The position numbers and the translations under genes are program-made. DNA of 64,000 bases, from positions 683,395 through 747,394 of the forward strand of contig CAVPOC010000003.1 in NCBI GenBank assembly GCA_963706955.1, given 5' to 3'. The notes beneath the pieces were generated by a model, which had not been told where the DNA came from, did not search any database, and worked only from the letters and a program-made list of their open reading frames with translations. Source of the stretch: an uncultured Verrucomicrobiae bacterium. Its GTDB lineage: Bacteria; Verrucomicrobiota; Verrucomicrobiia; Chthoniobacterales; Terrimicrobiaceae. This document shows positions 1 through 64,000 of the stretch, one piece after another. Every line of letters starts with the position of its first letter. The stretch's first letter is position 1.

Positions 1-955
1 TGATTAAGTCCGCTTCGCTGGTGAGAGCATTCGCCGCGGTGGATCCGGTCACGCCCACGGGGCCCAACTGGAGCGGGTGGTCCCACGGTAGCGAGCTCTT
101 GCCTGCCTGTGTCTCCGAGACCGGCACGCCGTGCCGTTCGGAAAACTCACGCAGCGCTTCGCAAGCTCCGCCATAGAGAACCCCGCCGCCAGCAATGATC
201 ACTGGCCGCTTTGCCGCGATGACCGCGCGCGTCGCCGCCGCCAGTTCGATTTCGCTGGGTGCCACCGCTCGAAATTCCACCACCGGAGTCTCGAAAAATT
301 CGGCCGGATAGTCGAAGGCGTCCGCCTGCACATCTTGTGGCAGCGCGAGGGTCACCGGCCCGCAGAGCGCCGGGTCGGTAAGCGTCAGCACCGCTCGTGG
401 AAGGGCCGTGAGCAATTGGGAAGGATGAACAATCCGATCGAAATAGCGCGAAACCGGTCGGAAACAATCGTTAGCGGAGATCGTCCCGTCCCCCGACGAT
501 TCTACCTGCTGAAGGACCGGATCCGGGTCTCTAGAAATAAAGATATCCCCAGGAAGCAATAGAACCGGGAGCCGATTAACGTGCGCCAGCGCCGCGGAAG
601 TGAGAAGATTGGTGGCTCCGGGTCCGATGGAAGTCGAGCAGGCCATCATCCTACGTCGAAAGTGCGCTTTCGCGTAAGCGATCGCAGCGTTCGCCATCGC
701 CTGTTCATTGTGTGCGCGATAGGTCGGCAGCTTGTCACGATATTGGTAAAGTGCCTCTCCAAGCCCAGCCACATTGCCGTGTCCAAAAATCGCGAAGACC
801 CCCCCGAAGAGCGGGACGACCTCATCGCCTCCAGGCCCTTCGACTCGCGTGCGCAGGCCGGACAAATAGCGGACCAGGGCCTGCGCCGTGGTCAGGCGCA
901 CCGTGCCGCGTTTGGCGATACTCGGGTTCTCTGCGACAGTCATCGTCTCATTCAT
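1..955 (-). CDS. iolD: 3D-(3,5/4)-trihydroxycyclohexane-1,2-dione acylhydrolase, TPP-dependent (runs off window edge)
   Basis: Not in ORF track. Manual minus-strand translation from ATG at 955 gives TVRLTTAQALVRYL...GVFAIFGHGNVAGLGEAL...RAHNEQAMA, the typical IolD N-terminus. ATGA overlap with iolC stop. Confidence 0.92.
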   Translation of the reverse strand, partial: MNETMTVAENPSIAKRGTVRLTTAQALVRYLSGLRTRVEGPGGDEVVPLFGGVFAIFGHGNVAGLGEALYQYRDKLPTYRAHNEQAMANAAIAYAKAHFRRRMMACSTSIGPGATNLLTSAALAHVNRLPVLLLPGDIFISRDPDPVLQQVESSGDGTISANDCFRPVSRYFDRIVHPSQLLTALPRAVLTLTDPALCGPVTLALPQDVQADAFDYPAEFFETPVVEFRAVAPSEIELAAATRAVIAAKRPVIIAGGGVLYGGACEALREFSERHGVPVSETQAGKSSLPWDHPLQLGPVGVTGSTAANALTSEADLI

Positions 956-2946
956 ACTGCATACTCCTCAATAATCGGGCTGGTTGTCCTGGCTGGCCCG
1001 GTGCTTTCCTCCCGTGCCTTCCGCCAGAGATTGATTAAGCTCTCGAAAGTTTCTCGCGTACGCTCGATTACGGTCTTGTCGTCGATCTCCCCGGCGAGCC
1101 ACGCAAAGCTCGGTTTCTCAAAGATGGTCCGTCCGACGGCAAAGCCGCGGCAAGTTTTTGACCCTGCTGCCTGCCTGAACCCTTCCGCCAGGCGTTCGAC
1201 CGGCGCGCTCAAGCCAAGCAGAAGCACTCCGCGACAGTACGGATCGCGCTGGGTGATCACCTCGTCGATGAACCGCCACTGGTCACCGCTCATGGATTCA
1301 AGCTTCCACCATTCCGGTTTGATGCCGAGATCGTAAAATCGATCAAGCGAGCGGTAAACGGTGTCAGGTTGCACTCGATCTTTGGGGGGGATCACCTCCA
1401 GTAATAACTCATGCCCGCTCACTCGCGTGGCTTCAAAGAGCGCTTGCACTTGGGCCTCCTGCTCGAGACGGTGCTCGGCCGGATCATCCGGATGATAAAA
1501 AACGAGGCACTTGGCGACATGCTCATGGGGCCAGGAAATTAGGGTGGTCCCGATGGAGCGACCATGTTCGAACTTGAGCGGGTTGGAGCCCGGGAGCTCC
1601 ACGGGGCGCCCGATCCACCAGCCTCGTCCAGTGGCTGCATTGAGCGCATCCTGACCGTAGGTTTCGTCCGCAAGGATGCCAAGCTTGCCCGCATACTCGG
1701 GCCTCTCCTGCTCGACCGAGGCGACAGCTTGCACGAGCAATTCCTTGAGCTTCGGAATTCGTTGCTCCTCCACGCCGGCCTTGCGCGCCAAATCTGCAAG
1801 CTGGCTACGATGATCGAAGGCAAAAATGTAAAGCTCCTCCCAGCGTGGGCGTGGCACCGATACACGATGCAGATGGGTCAGCATCGGGTCACGGTCCGGC
1901 CGGCGCACCCGCTCGGGCTCCTCGGCGGCCCTCTTGAGAAAGCAGTCAAGCTCGACGGCTGTCGGCATCGCCGGAGCACAACCATGCCGGGAGACGACCA
2001 GGGCGCCGCTGCCATTGCCGCGGGCAGCGCATTCTTCGTAATCCTTGCTCCGAAGCCACCCGCTCAGAAAACCGGATATAAAGGCGTCACCGGCCCCGAG
2101 CACATTGAGCACTTCCACCTGAACGCCGGCAAAAGTCGGTGCCTCATCGATAGAGGCAGGAACGTCACCTTCGATGACCGAGCAACCGAGGACCCCGCGC
2201 TTGACGACCAGAGTCGCTTCGGTCACTTGGCGCACCGCTCGCAGCGTCGCAATGAGGTCCTGTTGCCCGCCCGCTATCTCGAATTCTTCGACCGTCCCAA
2301 CCACCAAATCAAAGAGCGGCAGGATGCCTTTTAAATGTTTGGTTACTCCCTCGCTGGAGACATAGCGCACCTCCCCCTCAGCCTTGCCGGTAAGTCCCCA
2401 GAGCACCGGCCGGTAATCGATGTCCAAAATCGTGCGGACGTCATTGCGTCGGGCATACTCCAGCGCCTGCCGACTTGCCTTGTCCACTTGCGCAGTGGAG
2501 AAATGCGTCCCGGTGATCAGGAGCGCTTTGCTCGACGCGATGAAGGATTCGTCAAAGTCACTCGGGTCGAGGGCCATGTCCGCGCAGTTCTCGCGGTAGA
2601 AAACCAAAGGGAAGCTCTCCCGGTCCTTGAGCCCAAGCAAGACCAGCGCCGTCAGACGCTTTTCGTCCTTGACCACATGGCTGACATCGCAGCCCTCCCG
2701 CGCCAGGGTCTCGATCAGTGAACGTCCCATGTGATCGTCGCCCACGCGCGTGAGCATGGCAGACTTCAAGCCGAGCCGGGCACAGTTGCAGGCGATATTC
2801 CCGGATGAGCCCCCAAGATACTTGGAGAAAGTGCTCACGTCCTCCAGACGCGCACCGATCTGCTGCGCATAGAGATCGACCGCCAGGCGGCCAAGGCAAA
2901 TAACATCAAGCTCGCGTCCTGAGGCGAAGGGGGTGGAATTCTTCAT
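952..2946 (-). CDS. iolC: 5-dehydro-2-deoxygluconokinase fused to C-terminal DUF2090 aldolase-like domain
   Basis: PfkB motifs (LGGSSGNIA, VLGAGDAF), C-terminal AFDHR...GRPVELPGS...KPEWWKLE...GFAVGRTIF domain; adjacent to iolD. Start placed at ATG of MKNSTP. Confidence 0.93.
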   Translation of the reverse strand: MKNSTPFASGRELDVICLGRLAVDLYAQQIGARLEDVSTFSKYLGGSSGNIACNCARLGLKSAMLTRVGDDHMGRSLIETLAREGCDVSHVVKDEKRLTALVLLGLKDRESFPLVFYRENCADMALDPSDFDESFIASSKALLITGTHFSTAQVDKASRQALEYARRNDVRTILDIDYRPVLWGLTGKAEGEVRYVSSEGVTKHLKGILPLFDLVVGTVEEFEIAGGQQDLIATLRAVRQVTEATLVVKRGVLGCSVIEGDVPASIDEAPTFAGVQVEVLNVLGAGDAFISGFLSGWLRSKDYEECAARGNGSGALVVSRHGCAPAMPTAVELDCFLKRAAEEPERVRRPDRDPMLTHLHRVSVPRPRWEELYIFAFDHRSQLADLARKAGVEEQRIPKLKELLVQAVASVEQERPEYAGKLGILADETYGQDALNAATGRGWWIGRPVELPGSNPLKFEHGRSIGTTLISWPHEHVAKCLVFYHPDDPAEHRLEQEAQVQALFEATRVSGHELLLEVIPPKDRVQPDTVYRSLDRFYDLGIKPEWWKLESMSGDQWRFIDEVITQRDPYCRGVLLLGLSAPVERLAEGFRQAAGSKTCRGFAVGRTIFEKPSFAWLAGEIDDKTVIERTRETFESLINLWRKAREESTGPARTTSPIIEEYAV

Positions 2947-3193
2947 TGCTGAAACTGTTTGGAGCACTGCTCTCTAAAGCTCGCCAGGGCACGCGTGCTT
3001 TCCACCAAGAGGTGGCTTCTCCAAGCTCCCCATGTTCGCCGCGTCCAAGAAAGTGCGCAAGCCTCTAGATGCGTGAAAACGCATTCGCGATCGCCATTCT
3101 GAGGGCCCAAGGTGCAACTCTTCATCAAGGTGAGAGCAGCAAAATACCGTCTGTCGCGCTGAATGCAACAAAAATTGTAAGAAGTTTAATATT

Positions 3194-3209
3194 TAGAATT
3201 TTATTTCTA
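3194..3209. promoter_or_regulatory. Putative IolR operator palindrome TAGAA-N6-TTCTA
   Basis: Perfect 5-bp inverted repeat in the AT-rich iolC/iolR divergent spacer; resembles the GGAA-N6-TTCC geometry known for RpiR-type IolR. Confidence 0.5.
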
Positions 3210-3258
3210 TTTTGCTTGGATTTCTTTCCCCAGGTGGCATAGCCTCTTAGTAAAGCAA

Positions 3259-4122
3259 ATGGCCCAGCTGACTGTTGATCAACTTATTGAGAAGATTGCA
3301 GCAGCTTACGACTCCTTGCCCCGGCAGTTGAAAAGAATTGCGACCTACATCGAGCAACATCGTGGAAGAGTCATGATGGACCGGGTGGGCGACATTGCCC
3401 AAACCTGTAACGTCCACCCTTCGGCGGTGGTGCGCTTTGCAAAGCGCTTCGGTTATTCAGGTTTCAGCGAACTCCAAGCGATCTTTCGGCGCGCTTACAC
3501 CGAGCAGGTGGCGCCGGTTCAGAGTTATCAGCAGCGGGTCCGCAAGCTGATCAAGAGCAATCGGGGGCGGCTGCGTGGGTCAGAGATCGCCCGCGAGTTC
3601 ATCGACGGGAGTCGGCAGGGCTTGGAGGCGCTGGCCGCCGGGCTTGAGGCCAATGCTTTTGATGAGGCGTTGGAGCTGCTCGTCAAGGCGAAGACGATTT
3701 ACATCGCCGGGGTGCGTCGTTCGTTTGCCCCGGCCTCCTATCTCGCTTACGCCCTACAGCACACTCGCAAGCAGGTAATCCTTGCGTCAGGGCTGGGAGG
3801 AATGTATCGCGAGCAGATCAGTAGCATCCGCAAGGGAGATGCACTGGTCGCAATTAGTTTCCTTCCATACGGAAAAGAGACCCAGTATTGCGCGCGCATG
3901 GCCAGTCACAACAAGGCCGGGGCGCTCGTGATTACCGACAGTCAGTTGTCACCGCTGGCACGTTTTGCGAGCGTGCTCCTTCTCGTCAAGGAAGGCGATG
4001 CCTTTGGTTTTCGTTCTTTAACGAACACCATGTGCCTATGTCAGGCGCTGTTTATTTCTTTAGCTTACAAGCTCGAACTTAACCTGGAACAAACCGCGGA
4101 TGATCCCAGCGAGGTGCCGTAA
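3259..4122 (+). CDS. iolR: RpiR/MurR-family regulator (HTH + SIS), inositol repressor
   Basis: VHPSAVVRFAKRFGYSGFSELQ HTH; SIS domain (AISFLPYGKET, ITDSQLSPLA); divergent from iolCD. Confidence 0.85.
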   Translation: MAQLTVDQLIEKIAAAYDSLPRQLKRIATYIEQHRGRVMMDRVGDIAQTCNVHPSAVVRFAKRFGYSGFSELQAIFRRAYTEQVAPVQSYQQRVRKLIKSNRGRLRGSEIAREFIDGSRQGLEALAAGLEANAFDEALELLVKAKTIYIAGVRRSFAPASYLAYALQHTRKQVILASGLGGMYREQISSIRKGDALVAISFLPYGKETQYCARMASHNKAGALVITDSQLSPLARFASVLLLVKEGDAFGFRSLTNTMCLCQALFISLAYKLELNLEQTADDPSEVP

Positions 4123-4146
4123 GCGGTCCGCGCCGGGCGATCGGTA

Positions 4147-5043
4147 ATGTTTACTTCTTGGCCACTGCTGGCGGTATTCGGATGCGCGGTCGTTTACACG
4201 ATCGGTGCGCTTTCCGCTAAACGTGCTCTGAGTGCAGGCGCCACCGTCTGGCAGGTCAATTTCGCCGCGAACATGGCGATGTCGATTCTGTTTTTGCCCT
4301 TCTGGTTTGGCGCGGATGTCACCAGGATGTTAACCGATAGCTACAAGCCGATTCTGGCTGCGGGAGCATTCTTTACCGGCCAACTTTTTACCTTTGCAGC
4401 CCTCCGCCAAGGAGACGTCTCCGTAGCGACCCCCCTGCTGGGAGCAAAAGTTATCTTCGTTGCTTTCATTACCAGCTTTCTCTTCGGAGACCCTGTCGGC
4501 GTGAAATGGTGGGTAGCCGCGGCGATTAGCACCTGCGGGATTTTCCTGGTCACCGGCGCACAGCCCCGAACCGAAGCTTGGAGGCGCCATTCCGCAAAGA
4601 CCGCCCTCTATTCGCTGATTGCGGCTCTCGCCTTTGCTCTCACTGATACCCTTATCCAGCACTGGGCTGTCGAGATGGGAGTGATCACCTTCGTCGCGGT
4701 GATGTTCTCGTTTGTGGGCATACTTACGTGTTGCCTCTATGTGCCGGCCGTGGGCTTCCGTCAGCTAGTCAATTCGCCCCGAATTGCTCGCCAAGCGCTG
4801 GTGTTCGGCGCGTTGATTCTCGGTGCGCAAAACCTGGTTATGGCGGTGGCGATCCGATTCTCCGGCGACGCCACCGCGGTGAACATCGTCTACAGTTCGC
4901 GATGTGTTCTCAGCGTCGTCCTCGCATGGGCGACGGCGCGATGGCTCGGCAGCCGAGAAGCGACGCTACCACGACGCGTCCTATTTCTTCGCCTCGGTGG
5001 GGCGCTGCTCTTGGCAGGCGCGATCGTCATGGTCATGCTTTAG
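4147..5043 (+). CDS. DMT/EamA-family membrane transporter
   Basis: 298 aa, about 10 hydrophobic segments in two repeats, GDVSVATPLLGAK motif. Confidence 0.75.
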   Translation: MFTSWPLLAVFGCAVVYTIGALSAKRALSAGATVWQVNFAANMAMSILFLPFWFGADVTRMLTDSYKPILAAGAFFTGQLFTFAALRQGDVSVATPLLGAKVIFVAFITSFLFGDPVGVKWWVAAAISTCGIFLVTGAQPRTEAWRRHSAKTALYSLIAALAFALTDTLIQHWAVEMGVITFVAVMFSFVGILTCCLYVPAVGFRQLVNSPRIARQALVFGALILGAQNLVMAVAIRFSGDATAVNIVYSSRCVLSVVLAWATARWLGSREATLPRRVLFLRLGGALLLAGAIVMVML

Positions 5044-5224
5044 AGTTGGTCAAGCCAAACGAGGGCTAGACTGATTGCATAACAACGGTCTCCTTTTATC
5101 TGAGTAACTGGAGGCGAGTCGGATCCGGGCGAGCTTTTGAGGGAATGGTCTGGGGGAGCATACGCGTCCCGCGCGTGGTGTTCGACGGCTCGCCGATCAG
5201 AGGTTTTCCGGCGCGGGCTGCCGG

Positions 5225-7978
5225 CTACGAAGCAAGCGGTCTGTCGATTAAGACTTTGCCGCTTAGGAATTCTTTGGATTTTTCGCTAATGGTTTTCTCT
5301 GGATCTTCTCCAAGAAAGAGATTGGCAAAGTCATCGAACTCGACCTCGCCAGGAGGCCAAAAGATCCCGCGACTGATCCGCTCGGCCACCATCTCGGCGT
5401 GGGCCTTCGCCGAGGTGAATAAAGCTTCGTCGAGGATGAGCTGGTCGATGCCACTTTCCTCGATCCGTTCGGGCAACAGGAAATATCCGACGAGTGGCGG
5501 AAGCGGCTCGCCGGGCCAGAGGAACTCCGCGAGCGCGCGGTACAAAGGAAGCTGCAAGTCACGCCACTGAACCATTTCCCGAGCCCCAGAGGTGGCATCG
5601 AAGTGCATGCTTCTGGCTGACTTGCGTTTGGCGGAGGTCTTGTAATCGAGAATTCTCCGCTGGCCGGTCTCCTCGTGAACATCCACTCGGTCAAGCGCAC
5701 CTACAATCGGCAGGCCCGCGAGGTGAAGGGTCTTCTCTTCCTCGAATCGCAGTTCTCCATGGCGAATGCGCCAGCCGGCGCGGCGCTCTGGAGCCTGAAT
5801 CCTGGCAAACTGGCGGAGTCGCGCCCGCAACCCCTCCTGTTGAACGCGCAACGGCAATGAAAGCCGCCGCCCGAACCGGTTCAAGAAAATGGCATCAAGC
5901 TCGGTGAGAACATAGTCTTCAATCTCGCGAAAATCTGAACTGTCGCGAATCGCTTCTTCTCGGGCGAAAGCTTCCAGCGTCTCGTGAAACACGTTCCCAA
6001 AGTCGAGGGCATCCATTTCAACCTTTGGTGACTCGAACCTTCTCATACCCAAAACGTGCTTGAGGTAAAACCGTAGGGGGCACTGGAGGTAATCGCGGAA
6101 CGCTGTTACTCGAAGGCTACTCGGTGGCGGACGGGCTGGAATTTGCAGAGGCCATGCCCGTTCGCGGGCTTTGGAGGTGTGCAACGGAGCAATTGGCTCA
6201 AAGACCTTGCGGATGCGGGCAATCAACTCGGCATCAGAACAGCGGAAGAGCAAACGGGAGGGTTTGGCAGGCTCTCCGTCCGCTCCTACTCGACACAACG
6301 TCAACTTTACGGTGCCCGGCGGACGCGCCGCGAGAAGACAGTGCAGAACGTATGTATCGCGCGCGAATCGCTCGAGGTTATTGTGGAGACGCCAGTTCCC
6401 CCGCACGGAATCCGGAACAAATGGATGGCCGGCGATTCGCGTGGGCAGCGCGCCTTCAGTGCACCCCGAGATAATCAAGGAAGGATTCGGCAGCCACTGT
6501 GCCTCGAGCCATCCATTCAAGTCGATGTCGCCCTCATCATGCGGCTCGAACACGGCCAGATTCTTCATTTCCTCGCAAAAAATCTGCTCGGCAAGACCTG
6601 GCTGGCCGAGTGGAGAATCCAGGACCGTATTCAGAAGGCTCGCCAGCGCAGCCAGCGCCTCCCCCTCGGCGGAACCCGCAGCCACCTCTCTCCCGGAATA
6701 GGCGGTTCGAAGAAATTCAGGCAAACCCGCGAGTGATCCGGACGCGCCGAATGTTCGCCTGAGCTTCTCCACCGCGGCGATCAGGCCCCTCGTCGACGAA
6801 GCACTGGAGCCGCCTTCGTTGATAAACGCGGCCGCGTCATCCAAGGTCTCGACCAAAATCTTCGTCTGCAACTCGTCGAGAGCTGAAAGGACGGCGCTGG
6901 GAGACTGATGCGATTCGCGACAGAGCAGGCGCAGGAAAACGGGATGCTCCGCGAGAGTTCGAAGTTCACTGACCCGACCATTCGAAGCGAAGGCCAGCCA
7001 AAGTCTCGCCAAGGTCGCACACTCGAAGGGCGCCAACGATTTGCCTGCGGGATCGTAGGGTCTCAGACTCCGCTTGCGCATCGCGCGTAGGTGAAAAGGA
7101 ACGAGTTCAGAATCGGCGACGCAAACCCCAACGGCAGCTGACCCAATCAAACGGGCAACAATCTGCGCCTCCGACACCGGGTCGGCGGCGACCACAAAGT
7201 CTTCGAGACGCAGCGGAAGGAATCTCTGCGACCAGGCTTTCGGGTCCGGCCTCCCCCAAGCATCGAACTCTTCCAGTTCGCAATCCGGCGCGTCGATCAA
7301 GACGGTGACCGCAACCCCCGCGGACTCAAGAATGAGCAGATAGGATTCCGTTATCGGGTTGAGGTCTGGCACTCCTGCGACAATCACGTGCCCAATGTTT
7401 TCCGGAACGATCCCCATTTTCGCCACCCTGATGTGTGCAGCGTCGGAGTCCTCCAATCCGGCAGCGGCCAGGCGATTCAGGTATTGTTCATACAGGGCTT
7501 TCAGCTCCTTCCATCGATCCTCCTGAGGAGATGAGACGCATCGGGCGTGGGCGGAAACAGGGGTGAGCCCTGCCTCAGCCAACAGGGCGCAAAGCTCTCG
7601 CAACGACTGCCCGATTCGGGATGCCAAAGCGCGATGGTCGGAAAAACCCGAGAGGAGCAGGGGAAAGCTTTCGGCGGCGACTTCGGAGATCACCTGGGTC
7701 CACGCTAACAGTGCATCAAGGCGCCCGGCAATCTTGTCACCGGCGGCGCGCTGGAGCAACCCCATTGGCGTCACCACAATTGGTGAAAGCAAACCTTTTC
7801 CGCGCTCGGCTGCCAATCGCACCAGTTCCGCCCGAAGACGCCGCCCGGAACCGGAAGTGGGCACGAGCAGCGCACAATGACTGAGATCGAGCGGCCGCTG
7901 CCCCGACCGGGTGATCAACCACCTGGCGGCCTTGAAGATTAGCGGCTCTCGATCCGATAGAAGAATTTTCTGCGGCAT
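5225..7978 (-). CDS. AddB-like protein with C-terminal PD-(D/E)XK nuclease
   Basis: N-terminal LLVPT..SGRRLR; C-terminal YLQCPLRFY, GALDRVD, LDYKTS and LQLPLY RecB-family nuclease motifs. Confidence 0.8.
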   Translation of the reverse strand: MPQKILLSDREPLIFKAARWLITRSGQRPLDLSHCALLVPTSGSGRRLRAELVRLAAERGKGLLSPIVVTPMGLLQRAAGDKIAGRLDALLAWTQVISEVAAESFPLLLSGFSDHRALASRIGQSLRELCALLAEAGLTPVSAHARCVSSPQEDRWKELKALYEQYLNRLAAAGLEDSDAAHIRVAKMGIVPENIGHVIVAGVPDLNPITESYLLILESAGVAVTVLIDAPDCELEEFDAWGRPDPKAWSQRFLPLRLEDFVVAADPVSEAQIVARLIGSAAVGVCVADSELVPFHLRAMRKRSLRPYDPAGKSLAPFECATLARLWLAFASNGRVSELRTLAEHPVFLRLLCRESHQSPSAVLSALDELQTKILVETLDDAAAFINEGGSSASSTRGLIAAVEKLRRTFGASGSLAGLPEFLRTAYSGREVAAGSAEGEALAALASLLNTVLDSPLGQPGLAEQIFCEEMKNLAVFEPHDEGDIDLNGWLEAQWLPNPSLIISGCTEGALPTRIAGHPFVPDSVRGNWRLHNNLERFARDTYVLHCLLAARPPGTVKLTLCRVGADGEPAKPSRLLFRCSDAELIARIRKVFEPIAPLHTSKARERAWPLQIPARPPPSSLRVTAFRDYLQCPLRFYLKHVLGMRRFESPKVEMDALDFGNVFHETLEAFAREEAIRDSSDFREIEDYVLTELDAIFLNRFGRRLSLPLRVQQEGLRARLRQFARIQAPERRAGWRIRHGELRFEEEKTLHLAGLPIVGALDRVDVHEETGQRRILDYKTSAKRKSARSMHFDATSGAREMVQWRDLQLPLYRALAEFLWPGEPLPPLVGYFLLPERIEESGIDQLILDEALFTSAKAHAEMVAERISRGIFWPPGEVEFDDFANLFLGEDPEKTISEKSKEFLSGKVLIDRPLAS

Positions 7979-8146
7979 GACGACGGCAAACTGAAGAAAA
8001 GCCCCTACGCTGCCGCGTTCAACCTCTCGAAAAATCCCGCTGGCTGCGCCACTCTGCGGTCAGGGTTTGTAGTGCCTCTTCAAACCAGGACGTCGGACTC
8101 CCCTGGGTGCTCGACTAGCAAGCCACCGCTGGCACAGCGAATACGC

Positions 8147-8851
8147 TCAGAACTTTGTCAACTGGGGCGACGGCTGTTGTTGTCTAAGCGCGGCGCGCAG
8201 CGTGGCGATCTGCCTTTTTAGCCCGGCAGGATTGGTGGCTTTCTCCTTCTCAATGTGAGCCGCCAACGCTTTGGTTGTTTCCTTCATTTGGTCGATCGCC
8301 CTAGCCCGCAACAAGACTGCAATGTTTGAGCTTGGCGTGACCATGTTCTGGTAGCAAACAAGCGATTTCCCCTCCCACGGCTCGACCCGAAAATTACCCA
8401 CGCTGTCCTTGGTCATCACCGCTCTAAGAAGCTTCCAGTCAAAGCGATACGAATTTTCATCGAGCAGTCGCAGGCTGTTGCGGACCGTATAGAATTCATC
8501 TGGAAAAATCGGCACATCGAGGCCGTAATCCACTTCCATGACGCAGGAGGAAACACGATTCGAGATCTCGGACTTGAAAACGTTGGGAACGAAGGACTTA
8601 GCTTCTTCGAAATCGAAGAAGACAGCCGCTACCTGCTCGGGCTCAGCCTCGATCGACCTGTAAATCTTAACGCGAGGCCAGGCATTGCCCTCCACATTCT
8701 CGATCACGACCACCTGATCTCCGGCCTTCATTGAGCCCTTCTGGGATGCGCTTAGTTCGGAGAGGACCGACTCCGCAACGAGATGCGGTGTTTGGAGCAG
8801 GCAAACTGTCAGGAGCACTGCCGCATATACGGTAAGGCGAAAAACGTTCAT
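8147..8851 (-). CDS. Exported SRPBCC/START-like (polyketide cyclase-fold) protein
   Basis: Signal-peptide-like N-terminus; pattern IEAEPEQVAAVFFDFEEAKSFVPNV and a long C-terminal helix. Confidence 0.55.
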   Translation of the reverse strand: MNVFRLTVYAAVLLTVCLLQTPHLVAESVLSELSASQKGSMKAGDQVVVIENVEGNAWPRVKIYRSIEAEPEQVAAVFFDFEEAKSFVPNVFKSEISNRVSSCVMEVDYGLDVPIFPDEFYTVRNSLRLLDENSYRFDWKLLRAVMTKDSVGNFRVEPWEGKSLVCYQNMVTPSSNIAVLLRARAIDQMKETTKALAAHIEKEKATNPAGLKRQIATLRAALRQQQPSPQLTKF

Positions 8852-8907
8852 CGGCTGCAGACTTTTAGCTGCGAGCGCTCATCTTTGCAAATCTATTAAG
8901 TGATCGT

Positions 8908-8936
8908 TTGACGCCATCGTTCGCGCTTCCTATAGT
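8908..8936 (+). promoter_or_regulatory. sigma70-type promoter of rpsU
   Basis: TTGACG-N17-TATAGT about 42 bp upstream of rpsU ATG. Confidence 0.7.
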
Positions 8937-8978
8937 TTTTGGTCTTTCGCAGGAGGATTTTGGAAAGTAGGTGAAGAT

Positions 8979-9182
8979 ATGCCGGAAGTGATCGTTCGCA
9001 AAGGAGAGCCGATTGATCGGGCTTTAAAACGCCTGAAGTCGAAGCTCGATGCAGAGGGCATCCTTGATGAGGTTCGCAGACTGCGGGCGTTCGAGACGCC
9101 TACTCAAAAGGCACGCCGCAAGGCAAAAAACAATGCCAAGCGCTCGAAGATGAAGATCCGCTTTAGTCTCAACTTGCCCTAA
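8979..9182 (+). CDS. rpsU: 30S ribosomal protein S21
   Basis: MPEVIVRKGEPIDRALKRLK...GILDEVRRLRAFETP, basic 67-aa protein. Confidence 0.95.
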   Translation: MPEVIVRKGEPIDRALKRLKSKLDAEGILDEVRRLRAFETPTQKARRKAKNNAKRSKMKIRFSLNLP

Positions 9183-9187
9183 GCCTT

Positions 9188-10024
9188 TTGCCCAGGGTCG
9201 TTATCGTCGGCTGCGGCTTCCTCGGTGAAGCCGCAGCCACTTTGTTTTCTAAAGGCGGGTGGGAGGTGCTCGGGATTTGTGCCCGTCCCCACTCACTTCG
9301 AGCTCTCTCTGCAAAGCCATTCGAGGTCCGCGCGATAGACATTGCCGGACCTTTCATCATTGAGCCTGCTTGGCGCCATGTTGATGCACTGGTGCATTGT
9401 GCCGGACCGGACGAAGCGACAGCCGAGGCGTACCGACGGGTCTATGTCGAAGGCCTCAGGAATGCATTCACAGCCTTCGCGCCACGGCAAGTGCTCTTTA
9501 CCGGCAGCACATCCGTTTATGCACAAATCGATGGCTCATGGGTTGATGAAACCAGTGAAACGCGGCCAAATCGAGAAACTGGCCGCATTTTGTTGGAGGC
9601 TGAAGCAATTGCGCTGAATGCGGGAGGATTGGTCGCGCGATTATCAGGTCTTTACGGGCCCGGTCGTTCTGTCCTCATGCGCAAGTTTCTTGCCGGCGAG
9701 GCGGTCCTAGAAGGAGATGGCATGCGCTGGATCAATCAGATTCACCGCGACGATGCCGCCCGGGCGGTCGTCCAGCTTGTCCAACATGGTGCGACACCAG
9801 GGATCTACAATGTGACCGACAGCACCCCGGCTACTCACCTACAGGTGTATTCGTGGCTGGCCGATCATTTTCATCGGCCGCTCCCATCTTACGGACCTGC
9901 CGACCTGCAGCGAAAGCGTGGCTGGACAAACAAACGTGTGAGCAATGAAAGGCTGCGCAAAACAGACTGGCAGCCGGAATTTCCGGCATACCGTGACGCC
10001 ATCGCAACTCTCCTTGAAAAATAG
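9188..10024 (+). CDS. NAD-dependent epimerase/dehydratase-like extended SDR
   Basis: IVGCGFLG Rossmann motif, GSTSVY, RLSGLYGPGR, NQIHRDD. Confidence 0.85.
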   Translation: MPRVVIVGCGFLGEAAATLFSKGGWEVLGICARPHSLRALSAKPFEVRAIDIAGPFIIEPAWRHVDALVHCAGPDEATAEAYRRVYVEGLRNAFTAFAPRQVLFTGSTSVYAQIDGSWVDETSETRPNRETGRILLEAEAIALNAGGLVARLSGLYGPGRSVLMRKFLAGEAVLEGDGMRWINQIHRDDAARAVVQLVQHGATPGIYNVTDSTPATHLQVYSWLADHFHRPLPSYGPADLQRKRGWTNKRVSNERLRKTDWQPEFPAYRDAIATLLEK

Positions 10025-10508
10025 AGATCTTCCTTCGACGTATCGCCACAGCGTCCTTGTTTCCCAAGATGCCATCGACGCGAATGGCCATGCCAATAAC
10101 GTCGAGTATCTGCGCTGGATGCAAGAGGCCGCCGTCGCCCACGCCGATGCCACCGGTTGTACGGATGTTACCAGGAAGGTCGGCGCATCGTGGGTGGTCC
10201 GAAGTCATCATATTGAGTATCTGCAGCCGGCACTTGCGGGTGATCGCCTCGTGGTTTGCACCTGGGTTTCCAATCTTCGCAAGGTGAGTTCTCTGCGGAA
10301 ATACCTCCTTCTGCGCGAGACCGATCACGCTGTGATCGCTCGCGGTGAAACCAAGTGGGTATTCGTAGAGAGCCAGTCGGGACGACCGCTGGCCATTCCA
10401 AAACAAGTTTTCTCGCTCTTTGAGGTGGTGCCGCCAAGCCTCGAACCTCACGATGGAACTGCGCTTGAGGACTCCGCTATCATCATGAAGCCACCGCTTT
10501 GGTGCTAA
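10014..10508 (+). CDS. Acyl-CoA thioesterase (4HBT hot-dog fold)
   Basis: IDANGHANNVEYLRW motif; start approximate (TTG at 10014). Confidence 0.85.
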   Translation: MKNRDLPSTYRHSVLVSQDAIDANGHANNVEYLRWMQEAAVAHADATGCTDVTRKVGASWVVRSHHIEYLQPALAGDRLVVCTWVSNLRKVSSLRKYLLLRETDHAVIARGETKWVFVESQSGRPLAIPKQVFSLFEVVPPSLEPHDGTALEDSAIIMKPPLWC

Positions 10509-10647
10509 ACGGGTCGATGCAGACGCCGCGCAGGCTTGTTCTTGCATCGGTTGCAGGTCGGTCTTGTAGCGACGGTGTCCTCACCGTCGAGGGGCCCGGT
10601 CGGCGGCGGGGACGCCGCCGCTACAACCGAGTGGCCGAGCTTCTCGT

Positions 10648-12096
10648 TTATTCCTTGATCGCTTTCAGGAGCGGCTGCAATTCGACCGTCGCAAAGCTCG
10701 TCGCTCGATCGCTCATCGCATAGGGGATCACCACCAGGTCGTTGTGGATTAGTCCTCCGCAAGAGTAGACGACATTCGGAACGTAGCCGGAGCTCTCATC
10801 CGCCGTGGGGACAAGCAGCGGCTCGCGCGTTTGGCCAATCACCTTTGAGGGGTCTTCGAGGTCGAGCAACACCGCGCCAATGCAATACTGGCGCATGGCC
10901 CCGACCCCATGAGTCAACACCAGCCAACCCTCCTCCGTCTCCATTGGCGAGCCGCAGTTGCCCACTTGCACGAGCTCCCAGTAGAATTTTGGCGCCTTCA
11001 GCAAGATCGGGCTTTCCCAAAAGCGAATTTCCTTCGACTTCATCAGGAAAAGGTTTTCGCCATCAAGGCGCGAAAGCATGACATAGTTCCCGTCGATCTT
11101 CCGAGGGAAGAGCGCAAGGCCCTTGTTCCGAGCGCCGGTTCCCATAAGAGTTCTTATTTTTAAGACGGGACCTCCATCGTGCTCGGAAAGCTGCGGAAAG
11201 ATGCGGAATCCATTGTAAGCCGTGTAGGTGGCATAATAGCGATCGGAATTATCATCATCGACAAATCGCACCATGCGGGCATCTTCGATCCCGCGCGACT
11301 CATTTTGCGACGTCGGGAAGATAACCGCCTCCGACCAGTTGCCATCCGCGGGAACCTCCAAATCATAGTTTCCGTGCGCGACGGCGAGAAGGTTTTCTTT
11401 GGTCTCCTCGTATTCGCTTGCACTTTCAAAACCACTCCGGGCCTGTTCGAGCGCCTGCGCCAATTCCTCGACGGTGAATCCGTCGCCGAGCCCGGAAAGA
11501 ATTTTCGCGGCGGACTTACTGAGTGCCCCCGCGGCGATCAAGCTTTGGCGCCACACTTCGTGACGGCGTGGCTGAATCGTCATCTTCAAGGGACGTATAA
11601 AGGGGCTTCGCTCGTCCATGGAGATGTTGCAGTCTTTGTCGATCACCCCCCTGAGGAAAACGATGGATGAAACGTGCCCTTCCCCGGTAGCCCGAAGGCT
11701 CATGGCAAAGCGCGTGCTCCCTTCCGGCAGACCTTCCTGATTGCGTGCCGGAACCATGGAGGGATTGAAGAGGGCCGCTGCTTCCACAGAGTACTCCATG
11801 GTGAAGTAAGCGCCAATGAGCAGTTGGCGCGCCTCACTAACCGCGCTCGCTTCAGGCAAAAGGTTACGGACAGCCTGATAGTGTTCCAGAAAGATGGTCC
11901 GAATATTCCGATGCTTCTTCCCGAAGTCCGCCTCTGTTCGCTCCAGCAGCTGGAGAGCTTCGGACTCGGGCAGCCCCATCACACGTTCGATGATGCATTT
12001 TGCGCGTGGATCACCCCCCACGCTAAAGAAACGGGCAATGGTGCGGCGCGGATCGGGCTCGATCCTCTGTGGCAGCCGCTTGACGGTGATGCTCAT
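10648..12096 (-). CDS. Glycoside hydrolase family 130 protein (mannoside phosphorylase/hydrolase-like) with N-terminal extension
   Basis: ALFNPS, GIEDAR, RNKGLALFP, GNCGSP, GYVPNVVYSCG motifs. Confidence 0.85.
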   Translation of the reverse strand: MSITVKRLPQRIEPDPRRTIARFFSVGGDPRAKCIIERVMGLPESEALQLLERTEADFGKKHRNIRTIFLEHYQAVRNLLPEASAVSEARQLLIGAYFTMEYSVEAAALFNPSMVPARNQEGLPEGSTRFAMSLRATGEGHVSSIVFLRGVIDKDCNISMDERSPFIRPLKMTIQPRRHEVWRQSLIAAGALSKSAAKILSGLGDGFTVEELAQALEQARSGFESASEYEETKENLLAVAHGNYDLEVPADGNWSEAVIFPTSQNESRGIEDARMVRFVDDDNSDRYYATYTAYNGFRIFPQLSEHDGGPVLKIRTLMGTGARNKGLALFPRKIDGNYVMLSRLDGENLFLMKSKEIRFWESPILLKAPKFYWELVQVGNCGSPMETEEGWLVLTHGVGAMRQYCIGAVLLDLEDPSKVIGQTREPLLVPTADESSGYVPNVVYSCGGLIHNDLVVIPYAMSDRATSFATVELQPLLKAIKE

Positions 12097-12420
12097 GCGT
12101 CCACGGGCGGCAATTTGCCAATCGACAAACGGCTCTGAAACGCCAGCTTGTCAAGCCGGTGCCTCTCGTCGTTCAGGCTGCTCCGGAGCCGCATCCCTCT
12201 ACGGAAGAACTTCGAGTGCGCTGGATCTGTCCTGTTGTCCAGCGCGGCGCTGGCCCTCGACAATAGAGGCCTCAGGCATTTGGGAAGCATTCGCGGAGAT
12301 GCCGGATGCACGGCTGATCCTTTCAAAATCGAAGTCGCGTATATTGTCTCACCGCGGATAACGCAATGCGAGGATAAAACATCGCGTGGACGAGACGATT
12401 CACGAATCCGAGGCGTTTCA

Positions 12421-12642
12421 CTAACGATTTAGCGTTCCATCATGAAAACGATGAATGACGCTGTGCGCGATATGCAGATCCAATCTCGGATCGTTGAGCC
12501 GCGGCGGCAAGAAGACGCGATAGAGTGGCTCCAAGGTGACGCGTTCCGCACCCTGATCGATAAGTTGCTCGCACAACTCACGCAGGAGCGCCTTCTGCTC
12601 GGGCGTGAGTGACGCACTCAGAAGAGCGGCCGGGTCTTTCAT
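12421..12642 (-). CDS. Small hypothetical protein (73 aa)
   Basis: ATG-started ORF with helical, protein-like composition in an otherwise empty gap. Confidence 0.55.
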   Translation of the reverse strand: MKDPAALLSASLTPEQKALLRELCEQLIDQGAERVTLEPLYRVFLPPRLNDPRLDLHIAHSVIHRFHDGTLNR

Positions 12643-12810
12643 AAGTCACCATCTTGCAAGGCGTGGCGAACGCAACCGCAACCGGGAGATATTCTTGATC
12701 GCGCAGCCAAGATGACTTCGGCATAACTTACGGAGCTCGTCATTAGCTAAGTGCCTTCACAAAGGATTCCCATGCCGCGGTCGCCGCTCGGTTTTAGGAA
12801 CACCGCCTTT

Positions 12811-15069
12811 CTACTCGACCACATAGTTGGCCACCGCGACCTGACCGCGCGCCTTCGCGGACACTGTCCAAGCGCCGCGCTCGAGGCGAATGATGGGCTG
12901 CTCGATCTTCTCGCCATTAAGAAACCATTCGCATCCAGGCCAGGAGCTTTGCAGTGGCAGCATCTGCTGCGCCTTCGACATGGCGGGATTGTAGGAGAAT
13001 GTCGCGCCGTCTTTGGGAAACAAAATCTTCAGCGTGTCCGGCTGAACGGCAGCCGCAAGCTTGCCCTGAAGTCCAGGCCACCCGGCATGATATTCTGGAG
13101 GCAAACGCACGGCGCCATCCACATACCCTTCAGATCCCTGCAGCAGCGGTTCTGTCCCCGGCAAGAACCACTCACGAACTACCGGCTCGTTTGGACTTGG
13201 CAGTAGACCAGTCTCCGCGCCGATCTCCCTAGCGCGCAGGGATGCACTTTCTTCGAGGTTCGGCCAGGGTCGATCTCCGGCAGCGTAAAGCGACATCATC
13301 ATCGCTGCCCAAGCGGGCGCCGCGGAGCGAACGGCGAGAAGTTCAGGCATCGGGCGACCGTCCAGCGCGCCTGCCCAAACGGCCACGGTGTGATCCCGAT
13401 TGAAGCCGACACACCAGCCATCACGGAACCCCGAGCTGGTCCCGGTCTTTACCGCCGTGCGCTTGGGCAGACTTAACGGGGATGAAGCCCCAAAACTCGC
13501 CGTCCGCGCGCGATTGTCAGAAAGGATGTCAGCGACAATCGCGCATGCCGCTGGGGAGGCCAGGCGACGGACCTCACGAAGACCCTTCGCAGTGAGGCTC
13601 GGCATCCAGAATTCTCCGCCGCGTGCTAAGGCGGCATAAGCGCCTGCGAGCTCCACAAGGCGCACAGGCGCGTTCCCAAGGATGAAGCCCGCGCCATAGG
13701 AGTCGAAGGATTCTGGGAAATGAAACCCCCAAGTTTTGAGATAACCGAAGGTTTCACGCGCCCCATTTCGACTTAACGCGACGACGGCGGGCACGTTGAG
13801 CGAGTTTCCCAACGCCTCACGCACGCGCACCTGGCCAAAGTAGCGTTTCGAGTAGTTTTGCGGATCGTAGTCGCGATAAACCTCAGTGATCGCGTCGGGA
13901 GTGTCGGGCAAAAGCGACGCCGCCGTCAGCTTGCGTTGGTCTATTAGGTCAAGATAGAGGAACGGCTTCAGTGTCGAGCCGCAGCTCCTAGGTTCTATCG
14001 CCGAATTGATGAACGCGCGGCTAGCATCACCCGCGCAGGCAAGAGCGCGAATCGCCCCCGAGGAATTCTCAATCACCACGAGGGCGGCATCACTGACTCC
14101 CAGCGCTGCGGTGGCGGAAAGGTGTTCGCGCAAAATGCGTGCTGCGAGTCGCTGCAGGTCAAGGTCAAGGGAACTGACTATATTCCCGCGTCCACCGCAT
14201 TCGTGTATCTCCGAACGGACTTGTTGTCTGATCAAATCGACAAAGTGGGGTGCCTCATTCGGCGGATCGTCCTTGCTAACCCGCGGAGGATTACTCAATA
14301 GCAACTCGGCAGTTGCACCCACCGGCAACAAGCCTGACTTCGCAAGACGCCTGACATTCCGACGATAGCGCTCGAGCGCCGCATCGGGATTTTTCCAAGG
14401 GTTGAGGCGGGTAGGAGATTGCGGCAATCCTGCAAGGAAAATAGCTTCCGCAAGAGAGAGTTCGCGTGCCGGCTTGCCAAAATAAGCCCTTGCTGCGGCT
14501 GCCGGGCCGATGCGCTGATTACCGTAATCTAATCGGTTCAGATACGCCTCGAGAATCTTCGACTTCTCCCACTCCCTTTCCAGCCGCAGTGCAGCAGACG
14601 CTTCGCGAATTTTCGCTGAAAACGTTCTCGCCGGGTTTTTTGAGGACATCTTGATGAGCTGTTGGGTGATCGTGGAGGCGCCTGAAACGACACGTCCTCT
14701 TTGAATATTGCGGAGAAGCGCCCCGGCTGTCGCGGGAAGGTCAACGCCTGGATGGGTCCAGAACCGACCATCCTCGAGGCCGACGGTAGCGCGCGGAAGC
14801 CACTCTCCCATGTCCCGCAAGGGTTCGGGGTAGCTTTCGCGGGCGAAGGAAGTTGCGAGGACCGCGAGTGAGCGTCCGCGAAAATCCATGATCACTGGCG
14901 TGCCAGGCACAGGCTTGTCAAGCGCGTCAGGGAGAGGTGTGCGGCGGATGTAATAGCTGACGCCTGCACTGACGAGAGCGCCCGCCAGCAATATGGTGAC
15001 GAGCACCCGAGACGCCGTCGACAGCCGCCTCGAGGTGGAGGGCCAAGCTGGGGTTCGATCTCGGCTCAT
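12811..15069 (-). CDS. pbpC: Penicillin-binding protein 1C
   Basis: Transglycosylase EDGRF and GASTITQQL; transpeptidase GSTLKPF (SxxK), SLN, KTGTSSG; ATGA overlap with the A2M gene. Confidence 0.9.
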   Translation of the reverse strand: MSRDRTPAWPSTSRRLSTASRVLVTILLAGALVSAGVSYYIRRTPLPDALDKPVPGTPVIMDFRGRSLAVLATSFARESYPEPLRDMGEWLPRATVGLEDGRFWTHPGVDLPATAGALLRNIQRGRVVSGASTITQQLIKMSSKNPARTFSAKIREASAALRLEREWEKSKILEAYLNRLDYGNQRIGPAAAARAYFGKPARELSLAEAIFLAGLPQSPTRLNPWKNPDAALERYRRNVRRLAKSGLLPVGATAELLLSNPPRVSKDDPPNEAPHFVDLIRQQVRSEIHECGGRGNIVSSLDLDLQRLAARILREHLSATAALGVSDAALVVIENSSGAIRALACAGDASRAFINSAIEPRSCGSTLKPFLYLDLIDQRKLTAASLLPDTPDAITEVYRDYDPQNYSKRYFGQVRVREALGNSLNVPAVVALSRNGARETFGYLKTWGFHFPESFDSYGAGFILGNAPVRLVELAGAYAALARGGEFWMPSLTAKGLREVRRLASPAACAIVADILSDNRARTASFGASSPLSLPKRTAVKTGTSSGFRDGWCVGFNRDHTVAVWAGALDGRPMPELLAVRSAAPAWAAMMMSLYAAGDRPWPNLEESASLRAREIGAETGLLPSPNEPVVREWFLPGTEPLLQGSEGYVDGAVRLPPEYHAGWPGLQGKLAAAVQPDTLKILFPKDGATFSYNPAMSKAQQMLPLQSSWPGCEWFLNGEKIEQPIIRLERGAWTVSAKARGQVAVANYVVE

Positions 15070-18000
15070 GGCGCAGCGACGTGGCATTCGCTCGAGGCCG
15101 ACCGACCAAAAAAGCGGCTATCGTACATGGGAGAAATCTGGGTGGCCGGCCAGACGAAAGCTCCGCCAGCGGTAGCCCGCGCGAGGACGCTATAGCTGCG
15201 TGTGCCAGCGGGAAGTTCGTCGAAATAGAGGTTCGTTTGCTGGTCACGCATCTCGCTGTGTGAGAGATCTGCGGTTTCACTCTCCGCTTGTGCCGGAAGA
15301 CCATAAAATTTACCAAAGAGGTCCAGATTGGGATTCACCACCTCGAGACCGGCAGGGAGCGGATCTTCGATGACGACGTAGCTCTGTGGCTTTTCCGACG
15401 AGATTCGATAGGAAATAAGAATCTGATCGCCGAGCTGGTAGGGCGCTCGGTCGCTGCCGTCGCGCGAGGGGTTCGTCAGGTTCTTGGTGACTCGGTCGAT
15501 GCTCAGCCCGCGCGCTACTGGCGCGACCTGTCTCCCCGGCGGACGGTATTCGGCTTTCAAAACGTAACTGCCGCCCGGCTGGAGACCCGTGACCGCGAAG
15601 TCCGCCAACCTGGCGAGATCTTGCTTGCTCCAGCTCCCAGCCGTTCTGTTTGCAGAAAATGTTTCGGGCGGTGGATCGATACCTGCAAGCTGCGCTAACG
15701 GAGTGGCCCTCATGATGGCGTTGAAGGTGACCAGAAGCCAAAGATTTTCCTGGGTCGAGAGACTGGCGGAGGATTCCGTCAGCTTGAAGAGGCGATCGCG
15801 GATCGCCTCGGCACTCTTCTCCGGCTCGACAAGAAGTCGCGCCCATCCGCAGAGTGCTTCGGTGCGCGTCGCGGAGGCAAACGTTTCCGGGTTGAAGCTA
15901 ATGGTGGTGAAGTCGCTGGGAAGTTCGCTGATGAGCACCCGCTGCTTCTCCTGCTCGAGTCCGAGATGGTGCATGGCAATTGCCAGCATCGCCTTCCCTT
16001 CGCCACTCAGTTTATCCCGCTGCAGGAAAAGCTCCGTCGCGGCGGAAGCGGCGATGGCCGAAGCCTCTTCCTCAGCATCTGACAGCGCAAATATGGCGAA
16101 CGCCCTCAAGGTGGGCGAGAGCGCCATTTGGGCCGAGACCATTTTCTCCACTGCCCCGGCGAGCTCGCTAGAGAGCCGCTCAGGAACAGCGAAGCCCGCT
16201 TGCTCCGCTTGACGGACGCACCAGGCCGTCTGGATGGTGACAAAATCATTGGGCTCGGTGCCACCGGCCCAGTAGGGCAGGCGGCCGTCCGGGAGGAGAG
16301 CTGCCTCAAACTCGCGCAGCGTTTCGCCGATGACGTGTTCGTAGGAGGCTCGTCGCGCCTGCACTTCGGGAAGGTACTCCAGGAGCCCGCCGAGCGATGT
16401 ATAAGCGAGCAGGCGAGAGGATTTTTGTTCGAGGCAGCCATGGGGGTATTCGAGCAGAAAAGGCAACCCGACCAGCTTGCTTAACCAGGGTGTGGTCGAG
16501 ACCGCCAACTGGAAGGTGCCGCGTCCTTGGCGCCAGGCAGGGAGCATGACTTCGTGGGCAGACAAGTCGGATCCCGTGACCAAGCCGGAGACGGACTCCT
16601 TCTGGAGAATCGCCGGCTCCGCGACCGGAAGCGTGACTTCAACGGCATCCATCAGCTTCGCGGCAGACGTCGCTTCGAATTTCACATTCGCCCACCCGGT
16701 AGAACGTGCCCGCGCCTTAAAACGAACGATGGCTGGCGTGTCTCGCGCGGCGGATACTTCCTCCTGAGCGGTCCCCTCGAGCTCCAGATCACCTCCGACG
16801 GTGCAACGCACCGTCAGTTGCTCAGAATCGGAAACCTTTTGGCGCGCTACCGCTCTGAGTTCGACCTGATCGCCTTCCCTTAGGAATCGTGGAAGTGCCG
16901 GCTCGATCAGGAGCTTCTTGCTCACGGCGAAGGTCGCATCGCCCGCGCCGAATTGACTGTTCCTGGTTTGGCCGATCGCGACGACCCGAAAGCGTGTGAG
17001 ATTATCCGGAGCTTCGCATTCAAATCTCGCTACTCCCTTCGCATTCGTCCGCACGCTGGGTCGCCAGAGGATGAGTGGCTTAAACTCCTTTCGCGTGAAG
17101 GCGACGTTGCCAAATTGCTCCGCGCCGGCGTCTCCGGCGACGAAGCCTTTCATGGTGAGCCAAGACGGGACGATCTTGTCCACATACGCCTTCAAAGCCG
17201 AATACGTCACGACCGCGAAGTGGCGCGCAGGGAAAAAGTCGGCCAGCATCCGCGGGAGATTCCAGCCGCCTAGAGTGAGGATTGAATCGTCCACTGCGTA
17301 GATCAGGAGGTCGGCGCCCGCCACCGGCCGGCCCGCCGCTTTGACCGTGACTTCGCCCAAAACTTTCTCGCGTGGTTCGTATTCCGGGCGGCTCGTCCGA
17401 ATAGAGACCTCGAGCGCGCGGTCGGGCGCCTGCACTGCCAATTGGTCATAGCCATACATCTCGCCGGCGAGTTGGTCGGAACCACCGGGACGCAGCAAAT
17501 AGACCGACACGAAAACGTTGGGTTCATATTCGGGCCTGATCGGTATTTCAATTCGGCTCGTGTTTCCGTTAAGGGGAGCGGTGAAGGTATCGAGTAGCTT
17601 GTCTGTTTCCACGCTGACCCACGCGACACCTCCACTAGGAGCGAGCACATTCAACACTGCCTTTTCGCCCACCAGCCACGGCTTGGCGTTCTCCCGCGCC
17701 CCAGCCTTGACCGAAAACACGCTGGCGGAAGTATCGGATTGCACAGGCACTTCCGAGGCCTCGTCGCCGGCGAGATAAGCTTCCTCACTGACCGGAAATC
17801 CCGGAGCGCCAGGCAATGGCGAGATGAGCGCGACATATCGGCCCGGCATGCGTGGTGTAAATTCAAGCGAATCTTCCGTCACCTGCTGACGTTCCTCGAC
17901 AAGTTCGTATTGGTCGAAGTTGCGATAGCGATAGACGTTTGGCGCCAGCCGCTCTTTGACCGACTTGGTCTGCACGTGAAAGAGTTGGACGTTCACTGCC

Positions 18001-20624
18001 TGCGGCGCTGTTGCGAAGGTTTCCTGCGCGTTCCAGAAAAACTGGACTTTATCGGCTTGACTCTCTCCTCTCCTGATCCCAAGCAGCACCGGAGCCATGG
18101 CGACGTTCTGTGTGGTTCCGCCGGTGATGGTTTGCCCATCAGGGCCGGTCACATCGACTCTCCAACTGACCTGGCAACGCGCGCGATTACCCGGATCTTT
18201 GAACGGCGCATCGCAACGGAGCACAACGCTGCCAGAACCATCCAGAACCGCTTCGCCCGCACTTTCTGCCGTGAAGTCCGGGCGTTTCGCATGCTCTGAA
18301 TAAGAATCGACGCGCGTCCAGTCATCCTCGCCACCGTCCTCGCCATCCGTCGAATCGCTGATCCATGTGGCTGTCCACTTCACAGGACTGCCCGCATTCG
18401 GAGCCCCGTGAAAATATTGTGATTGCACAGCAATGACCGACTCGGCCGGGTTCTTCGCAGCCAAGTTTTCGCAGATCACCGAGAAGGGCGGGTTTCTAAA
18501 TTCCTGAATCTGAAAACGGGCTGGCGAGGTTGGTTGATCACCAACCACTGCCTTGAGGGTAAACTCTCCGACCGCCGAATCCATGGGCGGCATCCAGGTG
18601 CCATTCCACCCGCCTTCAGCATCCAGTTGAGCTTCACCACTCGCGAGCACTTCACCCGCATAGGCACGCTCGATCGTCCATTTGACTGCGCGGCCGAGCG
18701 GAATTTTCAGCGTCCCAGCTCGATCTTCACGGACGAATCCCTTGAACTGAATTGATTGGCCGGGACGATAGAGCGGCCGGTCAGTCAGCGTGTATGTTCG
18801 GAGCGCAGGAGGCGGACGGGCGCTGAGCGATCCTCCAGAAAATTGATCTGAAAGCGCGATCGGTTGAAGGGTTCCCTCGCAGAGAAAATATTTCGCCAAG
18901 GCAGTGACCAGCATGTCGAAGGTTGCCAGTCCATTTTCATTGGTCGGAGAGCGGGCGATCTCGGTGAGGTCTTTGTCGAGCGCGGTGATGAACGACTTGT
19001 TCAGGGGGGTAGCGTCGCTCAAATTCGCGGCGCGGACGACGGAATGGCTTTTGGTGAGCTTGCGGGTGAGGGCGAGCTCGCCGAAGTAAATCACCGCCCG
19101 GTTACCGATGACCTTTCCTTGAAAATCTCGCCCGGTCACCTCCAGCAACTTCGCACCCGTGAGGACGGTGGAATCCCCAGGCTTCCAGGCAATCTCTCGC
19201 AAAACTTCTTTGTCCTCGCCCGCCGCGGGAACGTCTCCAGAGGCAATGACCGCAAGCCCCAGCTCGGAAATTAATGGTTGAGAGGTCTGGCGCTGAAACG
19301 TTCCCTCCTTCGTCCAAACCCGACGACCCTTCGAGTCTTCCAATAACGATTCAAATTCGCGTTCTCGCGAGAGAACTGACGGCAATTTGTCCAACGGCAC
19401 ATCCGCCAGCTTCCACTGGAGCTCGCTGGTATTCACCTGGTAGAAGGCGAACTTCAATCCAAGCACCGATCGTTGCCGGATTTGCTGAGCGGGAAAGAGG
19501 ATCGCACTTTCCTTGGGCCGAAAGCTGGCACCCCAGGTCTCCGATTTGAGAAGACCATATCCGGTCGTTCCCAGGATCTTATCAGAGACGGTCACCGAAT
19601 AACGCGAGTTCGGCTTGAAGTCCCCCTCGGCGACCAGAAAGGAGCCATCCTTTCGAATGTCCAACCTAACAGCGGGCGAGATTTCCAGAGCATCCTGAGG
19701 CAGCTCCATGTCGCCCAGAGTTTGGCTGAACTTCACCTCGACCCTCGGAGTTTCGAGAGGGAAATTGCGCGCGACCACATAGTCGATCTGCAGAGAGCGG
19801 GTGGCGCCAATTGGGAAAACCTGCGGATACCGTAACGAGCGCCCGGCATAGGCGTCGCAAATACCATCCACCACCAGGTCGTAGCGACGACCGACGGGCA
19901 GCGATTGAAGCGGCCGGACACGAAAAACAGTTATCTCGTTAGCAGTTTCCTTCGCCTCGACGACTCGAGCGTCATCGGTCTTGCCCTCGGCAACATTCAG
20001 CAGGATTTCTGCGGGAAACCTCTCTCGAGTGACCCGATCCTGAAACCAAACGCAATTCGCCGCGTCGGCAAGCCGCACGGGATAGTTGAACTCGAGGGGG
20101 ACTTGTGGACTCGCGTTCAGGTTGTCGCGTTCACCGTAGCCTTCCTCAACCACTCGCAAAGGAGGGGTGGTCAGCTCAAGACCCCAAGCACTCACTTGCA
20201 AAGAATTGCCGCTTTGATCGCGGGTACCCTCGCGCAAACGGAATCGATATGACTCGCCTGGGATCAATGGCCCTTTCACCATCAGCTCGCCTTGCGATTG
20301 GGTGCGCCAAATGAAAATAGTGTTGAGCGAAGGCGAAACCTCGATCGGCGACTCCAAGCCTTCGACATCAATCCTGTCCGGTGTCACCATCGCAGTAGGG
20401 AATGCAACGGTCAGCAGGGTGCCCGGACGCAACGGCTCCTCCGCTCCATCGACGCTCAGTCCACCCCCACTCGGATCATTCGTAAACGGACGCTGATCGA
20501 CGTCTTGCCGGATCGTAGGCTGGGGCGAGGGACGAGGCCAGAGCGACGGTCTGCTCTGGCTCGGCGGTTCCAGGGCGAGTAATGGACAAACCACCGCGAA
20601 GCTCGCAACTAGCACGCCTCTCAT
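15066..20624 (-). CDS. Bacterial alpha-2-macroglobulin
   Basis: 1852 aa; TDRPLYRPG, PDNLTRFRVVA, thioester YPHGCLEQ (CxEQ), EDPLPAGLE; adjacent to pbpC. Confidence 0.93.
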   Translation of the reverse strand: MRGVLVASFAVVCPLLALEPPSQSRPSLWPRPSPQPTIRQDVDQRPFTNDPSGGGLSVDGAEEPLRPGTLLTVAFPTAMVTPDRIDVEGLESPIEVSPSLNTIFIWRTQSQGELMVKGPLIPGESYRFRLREGTRDQSGNSLQVSAWGLELTTPPLRVVEEGYGERDNLNASPQVPLEFNYPVRLADAANCVWFQDRVTRERFPAEILLNVAEGKTDDARVVEAKETANEITVFRVRPLQSLPVGRRYDLVVDGICDAYAGRSLRYPQVFPIGATRSLQIDYVVARNFPLETPRVEVKFSQTLGDMELPQDALEISPAVRLDIRKDGSFLVAEGDFKPNSRYSVTVSDKILGTTGYGLLKSETWGASFRPKESAILFPAQQIRQRSVLGLKFAFYQVNTSELQWKLADVPLDKLPSVLSREREFESLLEDSKGRRVWTKEGTFQRQTSQPLISELGLAVIASGDVPAAGEDKEVLREIAWKPGDSTVLTGAKLLEVTGRDFQGKVIGNRAVIYFGELALTRKLTKSHSVVRAANLSDATPLNKSFITALDKDLTEIARSPTNENGLATFDMLVTALAKYFLCEGTLQPIALSDQFSGGSLSARPPPALRTYTLTDRPLYRPGQSIQFKGFVREDRAGTLKIPLGRAVKWTIERAYAGEVLASGEAQLDAEGGWNGTWMPPMDSAVGEFTLKAVVGDQPTSPARFQIQEFRNPPFSVICENLAAKNPAESVIAVQSQYFHGAPNAGSPVKWTATWISDSTDGEDGGEDDWTRVDSYSEHAKRPDFTAESAGEAVLDGSGSVVLRCDAPFKDPGNRARCQVSWRVDVTGPDGQTITGGTTQNVAMAPVLLGIRRGESQADKVQFFWNAQETFATAPQAVNVQLFHVQTKSVKERLAPNVYRYRNFDQYELVEERQQVTEDSLEFTPRMPGRYVALISPLPGAPGFPVSEEAYLAGDEASEVPVQSDTSASVFSVKAGARENAKPWLVGEKAVLNVLAPSGGVAWVSVETDKLLDTFTAPLNGNTSRIEIPIRPEYEPNVFVSVYLLRPGGSDQLAGEMYGYDQLAVQAPDRALEVSIRTSRPEYEPREKVLGEVTVKAAGRPVAGADLLIYAVDDSILTLGGWNLPRMLADFFPARHFAVVTYSALKAYVDKIVPSWLTMKGFVAGDAGAEQFGNVAFTRKEFKPLILWRPSVRTNAKGVARFECEAPDNLTRFRVVAIGQTRNSQFGAGDATFAVSKKLLIEPALPRFLREGDQVELRAVARQKVSDSEQLTVRCTVGGDLELEGTAQEEVSAARDTPAIVRFKARARSTGWANVKFEATSAAKLMDAVEVTLPVAEPAILQKESVSGLVTGSDLSAHEVMLPAWRQGRGTFQLAVSTTPWLSKLVGLPFLLEYPHGCLEQKSSRLLAYTSLGGLLEYLPEVQARRASYEHVIGETLREFEAALLPDGRLPYWAGGTEPNDFVTIQTAWCVRQAEQAGFAVPERLSSELAGAVEKMVSAQMALSPTLRAFAIFALSDAEEEASAIAASAATELFLQRDKLSGEGKAMLAIAMHHLGLEQEKQRVLISELPSDFTTISFNPETFASATRTEALCGWARLLVEPEKSAEAIRDRLFKLTESSASLSTQENLWLLVTFNAIMRATPLAQLAGIDPPPETFSANRTAGSWSKQDLARLADFAVTGLQPGGSYVLKAEYRPPGRQVAPVARGLSIDRVTKNLTNPSRDGSDRAPYQLGDQILISYRISSEKPQSYVVIEDPLPAGLEVVNPNLDLFGKFYGLPAQAESETADLSHSEMRDQQTNLYFDELPAGTRSYSVLARATAGGAFVWPATQISPMYDSRFFGRSASSECHVAAP

Positions 20625-21992
20625 CGGACAGCTCCCGTCTCGAGCTGCTGGGCGCGCGCGAGATCTTCTTGGGAGTCGGCGTAACGCTCGAGGCGTTGAA
20701 GGATGGCAGCCCTTTGCCTATAGAAGCGCGCTTGCGGCTTCGCCGCGATTGCCCTGTCGGAGAACGCGAGCGCCAACTCCAGCTGCGAAGCACCCAAGGC
20801 CGCCTCTGCCAGGCCGCTTAGAGAGTCCGCGAGCACCTCGGGAGCGGATTTCGCCGACTCCACCATCCTCAACTCGGCAATCGCCTCTTCGATTTTGCCG
20901 AGCTTGGCCAGAGCGGACATCTTTGCCGCGCGCGCAGTTGCCCTGCTGGGATCGAGGGAAAGCGCGGACTGGGCGTCGCGCAAGGCGAGCAGCCCCTGCT
21001 GCGCTTTCTCGCGGAGCTCGACGCTCCGCCCGAGCAAGGCGGAGACATCCTTCGGATCTTTGGAAATTTGCCGGTCCAGCCGCCAGAGATCGTCCAGGAG
21101 CGGTCAGGGTCGGGATCGGCTTCGATACGTCAACCTCGAGCTTTTCGCGCGCGTCCTTGGCCGAAAGCCGACCTGTGCGACTCGATGCTTCGGCGAAAAG
21201 AATCAGCGCGGCCACAGAATGTGGATCGACGTTCCGCGCAGCCTCGGCGTCGTTGAACGCAGCGCCATTCGCGGCGTCTGTCGAAAGATACCAGTAGGCT
21301 CGCGAAATGAGCGCGGCCGAATCCCCTGGCTGTTCCGCAAGGACGTTGCTCGCCGCCCGAATCCCGGCGACGGCCGTCCGCAAACGATCAAAGGATGGCC
21401 GATTGTTTACCACGCTTTCATTCTCCGGGTCGGTCCGATCCGCGGCTTCGAAATCCCTCAGCGCGCCCGCGAAATCCTGCAAGCGGCGCCGTGCCCCGGC
21501 GCGCGCGACCAGCAAACTGGCATCCGTTTCCACGCCTGGAGCCTTGCTCAGTAGATCCACAGCCTTCTTTGGCTCGCCCATCTTATCGAGATAGCCGGCC
21601 AATCGACGGGTCATCCCCAAGTCTTCGGGATGCTCAGCGAGATAGCGCTCCAGCAGTGCGACCGCTTCGGTCTTCTTGCCCTCGCGAACGAAAAGAACCG
21701 TCGCTAGAACCTTCGCGCGGAGCGCCGCTGGAGCCTGCTGCCAATCGCGCACGATGCTCTCGGCCATTTCCAAGTCGTCGATCGACAACCAGAGGTCGGC
21801 CAAGCGCGCGCGCAGGGCGGTGTCACGAGGCTCCTGTTCGAGGATGCGCCGGATCAATTCAATTTGCGCATAGGTGTCCTCGTCCTTTTCCGCGAGCGCG
21901 AGCTGCTCGCGCAACGAGAGCCCGGCCGCCGTGTGACCAAGCGCCATGAACAGGACAAGAACCAGCGTGAAAGCCCAATGACCCATCTTCAT
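20621..21992 (-). CDS. Exported tetratricopeptide-repeat protein (one apparent frameshift near 21097)
   Basis: ORFs 20718..22055 and 20621..21037 join if one C is removed (...TLTALDDLWRLDRQISKDPKDVSALLGRS...); TPR-like helical repeats and a signal peptide. Confidence 0.75.
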
Positions 21993-22261
21993 TGATACGA
22001 AGCTCCGGGAATATTTTTCAGGTCCGGAGATCTGGCGCCTCAGGCAGTCAAGCAAGCCGCTGTCGAGGGTGGCAGGGGTTTGGCGCTCAAAGGTCGATGA
22101 AAGACAGGCAAATAGCGCACAGGACCATCCTAACAGTTTCGCATCGGTGTCTCACTTTTGCGGGTTTTCCAAACCCGGTATCCACATTATTCGATCGGGC
22201 GCCAAACTTCAATTGCACAACACGTCGGCGAAAGCGCCGCAGCATCTCGAGGCAGTTACAA

Positions 22262-23758
22262 TCAGACCTGTTGCTCGTTGAGGCGGAGAATCTGGTTCGA
22301 ACGCGAAACCACCGCTTCAGCAAGTTTGGCATCCTTTGCCAAAGATTCGCCGAAAGATGAAATCATCTGCTTGATTTTTCCCGGCCAATCAGCCGCTGCC
22401 ATTTGATCCTTAAAACAGCGCCCGAGCAGTTGAAGCATGATCGAGACAGATGTCGATGCTCCCGGCGATGCGCCAAGCAGCGCAGCCATCGAGCCGTCCG
22501 ACGAGCTCACCACTTCAGTGCCGAATTGGAGAACCCCGCCATGCTCAGGGTCTTTCTTGATGATCTGAACGCGTTGACCGGCAACTTCCAGGCGCCAATC
22601 CTGCTTCTTTGCGGTGGGAACGAACTCTTTTAAAACGGCGAGACGATCCTTCGGAGATTGGAGCACCTGACCAATCAGGTATCGAGTCAGATCGACGTTG
22701 TCCTTCCCTGCTGCCAGCAGCGGCAAGAGATTGTCCAGCTTTACCGATTCCGCGAGGTCGAGCAGGGAGCCATGTTTGAGGAACTTGGTGGAGAAGCCGG
22801 CGTAGGGACCAAAAAGCAGCGATCTCTTGCCGTCGATCACTCGTGTATCGAGGTGAGGAACCGACATCGGAGGTGAGCCCACTGCCGCTTTTCCGTAAAC
22901 TTTCGCGTTGTGGCGGTCCACGATCGCCGCCTTGTCGCAGCGCAGCCATTGACCGCTCACCGGAAAACCACCAAAACCCTTTCCTTCTGGGATATCCGAC
23001 TTCTGCAAAAGCGGTAACGCCCCACCGCCGGCGCCAAGGAATACAAAACTCGCGTTGGCAGTCCGCTTGCTGCCATCTGCTTTGTTCTGAATATGGACAT
23101 GCCAAAGTCCATCCGAGCCGCGATGCAACCCGTGGACTCTCTGGTTGAGGTGGACGGTTACGCCCTCCTGAGCACTGAGCCACTCGATCATGGACCGCGT
23201 CAACGAACCAAAGTTCACATCCGTCCCGAGCAAGGCGCGTGTTGCGGCCACGGCTTCGCCCTGATCACGCCCCTCCATGACGAGCGGCATCCATTCTGCG
23301 AGCACCTGACGGTCCTCCGAATACTCCATCCTGGAGAAGAGATGATGTTGGCGCAGCTCCTGAAAACGTTTGCGGAGAAAATCTACGTTTTCTCCGCCGC
23401 GTACGAAACTGACATGGGGCACCGCCCGGATGAATGCCTCCGGCGCCTGCAAAACGCCCGCTTGCACCAAGTAAGACCAAAATTGTTTGGAGACTTCGAA
23501 GGATTCGTTGATGCTGAGAGCCTTCGAGACATCCACGGAGCCATCTTCACGTTGCGGGGTGTAGTTCAACTCGCAAAGCGCTGCGTGACCGGTGCCCGCA
23601 TTATTCCAAGCATTCGAACTCTCGCCGGCTATCAAATCAAGACTCTCTAGAATTTCAATCGTCCCCCTGGGATTCAGCTGTTTGAGCAACATTCCCAAGG
23701 TGGCGCTCATAATTCCAGCGCCGACGAGGACAACGTCTGGGCGAGTCTGCTCTCTCAT
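22262..23758 (-). CDS. mqo: Malate:quinone oxidoreductase
   Basis: DVVLVGAGIMSATLG, NNAGTGHAALCELNYTP, PPMSVPHLDTR, ALLGASPGAST. Confidence 0.96.
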   Translation of the reverse strand: MREQTRPDVVLVGAGIMSATLGMLLKQLNPRGTIEILESLDLIAGESSNAWNNAGTGHAALCELNYTPQREDGSVDVSKALSINESFEVSKQFWSYLVQAGVLQAPEAFIRAVPHVSFVRGGENVDFLRKRFQELRQHHLFSRMEYSEDRQVLAEWMPLVMEGRDQGEAVAATRALLGTDVNFGSLTRSMIEWLSAQEGVTVHLNQRVHGLHRGSDGLWHVHIQNKADGSKRTANASFVFLGAGGGALPLLQKSDIPEGKGFGGFPVSGQWLRCDKAAIVDRHNAKVYGKAAVGSPPMSVPHLDTRVIDGKRSLLFGPYAGFSTKFLKHGSLLDLAESVKLDNLLPLLAAGKDNVDLTRYLIGQVLQSPKDRLAVLKEFVPTAKKQDWRLEVAGQRVQIIKKDPEHGGVLQFGTEVVSSSDGSMAALLGASPGASTSVSIMLQLLGRCFKDQMAAADWPGKIKQMISSFGESLAKDAKLAEAVVSRSNQILRLNEQQV

Positions 23759-23913
23759 GTTTAACTCCCAAGTCGTCCGAAAGCCGAGATCCTGCTCACT
23801 CCTTCGCAGAACGACCGACTTCTTGGATAGCAATCTCCGGGAACCATTGACAAGCCGCGATTAGAGCACTTTCTACTCGTCCGCGATTCTCGGTCGAGAC
23901 CGCTAGATGGCGC

Positions 23914-24279
23914 TTACTGCTCGACGCCCGGCGCGAGTCTCGTCTGCGGCAAATTGTTCGAGCCCCAATCCGCGATTCCTCGCACCAGTTTGCCCAACAA
24001 CTTCCCGCTTCTCGTCAAGGAGTATTGAACCCTGCGCCCATCCCGATCGTCGCCTTTCCTGACAACAAAACCAAGATCCTCGAGGCCCTTGAGGCGCGAC
24101 GACAAAATGTTCGTGGCGATGCGCTCCTCCGAGGCCAGGAACTCGTCAAAACGCCTCTTGCCGAGGAGAAGGTCCCGCACAATGAGCAGGCTCCATCGGT
24201 CTCCCACCAGATCAAGCGTACAGGCAATGGGACAATTCGATCTTCGTTGCCGGCCAGCCCCTCTATAGCGGCGTCGCAT
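23914..24279 (-). CDS. HxlR-family winged-helix regulator
   Basis: CPIACTLDLVGDRWSLLIVRDL...RF..F...LSSRLK.L...Y.LT..G. Confidence 0.88.
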   Translation of the reverse strand: MRRRYRGAGRQRRSNCPIACTLDLVGDRWSLLIVRDLLLGKRRFDEFLASEERIATNILSSRLKGLEDLGFVVRKGDDRDGRRVQYSLTRSGKLLGKLVRGIADWGSNNLPQTRLAPGVEQ

Positions 24280-24375
24280 GCCACCCACCATCCAACGGGT
24301 TTAGTTGCATTTCGCAATCAAAAAGTGCCCGAATCACTTGCCCGAAAGCATTTACCGGATTGGTCTCAAATGGTC

Positions 24376-25005
24376 TTAACGCGATCCATAGCTGATCATG
24401 GCGATCAACACGCAGGCGAGATTCATGATCGCGGAAAAGATCGCCAGAGCCACGAATACCCTTCCTGCCAGCCATCGAACGCTCAGAATCGCCAGCAGGA
24501 TTGAACAAGGAAGGAGAATGAGCGAAGGAACCGCGGCCGTTATCGCTTCTCCGCTCGTGAAGGAGGGGACCGTCTTCATCCCGGCGGCGAAGATCATCAG
24601 GAGCGCCCAAACCGCCGCCAGCACCGCGATCACGAAAACCCCGAGGATCGCCCATCTGACGAAGCTCGCGCCCGAGATCACGGGGAGCGCCTGCACCGCT
24701 GTGCGCGAGCGTTCACCGATCGTACCTCGCGCACTTGCCAGTAAGATCCAGCCGGCCGTCAGCAAGCCTAGGCCAAGGTAGCGCAGAATGCCGGAGGCCC
24801 AGAAAAGAAAGGAGAGCTTTCCAGGATCGAGGACGATCATGAAGAGCGATAGCAGGCTGGCGAGCGTTTCGATGCCGAGACTTGCGCACAGAAGAGTCAA
24901 CCCCACATGGGAATAGCGGCTCGCCGCCTTGACCGAGAACCCGAAGGCGATCGTCGCGATCAAAAGGCTCAACCCCAAATGCCAGAGAGAAAAGGAAACG
25001 TCCAT
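24376..25005 (-). CDS. Hypothetical integral membrane protein
   Basis: 209 aa with about 6 hydrophobic helices; no family recognised. Confidence 0.6.
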   Translation of the reverse strand: MDVSFSLWHLGLSLLIATIAFGFSVKAASRYSHVGLTLLCASLGIETLASLLSLFMIVLDPGKLSFLFWASGILRYLGLGLLTAGWILLASARGTIGERSRTAVQALPVISGASFVRWAILGVFVIAVLAAVWALLMIFAAGMKTVPSFTSGEAITAAVPSLILLPCSILLAILSVRWLAGRVFVALAIFSAIMNLACVLIAMISYGSR

Positions 25006-25137
25006 GCTGCCGTTCGAATTACCAAAAAACTCCCAGGAAATACAGTCAGCGGTATTCTAGATTGGGAACCGCAACGATCTTCTCCAGGAACAATCCTGGA
25101 GGCTGGCAAATTCTGCCAGCGCACTTAGGTTTGCCCG

Positions 25138-27295
25138 GTGATCTTTTCGGAAAACAAACAACTCTTCGGATTCGATGGCATGGAGCGAATCGTGGCGGTC
25201 GAGTTCTCCGTCCCGAATCAGATCGACATCTTCGTGCGCGAACCGGACGGCTCGACTTCCATTCGTCGGGAAGAGTTTTCACCGTTTCTTTGGACGTCGT
25301 CCGCGGGCATCCCGTTGGAGGGGGCGTTGACCCTTGATCAGCTGATGACGTTTCCCGACTGGCGAAGTTATCAGGAGGCACGGTCGCGCCTTGCCAAGGA
25401 AGGAACACCCCTCTTTGCCTTCAACGATCCCGTCCAGCAATACCTTACCTTCTCAGGGCGCACACTTTTCAAGAGTATGCGCTTTGAGGATCTCCGGCGG
25501 CTGCAAATCAGCGTCCAAACTAGCAGTTTCCGGCGCCGACCGTGATACGCTCACCGCCATTATTCTTAGCGATAGCGACGGCTGGGAGCAAATCCTGCTC
25601 GTGGAGAGCGAGTCTTCGGAATCTGAACGCACCGCTCTCGAAACTCTCACCGCTATAATCCAGGAGCGAGATCCGGACGTAATTGAAGGCCACAATCTCT
25701 TCAAGTGTGACCTGCCGCTTCTCCTCACGCGCGCGAAGAAATTGAAAGTTCGACTGGCGTGGGGACGCGACGGCTCCCCACTTAGCTCACGACCGTCACG
25801 GCTGCAAATTGCCGAGAAGCTAATCCAGTATCCTAAGTTCATGGTGCGCGGACGCCATATCGCGGATACCTGGCTTCTGGCGCAGTTTTACGACGTCTCC
25901 TCGCGAGAGCTGGAAAGCTTCAGTCTGGAAAATATCGCCCGCCATTTTCGCGTTTCCGAGAAAGGTCGCGTGTCTCTCGCCCCCGAAACGATCCACCGCG
26001 CGAGCCTCGAGGATCCGGAAGCCTTCCGCACTTACGCGCTCCAGAATGTCCGGGAAGCGCGCTCGCTGGCGGGAATCCTAAGCCGCAGCTACTTCGTTCA
26101 AGCGCAAATTTTCCCTTACAATTATCAGGATGTCATCATCCGCGGGAACGCCACAAAGATCGATGCCTTGTTCCTCCGCGAATACTTACGCCGCCGCCAT
26201 TCGATTCCAGACTTTCCGGAAGTGCGACCTTTTGAGGGTGGCTACACCGACATCTTTCACACCGGGGTAATCGAAGGGGTTTGGCATTGCGATGTAACCT
26301 CCCTCTATCCTTCGTTGATGCTGGCCTTTGGCTATCTGCCGAAAAACGACGCTTTGGGTGTGCTCGAAGGGATGCTGCGAGATCTTCGCGCGTTTCGAGT
26401 CGAAGCGAAGAACGCTCTTCGCGCGGCGGCGGATCCGCTCGAGCGGGGCACGCTGGACGCCCTTCAGGGAACATTCAAGATCCTCATCAATTCGATCTAT
26501 GGATATCTTGGGTTTGCTCAGGGCCACTTTGCGGATTTCGATGCTGCGGAGAACGTAACCGCCAAGGGGCGCGAAATCCTTAGGTGCATGGTCAAATGGC
26601 TGGATGAGCGCGGCGCGAAAGTTATCGAGATCGACACCGATGGCATTTACTTTCGCCCGCCAGATGGAGTCGTCATCGATGATCTCCGGCGAGGACTAAC
26701 CGCCCAACTGCCGCCTGGCATTGAAGTCGAATTAGACAAGCGCTATCCGGCAATGTTTAGCTACAAGGCAAAGAACTATGCCCTCCTCGACGAGTCGGGT
26801 GCGCTGATCATTAAGGGGGGTGCACTCAAGTCACGTGGCATGGAGCGCTACCTTCGAGATTATCTCGAAGAGTTTCTCCGGTTGCTACTCAACGGCGAAC
26901 CGGAGAAGGCCGCGCTCCTGCGCGAAGAGGTGTCACTGAGAATCCGCCGACGCGAAATGCCCATCGCCGCGCTCGCGAAAACAGAAGCCTTGCAAGATTC
27001 GGTCGCCTCTTACACGAAAAAGATTACCGCCTCCTCACGGAATCGCTCGGCCGCCTTCGAACTCGCCATCAAAAGCGGGCGAAACTATCAGGCAGGAGAC
27101 CAAATCAGTTATTATATAACCGGAGCAACCAGGAAGGTTACGGCTTACGAGAATGCAAGACTGATTTCGGAGTGGAATCCCGAAGCCCGTGACGAAAATG
27201 TCGACTATTATGTGAGCAAGTTGGATGAACTGGCCGCACGGTTTATGGAGTTTGCTTCCAAGCGTCCGGTGCAAGCCGACCTTTTTGCGTCTTGA
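25138..27295 (+). CDS. Family B DNA polymerase (PolII-like) with degenerate 3'-5' exonuclease; one apparent frameshift near 25520-25540
   Basis: Polymerase motifs HCDVTSLYPS, KILINSIYGYLG, IEIDTDG, YKAKNYA; N-terminal ORF 25138..25545 continues into 25391..27295. Confidence 0.88.
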
Positions 27296-27344
27296 GAAGC
27301 GAGAATCGCTCTATTATGAATTCTTGCCACTCGCCTAAGCAAGG

Positions 27345-28580
27345 ATGGCAAGGTCTAAATATTCGCCTCGGAGCGAAATCGAAAGGCCGCTGAACGTATT
27401 CGCGACGTTCCGCCGCGATGCGTCCGAGACCAGAGCCAGCTCGAAAACCGCCCCAACGAGCAATCTCCCAGTCCTGACAATGTCGAGTCTGGGACAGTTG
27501 GGTCGATTCGGAAACCAGATTTTTCAGTATGCCTTTCTAAGGATTTGTGCAAATGAGAGCGGCGCCACGGTGGAATGTCCTCCCTGGATCGGTCAGAAAC
27601 TCTTTGGGCACGCGGATGCCCCCATCTCGCGCCGTTTGCGCCCAGCGATTGAACGCGGAGAATTTGTTGAAAGCCTCTTCGACCTGATTCCCGAGTTCGT
27701 GCCTTATCTGGAGAGACTCGCCGAGTTGGAGAGTTCTCGAATCGGTTCCGAAGCCCTGAGGAATGCTCCGCAAAATGTAGATCTCTGGGGGTTCTTTCAG
27801 TGGCCCACGTACCTCCTCAAACCACATCGGGAGTTCTTTTGCTCTCTGTTCGAGCCGGTTCCAGACCTCCGCACGCCGTTGGACCGGGCCCTCGAGAGCC
27901 TCCATTCCAAAGCCAAGACGATTGTTGGAATCCATGTTCGGCGAGGTGATTTCATCACCGAGCCACGAACGGGATTTGCGCTTGTTTTCCCCGCCAAATG
28001 GTATCGCGAGTGGCTCGAGAGTGTCTGGCAACAATTAGATCAGCCTCTTCTCTACGTGTGCAGTGATGACCTCGATACGCTCCTTCCAGAATTTCAAAGC
28101 TTCTCGCCGATGACCTGGCGAGACTTGCAGCTCAACCTTCCTGAAGGTCTGGGTGACCTGGCATTTTACATCGACTTCTTCATTCTGAGTCGTTGCGAAG
28201 TGGTATGCATTAGTAACAGCACCTTTAGCTTCGCAGCTTGTATGTTAAATACGAACGGTCGGATCTTCATCCGTCCCCACTGGGACCTCTCCTCAAGATT
28301 TACACCGTTCGACCCCTGGAACAGTCAACCTGTTTTGTGGTTTGGTGGCCCCAAAGCAAAGTTCCTCAAGAGTTCATGGAATGTCTTGCGCTTGGCCTAC
28401 CGCACCCAGGGATTCGCCGCGGTCCTGAGGAACATATTTTACTATCTTCCGAAAAGCCACCTTAAGGTTTTCGCGCTTCGCATTTACTTGGCCTATCAAA
28501 TGAAAGGCGTTGCCGGCGTTGGCAAAAGCATCTTGTGCACCTTGGGTTGGCGCTCTCTCTGGGAAAAAAAACGAAGATAG
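27345..28580 (+). CDS. Glycosyltransferase family 11 (alpha-1,2-fucosyltransferase-like)
   Basis: GRFGNQIFQYA, GIHVRRGD and ISNSTFSF motifs. Confidence 0.88.
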   Translation: MARSKYSPRSEIERPLNVFATFRRDASETRASSKTAPTSNLPVLTMSSLGQLGRFGNQIFQYAFLRICANESGATVECPPWIGQKLFGHADAPISRRLRPAIERGEFVESLFDLIPEFVPYLERLAELESSRIGSEALRNAPQNVDLWGFFQWPTYLLKPHREFFCSLFEPVPDLRTPLDRALESLHSKAKTIVGIHVRRGDFITEPRTGFALVFPAKWYREWLESVWQQLDQPLLYVCSDDLDTLLPEFQSFSPMTWRDLQLNLPEGLGDLAFYIDFFILSRCEVVCISNSTFSFAACMLNTNGRIFIRPHWDLSSRFTPFDPWNSQPVLWFGGPKAKFLKSSWNVLRLAYRTQGFAAVLRNIFYYLPKSHLKVFALRIYLAYQMKGVAGVGKSILCTLGWRSLWEKKRR

Positions 28581-28673
28581 CTTTTTACCGAGTCGAGCGG
28601 CTGCGCACTGATCCTTCCGGAACAATGGTCTTCTCTCCGGAGTTCTGCAAACCGACACCTGGGCGTTCCGTGC

Positions 28674-29093
28674 TCAGCGTTGGTCGCCGAATTTCACGCC
28701 GGCCTTCTGCACTTCACGGTAGGGCAGCAGCCAAACGAGCGACTCATCGTGCAAGTCGACCACCTGGATACGATTCCCCCAAGGATCACGAAAGTCACAC
28801 CGAAAACCAGGAATTAGTTTTAGGTGGTATTTATTTACGAGTTTGTCTCGCACTTCCGCGAGTTGCGCCTCATCGCGAACCATGATCCCAAAATGCCCGC
28901 TTCCCTCTCCAGAACGCGCTCGTTTGTTTTCGAACATGGCCAGGAACTGATGTTCGCCCAGTTTGAAGAAGGCATCGCCTTCACCTTCGTCCAGCTTCTT
29001 CAGTCCGAAGACATCAGCGTAAAATGCGACCGCTTTGTCGATATCGCCAACATCGATCGCAACATGATTGCAGCCGTACACCTGGACACTCAT
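28674..29093 (-). CDS. VOC/glyoxalase family protein
   Basis: NHVAIDVGDIDKAVAFYADVFGL, HFGI, FRDPWGNRIQV. Confidence 0.88.
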   Translation of the reverse strand: MSVQVYGCNHVAIDVGDIDKAVAFYADVFGLKKLDEGEGDAFFKLGEHQFLAMFENKRARSGEGSGHFGIMVRDEAQLAEVRDKLVNKYHLKLIPGFRCDFRDPWGNRIQVVDLHDESLVWLLPYREVQKAGVKFGDQR

Positions 29094-29231
29094 CTCTGAT
29101 ACGGAATCGGCGCCCCGCGAGAACTCGGATGCACCCGGACGAAGGCACCTCGACTGCCGTTGTCTCCTTTTCCAAACATAAAATCTGCACTATCTCCGTC
29201 GACGCGCGCAACGTGTCGAGCAACCTCCGAA

Positions 29232-29516
29232 TCAGATCTTGACCGGCACGCCGCCCAGACGAGCACTGCCGAGACAATGTGCATATCCCGCAGCCCCATT
29301 TCGCCTGGAGTTGGAACCGGCTTTTTATGTAGGACACATCTTCGGGCGCACCGGAGCTGCCGGGCGGATCAAACTCGATGTAGCCGACGGCGAACTCTCG
29401 GGACGACCTTGACCTGACAGGCATTCGGCGGTTAATGCCACGGCCCCACTTAATACCGCTCCCTGCAAGAATTTCCGTCGATTGAAGCCGGACGCTTCTT
29501 TGGATGTATCGCTCAT
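29232..29516 (-). pseudogene. Relic of Tat-exported Gfo/Idh/MocA (glucose-fructose oxidoreductase-like) gene with its core deleted
   Basis: Twin-arginine leader NRRKFLQGAVLSGAVA joined out of frame to CVLHKKPVPTPGEMGLRDMHIVSA / SARLGGVPVKI*, which resembles the GFOR C-terminus. Confidence 0.6.
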
Positions 29517-29754
29517 TTTTAGCCATCGATTCACCACGTCCGAGCGGAGGTAGATTATAGCCAATTTTCGCGACCGCAGAGCGCTTTAGGGAACAGGTCT
29601 GGTTGAAGCCGCGCGCGTCGCCTTTAACACCTCTTTTCTCCCCAAAGTGTCCTCAGAATTTCCAATCTGGGCCGCTCCCGCAGCATTTTCCCCCCGCGTT
29701 TTGGACTTGTCATTTGCACCGAAGAATACGCTCATCGCGCAAGCCAGCAGACCA

Positions 29755-31080
29755 ATGAGCAATTTGAATCTCGCCGTTCAGTTTTTTCTCCAGCTTGCGG
29801 TCATCCTGGTCTTTTGCCGGCTGGTGGGAGCGATCGCGGCGCGTTGCGGCCAACCGCAGGTCGTCGCTGAAATGATCGCCGGAGTCATGCTGGGGCCGTC
29901 CCTATTCGGACTGCTTTGGCCTGAGGCGCAACAGTGGCTCTTCCCCTGGGACGCCACGCAGAAAACGCGCGACACACAAAGCTACCTCTTCCCTGCCTCG
30001 CAGCTCGGCCTCGCCCTTTACATGTTCATTGTCGGAATGGAATTCCGGATGGACATCGTTCAGCGGCAGCTGAAGAGTTCGGTGGCAGTGTCGATCGCGG
30101 GAATGATTACGCCATTCATTCTGGGGGCAGGGCTGGCTTGGATCTTTTTCCACTTCACCGAGCTCTTTCCGGAACAAACGTCGTTGTTTGAAGCAATGCT
30201 CTTTCTGGGAGCTTCCATGTGCATTACCGCCTTTCCGATGCTCGCCCGGATCATTCATTTCAAAAAGCTCACTGGAACGACGATGGGCACCGTCGCACTC
30301 GGGGCCGGCGCCATTGATGACGCGACGGCATGGTGCCTTCTTGCCATCGTCCTCGCCAGCTTCGATAGCAATTGGAGTCATGCCATCGTCAACATCGGCG
30401 GCGGCATCGCTTACGTCAGCTTGGTCCTTCTTGTTTTGCGTCCAATGCTCGCTCGGTCCAAGGCATGGCTGGTGAACGAGGGTGCGCTTACGGATGCTGG
30501 GCTGGTGCTCGGGCTGGCGCTGATGGCACTCGGAGCTTGGTTCACTGATTTGATCGGACTCCATGCCGTTTTTGGTGCGTTCGTCATGGGCGCGGCCATG
30601 CCTCGTGGAATGGTCACGCGTGACCTGATCGGACGCATCCAGCCGGTCACGGTCGCGCTCCTCCTGCCACTATTTTTCACCTACTCGGGCCTCAACACGA
30701 AGATTGGTCTGCTCAACACCGGTTTTCTCTGGCTGATGTGTGGCGCCGTCCTCTTCGCGGCCGTGCTCGGCAAGGGAGTCGCCTGCTGGCTGGCAGCGCG
30801 CGCCACCGGTATCTCGAATCGCGAAGCTCTCGGCATTGGGACGCTGATGAACGCCCGCGGCTTGATGGAATTGATCATCATCAATATCGGCCTGCAGCGC
30901 GGTATCATCTCGGAAGGGCTTTTCGCCACTCTTGTCATCATGGCCGTGATCACCACACTGATGGCGTCGCCACTCTTTGAGCGACTCGTCGGCACCGGCA
31001 AACACCAACCCATCCCCGAACCCAACGAGCCGGTCAAAGTCCAGAACTCTCTCGGGCCGACCTCCCTCCTCAACAACTAG
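29755..31080 (+). CDS. Cation:proton antiporter (CPA2-like)
   Basis: GQPQVVAEMIAGVMLGPS, ITAFPMLARI, IDD, LMNARGLMELI. Confidence 0.9.
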   Translation: MSNLNLAVQFFLQLAVILVFCRLVGAIAARCGQPQVVAEMIAGVMLGPSLFGLLWPEAQQWLFPWDATQKTRDTQSYLFPASQLGLALYMFIVGMEFRMDIVQRQLKSSVAVSIAGMITPFILGAGLAWIFFHFTELFPEQTSLFEAMLFLGASMCITAFPMLARIIHFKKLTGTTMGTVALGAGAIDDATAWCLLAIVLASFDSNWSHAIVNIGGGIAYVSLVLLVLRPMLARSKAWLVNEGALTDAGLVLGLALMALGAWFTDLIGLHAVFGAFVMGAAMPRGMVTRDLIGRIQPVTVALLLPLFFTYSGLNTKIGLLNTGFLWLMCGAVLFAAVLGKGVACWLAARATGISNREALGIGTLMNARGLMELIIINIGLQRGIISEGLFATLVIMAVITTLMASPLFERLVGTGKHQPIPEPNEPVKVQNSLGPTSLLNN

Positions 31081-31155
31081 CTAGTCAAGTTGCCGACAAC
31101 TCGGCTTTTAGCGATAAGAAAATCTCTTCCCTGGAGGGGACAGCGCCGCGCTCCT

Positions 31156-31207
31156 GAAACTTAGTTGCGCCAATCGATTGACATCGGAACATAGTTGCGG
31201 ATACGCT
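31156..31207 (+). promoter_or_regulatory. Promoter (TTGACA-N18-TACGCT) with two repeated putative operator boxes
   Basis: GAAACTTAGTTGCG (31156-31169) and GGAACATAGTTGCG (31186-31199) bracket the -35 at 31178; ATG at 31214 follows the -10 by 6 nt. Confidence 0.6.
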
Positions 31208-31213
31208 GACGGG

Positions 31214-32152
31214 ATGAAGAGTCTCGGACCCGAGGCCCGAACCGACCAGGATCCGAGGACTGATTTGCATCCACTCCAGCAGGTCATGTCGGCGGTGAGT
31301 GACATGCCGGAGAGTTGCCGGGCGGTGGCTCGCTATATTCTCGACAACCCGCAACGGGTGGCCTCCTTTTCGATTGGCGAGTTGGCGAGACTGACGCGGT
31401 CGAACAAGACGGCCGTCGTGCGCGTCTGTCAGCTGAGCGGTTACCGCGGTTATCGTGAATTGCGAGCGGCGCTGCTCGAGAACCGCGGGCTGGTTCGCGG
31501 CGCCGAGTTGCTTGGCTTTGACGTTCCCCCGGACGCGGATGTTTCCGACGATCGCCTCCATGTTGCCCGAGAGGTGATCAAGATCAATTTGGAGGTCCTT
31601 CAGGAAACTCTGACTTTATTGGACAAGGCGGCCCTGGAATCGTCGGCCGACCGTATTCTGGCTGCGCGTCACGTCTTTCTGACAGGCTTTGGAAGTTCTG
31701 CGCCCGTGGCGCAAGACACCTACCAACGTTTTCTAAGACTTCAGATTTCATCGTCGGCGTGCGCGGATCCGCACATTCTGGCCAGCATTGCAGCCAATAT
31801 CTCGCCGAGCGACCTCCTCTTTTGTGTAACCTACAGCGGAGAGACCCGCGACATCATCGAAGCTTTGGAAACCGCCAGGCAACGTCAAGCCGCGACCATC
31901 ACCCTGACGAGCGTCCCGCGTTCATCGGCAGCTCGTCTTTCGGACGTCGTCCTGCTCTCCGCAGCCAGTAGGAAGGCCCGCGCCGGCGAAACGGTGGCGT
32001 CCCGGGTGGCCCAGCTGGCCGTGGTCGACGTCATCACGGCGATCATTGCGCTGAGAAAGAAAGGGGAGCTCCGTGGCGGTAGTGAGCGAATCGAACAAGA
32101 ACTCAGCAAGAAGCGCATTAGTTATCGGCCAAGGGCTAAGGGTTCATCTTAA
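31214..32152 (+). CDS. RpiR/MurR-family transcriptional regulator
   Basis: SIGELA...AVVRVCQLSGYRGYRELR HTH; SIS domain GFGSS, YSGETRDII. Confidence 0.9.
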   Translation: MKSLGPEARTDQDPRTDLHPLQQVMSAVSDMPESCRAVARYILDNPQRVASFSIGELARLTRSNKTAVVRVCQLSGYRGYRELRAALLENRGLVRGAELLGFDVPPDADVSDDRLHVAREVIKINLEVLQETLTLLDKAALESSADRILAARHVFLTGFGSSAPVAQDTYQRFLRLQISSSACADPHILASIAANISPSDLLFCVTYSGETRDIIEALETARQRQAATITLTSVPRSSAARLSDVVLLSAASRKARAGETVASRVAQLAVVDVITAIIALRKKGELRGGSERIEQELSKKRISYRPRAKGSS

Positions 32153-32194
32153 TAGCCCCGGGCTGCATCACCGGACAGTTCTTCCCCCGACAGC

Positions 32195-33202
32195 ATGAAA
32201 GTCCAAAGGACCGCCTCAGATTTTGACGGTGAGCGAGTGACGTTTCTCGACCGCGCGTCGATTTCGACGATGGCTCGTTCCTACGCAATTATCATTGTTC
32301 TGGTCATCCTTTGCGGAATCTCGGCGCTCTTTACGCCCACCTTTCTAAGCAGTGAAAACCTAACGAACATACTTCGGCAGGTGAGTGTGATCACGATTAT
32401 CGCGTTCGGGGAAACTATGTTGATCATCGCGGGAATGGTCGATCTCGCACCGGGCTCAGTCGCCGCGCTCGCTGGATGTGTGGCCATAGGCACGTTTATC
32501 GCCACCGACTCCATCCTCTTGGCTGTGATCAGCGCCGTTCTCATCGGCGCTGCGACCGGCCTGACCAGCGGATTCATCGTCACGCGGTATCGGGTTCCCT
32601 CGTTTATCATGACCCTCGCCATGATGACGATCGCTCGCGGACTAGTCTTCATCTACACGAAGGGATTTCCCATCTACGACATCGGCGCCATCAACTTTCT
32701 GGGCAAAGGCGATCTGCTGGGAATTCCGATTCCGGTCGTGGTCATGCTGGGTCTGGCTGTTTTCTCCGGCGTCCTTCTTAGCAAAACCAGGTTCGGCCGA
32801 TATCTATATGCGATTGGTGGCAGTGAGGACGCCGCCATCGCGGCGGGCATCAAGATCCGCCGCATTAAGATTCTGGCCTTTGTCCTTTGTGGGATCTTCT
32901 CGGGGATCGGGGGTCTTCTCCTGATGGCACGGCTGAATTCCGGGCAGCCGGCCGCAGGCGTCGGCTATGAGTTCGACGCGATCACCGGCGCGATTATTGG
33001 GGGAACTAGTTTCACGGGTGGCGTCGGCACCATTCCAGGCACCTTGGCGGGCTGCTTGATTGTGGGAGTTATCAACAACGTGCTGAATCTCCTAAGCGTG
33101 CCCTCCTATTACCAACAGGTCATCAAAGGTCTTATCATCGTTGTCGCTGTTGTCTTGGATCTTAAGACTCGTGGCGTCCGAACTCGGAGCCTGGTGACCT
33201 AG
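32195..33202 (+). CDS. Monosaccharide ABC transporter permease (RbsC family)
   Basis: KTRFGRYLYAIGGSEDAA..AGI, GYEFDAI...IIGGTSFTGGVG. Confidence 0.92.
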   Translation: MKVQRTASDFDGERVTFLDRASISTMARSYAIIIVLVILCGISALFTPTFLSSENLTNILRQVSVITIIAFGETMLIIAGMVDLAPGSVAALAGCVAIGTFIATDSILLAVISAVLIGAATGLTSGFIVTRYRVPSFIMTLAMMTIARGLVFIYTKGFPIYDIGAINFLGKGDLLGIPIPVVVMLGLAVFSGVLLSKTRFGRYLYAIGGSEDAAIAAGIKIRRIKILAFVLCGIFSGIGGLLLMARLNSGQPAAGVGYEFDAITGAIIGGTSFTGGVGTIPGTLAGCLIVGVINNVLNLLSVPSYYQQVIKGLIIVVAVVLDLKTRGVRTRSLVT

Positions 33203-33365
33203 TATGCTTCGGAAAAATGAGGACCCCGATTAAACGCGCCAGCGATGAAAGATTCCGACCGCGCACGACGATTTCTATTCCCTTCCCGAAATGATGCGAA
33301 TCGATCCATCACCAGGGAATGATTCCAAAAGTAAGTAGCAAAACAAAAAATCGAAATATCAACCC

Positions 33366-34337
33366 ATGAACATAAAAATCGCCACCGGCTGCATCTTAGC
33401 CTTGACCATGTCTTGCCTCATCGCTGAGGAAACCGCCAACCAAAAGGGCAAAACATACACCATCGGCTTCGCCGCGAAATCCTTTCAAGATCCGTTCACC
33501 TCCTGGCAGGCGCAGACGGTCAAGAAGTTCGCCAAAGAATCCTATCCCAACTTTGATCTTAAGCTCTTGGATTCGGAAATGTCCGTCGAAAAACAGACGA
33601 ATCTGGTGGAGAACTTCATCTCGCAGAAGGTCGACTTGATTATCGTCCAGCCTCTTGATGCGCAGGCATTGATCCCGGCAATCGACAAGGCTTACGCTCT
33701 GCAGCCACCAGTCCCGGTGATCAATCTCTCCCTAAAGATAGACGATAAGAATAGTATCTCTCTGGAGTCGGATCCGGTTCTCGAAGGCAAATTGATCGGG
33801 GATTATGCGGCCAAGCATCTCCCGCAAGGTGCCAAGGTGGCCATTCTGGAAGGAGAACCGGGCAATCTTGCCGCCGCCTCGCGACAGAAAGGGATCATGG
33901 AGGGACTAAAAGCGAGGCCAGACATCAAAGTGATCGCTGATCTCACCAGCAATTGGCGCCGGGACAAAGCGATGGCGATCACAGAGGATTGGCTCCAAGC
34001 CTATCCCCAGATTGACGCAATTCTCTGCCATAATGATGATTCCGCCCTTGGCGCTATTGAAGCTCTCAAAGCGGCGGGCAAGGCCGGCAAGGTCATGGTC
34101 CTCGGAGTCGACGGACTTCCGGAAGCATTAAAGGCGATCGAAGCGGGCCTGATGACTGGAACGGTGGTCCAGCAGGTGGTTGACCAAGCGAAGATGACAC
34201 TGGAGGTCGCCGCGAAGTTACTGAATGGAGAAAAGGTCCAACGTCACATACAGATCCCCGGCGAGTTGGTCAGTAAGGAGAATAAAAACGTCCAAAAGTG
34301 GATCGATATTGAAAAGGAAGCCGGCCTAATCAAGTAA
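33366..34337 (+). CDS. Monosaccharide ABC substrate-binding protein (RbsB family)
   Basis: Signal peptide; KVAILEGEPG, HNDDSALGA, VLGVDG. Confidence 0.92.
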   Translation: MNIKIATGCILALTMSCLIAEETANQKGKTYTIGFAAKSFQDPFTSWQAQTVKKFAKESYPNFDLKLLDSEMSVEKQTNLVENFISQKVDLIIVQPLDAQALIPAIDKAYALQPPVPVINLSLKIDDKNSISLESDPVLEGKLIGDYAAKHLPQGAKVAILEGEPGNLAAASRQKGIMEGLKARPDIKVIADLTSNWRRDKAMAITEDWLQAYPQIDAILCHNDDSALGAIEALKAAGKAGKVMVLGVDGLPEALKAIEAGLMTGTVVQQVVDQAKMTLEVAAKLLNGEKVQRHIQIPGELVSKENKNVQKWIDIEKEAGLIK

Positions 34338-34392
34338 GCATGACTGGGCTGAGGGCGTCGCTCCTCTGCCGAAAGGAAGTGCGAAAGGAGAC

Positions 34393-35880
34393 TTGAAAGC
34401 GACCAACGTTATCGCATTCGATGTCGGCGCGGGCAGCGGAAGAGTTTCCGTGGGCAGCTTTGACGGCGAGCAGATTGTAATTCGGGAGATTCATCGCTTC
34501 TTCAACCGGCCGGTAAAGATCCTCGACAACCTGCATTGGGATATTCTCAGCATATTTCAGGAGTTGAAATACGCCTTGGCGCGTCTGAACAAGAATGCGA
34601 CCTACCTGAGCGCCGGTATTGACGCCTGGGGAGCTGATTATGGTCTGATTGATCGCCGCGGACGGCTGCTCGGAAACGTTTATCACTACCGCGACAGCAG
34701 AACCGATCACATCGAAGAAAAGCTGCTCGAGAAGATTCCAGCTCGCGCGCTCTTTGCTATGACTGCGTCCGATCTGAAACGCCACTATACGCTGGCTCAG
34801 GTCTATTCGCAGGTGATCAGCCGCGATCCGCTCCTGACAACTGCGGACAAGCTTCTCCTGATCCCCGACCTCCTGAACTACCTGTTTACCGGTTCGGTGA
34901 CTGCGGAGATGACCATCGCGGGAACCAGCCAGTTGCTAAGCTCCTCGGGCGATTCATGGAACAAAACCCTGCTGGCACTGCTGGAGATTCCGGAAAAGCT
35001 CTTCCCGGCGATCACCTCTCCTGGCACTGCGCTCGGCCCGATTCAGCGCGCCTATGAGATCGAAACCGGTTTCTCCCAATTGAAGTTCGTGTCGGTTAGC
35101 GGTCATGATACGGCCTCCGCGACCTCCGTCGTCGACATGGATCACACTTCTACCTTCGTCAGCACGGGGACGACCATTGTCGTCGGAACCGAGACGTACA
35201 ATCCCCTGATAAGTGATCTCTGCTTTAGGTACGGGTTCAAGAATTGTCCCGGAACCGAGGGAAAGAATCTTTTAATGCGCAATAACACCGGCTTCTGGAT
35301 CCTCCAGCAATGCCAGCGCCAGTGGCAACGCCAGTCCACCCCCTCATTTTCTTCTCTCTCCCAACAAGCTCGGAAAACGAAGAAGCTCCCTGGCATCTTT
35401 GACCCGGAATCTGCCGATTTTCAGAATCCGGAAAGTATGCTCGCCAGCATCAAGGCTTTTGCGGTTCGAACGAATCAGACACCTCCTCAGACCAGGGGAG
35501 ACTACACGCGCTCGATCTATGCGAGTCTGGCGCTGCAAGTGAGATGGTGTGTCGAAAGGCTCGGCGAGATCCTGAGGATAAAGATGGAGCGAATCCACCT
35601 TATTGGCGGGGGGGCAAACGACAATCTCTTCTGTGAAGTCGTCGCCGATTGCACCGGTTTGCCGGTGCGGGCCGGCCCCGCGGAGGCCACTACCATTGGC
35701 AATGTCATGGTTCAACTCCGCGCCGCAACCGAAATCTCATCGCTAAGTGAAATCCGCGAAGTCGTTGGGCGATCAATACCTACTCGCGACTATCTGCCGA
35801 ACCGCAGCAGCGACGAACAGTGGGCAAGTCTGTATCTAAACTTCAATTCTTACAAGGAAACTGGACACGAATATGTATGA
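34393..35880 (+). CDS. FGGY-family sugar kinase, rhamnulokinase/fuculokinase-like
   Basis: AFDVGAGSGRV, GIDAWGADYGL, YRDSRT, GHDTASA, IGGGA; TTG start preceded by AAGGAG. Confidence 0.88.
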   Translation: MKATNVIAFDVGAGSGRVSVGSFDGEQIVIREIHRFFNRPVKILDNLHWDILSIFQELKYALARLNKNATYLSAGIDAWGADYGLIDRRGRLLGNVYHYRDSRTDHIEEKLLEKIPARALFAMTASDLKRHYTLAQVYSQVISRDPLLTTADKLLLIPDLLNYLFTGSVTAEMTIAGTSQLLSSSGDSWNKTLLALLEIPEKLFPAITSPGTALGPIQRAYEIETGFSQLKFVSVSGHDTASATSVVDMDHTSTFVSTGTTIVVGTETYNPLISDLCFRYGFKNCPGTEGKNLLMRNNTGFWILQQCQRQWQRQSTPSFSSLSQQARKTKKLPGIFDPESADFQNPESMLASIKAFAVRTNQTPPQTRGDYTRSIYASLALQVRWCVERLGEILRIKMERIHLIGGGANDNLFCEVVADCTGLPVRAGPAEATTIGNVMVQLRAATEISSLSEIREVVGRSIPTRDYLPNRSSDEQWASLYLNFNSYKETGHEYV

Positions 35881-36484
35881 GGACCTGAAACAAACGATCG
35901 TCGAGATTGCAAGGATTATGGATCAAAAGAATCTTGTTAATACTTACGAGGGCAATCTATCGATCAAGCACGAAGATAGGATTCTGATCACGCCATCCGG
36001 GAAGAGTAAAGCATCGCTAACGCCTGAGATGATCGCCGTGATCGACGAGACCGGCCGCCAGTTTGAAGGGACGCTCCGATACTCCTCCGAATTTCTTCTC
36101 CATGTCGCAGCCTATCGATTGCGCCATGATATCAGCGCGGCCATTCATTCGCACGCGCCTTATCTAACGTCGTATGCTCTTAATAATAAGCCCATTCAAA
36201 GTAACGCCTATCCGGAAATGATCAATCTCTTTGGCAAGATCCCTGTAGTTCCTTACGGGACGCCTGGCACCGAGGAAATCGCCGCGGAGATGGGTCCCCA
36301 TATCGCTGCCAGCAAAGTCGTTCTCTTGGCCAATCATGGGGTGCTTGCCGTCGGAATCGATTTGTACGATGCGTTCAATCTTACCCAGGCCGCAGAATCC
36401 ATTGCCTATATTCTTACTTTGGCCGATAACCTTGGCCATGTTCAGGATCTCACTCCGGAGCAGGTTGCGCGCGTCTCGAAATAA
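35873..36484 (+). CDS. Class II (Zn) aldolase, L-fuculose-1-phosphate aldolase-like
   Basis: EGNLS, ITPSG, SSEFLLH, IHSHAPY, LLANHG. Confidence 0.88.
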   Translation: MYEDLKQTIVEIARIMDQKNLVNTYEGNLSIKHEDRILITPSGKSKASLTPEMIAVIDETGRQFEGTLRYSSEFLLHVAAYRLRHDISAAIHSHAPYLTSYALNNKPIQSNAYPEMINLFGKIPVVPYGTPGTEEIAAEMGPHIAASKVVLLANHGVLAVGIDLYDAFNLTQAAESIAYILTLADNLGHVQDLTPEQVARVSK

Positions 36485-36543
36485 TCGCCGATTCCGACAC
36501 CGACTCACTCAGTCACGCCGTTTGCGAACTACTTGAGGACATC

Positions 36544-37308
36544 ATGATGGAGCCGCTGCTTGAGGTCCGAAACATTTCCAAGCATTTTCTGGGAATACGC
36601 GCCCTCGAGGGCGTCAATTTTAAGATCAACACGAAAGAGCGCGTCGGCTTAGTCGGAGATAACGGTGCCGGGAAATCAACGCTGATCAAGATTATCGCCG
36701 GTATTCAGCTTCCCACCGCTGGCGACATCTTTTGGGAGGGAAAACAGTTGACCATGGAATCGCCCGCGGTCGCCAGGGAATTGGGCATAGAAACGATCTA
36801 CCAAGATCTCTCGCTTGCTAATAATCTAACGACCGCCAACAACTTTTTCCTCGGCCGAGAGTTGACCCAGCGTTACCTGGGAGGGCTGGTGCAATTCTTG
36901 GATGAGAAGTCGATGAATGCTAAGACAGCAGAGTTGCTCTTCCAGATGAATTCCTCCATCCCGACGCGCAAGCAGGTGGCCTTTCTGTCCGGCGGGCAGC
37001 GACAAGCAATCGCGATCATGCGCGTGATGCTCTGGAAGGCAAAACTCATCATTATGGATGAGCCTACTGCAGCGCTGGGAGTGGCTGAACGCAGAAAGCT
37101 CCTCGATCTGATGAACGAACTCCAGCAGCATGGCGTCTCCGTGCTCCTGGTCAGCCATAACCTTCCGGACATCCTCGAGGCGACTGACCGAGTCTATGTG
37201 ATTCGGAGAGGGCGTATCGTCGGCGAGCAACGCACCGCGGCGACGACCGAGCATGCCCTGATTCAACTGATGATCGGCTCCGAACCGGCCAAACCGTCTT
37301 CCCACTAG
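36544..37308 (+). CDS. Single-domain monosaccharide ABC ATPase
   Basis: Walker A GDNGAGKST, GIETIYQDL, LSGGQRQ, MDEPTAALG. Confidence 0.92.
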   Translation: MMEPLLEVRNISKHFLGIRALEGVNFKINTKERVGLVGDNGAGKSTLIKIIAGIQLPTAGDIFWEGKQLTMESPAVARELGIETIYQDLSLANNLTTANNFFLGRELTQRYLGGLVQFLDEKSMNAKTAELLFQMNSSIPTRKQVAFLSGGQRQAIAIMRVMLWKAKLIIMDEPTAALGVAERRKLLDLMNELQQHGVSVLLVSHNLPDILEATDRVYVIRRGRIVGEQRTAATTEHALIQLMIGSEPAKPSSH

Positions 37309-37494
37309 CTGGCTGGCGCTGAGTCAAAGCCGACGAGCTATAGTCGTTGCGCCTCGATCGCCCGCCAACCGCCGCTCGGACTTCTAGATTCTTGCCCAAG
37401 GCGATCGGCTTGGTCCTATTGCTCCCGTTGGCCTGGCGCTCGCGCCAAGAACCACCGGCCTCAGCTCTAAAGACGGTTTGAGCTACCGCCGGGC

Positions 37495-38841
37495 TCAACC
37501 GCCCGTTCCGATCCACCGCAGAATCAAGGGCTCGAAGAAGTGCAGCAGGAAAATGATGGCGAGAATGTGCGTTACAGCGGTGGCTTTCCCCAGCGAACCC
37601 GACCCGAGCGATAACACCGAGAGCATTATCAATCCAAGACCGATGCCGGTGCTAATGCTAAAGCTCATCGGCATCATCAGAATTGTCAGGATCGAAGGAG
37701 CCGCTAACTGGAAATCGCTTAGATCCAGGTGCACGACCTCCTGGAACATGATCAGTCCGACGGCGACGAGCGCGGGAGCCACCGCGGCTGCCGGCACCAT
37801 GAGGATAAGAGGAGTCAGAAAAAGAGCGAGGACAAAGCAAACTGCCGTGGTGATTGCGGTCAACCCCGTCCGGCCTCCCGCCTGAATACCTGCCGCGCTC
37901 TCGATGTAGCTGACAACCGTCGAAGTCCCCAAGAGCGAGCTGATGATTGCCGCGGCGGAATCCGCGACCAGAACTCTGCCGACGCGCGGAATGTTGCCGT
38001 TCGCATCCATGATGCCGGCGCGGCGGGTCACACCGATCAGCGTGCCAAGATTGTCGAATAGATCTACTAAGAGAAGTGTGAGGATGACTGCCAAAGCCTT
38101 GAGGTGATCGGTAAAGAGGAGATCAAAGTTCAGCTTAAAGAATGTTGGTTCCAACGAGGCGGGTAATGAAAGCCACGCCGACGGCGGTGTCGTTACGGTC
38201 CCGCCGCTCGCCTTCGGGACGAAGAGACCGAGGGCCGTCACAATAGCCATCGAGACGATGATCGCGCCGGGGACGCCGCGCGCAATCAGCAGGCACGTCA
38301 GCAAGATTCCGCCGGCAAAGAGAGCAACATCTGGCCTGGACAGATCGCCCATGCTGACAAGAGTCGCCTGGTTGGCGACAATCAGGCCTCCGTTCTCGAG
38401 TCCAATGAAGGCGATGAAAAGTCCAATTCCCGCCGAGATGGCGATCTTCATCGGCGACGGGATTGCCGCGAGGATCTTTTCACGCACGCCGGTGATCGAG
38501 AGAAGCAGGAACAGGCATCCGTTGATGAAGACGAGACCAAGCGCGCTTTGCCAGGGGACCTTCATGCCGATGCAGATGCTAAAGGCAAAGAAGGCGTTGA
38601 TTCCCATTCCCGGCGCGAGCGCGAGCGGAAAATTGGTCATGAGGGCCATGAGCAGAGTGGCAACTGCTGCGCTCAGAGCCGTGGCAGTCACCAGCGCCGC
38701 CTCCGGCATACCCGCATTCTTGAGAATCGCCGGATTTACTGCCAGGATGTAGGCCATGGCCGCAAAGGTTGTCAGGCCAGCGACAACCTCGCGCCCCGCC
38801 GTGCTGCCATTTTCCCTAAGACGAAAAATGCGCTCCAGCAT
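37495..38841 (-). CDS. NCS2/AzgA-type purine permease
   Basis: AGLTTFAAMAYILAVNP, APGMG, YIESAAGIQAGGRTGLT. Confidence 0.92.
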   Translation of the reverse strand: MLERIFRLRENGSTAGREVVAGLTTFAAMAYILAVNPAILKNAGMPEAALVTATALSAAVATLLMALMTNFPLALAPGMGINAFFAFSICIGMKVPWQSALGLVFINGCLFLLLSITGVREKILAAIPSPMKIAISAGIGLFIAFIGLENGGLIVANQATLVSMGDLSRPDVALFAGGILLTCLLIARGVPGAIIVSMAIVTALGLFVPKASGGTVTTPPSAWLSLPASLEPTFFKLNFDLLFTDHLKALAVILTLLLVDLFDNLGTLIGVTRRAGIMDANGNIPRVGRVLVADSAAAIISSLLGTSTVVSYIESAAGIQAGGRTGLTAITTAVCFVLALFLTPLILMVPAAAVAPALVAVGLIMFQEVVHLDLSDFQLAAPSILTILMMPMSFSISTGIGLGLIMLSVLSLGSGSLGKATAVTHILAIIFLLHFFEPLILRWIGTGG

Positions 38842-38986
38842 TGAGCAAACTAATACGGCGCCTTGGGCGTGATGACACGTTCATTCCGCGCAAGCTTCGA
38901 AAGGGGTTGCCGAGCGCTTGCGCGAGCCTGGTCGCTTCACCCGGCCCCTGGTCACCCGGGGCCTCTACAAGCTTTCGCCTTGAAAG

Positions 38987-40414
38987 CTAATATCGATAGT
39001 AATCCGGCTTGTACGGACCTTCCAGGGGGACGCCAATGTAGGCAGCCTGCTTCGGCGTGAGGGTGGTTAGCTTCGCGCCGACCTTTCCCAGATGGAGGCG
39101 GGCCACTTCCTCATCGAGTTTCTTAGGGAGCACAAACACCGCCGGCTTGTAGACATCCCTGTTCTTCCAAAGGTCGAGCTGGGCAAGCGTTTGATTGGAG
39201 AAACTGTTGCTCATGACAAAGCTCGGATGGCCGGTGGCACAGCCGAGGTTAACGAGCCGACCCTCCGCGAGCAGAAAGATTTCGTGGCCATCCGGGAACG
39301 TATACTTATCCACCTGAGGTTTGATATTGGTTCGCTGGACGCCCGGGAAACCGTTGAGGTTGTCAACTTGGATTTCGTTATCGAAATGGCCAATATTACA
39401 CACGACGGCCTGATCCTTCATCTTGACGAGATGTTCGATCGTAATTACGTCCACATTGCCGGTCGTGGTGACATAGATGTCTCCTCGGCCAAGCGTCTCC
39501 TCGATGGTTGTGACTTCGTAGCCTTCCATGGAGGCCTGGAGCGCATTGATCGGATCGATCTCTGTGATGATCACGCGGGCCCCTTGCCCTCGGAGCGACT
39601 GAGCGCATCCTTTGCCAACATCGCCGTAACCGCAGACGACCGCGATCTTGCCGGAGATCATCACATCCATGGCCCTGTTGATCCCGTCCACCAGTGAATG
39701 CCGGCAGCCATAGAGATTATCGAATTTGGATTTGGTCACCGAGTCGTTAACGTTGAAGGCGGGAACGAGAAGCTTGCCGAGCTCCTGAAGCTTGTAGAGG
39801 CGATGAACGCCTGTCGTGGTCTCCTCGGAGACGCCGCGCCACTCCCTGACGATCTCGTGAAAGACGAACGGGTTCTCCGCATGAATCCTCTTCAAGAGAT
39901 CCTTGATGACTTCTTCCTCATGGCTTGCACTCGGGCTGTTGACCCAATCATCTCCCTCTTCGAGTTCATGTCCTTTGTGGAGAAGCAAGGTGACGTCGCC
40001 GCCATCATCGACGACCAACTGCGGACCCTTGCCTTCCGGATTCAGGACGGCCCGCCATGTGCAATCCCAGTACTCCTCGAGAGATTCGCCTTTCCACGCG
40101 AACACAGGCACGCCTTCCTTGGCAATGGCGGCGGCGGCATGATCCTGGGTTGAGAAAATGTTGCAGCTTGCCCAGCGCACCGTGGCACCGAGTTCCACGA
40201 GCGTCTCGATGAGGACTGCCGTCTGGATCGTCATGTGGAGCGACCCGGTAATCCGCACCCCCGCCAGCGGCTTCTCCGAGGCATACTTTTCGCGAATAGC
40301 CATCAGCCCTGGCATCTCCTTTTCGGCAATCGAAATTTCCTTGCGCCCCCACTCCGCGAGAGCAATGTCGCGGACTTTGAAGTCGGCTGTTGGCGGTAGA
40401 ATTGCAGTACTCAT
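38987..40414 (-). CDS. ahcY: Adenosylhomocysteinase
   Basis: [51 protein letters not shown]; start at ATG of MSTAILPP. Confidence 0.98.
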
Positions 40415-40830
40415 AATCTTAGTTGATCCACAGATTTCACAGATTCGCACAGATTGTTCTCTGTCCCGAAAACCATACGTTTATACTCGAGGCTGGCAGC
40501 TCCGAAGTTAATTAGAATTCCTCGCCGATGCTTGGTCGCTTTTAGTTGATTTAGGAGCTGAGCTTGGTTAGGCGAGACCAAAGCCGTGGTCGCCTTGATC
40601 TCGACAAGGACGTTTTCAAAGCAAACAAAGTCAGCCCGATAACCACACGAGAGGCGCATCCCCTTGTATTCGACTGGCAGTTCAACCTCTGCCCGGAAAG
40701 GAATTCGGCGCGCCGCAAATTCGATCGCTAAGGCTGCCTGATACACCGCCTCCAGAAAACCATCGCCTAACTCTCGATGCACCTCCATCGCTGCGCCGAT
40801 GATGTCATAGGTTTGCGGGTCATTCTCCAT
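40411..40830 (-). CDS. GxxExxY protein (PD-(D/E)XK-like nuclease fold)
   Basis: [22 protein letters not shown] (G-FL-E-AV-Y), RADFV...VEIKA, GILINFG. Confidence 0.92.
40421..40455 (+). repeat. Left inverted-repeat arm of GxxExxY cassette (3 x CACAGATT)
   Basis: AGTTGATC-CACAGATT-T-CACAGATT-CG-CACAGATT. Confidence 0.9.
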
Positions 40831-40833
40831 TCT

Positions 40834-40869
40834 AATCTGTGAAAATCTGTGCCAATCTGTGGACAAACT
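40834..40869 (-). repeat. Right inverted-repeat arm of GxxExxY cassette (3 x AATCTGTG)
   Basis: AATCTGTG-AA-AATCTGTG-CC-AATCTGTG-GACAAACT, an imperfect reverse complement of the left arm. Confidence 0.9.
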
Positions 40870-42042
40870 TTACATCGCCGCGTCGCGCAGGTCGTTGGCT
40901 CTGTCTGACCGCTCCCAAGTCAAGTCGGGATCGTCTTTGCCGAAGTGACCATAGTTGGTGCTCTTTAAGTAAATCGGACGCAAAAGATTTAGCTGCTCGA
41001 CGATTTCGGCGGGCTTGAAACTGAAGGTCTGCAGGATTGCGTTTTCGATACGCTCTTCGGGAACGCGATTTGTTCCGAACGTGCTGATACTGACGCTCAC
41101 GGGCTGGGGATGACCGATCGCATAGGCGAACTGCACTTCGCACTTCGCCGCCAGGCCTGCGGCGACCACATTTTTGGCCACATAGCGGCCCATGTAAGCG
41201 GCGCTTCGGTCGACTTTGGACGGATCCTTGCCCGAAAAGGCTCCGCCGCCATGGCGTCCCATCCCGCCGTAAGTATCGACGATAATCTTGCGGCCGGTCA
41301 GGCCACTATCGCCCTGCGGGCCACCAATGACAAAGCGTCCGGTCGGATTTACCAAATACTCGGTCTTGGAGTTTAGCAGCGACTTCGGGAGCACTTTCTT
41401 AATCACCTTCTCCACCACGAATTTCCTGAGTTCCGAATGGCTGACCTCCGCCGAGTGTTGGGTGGAGACGACGACATTCGAGATGGCGATCGGGTGGCCG
41501 TTTTCGTAGAGCACCGAGACTTGGCTTTTGGCATCCGGCCGCAACCAACCGACTTTGCCGCTTTTGCGCAGCCGGGTCAGTTCTCGGCCAAGCCGATGGG
41601 CAAACATGATCGGTGCCGGCATCAGCTCAGGGGTCTCATCACACGCATATCCAAACATCAACCCTTGATCGCCGGCACCCTGCTCGGCTGTCTTTTTTCC
41701 CTTCGCTCTTCTGGCATCTACCCCCTGGGCGATATCTGAACTCTGCGCCGTGATGTAGTTGCTCACAAAGACGTGATCAGCGTGAAAGACGTCGTCATCG
41801 TGCACATAGCCGATCTCGCGGATCGCCTGACGGATAATCGCATTGTAGTCAAACCGCGCCTCGGTGGTGATCTCACCTCCTACAACAACAATGTTGCTCT
41901 TCACGAAAGTCTCGCAGGCGACCCGACTCAGTTTATCCTGCGCCAGGCAGGCGTCCAAAATCGCGTCCGAAATCGTATCACAGACCTTGTCGGGGTGACC
42001 TTCACCCACCGATTCTGAAGAGAAAATATAGCGTCGAGGCAT
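40870..42042 (-). CDS. metK: S-adenosylmethionine synthetase
   Basis: [36 protein letters not shown]. Confidence 0.98.
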
Positions 42043-42047
42043 TTACT

Positions 42048-42073
42048 TATTAAAGTATTTGCATATTTTAATA
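42048..42073. promoter_or_regulatory. AT-rich palindrome (putative operator / overlapping divergent promoters)
   Basis: TATTAAAGTAT-TTGC-ATATTTTAATA: 10 of 11 arm positions are complementary; it fills most of the 37-bp metK/regulator spacer. Confidence 0.65.
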
Positions 42074-42079
42074 CGTCTG

Positions 42080-43000
42080 GTGGCCTCGATTGTCAACTCA
42101 CTGCGCGCGATCTCTGATCCAACTCGATTGCGGCTGCTCTTATTGCTTGTGGAGGAAGAACTAACGGTCGCGGAATTGCAGGAAATTCTTGGCATGGGCC
42201 AGTCACGGATTTCAGCAAGTCTCGCCTTGCTCAAGCGGGAGGCGATCGCAAGAAATCGTCGGGTTGGGAAGAACATCTTTTACGCGGTTCGTCCGGAGAT
42301 CGTCTCTCCGCTTCGACCGATTCTTGAAGCCGCCAAACTCGAATTGCCGGAGGCTGGGAGCGACAGCGCTGCCATGGCTCTGGCATTGCGCAAACGCAAA
42401 GACAAAGCCGCCGAATATTTTAACAAGTTAGCGGGCAAGTTTGGGCGCACCTACATTCCCGGGCGGTCCTGGCAGGCGTTGGCACATGCGCTGCTCAGGC
42501 TTCTTCCAGCCATGGTGATCGCGGATCTGGGTGCGGGCGAAGGCACCTTGTCGCAACTGCTTGCCCGGAGGGCGAAGAAGGTAATCGCCATCGACAACTC
42601 AGAAAAGATGGTTGAGTTCGGCTCGAACCTTGCGCGCGAACATGGTTGCAAAAATCTCGAGTATCGTCTCGGTGACATTGAAGATCCGCCGATCGAGCAC
42701 GGGAGTGTTGACCTGGCACTCTTCAGCCAGGCGCTCCATCATGCCTCCAGCCCGCAGAAAGCCGTGTCGGCCGCCCACGGCATTCTCCGCGATGGAGGCC
42801 GCGTCGTCGTCCTCGACCTGGCGAGTCATAGTCACGAGGAGGCCCGCGAATTGTACGCGCACGCTTGGCTCGGCTTTTCCGAGGTCGAGTTGCAGGAAAT
42901 TCTGGCGAAGGCAGGTTTTTCTGAGATCGAGGTCAGCGTCGTCTCCCGGGAAGCGCAGGCTCCTAACTTTCAAACGCTGCTAGCGGTTGCCACCAAGTGA
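42080..43000 (+). CDS. ArsR-family regulator fused to SAM-binding methyltransferase domain (SahR-like)
   Basis: SDPTRLRLL..L...ELTVAELQEILGMGQSRIS HTH; ADLGAGEG motif I; next to metK/ahcY. GTG start at 42080. Confidence 0.88.
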   Translation: MASIVNSLRAISDPTRLRLLLLLVEEELTVAELQEILGMGQSRISASLALLKREAIARNRRVGKNIFYAVRPEIVSPLRPILEAAKLELPEAGSDSAAMALALRKRKDKAAEYFNKLAGKFGRTYIPGRSWQALAHALLRLLPAMVIADLGAGEGTLSQLLARRAKKVIAIDNSEKMVEFGSNLAREHGCKNLEYRLGDIEDPPIEHGSVDLALFSQALHHASSPQKAVSAAHGILRDGGRVVVLDLASHSHEEARELYAHAWLGFSEVELQEILAKAGFSEIEVSVVSREAQAPNFQTLLAVATK

Positions 43001-43282
43001 AGCTGGCACGCCGCTGAAGTGGTTCTCAAGAGCGGGGTTGGTGCACCGCGACAAACGTGCTCGAGTTCGGCAGTCGGCTCGGGCGCTTCATGCAATCCGA
43101 CCCGGGTTTCGGAAACCGTTCCGTCGCCCAGAGATCTCGGAATCTTATTCCTGAATTCGAGACCGGCGCCATTTCCAGCGTTGCTCCGGGCCAAGAATCT
43201 CTGGTTGGGGGACTCACAAAGCACAACCATCTTGAATTGAAGCGGCACGCCGTTTCAGACTTGCGAGAATGGACGGCATCTC

Positions 43283-43726
43283 ATGAACGAGAACTTCTGG
43301 GCAATGCTGACGGTTTTCGGTTTGGGAATCGCTTACTTCCTGGCAGCGATTCCTACCGGCGTCGCCATGCATTTGAATCCGTGGATGGCCGCCCTTTGCG
43401 CCTGGGCAGGTTATACAGCCATTGCTGCGGCCATGCTGGCGGTGGGAACGCCCGCTCGTAAATGGTTGACGGAAAAATTCCATATCTCCGCCCGGCCCGA
43501 CCCCGAAAAGTTCCTCTGGCGCGTTTGGATGCGCTGGGGATTGCCTGGTTTGGCGCTGATCGCACCGGTGACCTGCGGTCCGTATTTCGCCGCCTTGATC
43601 GCGCTAATGCTTAGGGAACGGCCCGCGCGCGTCCTTCTCTGGATCGCCCTTGGGGTGATTCCGTGGTGCATCGTTTTTGTGGTGTTGGCCGAGACCGGAA
43701 GTCATTTGTTTCAGCCGAAAACGTAG
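43283..43726 (+). CDS. Small hypothetical membrane protein
   Basis: 147 aa, about 4 hydrophobic segments, WGLPGLALIAPVTCGP. Confidence 0.65.
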   Translation: MNENFWAMLTVFGLGIAYFLAAIPTGVAMHLNPWMAALCAWAGYTAIAAAMLAVGTPARKWLTEKFHISARPDPEKFLWRVWMRWGLPGLALIAPVTCGPYFAALIALMLRERPARVLLWIALGVIPWCIVFVVLAETGSHLFQPKT

Positions 43727-43730
43727 TCCG

Positions 43731-44363
43731 ATGAAGACGAAAAAAACTCACACTCAAAGATCGCCAGCGCGCTCAATGACCAAGCGCCATCGGCAGGCGC
43801 CACCCGCCATTAGGACTTTGGCGCAAGCGAAAGCGTTCGTTCGGCAAGTCGGAATGTGCGGAATTTTCTCGGATGCCAACGGAACGATGCCGTGCTTATG
43901 GAACGCAGTCGACCTGCCATCGCGCAGACCGGGAGAACGGGGTTGGGGTGAGAAAGTAAGTGCCATTTGGCGATGGAAAAACGAGCTTCCGGCCCGCTAT
44001 CCGAATGAGATCTTCTATGGAAAAACGAAGAGTGGTCTGGCCGTCCTCATGAGCGTCGCGTATCTTCGGGATAATCATTATCCTAAGCATCACCGTCCGC
44101 TAAGCGACTGCAGCGCCCTGGCACGGCAACTCTATAGTCTGATCAAGCTGGATCCAATCAGGACGGGACCGCTCCGTGAAGAGATGAATATGATCGAAGG
44201 CCCCGCACGGCATATGTTCGATCGCGCGTTGCGAGAACTTCAGGCAACGCTGAATATCGTCCGTCGCAACAGCCCGCGTGATGAAAACGATACCTGGGTT
44301 CCGTTTTCCGAACAGTACCTCGACGTTCTCCGACAAATGCCGCCGACGTCACCGCGGTCCTAA
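43731..44363 (+). CDS. Hypothetical protein, possibly AlkZ-related winged-helix
   Basis: W.WKNELP...IFYGK and FDRALRELQATLNI patterns; family assignment is tentative. Confidence 0.5.
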   Translation: MKTKKTHTQRSPARSMTKRHRQAPPAIRTLAQAKAFVRQVGMCGIFSDANGTMPCLWNAVDLPSRRPGERGWGEKVSAIWRWKNELPARYPNEIFYGKTKSGLAVLMSVAYLRDNHYPKHHRPLSDCSALARQLYSLIKLDPIRTGPLREEMNMIEGPARHMFDRALRELQATLNIVRRNSPRDENDTWVPFSEQYLDVLRQMPPTSPRS

Positions 44364-46183
44364 GTTTTGACGACTTGCTCAAGAAGTGCGTTGATGCGCT
44401 TGAGCATCGCCTGAGGATCCTCAAGAAGCCCCGCGGCAATCAGCGCGTTGTCATAGATCTGTTCAGCAACTTGCTTAGAGAGTTCCTCATTTGTTTTCCG
44501 AAAGCCGTCGAGGCCAACCATCATTGGATGATTGGGGTTAATCTCCAAGTCGTGCTTGAAAGGACCGTCCGTCCCGCGATTGAGATTCTTCAAGATGCGC
44601 CGCATGCTCGAAGTCATGCTCTTGTCACTTTCCACGATCACAGCCGGACTGTCGACCAGGCGTTTTGAGACACGCACTTCGTCGATCTTCTCGCCGAGAG
44701 TTTCCTTGATAAAGTTGCAGAGCAAGCGCGCGGCCGTGTCGTCGAGCTTTTTCTCGCCTGCCTCCAGCGCGATCTCCGCTCTCTCGGCAGGGGCCAGCTT
44801 CTTCCCCTCAAACTCCCGTAGATGTTCCATGACAAACTCGTCCCATGGATCGAAGAGGAAAAGAGCTTCGTAGTTTTTTACTTTGAGAGCTTCGTAATAA
44901 GGACTCGCCAGACATGTTTCTCGATTCGGTCCGGAAATGTAATAGATCTCCTTCTGGTCCTCGGGCATTCGGGCGACGTAATCTGCAATGGCAACCGGCG
45001 AATCCGATTGGGAGGTCTCATAGCGAAGAAGCTTCGCGAGCGGCTCACGCTGCGTGAAGTCGCTGACCACGCCCTCCTTGAGAAAGTGCCCGAATTCTTT
45101 GAAGAACCCGATGTATTTGTCGGCGTCGCTCTTAGCTTCCTCCTCGAGGAACTTTAAGAATCGACCGGTGAGCACACGGTTGAGTTTTTGTAAGAGTGCC
45201 GAATCCTGCATCGTCTCGCGCGAGATGTTTAGGGGAAGATCTTCACTGTCCACGACGCCTTTGAGAAAGCGAAGCCATTCCGGAAGCAAGCCTTTGGATT
45301 TTGATTGGATCAGAATTCTTCGACAGTAAAGATGAACTTCTGACTCGATCTTAGGCATGCCCAGCTTTTCCATGCTGTTCTTCGGCACGAAGAGCAGCGC
45401 GTTGATCGCCAGAGGCGCATCTGCACTGAAGTGAAATCGATAGAGCGGCGGCTCAAGATCATGCCCGATGAACTTGTAAAATTCTTCGTAGTCCGTCGCG
45501 GTCAGCTCGGACTTGCTCCGCATCCAAATCGCGCGAATCGTATTGACCGCGCTGCCATTCAGCTCGATCGGAAAAGCGACGAAGTTTGAGTAGCGCTTGA
45601 TGATCGCTTCGACGTGATGCGCTCGCGAAAACTGGCGATCGTCCTCTTTCAGATTGATAACGATCTTCGTCCCACGTGGCAAATCCAAACCCGGCTCGAT
45701 ATCATAGGAGGTCACACCATCCGAACTCCAGATCCAACCTGTTTCCTCCGGCTGGGACGAGCGTGTGTAGACCGTCACTTTAGTGCCGACCATGAAAGCG
45801 GAGTAAAATCCGACGCCGAACTGGCCGATGAGATTGGGATTGCCGGCGTTCTCCCGGATTTGTTGAAGGAATGCCTTTGATCCGGAATGGGCGATGGTCC
45901 CGAGATTCTCGATGAGCTCCTCGCGCGTCATCCCAATGCCGGCGTCCGCTATCGAGATGGTGTGAGCGCTGTCGTCGGTGCCAACGGCGATCGTCAGTGG
46001 ACGATCGGACTCAAAAATCTCGGCCCCGGAAGTTTGCAGAAATCTTAGTTTCTCCGTGGCGTCCGCCGCGTTCGAAATCAGCTCGCGGATAAAGATCTCC
46101 TTATCCGTATAGAGGGAATGGATGACAATATCAAGGAGTTGGGCAATTTCCGCCTGAAATGCGTGCTTCTCAAGGGTGCTCAT
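44360..46183 (-). CDS. htpG: Molecular chaperone Hsp90
   Basis: KEIFIRELISNAADA, NLGTIAHSGS, IGQFGVGFYS, DSEDLPLNISRE. Confidence 0.97.
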   Translation of the reverse strand: MSTLEKHAFQAEIAQLLDIVIHSLYTDKEIFIRELISNAADATEKLRFLQTSGAEIFESDRPLTIAVGTDDSAHTISIADAGIGMTREELIENLGTIAHSGSKAFLQQIRENAGNPNLIGQFGVGFYSAFMVGTKVTVYTRSSQPEETGWIWSSDGVTSYDIEPGLDLPRGTKIVINLKEDDRQFSRAHHVEAIIKRYSNFVAFPIELNGSAVNTIRAIWMRSKSELTATDYEEFYKFIGHDLEPPLYRFHFSADAPLAINALLFVPKNSMEKLGMPKIESEVHLYCRRILIQSKSKGLLPEWLRFLKGVVDSEDLPLNISRETMQDSALLQKLNRVLTGRFLKFLEEEAKSDADKYIGFFKEFGHFLKEGVVSDFTQREPLAKLLRYETSQSDSPVAIADYVARMPEDQKEIYYISGPNRETCLASPYYEALKVKNYEALFLFDPWDEFVMEHLREFEGKKLAPAERAEIALEAGEKKLDDTAARLLCNFIKETLGEKIDEVRVSKRLVDSPAVIVESDKSMTSSMRRILKNLNRGTDGPFKHDLEINPNHPMMVGLDGFRKTNEELSKQVAEQIYDNALIAAGLLEDPQAMLKRINALLEQVVKT

Positions 46184-46441
46184 TCCATCTGCTTCTTTCG
46201 AGCAAACCCACTTCCTGTCAAGAACGCATTTCCCCCCATCGAAACAGGGAGACGCCCGAATGTTAGCCTCGCTCTTCGTCTTCTTCCGAGCCGCTTAAAC
46301 CAGCTTAGAGAACTCAACGCAGGTGCGGCCCAAGGGCTAATTGGGTCGCTGGTCGCGCTAGCTTGATCTATGTCAAGGATTCTCTTGACGCGCGCGCTTC
46401 CACGATTGCGGACCGGCGGGGAACATGACAATAATCAGGCC

Positions 46442-48339
46442 ATGCCCGCTCCTACCAAAGCTCCCCAAGTCAAGGCCTCTCGAGCCATCAGCAAACCCAA
46501 GCCGTCGACCACCGGCGGGCCGAAATCCCGAAAGCCTCTCGCCAAGAACAAGAATCTGATCACGTGGGTTGAGAAGATGGCCAATCTCACGAAACCGGCC
46601 GCGATTCATTGGGTTGATGGTTCCGAGAGCGAGAACGAAGCGCTGTGCAATGAATTGGTAGCCGGCGGAACATTTACCAGGCTGAATGAAAAGCTTTGGC
46701 CGGGTTGTTTCTATGCGAAATCGGATCCGGGCGATGTGGCGCGCGTGGAGGAGCGGACCTTTATTTGTTCGCTCTCGAAAGACAACGCCGGCCCAACGAA
46801 TAACTGGATGGATCCTTTCGAGATGCGGCGCAAACTCAAAGGGTCTGTTCAGTGGCTGCATGCGGGGACGGACGATGTACGTGCTGCCATTTTCCATGGG
46901 TCCGATTGGTTCGCCGATGTCCCAAATCGGCGTCCAGCTCACCGACTCGGCCTACGCGGTGGTGAACATGCGCATCATGGCGCGCATCGGTCTGCCGGTC
47001 TTCCAGGAGATCGACAAGAACCTCCAGACGGGTCGTGCCTTGCATGCATTCCGTCGGTGCTCCGTTGAAGCCGGGCCAAAAGGATGTGCCCTGGCCATGC
47101 AATCCCGAGAAATATATTGTCCACTTTCCTGAGACGCGTGAGATCTGGAGCTACGGATCCGGCTACGGCGGCAATGCCTTGCTCGGGAAGAAATGCTTCG
47201 CGCTGCGAATCGCCTCGAACATTGCGCGGGATGAGGGGTGGATGGCCGAACACATGCTCATCCTCGGGGTGGAAGATCCAAAGGGCGAAAAGACCTATGT
47301 GGCTGCCGCCTTTCCGAGCGCCTGCGGCAAGACAAACTTCGCCATGCTCATCCCGCCGCCGCACTTTCAGAAAGCCGGTTGGAAGGTCTGGACTGTCGGC
47401 GACGATATCGCGTGGCTGAAACCCGATGCCAACGGTGGCATTCGCGCCATCAACCCGGAGACTGGCTTCTTCGGTGTCGCGCCCGGGACCTCCGCCAAGA
47501 CCAACCCTAATGCCATGGCTGCTCTCGCGAAAAACACCATCTTCACGAACGTTGGTCTCACTCCAGAGGGCGGCGTCTGGTGGGAAGGCATGACTGACGA
47601 GCCTCCCGCGGAGTGTACCGATTGGCAGGGCAAGCCGTGGACACCCAAAATCGCCAAGGAAACCGGCGCGAAGGCGGCTCATCCGAATGCCCGCTTCACA
47701 GCACCGGCCGCGCAATGCCCAACCATCGATCCCGCTTGGGAAGACCCTGCCGGCGTCCCGATCAAAGCGATCATCTTTGGGGGACGCCGCGCCAGCACCC
47801 TCCCGCTCGTTTGTCAGTCCTTCAACTGGAGCGGAGGAGTTTACATGGGAGCGACGATGGGCTCGGAGATGACCGCGGCGGCGGCCGGCGGCTTGGGACA
47901 AGTGCGACGCGATCCGATGGCCATGCTCCCCTTCTGCGGCTATCACATGGGCGACTACTTCCGCCATTGGATCAAAATGCAGCGGTCGCTCAGCGAGACC
48001 CCTCGGGTCTTTCTCGTCAATTGGTTCCGCAAAGACGCCGACGGAAAGTTTCTCTGGCCGGGATTCGGAGAGAATATGCGGGTGTTGAAGTGGGTCGTCG
48101 ATCGCGTTCGCGGTCGCGCGTTGGGCAAGGAAACACCGCTCGGCTGGCAGCCAGATTACGACGACATGGATTGGGAAGGTCTGAAGTTCTCGCGCGACGA
48201 TTTTGAGGAGATTCAGCGCGTCGATGACGAGGCATGGCGAAGCGAGGTCATCGGCCATGAAGAGCTCTTCCTGAAGCTCCATGACCACCTGCCCAAGGAA
48301 CTCATCTACGAGCGAGAGCTACTGATCTGCCGGTTGTAG
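46442..48339 (+). CDS. pckG: Phosphoenolpyruvate carboxykinase (GTP); two apparent frameshifts near 46843 and 47025
   Basis: [58 protein letters not shown] spread over three consecutive frames. Confidence 0.93.
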
Positions 48340-48396
48340 CGCGCTGATCGGAAAAAGTTGCGGCAAACCAGGAATTAAGTGGCCCGAATGAGCGCG

Positions 48397-48462
48397 TTGT
48401 AGGGGCGTTTGTGTCAAACGCCCAGCGAAAATCACAGGCGCTTGGCACAAGCGCCTCTACAA
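48397..48462. repeat. GTAG-type REP doublet (REPIN-like)
   Basis: TTGTAGGGGCGTTTGTGTCAAACGCC and inverted copy TTGTAGAGGCGCTTGTGCCAAGCGCC, each an 8-bp hairpin preceded by GTAG, between convergent genes. Confidence 0.8.
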
Positions 48463-48466
48463 TATT

Positions 48467-49471
48467 CTAGCGCTCAACTCGAACCGGCACGCGTCTGGGT
48501 GGTTCGAGCGAGTCTGTTACCTCAAACTTGGACGCTTGCACCTTGATAAAGCTGAGAACCACCGGCGCGAGGATGATGCCGGGTATTCCCAGGAGTCGCT
48601 CTCCGAAGAGCAGCGCAAGGAGCGTGAGCCACATCGGATGTTTAATCCGACCACCAATGATCTTGCTATTCAAGAAGTACTCCAACTTGTGAATCGTGAT
48701 CAGGAAGAGGAGCGCCCAGCCGGCAAACTGCGGGGAGATCGTGAAGGCGATGCCAACGATTATGGCGTTGCTAATGATGTTGCCGATCACCGGCAGCAAT
48801 CCGCACAAGAAAGTTAGCACGATAACAACGGCGGCATACGGAAGGGAAGTCGCGTAGACAAACATCGACGTCAGAGTGGTGTTGATGCCCGAGATAATCA
48901 CCTGCGCGCTCATCACTTTTTCAAAGTTCTCGTAGAACGATCGGAAGAGCTCTGCCACCCGCGCGCAATGCAGGGAGTAGATATTGAGAGGCCTGGGGGA
49001 TTGATCGAAATCGAGGGTGGGATTGATGAAGATGCTCACTGCCACGACCACTCCCACGATGACGAGCAGGAACTCCTTCGTGGCCAGGCCGGCGTAACCT
49101 CCCAGATAGACGGCGGTTTCGTGAATGCTTTCAATAAGTAGCGATTTAAGACTTTCCATATCCGTGAAGGGCAAGACGATCCCACGCTCGGTCGCAAAGC
49201 GCACAATCACCGGAATGGTTGTCGATGCGATCTCCGGCAGTGCCTTGACGGCATGCCTGACAAAAAAAGCAAAACCATAAAACAAGGCGCACAGAAATAT
49301 TAGGAACAGACCGATGGATACCCACTTGTATTTTCCGAAGGAGAGCGCTCGAAGCGCAAGAGAAGCGAACAGAATCGTGACGAAGACCGTCGTCAGATGA
49401 AATGCTCCGACGGCAATGACAATCAGGATGAAAATTGCGTAGGAGACCGCAAGCGACTTGTCCTGATGCAT
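48467..49471 (-). CDS. AI-2E family transporter
   Basis: AQVIISGINTTLT, CGLLPVIGNIISN, IHKLEYFLNSKIIG; start at MHQDKS. Confidence 0.88.
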   Translation of the reverse strand: MHQDKSLAVSYAIFILIVIAVGAFHLTTVFVTILFASLALRALSFGKYKWVSIGLFLIFLCALFYGFAFFVRHAVKALPEIASTTIPVIVRFATERGIVLPFTDMESLKSLLIESIHETAVYLGGYAGLATKEFLLVIVGVVVAVSIFINPTLDFDQSPRPLNIYSLHCARVAELFRSFYENFEKVMSAQVIISGINTTLTSMFVYATSLPYAAVVIVLTFLCGLLPVIGNIISNAIIVGIAFTISPQFAGWALLFLITIHKLEYFLNSKIIGGRIKHPMWLTLLALLFGERLLGIPGIILAPVVLSFIKVQASKFEVTDSLEPPRRVPVRVER

Positions 49472-49553
49472 CTGGCAAAGATTTAAAAGCCGCGGCGCCA
49501 GAGCGACAACAAAAAGATGTGAAGCAACACCGGCTGGTCCGAGAAGAACTCTT

Positions 49554-50129
49554 CTATTCGGATGAAGGAGTTTCCGGGCCTTGCATGGGCCTTCGTTGAC
49601 GGGGTCGAGAGAGCCTCTGGTGGAGCACGAACCCGGCCATGGCAAGCGGAGGAAATGCCAGCCAGGGCCAGAAAGCGAGTAGCGGCGGCAAGGGGCGTCG
49701 AACGTCAAGATCACACGAGAGCAGAACCTCTCTTCCAGCCTCGAGCACCTTGATCTCAAGGACTGACGGTCCGGCGCTCTTCATGGGAACGATGGCCGAG
49801 TAGAGGAACCTATTATTCGAATGGCCGCGGAGGGCAGGTATTCTTTCAGTGCGGGATTCCATCGTGCAGCATGGAGGCAGCCAGTCGGCTGAAGAATCCG
49901 AGTTCGCTCGCCAGGAAATATCGACGTCGGCATCAAGAACCGGCTTCTCGCCTTTCTGCACCAAGACGCTGACATCCACCGGACCGGCACGAAGCGGTGC
50001 TGGCGAGGCAAAGACAGTCAACTGAAGGCCGTCAATCGTCTGCCGCGCGATGATGGCCCCTCCGTCGCCGTAGCAGCATGCCGCCAATGAGGAGAACAGG
50101 ACCAGGACCGCGGAGAAAAGCCTGCGCAT
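49554..50129 (-). CDS. Exported, C-terminally anchored hypothetical protein (appears fused in-frame to upstream gene)
   Basis: Own signal peptide MRRLFSAVLVLFSSLAACCYGDGG, LTVFASPAPLRAGPVDVSVLVQ and a C-terminal TM segment. Confidence 0.55.
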   Translation of the reverse strand: MRRLFSAVLVLFSSLAACCYGDGGAIIARQTIDGLQLTVFASPAPLRAGPVDVSVLVQKGEKPVLDADVDISWRANSDSSADWLPPCCTMESRTERIPALRGHSNNRFLYSAIVPMKSAGPSVLEIKVLEAGREVLLSCDLDVRRPLPPLLAFWPWLAFPPLAMAGFVLHQRLSRPRQRRPMQGPETPSSE

Positions 50130-50134
50130 AGTTT

Positions 50135-52406
50135 TCAATGCCATCATCATTCCGCGCATTTCCATGGGTTGGAAAATAATCCAGACGCCCGCCGCATAGA
50201 GTAACACTGCCAGCAGACCCCAGGGAAGAAACGTCAAAAGCCGCCGAGTTGAGCTCATCTGCCCAGCGATACGCCAGGCAATGTAGAGCGAGAGCAGAAG
50301 ACCAAGGTCGAGCAAGAATAGCTCGAGTCCCGGCAGGCTGTAAAAAGCGAGAGAACTTACTGACCAGACCGGCTCGGACTTGGTCACGCCAAGGTCATGC
50401 GCAAGTCGGTGAATTACTGGGATCGGCGTGAGAGCGGCCGTAAACAAATGAAAAGCAAAATGCGCCAGCCACATCGCAAATCCGATCGGGACCAGCGACA
50501 ACGAAAATCGGCATAGATTTTCCTTCAGGAGAGTGCCGGCAATCGAGCTGCTCCAAGCGGCTGCTGCCATCGCCATCGTGGCCGGGATGATAATCAGAAC
50601 GAAAACGCTCAACAGGGTGACAATGCCGAGATCTGAGGAAAAATTGAACGCGCTGGCAGCTTTGGAAATCCCACCGAGGACCGGCGCAACCATTCCGGCC
50701 GCATTTGCAAAAGCTCCAAAGGTGAGGGCAAGAACCAGTCCCGCGAGGTCGAGGCGCGTGCCGTATCGGCCGATCGAGGAACGTGGTCGGTCTTCGATCA
50801 GGTCATGGCCGGGCAGAACCGCGACGATACCGACATTTTCGTGGGGACACGCCTTGATGCAATCCAGACAAAACGTGCAATCCATGTTTCCGGATTTTCG
50901 TGGCTGAAAAAGCTGGAGCTCGCATCCGCGCTGCGTCGCGTTCCCTTTGATGCAGTCGAACGTCCGGCACGAAGCGCAGACATCCGGACGCCGCACCTTC
51001 ACCTCAAAAGGTGACGCGAGCGATTGCACAAAGTGAAACTGCCCGATCGGGCAGACAAATTTACAAAAGCTCGCGCCTCGAAAAAAGCCATCTATAAGCA
51101 AGGCCGCCAGAAAATACCCAAGGATGATCAATGCGGTGACGGCGGGCTTGTCCCAGAGGTCAAAAGCCTCATAGGCCCACAGGTAAACGAGCACGAGCCC
51201 GACGGCCAGCCACTTTGAGCTCAGTCCTCGTGGCCACCGAGCTCGGGCCGGCAGGATTCTGCGGCCCAAATCTCGGACAAAGGTGAACGGGCATGCCATG
51301 CAGAACAGATTACCCACGGCCAGCAAACCCACGACCGTGAAGGCGCGCCAATGGGTCCAGGGAAGCACACCTGCCAAGTTCATCGGGCTGAGCTCAGGTC
51401 CGAGAAGTCCGTCCAGGATGATGACGGCCGCCAGAAGCAGCGAAACGATCTGCAGCGTCGGGCGAAAGTATCGCGAACGGATCATTGCGCCGAGAACCGG
51501 CACGCCCAAGAGATCGAGCGGCGCCCGCCTTTTCTCCACTTTCAGGGCAGCCACTGGCGCCTTCGGCTTCAAGCGAGTCTGCGAGGGCCGCACCAGCCGG
51601 TTTGGAGACAGAAACTGCATCGCGATAAGTGCCGCCGGCACGATAAAAGCGATCGATCCGGGAACCCACATGATGGCGCCCGCAGTCGCCTGATCGCTGA
51701 GCGGCGCAATCCCAAAACGTGGCGCGTTCGCATAGGTCGGGTAAGCAATCCTGTCATAGAAGGAAAGAAATCCTGCCAAGGCCGTATTTTGAAGGTCGGC
51801 AAGCAGAAGGTAAGGGATCATTGTCCAGCGCGGCCAGTAGGGATGGCTCGGCCACGGCTGAACGACGTGCCACCAAAAGAGGAGAGCTGTTGCGAGAAAA
51901 CAGAAGTGCTCGAACTTGTGCCAGCCAGGCGAACGCAAGGCGAGTTCGTAGAAGTCTGGGAGGTGCCAAAGAACGTTGCTAAGAACGAAGAGCACCCAAC
52001 AAACGATCGGATGCATCAGTCGGTGGAGAAAGCTCCTCAACAACGGCCAAAGAAGAAATGGCCCCAACACCCGGCTGACAAGGTGGCGAGGAAGCCCGCA
52101 GAGCAAAGGAAGTTGCGGCGCGCCCAGAAGCAGCAGCGGTGGAGCAACCATCGTCAGCAAGAGGTGCTGCACCATATGCGCCGTCAGCAGAAACGAAGCA
52201 AAGGCGTCCAAGGGAGACGCGAGCGACAAATAGATCGCCGCCAGCCCGGCGAGGAAGCACACCAGTCGGGACAACGGATAGCGAGAGGGAACCTGCCGCC
52301 GCAGCTTATTCCAGCCGCGAAAATAGATCAATGCAGTTGCCAGCAATCCAAATGCGGGGACCGGCAGAAATGCCCAGGAGGCAAGGGCGGCGGATTGTGC
52401 GCTCAC
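50135..52406 (-). CDS. CtaG-like (caa3 assembly factor) domain fused to membrane-bound 4Fe-4S polyferredoxin domain
   Basis: N-terminal SPLD...AHMVQHLLL...WHLP..Y...EH...DQ..AG.IMWVPG; C-terminal CMACPF, CKFVCPIG, CASCRTFDC, CTFCLDCIKACP. Confidence 0.85.
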
Positions 52407-52470
52407 GGACTCCTACATTACCGCAGGAACGCAGATCTGCAGGGAAATCGATCGCAGAAAAGGCCTAAGC

Positions 52471-54008
52471 CTAGCCTTCGTGGTGGCCCTTATGACCACC
52501 AGCGGCCTCCTGCTTCGGCGGAACCGCCGGAAAGGTCGAGTCGCGCGCAGGCGCCTCACCCGCAGGCCGGAGCGAGACCATGTAAGCTCACGACGGCCTC
52601 GACCTCGTACGGCGACAAATTTTTCCCATAGGCCGGCATATTGCCTCCGCCTTGAACCACCTGACGCACGAGTTGATCCTTCGTCATCCGAGTTCCCACT
52701 TCGGCGAGATCGGGACCACGTTCGCCTCCAATCCCTTCGATGGCGTGACAGTTGCGGCACTGCATGTTCTGCATGACCACGAGTCCTTGAAGCTCCAAGA
52801 GGCGACCGGCCGACCACTTTCTCTCTTGGGGTGGGGGCATTGCTCCATGCCTCCATTTTCGGCGACCATGGCGACGCGTAGCCAAGATAGGTCAATATCC
52901 CCATGGCCACCCACACAAGGATGACGGTGAGCACGGCGACCGGACGGCGCCGCCAGCTCTTCTCACCCGTATTGTTAAAGAATGGCAGGACGAAAAGGAT
53001 AAGGATGGCGATCGGGGGAACGACCAGCAACCCGAAGGTCTCCATGTACTCTGGCATGAGCGCCGCCACCGCAAAGATCCACATGAACCAAACGTCGGGA
53101 CGCGGCAGAGTATCGATATCCGCTGGGTAAGGAGGACCGGTGGGCCCCTTGGGTCCCCACACGGCCGCACAAAAGAGAATGCCCCCGATCACGACGGCCG
53201 CGGCCACGAGGTCCTTCCAAATGCCATGTGGGGCAAAGGGGATGCCCTCCTTCTTTATTATCGCCTCGTATTCCTTGTCATACGTTTCGCGACGGACGAG
53301 GTGCCCCGGCTTTGGATACTCGTTGATCCCCTTGGTGAGCACCATCCGGAGGTGTATAGCCACCAGCGCCAGGACAGTTCCCGGAAGGATGAAGACATGC
53401 AGCGAAAAGAAGCGGGAGAGCGTTTCCGAAGCGATGATCGGACCCCCCAGCATCAAATTCACCAAGCCTTCTCCGATGAGCGGGACACGCCCAAGAATGG
53501 CCGCACCGATACCAAGGCCCCAGTAAGCATCCTCGTCCCAGCGCAGCACCTGGCCGGTGAAGGCCAGACCTAACGTGCAGATCATGAGGATGACACCAGA
53601 CATCCACGTGATTTCGCGAGGATACTTGTAGGCGCCCCAGAGATAGACCTGCGTCATGTGAAGGAGCATGGCGCCGACCATGAAGTTCGACCCCCAATAG
53701 TGCATCGCCCGCAGGTACCATCCGAGGTCTTGTTCGTAGGTAAGATAGAGAAGGCTGTCGTAGGCCTCCGAGGCCGAGGGCACGTAGACAAAGGCCAGCA
53801 GGCTGCCGGTGATGATCTGAAGAATGAAACAAAGCAGGGTCGCGCTGCCAAAAACGTAGAACCAGCTGGCGGCACTCTCGGGAATCGGGTGCCCTGCCGT
53901 GTGTTCCCACAAGTTGGAAAGGTGGAGCCGTTTGTCGAGCCAGAGAAAGAGGCCTTGCGCGGCCTCAAACGCGCTCGTCTTCAGCGGTTTTTTCGGCTCC
54001 GCGCTCAT
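52471..54008 (-). CDS. qcrB: Cytochrome b (b6-like) with fused C-terminal cytochrome c; apparent frameshifts near 52795 and 52585
   Basis: LRAMHYW, LLHM, FTGQVLRWD, RFFSLHVFILP, IHL heme ligands; downstream frame has CRNCH...GPDL...GGGNMPAY. Confidence 0.9.
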
Positions 54009-54555
54009 ACGTTGGGAGTCGCCAAAGTCGGCATCACGCCGGCGGCGATGAAGAGTTCGTTGTTCTCGACCTTGTGTTGATAGATGTAGAGGCCGCGCGG
54101 GGGCGGTCCCGCGGCATGCTCGCCGTCTTCATAGAATATCGCCTCCATGACAGGGACACATGAAGAGCTTCGACTCCTCAAACCAACGCACCGGACAGCC
54201 AAGATGAGTGCAATTGATGGCAAAGACCTGAAACTCTTCGCCATGGACGCGCCGGACCCAACAAGGTATTACCGCGGCTTCCCCATCCCATTCGCGATGG
54301 TACGGGTTCTCGTAGGTGGCAAGCGTGGTCGTCGCTTCTGGGAACTTGTCCAGAGGTCCCAAGCGCCGTCCACTTCAAGGGAAGCTTCTTGACGAAGCTC
54401 GACATGACGTAGCCGACCAATGGAATTGCGATCATGGCGCCGGCCAGAACGTTGAGTCCGAGACCAAGCTTCAAAAGAAAGTCGCGGCGACTGAGATCGC
54501 CATTTCCATTTCCACCAGCGGGTTTGGCGGTGTCCTTGGGTTCGTGCGTGCTCAT
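54005..54555 (-). CDS. qcrA: Rieske iron-sulfur subunit; apparent frameshifts near 54360 and 54140
   Basis: Tat motif SRRDFL plus TM, CTHLGC and CPCHGG boxes, GPPPRGL. Confidence 0.9.
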
Positions 54556-54570
54556 CGAAGTGCTTTCCTT

Positions 54571-55310
54571 TTACCTCTGGGTCAGGGGGAGAGGCTGTCC
54601 AAATTCATTCTTTCTCTGGGAGACCAGCCAGGCCACGACGCCGGAAATTTCCTCTTCGGACATCGGCTTGCCCGGAACGCGATTCTGAAAATCAGGGCAG
54701 CCGAGGTCATTGCGTCCCGCAATAACGATCGTCCGCAAATATTGATCGCTGACCAGACCGAGATATGCCGGGTGAACGACGGAGCCGGCTTTGCCGCCGG
54801 TCCCGTCGGCGCCGTGGCAACTTGCGCAGAAGGTGCCGAATGCGGCCTGGCCTTGGGCCACGTCGCCCAAGGGTCCGCTGTATGCGGGCAGGGGGCCCGG
54901 AGGCGGATTCTTCGCTCCCAAAGCCGCAATCCCCTCCACGAGAACATCGATCTGCTTCTCTGTCAGCATGCCGCCGTGTTCCTCCGAGAAGGCCACCATC
55001 GCCGTCCCAGTAACGCCGCCCGCAATGATCGAGCGCAGCGTGTCGCGGCGGAATGACGGCGATGTAGGTGGGGTTATCCAGGGTGATGGCCCCGGAGGGC
55101 TGCTCCTTGGTGCCATGGCAGCCGCGGCAGTTCTCCGCGTAGATCTTCTCAAAATCGAGCAACCGAATGCGGCGAATGCCATGCTTGTGCTTGCGTAGGT
55201 TTTCCCGGCATCCAATCACATGCGGGAAGCAGAGCAGCGAGAGCCATCGCCAAGGTGCATCGCCAGGGATGCTCTTTCACACGCCGCCAAATGCTTGCCA
55301 GCGTGCTCAC
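54571..55310 (-). CDS. Di-heme cytochrome c, probable lipoprotein; apparent frameshifts near 55165 and 55050
   Basis: CRGCH and CASCH heme motifs in adjacent frames; lipobox-like LLPAC; GTG at 55310 preceded by GAGGAGG. Confidence 0.75.
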
Positions 55311-56150
55311 GACGTGATCCTCCTCGTGCTGCGCTTCTACGCCGAGTCTCTCGGCTACCGACCAACTTTGCTGCGTCTCCACCTTGGCGGATTTAAAAAC
55401 GACGAATCCGCACACCGCGCCGAACGCGACCTGACAAAAGATAAACCACGGCCAATCAATGGCGATGGCCAGTTTCGGATTGATCACGTCCAAAGAAGCA
55501 AAAATCAGCGCCGTCCAAATCAACGGGGTGACAATACCGCCCCACAACCATTCAAACCGGGCGGGTAACATCGGCAGGAGCACCGCATAGAGAAGGCCAA
55601 CGAGAATCGAAATCGAAATGTGAGCGATAGTGCCGACAACCAGCCCCGTGAAGCTGAACTGCCGCAGCGCCTCCAAACTCGCCTCCGCGAGCTCGGGAAC
55701 CCCAGCGGCCGCCAGAAGGTTAATAGGATACCAGATGCTTCCGTACTTGAAAATCCCATACAGGCAGGCTAACACTGCCATCACGACCGCCCCAACGAGG
55801 CCGCCGAAGGCCCCCGCCGTGTAGGGATGCACCTCGACAGGGATGCGCGCGCGGTGCATCTTGCCGACGTCAAGAATTCGAACCACCCGACCATGAGTGC
55901 GGATTGGCTCCGGATGCTCCTCCTTTGGACGCAGCGGCACCGGCTCATGCTTGGGATGAGGGAAAAGATCTAAGCACCAGCCGACACCGCCGGCAATTCC
56001 AACAATAATGCCAGCAATGGCGAAGCTGACGTCGGTGACAAAGGCGGCCAAGAACAGCGTCAAGCCGAAAGCGGTGACAATCGGCCAGGCCGTCGGCGTC
56101 GGCAACTCGACATAATCTTTGCCCTTAGGGGAATGGTGATCGTGCTTCAT
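55307..56150 (-). CDS. Membrane protein with oxidase subunit IV (CtaF)-like N-terminus
   Basis: LPTPTAWPIVTAFG followed by about 6 TM helices; lies between ctaE and the cytochrome c gene. Confidence 0.6.
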
Positions 56151-56151
56151 G

Positions 56152-56806
56152 TCAATATCGAGCGCTTATGAAGTAGACCAACGTCAGCACGACAACCCAG
56201 ATGCCATCAACGAAGTGCCAGTACCAGGAAATCATTTCGGTGTGCTCGATATGATCTTCCGGGATCTTTCCAAAGAGCGTGAGCACAAAAATAATGCCGA
56301 GCAAAAGCAGACCAACCAGAACGTGACTTAGATGCAGGCCGACCAGCGAATAGAAGGTCGAGCCAAAGACGTTTACACTGATCGTCAAGCCTTCGTGGTA
56401 GATGAGCTCATGCCACTCCATGAAAGAGTAGAGGACAAAATAAGCCCCCAGCGCCATGGTAATTCCCCACCAGATAAGGAATCCCTTGCGATCGAGCTTA
56501 TGCATCATCTTTCTCGGCATAGACGATCGTGAAGCTCGATGCAAAAAGCGCAATGCTCGCGAGCCAAGGCGTCTTCGACGGAAAAGGAATAACGTCACGC
56601 GGGAAGGGGGGGTTGAGGCTCTTGCCCATGTAATAAACATAGGCTACTACGAAGATGGCAAAGAGCGCGGACTCGGTGAGGATTAGGCAAATGACGCCGA
56701 CCTTTCGCTGTGAAGGCAAGACCCATGGCCCGAGGTGATCGGAGGGATCGTTGACAAAACCGGCCGGCTTGCCGACGTGGAGGCTTGTAACTTTTTCGGC
56801 GCTCAT
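56152..56806 (-). CDS. ctaE: Heme-copper oxidase subunit III (short form); apparent frameshift near 56510
   Basis: LILTESALF, FGSTFYSLVGLHLSHV, YWHFVDGIW. Confidence 0.88.
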
Positions 56807-58511
56807 TCGAATTTCCAGTCGGGGTCTTCTGGATGTTTCAAATCCCACAAGGGCCTGCGGCTGCGGACCTCGGGGATCCTATCGAAGTTGTATTCAGGAG
56901 GCGGCGAAGTGGTGCCCCACTCCAAAGTCCACGCATCCCACGGATCGTCGCCGGCCTCTTTGCCCTTACGATAGGAATGAATCATGTTGTAGACAAAGAG
57001 GACGACGGAAATCCCTTGGATGAAAACGCCCACCGTTGACATCTGGTTCCAAAACTCCCACCCGCGGCCGGCTTCGTAGGTAAAGATCCGTCGCGGCATT
57101 CCTAAGATGCCCGCCAAGTGTTGCGGGTCGAACGTCAAGTGAAAGCCCGCAAAGAAAAGCCAAAAGTGCCAATGGCCCAGTTTCTCATTGAGCATTTTGC
57201 CGAAGGCTTTCGGAAACCAATAGTAGAAGCCTGCGAAAATACAAAAGACGATCCCACCGAGAATGACATAGTGGAAGTGTGCCACGACGAAATAGGAATC
57301 GCTCAGTTGCCAGTCAAATGGAGTGACCGCAAGCATGACGCCGGTAAGACCCGCAATGAGAAATTGAAAGAGAAATCCGATGCAAAAGAGCATCGGCGTC
57401 TCAAGGCGGATTTTTCCCCCATACATCGTTCCCAGCCAATTAAAAATTTTGATGCCGGTCGGGACCGCGATAATCATCGTCGAAATGGCAAAGAAAGTAT
57501 TGCCCACCGAGGTCATTCCGACGGTGAACATGTGGTGAGCCCAAACGCCCAGGCTAATGAAGGCGATCGAGACCGTGGCCGCCACCATGACCGGATAGCC
57601 AAAGATCGGTTTCCGCGAGAAGACAGGAATGACTTCCGAGGCAATCGCAAAGGCGGGAAGCACCAGGATGTAGACCTCGGGATGACCGAAGATCCAGAAA
57701 AAGTGCTGCCAGAGGACCGCCGACCCACCGGCTTGGGTATCGAAGAATTTTGCGTCGAGATACCGATCCAGAATCAGCATGATCTGGCAGGCCGAGAATG
57801 GGGGCATCGCGATGACCACCAGAAAGGAGGTGACAATCATCATCCAGACAAAGAGCGGCATCTTGCCAAGAGTCATGCCCTTGCATCGCAAGCAAAAGAC
57901 CGTCACAAGAACATTGATCGCAGTGGCGATGCTTCCAATGCCATTCAAAAGCAAAGAAAGCGTCCAGTAGTCCGGTACTATGACCCTTGGAAAACGCCTT
58001 CGCCGTCAGCGGAGAGTAAGCAAACCAGCCGACGGCCGGGGCCGAGCCCGCATTGTAAAGACCGGGTGCCGTAAGGTAGCTGGCGAAAAGAAAAAGTCCG
58101 CTGAACAGAAACACCCAGAAGCCAAAGGCATTGAGCCTGGGAAACGCCATGTCACGCGTCCCGATCATTAGGGGCACGAGATAGTTGGCAAACCCAAACA
58201 CCCACGGCATGGCCACGAGAAAGATCATCGCCGTGCCGTGCATCGTAAAAAAGCGGTTGAAAACGTCCGGCCTCCAAGAACTTGCTGCTCGGAAAGAACA
58301 GCTGCATCCGCATCAGCGTGGCCATGACGCCCGCGACGACAAAGAATACCAAGCCCGATCCGATATACATCAAGCCGAGCTTCTTGTGGTCGACCGTGTA
58401 GACGAGTTCCTGGACGATGCCGGTCAACGAACCCGGCTCCTCTCCCACACGTTCCGGGGGAGCTGGGATATACTCCTCTTCCGGTTCTACTGTCGTCGTT
58501 GGATTAGCCAT
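56803..58511 (-). CDS. ctaD: Cytochrome c oxidase subunit I, A1-type; apparent frameshifts near 58265 and 57975
   Basis: TVDHKKLG, MHGT.MIF, DMAFPRLN, FWIFGHPEVY, VWAHHMF, VVAHFHY, GMPRR. Confidence 0.95.
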
Positions 58512-58598
58512 AATATCTAATCGCTAAGAAACGCAAAACGGCGCTAACTCGAGGGCCGATTTCCGCACGGGGGAATTGCGTTCATGGCGATCCTGTTC

Positions 58599-59676
58599 CT
58601 ATTTCAACGTTTCCAAGTAGGCGACTACGGCGTCGACCTCTTTGTCATGCAATTTCATGTCCGGCATGAAGCAGCCGGGCTTTAAAACTTGCGGATCGCG
58701 CACCCACGACCAGAGGTGTCTCGTGATTGAGCGGCGCGACTCCCGCGCCAATCGTCTGGCGCGTCATTAGCTTGGTGAGATCCGGGCCGAACACACCAAC
58801 GGCAACGCTGTCGGCCACTTTGTGGCAGTTCACACAGGAGTTGGCAAAGAAGAGGCGGTGGCCCTCGATCTCCTCAGGAGTGGAAGGAGTTGGCGGAGCG
58901 GCCTGTTGGTTGGCCACCCATTTGTCGAAGCCTTCCTTAGTGTGGACTATGACCCGCAACAGCATATTCGCATGCTGTGTGCCGCAATACTCGGCGCAGT
59001 TCCCAAAATACACGCCCGTCTCGAAGGGATCGAACCACGTCTCATTATCCTTGTTGGGGATGACGTCGGTCTTCCCTCCAAGCTGCGGCAGCCAAAAACT
59101 GTGAATGACATCGGCCGATTGCAGCGTGAAATGGGTGGGCGTCGCCTTGGCGAGATCGCGGTCGCTGATCGGAATGTGAATCTCATTCGCTGTGATGATC
59201 CCAAGATCCGGATAGTGCACTTCCCACCACCACTGATGACCCACCACGCGCACCTTGACCGCGTTTTCGGGCATCTTGGCGTCTTGGATCTCGCCAATCG
59301 TTCGGCTGGTCACCAGCACGAGCACCACAGTGATGAGGATGGGAATCACCGTCCAGGCCAGCTCAATGTTCGTGCTCCCATAAATTTGTGGAGGTTCCGT
59401 TCCGTCGTCGTTTTCCGGACGCCGAAATTTCACAATGCAATAGACCAATATTCCTGTGACGAACAAAAAGATGACGAGGCTGATGACGAGCACCAGGATC
59501 GCCGTCACGTGAATCATTTCCGCGGGCCTGGAGAGAGGTTGGAACATATCGGCGACTCGCCGCATCGGATATTCGCTTCCCGCGCCCTGACCGAAGCCGG
59601 ATGCAGTCAGTCCCAACAACAGTCCCAAGACTCGCAAAGAGATGGCTGAGACTCGTCTGCTGACTTTCACCACCAC
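58599..59676 (-). CDS. ctaC: Cytochrome c oxidase subunit II with fused cytochrome c (caa3 type); apparent frameshift near 58712
   Basis: GHQWWW, DVIHSFW, CuA motif CAEYCGTQHANM, CVNCH heme; corrected end WVRDPQVLKPGCFMP...YLETLK*. Confidence 0.93.
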
Positions 59677-59833
59677 TCTTGGCTAGCGAACTTGCGGGCC
59701 GAGGAAAATCTTTTTTTCATCAATTGATCAGAAATACGGGCGAATTTCGCAGCCCGAAAATGTTTGACCGGCGCGGCAAAAACTGCTTGGCACATGGCTG
59801 ACTTGTGCTTTGTTAGCGAGACCTCGCGGAGCG

Positions 59834-60466
59834 ATGACGCCTGAGACCGACCCTAACACCTTCTCTCCTGACGCGGCGCGGCGTCCTCCGCTTGCTCGCT
59901 TTGACCGGGCGCCGCCCTGGCCACCAGCAACGAAAGCTCTCACGCCTTCGTCGACTTTTTTTCCAGCTACCAGCCGACTTCGCGCGGCCTTCTCACGAAG
60001 CTCGACATTCCTTCTGGCTGGATGCCGCAACTCGGCTCTCAGCTTCCGAGCTATGCGGAGTTTCTCCAGCGGATGAATTTTAAGCAAATGTCGATTCGCC
60101 AGGTGATCGCTCCGCATGCCAAGTCTCACGGAAGTGTGCACAACACCCTTCCTCCGCGCTTCCTTTGGCGAAACATTCGCTCGACCCTCAAGGTGGTTGA
60201 CCAACTCGCCGACCGCCTGGACATGCCGGTCGGGGAGATCGTCTCCGTCTACCGGACCCCCGCTTATAATGCGCGCTGTCCGGGCGCCAAGAGCAATTCG
60301 TATCACGTGCGCAACAACGCCATGGACATCGTCTTTAATTGTCCTCCCGGGAAAGGTCGCCGCGATGGCTCGCGCCATGCGCTCGACCGGCTTGTTCCAG
60401 GGCGGGGTGGGCCGCTACGGCAGCTTCACCCACATCGATACCCGCGGCAGCAACGCCGATTGGTAA
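59834..60466 (+). CDS. Tat-exported peptidase M15 family (D-Ala-D-Ala carboxypeptidase-like) protein, frameshifted
   Basis: LTRRGVLRLL leader in an offset frame; SVYRTPAYN...GAKSNSYHVRNNAMDI and GGVGRYGSFTHIDTRG. Confidence 0.8.
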
Positions 60467-60551
60467 GCTTCCGACTTCGTCGGTCCCGAGCCGCTTAGCT
60501 CTCCCCCTCCGAGCCGCTCCGCGTCCAGGTTTTTTCAGCTGAAAATTCCGC

Positions 60552-60585
60552 TTGCCAGGAAACTTAAAAAACGCTATAAGTTTCC
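60552..60585 (+). promoter_or_regulatory. Promoter overlapped by a perfect inverted repeat (putative TetR operator)
   Basis: TTGCCA-N17-TATAAG with GGAAACTTA-N10-TAAGTTTCC (60558-60585) directly before the TetR start. Confidence 0.75.
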
Positions 60586-60588
60586 ATA

Positions 60589-61212
60589 GTGAATGTGAGT
60601 TTGTCGATGGGGGCTGCGGGATCGAATCGTGGCGACGGCGGAGCGGATTTTTTTTGCTGCGGGGTTCAGCCGGGTTTTGATGGACGATTTGGCGCGCGAG
60701 CTGGGGATGAGCAAGAAGACGCTCTACTCGCATTTTGCGAGCAAGGAGGATTTGCTGAGGGCGGTTTTGGCGCGCCGGACGCGCGAGGTGGAACAGGGTT
60801 TGGAGGCGATCGTGAGCGCGAAAGAAACCTTCCCGCTAAAGCTGGGGCACCTCGCTCGGTTCCTCCAGAGCAAGCTGGCGGACGTGAGCCCGGTATTTTT
60901 GGGAGACATCCGGCGTTATGCGCCGGAGTGTTTTCAGGTGGTGGAGGAGTTTCGAGCGCGGGCGATTCCTCGCTATTTTGGGCGTTTGTTTGAGGAGGGG
61001 ATTCGGACCGGGCACGTGCGCCGGTCACGTCAACCGCGAGTTGCTGATCCGGATGATGGTGCTTTCGATTCAAGGGATCATCCGCCCGGCGACGGTAGAG
61101 GAGCTGCATCTCCGCCCCCGCGAGGCTCTGGAGCACATCCTGGCGATCATTGTTCGATGGGATCTTGACCCCGCGGGGTCGCCGAGCGCGCCGACCTTTT
61201 CCAGGAAAATGA
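60589..61212 (+). CDS. TetR/AcrR-family regulator (about three apparent frameshifts)
   Basis: MDDLARELGMSKKTLYSHFASKEDLL HTH; corrected end FDGILTPRG...PGK* overlaps the next ATG. Confidence 0.88.
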
Positions 61213-62071
61213 AGAAGCGGCGGATCATAGTCATCGCGGTGCTGCTGGCGATTGCGAGCGGGCGGTATTCTGGTATCGCGGGAGGATGCAGAGCTCTGCG
61301 GAGCCGGCATTTTTCTCCGGCTATGGCGAGGGCGAGCTGGTCTACGTGTCGTCGCCGATCGCCGGCGAGCTGCAACAGTTGGCGGTTCAGCGCGGCGCTC
61401 AGGTGGAGAGGGCTGCCTTTCTTTTCGAACTTGAACGCGAAGAAGAGCGCGCCGCCCGGGCCGAGGCCGAAGAGACCTTGCGGGAGAGCCGAGCGCGTGT
61501 GGACAAGGCGACGATGGACTTTACGCGGGCGAAGAGTCTACGGGATAAGCGCGTGATCGCTCCAGAGGCCTACGACACCGCGCAGCAGGACCTCTTGGCT
61601 GCGCAGCACGCGGCGGCGGCGCGGCAGCGCGGCCTCGAACAGGCGGATTGGAGATTCGCCCAAAAGCAGCAGTCGGCTCCCGCGGGCGGGCTGGTCTACG
61701 ATACCTACTTCAGGCCCGGGGAGTGGGTTCCGGCGGGCACGCCGGTCTTGTCGATCCTACCGCCCGAATACATGAAAGTGCGCTTCTTTGTTCCGGAGAG
61801 CGAGCTCGGGAAAATGCAAATCGGGACGCCGTTGGAGATTCGGATGGATGGTTTGGCAGAGCCCCTCGCCGGCAAAGTGAGTTTCGTCTCTCCGCAGGCG
61901 GAATACACGCTTCCGATCATCTATAGCCGGGAGAACCGCGGCAAATTGGTCTACCTCGTCGAGGGTGCGCTCGCTCCCAAGGATGCGCGCTTGCTCCACC
62001 CGGGTGCCCCCATCGAGGTCAGATTGAAAGCGGCTGAGGAATCCGCGCACCTCGCGGAACAGGCAAAATGA
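61209..62071 (+). CDS. HlyD-family periplasmic adaptor (YbhG-like); apparent frameshift near 61260
   Basis: GYGEGELVYVSSPIAG.L, RPGEWVPAG.PV, VSPQAEYT.PIIYS. Confidence 0.88.
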
Positions 62072-63011
62072 GCGGGACCAGCAGACCATGATGGCGAACT
62101 GGCGGTCGACGTCCAGGGAGATCACGAAGAGCTTCGACGGTCGGGTCGTCGTTGACGGGCTGGCCATGCAGGTCCGCCGCGGAGAAATCTACGGATTTTT
62201 GGGTCCGAATGGCAGCGGCAAGACGACGTTCTTGCGCATCCTCTGCGGACTTCTTCGTCCGGATTCAGGGAGCGGCACCTGCCTCGGTTACGATGTTGTT
62301 CGGGAGAGCGATGCGATCAAACGCCGGGTGGGCTATATGACCCAACGGTTCAGCCTCTACGAGGATCTGTCGCTGGCCGAAAATTTGCGCTTCGTGGCGG
62401 ACATCTACGAAATGCCGAACGCCGCCGAGGCTGTAAAGAAGATGCTGGAGAGTCTTGGGCTTGAAGGACGAGAAACCCAGCTCGCCGGGCAGCTTTCCGG
62501 GGGGTGGAAACAACGGCTCGCGCTCGCCGCCTGCCTTATTCACAGGCCGGAACTCCTTCTTCTCGACGAACCGACAGCGGGCGTCGATCCGAAGGCGCGC
62601 CGTGATTTCTGGGACGAAATCCATCGCCTCGCGGCCGAAGGCCTCACCGTTCTCGTCACCACCCATTACATGGACGAAGCCGAGCGCTGTCATCGTCTCG
62701 CCTATATCGCGTATGGCAAGTTGCTCGCCAAGGGGACGCTCCAGGATGTGCTCGCCTCTGCCCAGCTAACGACCTGGGAAGTTTCAGGCCCTCACCTCGG
62801 CCGACTTTCACAGCAACTTCAAGAGCTTCCGGGCATCGAGCAGGTCGCCGCCTTTGGAAGCAAGCTCCACGTGAGCGGACGCGAGGCCGCCGCGATCCAG
62901 CGTGCCATCAGCCCATTTCAAAAGGAACCGTACGCGTGGCAGAAGATCGAACCAGGTCTAGAGGATGCCTTTATCGGCCTGATGCAGACCTCGCGCGACA
63001 ATTTCCAATGA
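62068..63011 (+). CDS. ABC-2 exporter ATP-binding protein (N-terminal frameshifts)
   Basis: GPNGSGKT, GYMTQRFSLYEDL, LSGGWKQRLAL, LDEPTAGVDP. Confidence 0.92.
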
Positions 63012-63051
63012 GCGAAGCATTCGAAGCGACTCGGTCCCTTCCTGAGGCATT

Positions 63052-64000
63052 ATGATCTCTCTTTCGTTTAATTTCGCGCGCTTCGTCGCGATCATCCGAA
63101 AGGAATTCATCCAGATGCGACGCGATCGCCTGACCTTCGCGATGATGTTTGGGATTCCGATCCTCCAGCTGATTCTTTTTGGTTTTGCCATCAACTCGGA
63201 TCCGAAGAATTTGCCTGTGGCGGTGCTCGCCTCCGACAACAGCCCCTTTGCGCGCAGGTTTATCCACGCGCTGGAAAACAGCGGATATTTCCAGATTGTC
63301 GATCACGTCGAAACCGAAGAGGAGGCGCGAGAGTTGTTGGCGCGCGGAGAGGTGCAGTTTGTCCTCAACTTGCCTTCAGACTTTTCTCGCAAGCTCGTCC
63401 GGGGAGACCGACCGGCCATGCTCGTGCAGGCCGATGCGACCGATCCTTCGGCGGTCAGCTCGGCGGTGCAAGTTATGAACGAAATCTCGCGAACCGCCTT
63501 CGACCGCGACCTCGCGGGACCGCTGCAGAAGCTTGGCGCCAAAGGCGGGCCGGTGGAGATGCGAATTCACCTCGAGTACAATCCCGACCGGATCACTCAA
63601 TACAACATCGTTCCCGGTCTGATGGGCGTGGTCCTCACCATGACCATGGTGATGATCACTGCACTGGCCGTCACTCGGGAACACGAACGCGGCACCATGG
63701 AAAGCCTGCTCGCCACCCCTGCGTTGCCGCTCGAGGTCATGACGGGCAAAATCGTCCCATATATTCTTGTTGGCTACGTTCAAGTCACCGTCATCCTTCT
63801 GGCCGCGCGGATTCTCTTTCGCGTGCCGATGGTAGGAAGCTTGCCGCTGCTCTATCTGTGCGCGCTGAGCTTCATTGCCGCGACTCTCGCCGTCGGCATA
63901 ACCATTTCGACACTGGCACGCAACCAACTGCAAGCCATGCAAATGTCGTTTTTCTTCTTCCTGCCTTCACTGCTGCTTTCCGGATTCATGTTTCCCTTTC
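63052..64000 (+). CDS. ABC-2 exporter permease (YbhS/YbhR-like), runs off window edge
   Basis: Manual translation: RKEFIQMRRDRLTFAMMFGIPILQLILFGFAINSDPKNLP...REHERGTMESLLATP. Confidence 0.9.
   Translation, partial: MISLSFNFARFVAIIRKEFIQMRRDRLTFAMMFGIPILQLILFGFAINSDPKNLPVAVLASDNSPFARRFIHALENSGYFQIVDHVETEEEARELLARGEVQFVLNLPSDFSRKLVRGDRPAMLVQADATDPSAVSSAVQVMNEISRTAFDRDLAGPLQKLGAKGGPVEMRIHLEYNPDRITQYNIVPGLMGVVLTMTMVMITALAVTREHERGTMESLLATPALPLEVMTGKIVPYILVGYVQVTVILLAARILFRVPMVGSLPLLYLCALSFIAATLAVGITISTLARNQLQAMQMSFFFFLPSLLLSGFMFPF

Follow-up and report, generated by a model that had tools for sequence, protein, structure and literature searches.

Why does a small gene of the GxxExxY family, framed by mirrored copies of a single octamer, lie between metK and ahcY, and is it a resident of this operon or an element with a life cycle of its own? 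This question was raised by a 64,000-nucleotide stretch of DNA (the window), and we addressed it in the window itself, in the genome from which the window comes and in other genomes carrying the same junction or homologues of the gene. The available part of PMC3424549 describes the GxxExxY family as having an unknown function and multiple transfers, and the accessible text of bioRxiv 2021.01.26.428298 places a GxxExxY domain near a CRISPR RT.

Organization of the cassette in the metK-ahcY slot

Both host genes lie on the minus strand. The metK gene (40870..42042), identified by a match to the TIGR01034 profile and by its ORF, is located upstream of the slot and ends with a TAA stop codon at 40870-72, and ahcY (38987..40414; TIGR00936 profile match) is located downstream. 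The cassette between them, 435 bp from tip to tip (40428-40862), consists of a GxxExxY gene enclosed by two inverted arms, each with three CACAGATT words. In the left arm (40834..40869, minus strand), which has its tip at the CC of 40862-61 and a short outer extension, the words occupy positions 40854-61, 40844-51 and 40834-41 of the mRNA strand, with periods of 10 and 10. The right arm (40421..40455, plus strand) contains the three inverse words (40448-55, 40438-45 and 40429-36), with periods of 9 and 10 from the tip (40428-29), and it too has an outer extension. The gene itself (40411..40830, minus strand) encodes a 139-amino-acid protein with a predicted PD-(D/E)XK fold, its last ~15 codons being a read-through of the right arm, and its TGA overlaps the ATG of ahcY at 40414, as recognized in the initial annotation of the locus. 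The 3' spacer and the first ~10 codons of ahcY (40385..40420, minus strand) correspond to the stretch that appears to have moved with the cassette in the exchange between relatives described below, as judged from G001, G010 and G008, which carry copies other than that of the window.

The octamer was found exactly six times in the 64-kb window, versus an expected 1.78, and this number was reached in none of 100 shuffles. The outer 16 nt of the arms pair with one mismatch and one G.U, recomputation giving the same result as that originally reported, and the coordinates and letters initially assigned to the stop codon, the six octamers, the ORF and the arms all proved exact on re-reading. In silico, the cassette region folds as one long stem (z = -3.3), with a predicted length of 27-35 bp; an Rfam search of this region yielded no family near the cut-off. 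In seven of the 10 intact copies at metK-ahcY, the ORF stop was on the ahcY ATG or no more than ~12 nt from it, the ORF usually running through the right arm, and this position provides a simpler basis for non-polarity than looping of the mRNA.

The GxxExxY protein

The window ORF scored well above the cut-offs of the TIGR04256 GxxExxY (138.7 bits; cut-off 35) and PF13366 (129.1; cut-off 22) profiles, and the profile searches with this ORF returned only GxxExxY/PDDEXK_3, with no match to a transposase family. The GxxExxY/PF13366 family is large, with 15,250 clusters at 50% identity matched at E ≤0.001; the protein of locus L033 is 94% identical to that of the window. Residues E27, D67, E77, K79 and Q91 were conserved in at least 90% of 104 sequences, and D67, E77 and K79 form the acidic/lysine triad of PD-(D/E)XK proteins. 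The structure model of the window protein (pLDDT 92.7) gave its best match with Cas4 SSO0001 (Foldseek E 4e-4; Z 8.2, rmsd 4.5, 100 aligned), followed by the nuclease domain of the type IIG enzyme BpuSI (Z 8.1, rmsd 2.7, 95 aligned), lambda-type exonucleases, Hjc (Z 6.3), XisH (5.9) and tRNA splicing endonucleases (5.5). These model-based matches are at the level of the fold only and of middling strength (best Z about 8), and the fold and catalytic residues, of the Cas4/RecB/lambda-exonuclease type, are those of a predicted nuclease. A PDB sequence search returned only T7 endonuclease I (E = 2), and a search of the ESM Atlas gave no usable match.

QxxxY is a motif of RecB/Cas4 nucleases. Most members of the family carry it, but the lineage found at metK and gltB has QxxxE and the window copy QxxxQ, so that the position held by Y95 in most of the family is E or Q in the window lineage, which counts against the explanation that we favour below. 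The motif was not found in the available portion of PMC3424549. The ORF has been under purifying selection, with dN/dS values of 0.19, 0.06 and 0.06 in the three of eight pairs in which dS was unsaturated.

Occupancy of the metK-ahcY junction in relatives

Within the genus, the cassette at metK-ahcY is intact in G000 and G007, frameshifted in G004 and internally deleted in G001; a two-arm remnant is present in G015, G005, G003, G013 and G012 and a one-arm remnant in G011, and the junction looks empty in G002 and G006. In G010, G008 and G023, the same slot contains a four-helix-bundle gene (TIGR02436) between different inverted arms; the four-helix-bundle family is probably kin to Avd. Because metK and rpoA are both frameshifted in G010, breaks of a single base may be assembly errors in these genomes, but the large internal deletions and the mosaic of the exchange described below are independent of errors of this kind. 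The examination of 80 further genomes, in 75 of which metK was adjacent, extended the same range of states, and the empty alleles for which the initial annotation had proposed to look were found, in the form of junctions of only 3-10 nt, in at least five genomes. These empty junctions contain no arm words, which, with regard to the choice of site, counts against our favoured explanation.

In total, 105 junctions were scored by eye, 19 having a GxxExxY cassette or remnant, 19 a four-helix-bundle cassette, 11 other repeats and 56 none scored (including L323, counted as none despite the presence of a two-arm remnant). At least 31 changes of state were required on the host tree, and the two cassettes were never found together. 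The 11 GxxExxY proteins from the metK site grouped together in a clade, with a single escapee (SH-aLRT 94; AU p 0.59), and the copies from sdhA-sdhB and npdG-cofE formed clades of their own. Likewise, the 16 four-helix-bundle proteins from metK-ahcY grouped in a single clade when compared with 22 from other sites in the genus. The tree of metK-site proteins was broadly compatible with the host families, indicating that much of the inheritance is vertical. Nevertheless, one congeneric pair had a cassette dN of 0.235, versus 0.051 for another pair with an equal metK distance, which points to replacement of the cassette. At metK-ahcY, site-specific lineages decay, vanish and are replaced.

Arms at other junctions and their relationship to the protein phylogeny

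The initial annotation suggested that the flanks of GxxExxY homologues should be surveyed for co-varying inverted repeats, and such arms were indeed found. An arm was present within ~170 nt of the gene in 79 of the 80 closest homologues, which come from many phyla, and 56 of these 80 had an inward-facing pair, versus 21 of 1051 background windows. Together with the empty alleles and the position of the ORF stop close to the ahcY ATG in most of the intact copies, this co-variation upholds the initial description of the locus as a non-polar, mobile-looking cassette. In the arms of homologues, the columns of the words were invariant and those of the spacers mismatched freely, complementarity being hardly above chance at some spacer positions; invariant words with free spacers are the pattern that would be expected for binding sites. 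Arm layouts varied, with extra, solo, outward and same-direction arms, the solo and same-direction types being common, and the tip-to-tip spacers were variable.

The type of word followed the protein tree, with 21 changes versus a mean of 75 after shuffling, in a quick tree (117 columns) of 160 distinct proteins, filtering having left 167 of 189 loci. At least seven word types were found within a single genus, so the word is not set by the host. Residues setting word specificity were also sought, but they were inseparable from phylogeny, and the CAGAG-armed T-clade protein L081 displayed no clear convergence.

Elements with inward pairs tended to lie just past a gene: a same-strand upstream stop was located no more than 30 nt from the left tip in 36 of the 56, and within 10 nt in 25 of these 36. 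A scan of 51 neighbours identified occupied junctions at gltB-gltD, sdhA-sdhB, npdG-cofE, yebC-ruvC, speA-dhys, purQ-purL, thiolase-FadB and others.

Gene-less arms in genomes

The genome of the window contains 94 exact octamers and dozens of degenerate arms. A moderately strict pattern recovered 71 arms of two word types, 13 of which begin no more than 30 nt past a same-strand stop, versus 47 of 2071 random positions. Many arms of this genome (G000) form inverted pairs 57-184 bp apart, two of which retain recognizable gene ends. Another GxxExxY gene of the same genome lies between purQ and purL and has CACAGAG arms, and a four-helix-bundle gene with arms of 7-base period is located between sdhA and sdhB.

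Arm load was compared across 151 genomes of the order, with a close homologue defined by E < 1e-30. At least 15 strict arm matches were found in 24 of the 29 genomes with a close homologue (median 26, maximum 262), versus five of the 122 others, a contrast whose significance is overstated, because the genomes are related to one another; the cases nevertheless span nine families, and a reversed control pattern never matched. The initial annotation considered that octamer arrays occurring genome-wide and unlinked to the family would speak against its reading. Arrays do occur genome-wide, as seen for the window's own genome, but they are not unlinked: both the flanks of homologues and the distribution of arm load support the conclusion that the arms are tied to the GxxExxY gene family rather than free.

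Cassette exchange, host tails and target sites

G001 and G010 carry different cassettes at metK-ahcY despite being ~95% identical (94-96% around rpoA), and 94-98% identical in nine of 11 windows along metK and ahcY. At informative sites, G010 sided with G001 by 67:5 in metK, upstream, and by 65:5 in ahcY, downstream, but the end of the spacer and the first ahcY codons sided by 16:2 with G008, another carrier of the four-helix-bundle gene. The exchanged block thus consists of the cassette and about 10 codons of ahcY. Alternatively, this narrow mosaic could be an old polymorphism with flanks homogenized by routine recombination.

Tandem re-insertions carry tails of host sequence, 14-41 nt long when read by eye (43 of 188 arm pairs) and 17-90 nt long in a wider set (16 of 359 arm pairs). 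In G010, the second of the copies at purQ-purL is accompanied by a purQ end that appears to be that of another lineage, apparently a foreign allele. Ordinary slippage or repeat recombination can also produce such duplications. Five left tails of 34-41 nt had suggested a fixed cutting distance outside the arm tip, an idea ruled out by the wider range of 17-90 nt. The TAA triplets at the two borders were initially read as an excision footprint or target duplication, a reading that did not survive comparison: in most relatives within the genus, the metK stop codon is TAG, with no matching TAA on the right, and, in 56 elements, direct repeats were not enriched at any offset, the only signal being a self-complementary AT (2-5 nt, offsets 0-6). 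Target duplication of TAA or TA was therefore rejected.

A model for the cassette and competing explanations

In relatives, the slot is empty, decayed or occupied by an unrelated gene packaged in the same manner, and the cassette is therefore likely to be a self-spreading mini-element; comparative sequence evidence supports its mobility. With about an even chance of being right, we favour a small, likely self-propagating DNA-level cassette, similar to REPIN-RAYT systems, that re-enters junctions by short-homology recombination. According to this model, the gene would be expressed from the host operon, its stop codon re-supplying ribosomes to ahcY, and the protein would recognize its own word on double-stranded DNA. 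Nicks or cuts near the arm tips might then free or prime a copy with uneven host tails of 15-50 nt, which would re-enter the same junction, or rarely a new one, by short homology, the unit or its arms being copied by host recombination. The protein might also act in trans on gene-less arms, which would accumulate in the manner of REPINs. The outcomes of recombination are those seen in the genomes, and binding and cutting would be the putative contribution of the protein. The four-helix-bundle cassettes have the same layout and the same fidelity to sites, with no nuclease annotation, and the mover may therefore be something other than the nuclease; this likeness allows for a shared mover or for an accessory slot that is retained and shuffled passively.

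The second of these possibilities leads to the most serious alternative, which we nonetheless consider unlikely: the gene would be an accessory gene retained by the host for defence, as a toxin or for repair, with arms serving as autoregulatory DNA-looping operators, and the alleles of the slot would be shuffled by ordinary homologous recombination alone. The purifying selection on the ORF and the long residence at fixed junctions are consistent with this, as are the absence of the gene from 50,697 phage records and its presence in only eight of 72,556 plasmid records, all eight non-mobilizable; the accessible part of PMC8049555 describes RAYT genes as similarly domesticated. However, no meaningful PADLOC match was obtained for the GxxExxY gene, and retention by the host would leave unaccounted for the gene-less arm matches, up to 262 of them, in gene-carrying genomes, the frequency of internal deletions sparing both arms and the many unrelated junctions.

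Also improbable, in our estimation, is an intervening sequence acting in the mRNA, with arms pairing in the transcript and either joining the metK stop to the ahcY start or being cut by RNase III or the protein, and with maintenance or spread based on RNA. The stem starts just past the stop and ends just ahead of the ATG, inverted complementarity continues for ~6-8 nt beyond the arm tips, outside the words, and the predicted stem length is close to the 28 bp given for the Coxiella 23S IVS in the available text of PMC4990558. Moreover, the cassette that alternates at metK-ahcY carries TIGR02436, a four-helix-bundle family found in 23S IVSs according to the part of bioRxiv 2024.02.27.582315 available. 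The mismatches tell against pairing in the transcript, with no excess of G.U: on the mRNA strand, the full set of GxxExxY arms had 167 G.U and 181 A.C, and the four-helix-bundle arms had 23 G.U and 37 A.C, a lean in the wrong direction, with 122 other mismatches. A strand bias in the first subset (26 loci; 9 G.U versus 23 A.C) disappeared in the full set, in which the two counts are even, and neither strand is therefore favoured. Near-chance complementarity at some spacer positions and the frequency of solo and same-direction arms are likewise difficult to reconcile with a stem maintained in RNA. In low-depth RNA contigs from two studies, the insert was retained, one contig bridging metK, the left arm and the start of the ORF, and no joint skipping the insert was found in the contigs of the two runs, which left 40347-40423, including the right arm, uncovered. 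The evenness of the mismatches and the retention of the insert in these contigs count against the initial suggestion that the arms loop the insert out of the mRNA. Joints skipping the insert (40455>40834 and 40453>40833) were detected in DNA runs, but their sides were shorter than 30 nt, and their probable source is copies lacking the gene at other loci. Reverse transcriptase, considered as a possible mover, showed no association with arms (10 of 29 arm-rich genomes, versus 46 of 151 overall, by hand count). These observations are better explained by the DNA-level, REPIN-RAYT-like element than by an intervening sequence in the mRNA.

A conventional insertion sequence with MITEs, in which the arms would be the terminal inverted repeats of a cut-and-paste element with fixed ends and a TA or TAA duplication, is very improbable and already largely refuted, for although the ends are inverted, deletion derivatives retain both of them and PD-(D/E)XK proteins include TnsA and XisH (available part of PMC3424549), the elements lack a 2-5 nt target duplication at offsets 0-6 beyond the self-complementary AT, have variable tip-to-tip spacers and tails and no transposase family match, and encode proteins that cluster by junction rather than being scattered as near-identical copies.

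Significance of the cassettes

The cassettes are real, are not ordinary and are apparently undescribed as a class; no description of such cassettes was found in the literature searched, which consisted mostly of the main texts of open-access articles. We put forward more tentatively, as a conjecture with somewhat less than an even chance, the existence of an undescribed class of bacterial operon-junction cassettes in which two unrelated small proteins, a Cas4-like GxxExxY nuclease and an IVS four-helix-bundle protein, each move between mirrored arrays of their own word and compete for the same slots, the GxxExxY proteins being sequence-specific nucleases of ~120 residues with an evolvable 7-base code, a homing process resembling recombineering by short homology, and hundreds of gene-less repeats per genome. 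Few systems of this kind would be smaller, provided that the proteins do use a short, evolvable code for cutting and short homology for integration. The large, function-unknown GxxExxY/PF13366 family gains a specific and testable candidate substrate, its own clade-specific word array. If correct, our interpretation would also account for the repeats that abound between genes in Verrucomicrobiota and in other phyla, and would connect these repeats both with the four-helix-bundle "IVS protein" and with the problem of the spread of rRNA intervening sequences. The contribution of the metK-ahcY locus is a single junction traced across an order, with a dated-looking exchange, the mapping of tails and tests of DNA versus RNA.

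Comparison with known systems

The cassette works most like a REPIN-RAYT system, resembles the ORF-bearing 23S IVSs in its size and alternative cargo, and has a homing-like life cycle, but it departs from each of these systems in a defining respect. In common with the REPIN-RAYT systems described in the available part of PMC8049555, it has a single chromosomal gene or a small number of them, flanked by repeats of their own, many inverted doublets that lack the gene and lie in intergenic space, a larger number of repeats where the gene is present, local tandem amplification and mostly vertical inheritance, and it is rare on plasmids. Unlike the RAYT tyrosine transposase, however, its enzyme is a 139-amino-acid PD-(D/E)XK protein; its arm is a direct array of non-palindromic words of 7-8 bases, whereas REP sequences are self-palindromic; and its gene is enclosed by the inverted pair and occupies an operon junction, where it alternates with an unrelated four-helix-bundle cassette.

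The 23S rRNA IVS of Coxiella, with its S23p protein (PMC4990558, available text), is similar in being an insert of ~430 nt that contains a single small ORF and has ends forming an inverted repeat of ~28 bp, in its patchy distribution and in the decay of its ORF, and the IVS protein family is present in the alternative metK-ahcY cassette. By contrast, the GxxExxY cassette occupies a protein-coding operon rather than an rRNA gene, its stem is composed of invariant words and mismatched spacers, it has no G.U signature, and the low-depth RNA contigs contain no sign of its excision. Homing endonuclease elements, including that of the PD-(D/E)XK enzyme I-Ssp6803I (PMC3424549, available part), share with it site-specific lineages with intact, broken, ORF-less and empty alleles, the co-conversion of adjacent host sequence and a nuclease fold. 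They differ in that the cassette has no intron or intein, its conserved sequence consists of its own arms, which are the same at all sites, and its empty alleles lack the arm words. Finally, with respect to Cas4, RecB-family nucleases and lambda exonuclease, the GxxExxY protein differs in being a stand-alone minimal core of about 120 residues, outside any CRISPR context, and its likeness to these enzymes lies in its best structural matches, Cas4 SSO0001 and BpuSI.

Variants of the metK-ahcY slot and neighboring genes

Hairpins or arms lacking a gene were observed at the metK-ahcY junction in other genomes (loci L305, L308, L309, L275, L302 and L304), and these gene-less structures contain at least five further types of word, the short repeat unit of the arms. 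In the window, the gene divergent from metK (42059-43000, + strand) encodes a fusion of an ArsR-type HTH and a methyltransferase-like domain, an architecture that would suit a methyl-cycle regulator of the SahR type. The GTP-dependent PEP carboxykinase gene (about 46370-47130, + strand) is split between two frames, with a break near 46800 that may reflect either a frameshift or an assembly error.

Cassettes at other junctions

In the window's own genome (G000), the purQ-purL junction carries a second GxxExxY cassette (L001; G000:C13:45482-46080), whose arms are of the CACAGAG type and which is followed by a 146-bp deletion copy. In relatives, duplications at the purQ-purL site carried along the ends of purQ/purL. 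Two four-helix-bundle cassettes were identified on another G000 contig: L224 (G000:C8:515812-516129), with heptamer arms, lies at the sdhA-sdhB junction, and L246 (G000:C8:1074808-1075126) is frameshifted and has sdhA/sdhB-like flanks. At one sdhA-sdhB junction in Gallionellaceae, GxxExxY takes the place of the four-helix-bundle cassette.

Unusual arrangements

Within the CGCAAAG-word clade (metagenome loci L146-L214), the gene is flanked by outward-pointing arms in 30 of the 48 copies, and in some cases there is a partner arm some 830 nt upstream, with another gene enclosed. Two GxxExxY cassettes (L083 and L086) were located, by eye, immediately 3' of an apparent tRNA 3' end. Five family proteins of 250-295 aa (P0011, P0022, P0045, P0063 and P0072) each contain two GxxExxY-like stretches, and are possibly fused dimers. 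Finally, in the congeneric relative G002, two inverted GxxExxY copies with common flanks bracket about 8 kb of contig G002:C85 (L119, L134, L406), an arrangement resembling a composite element.
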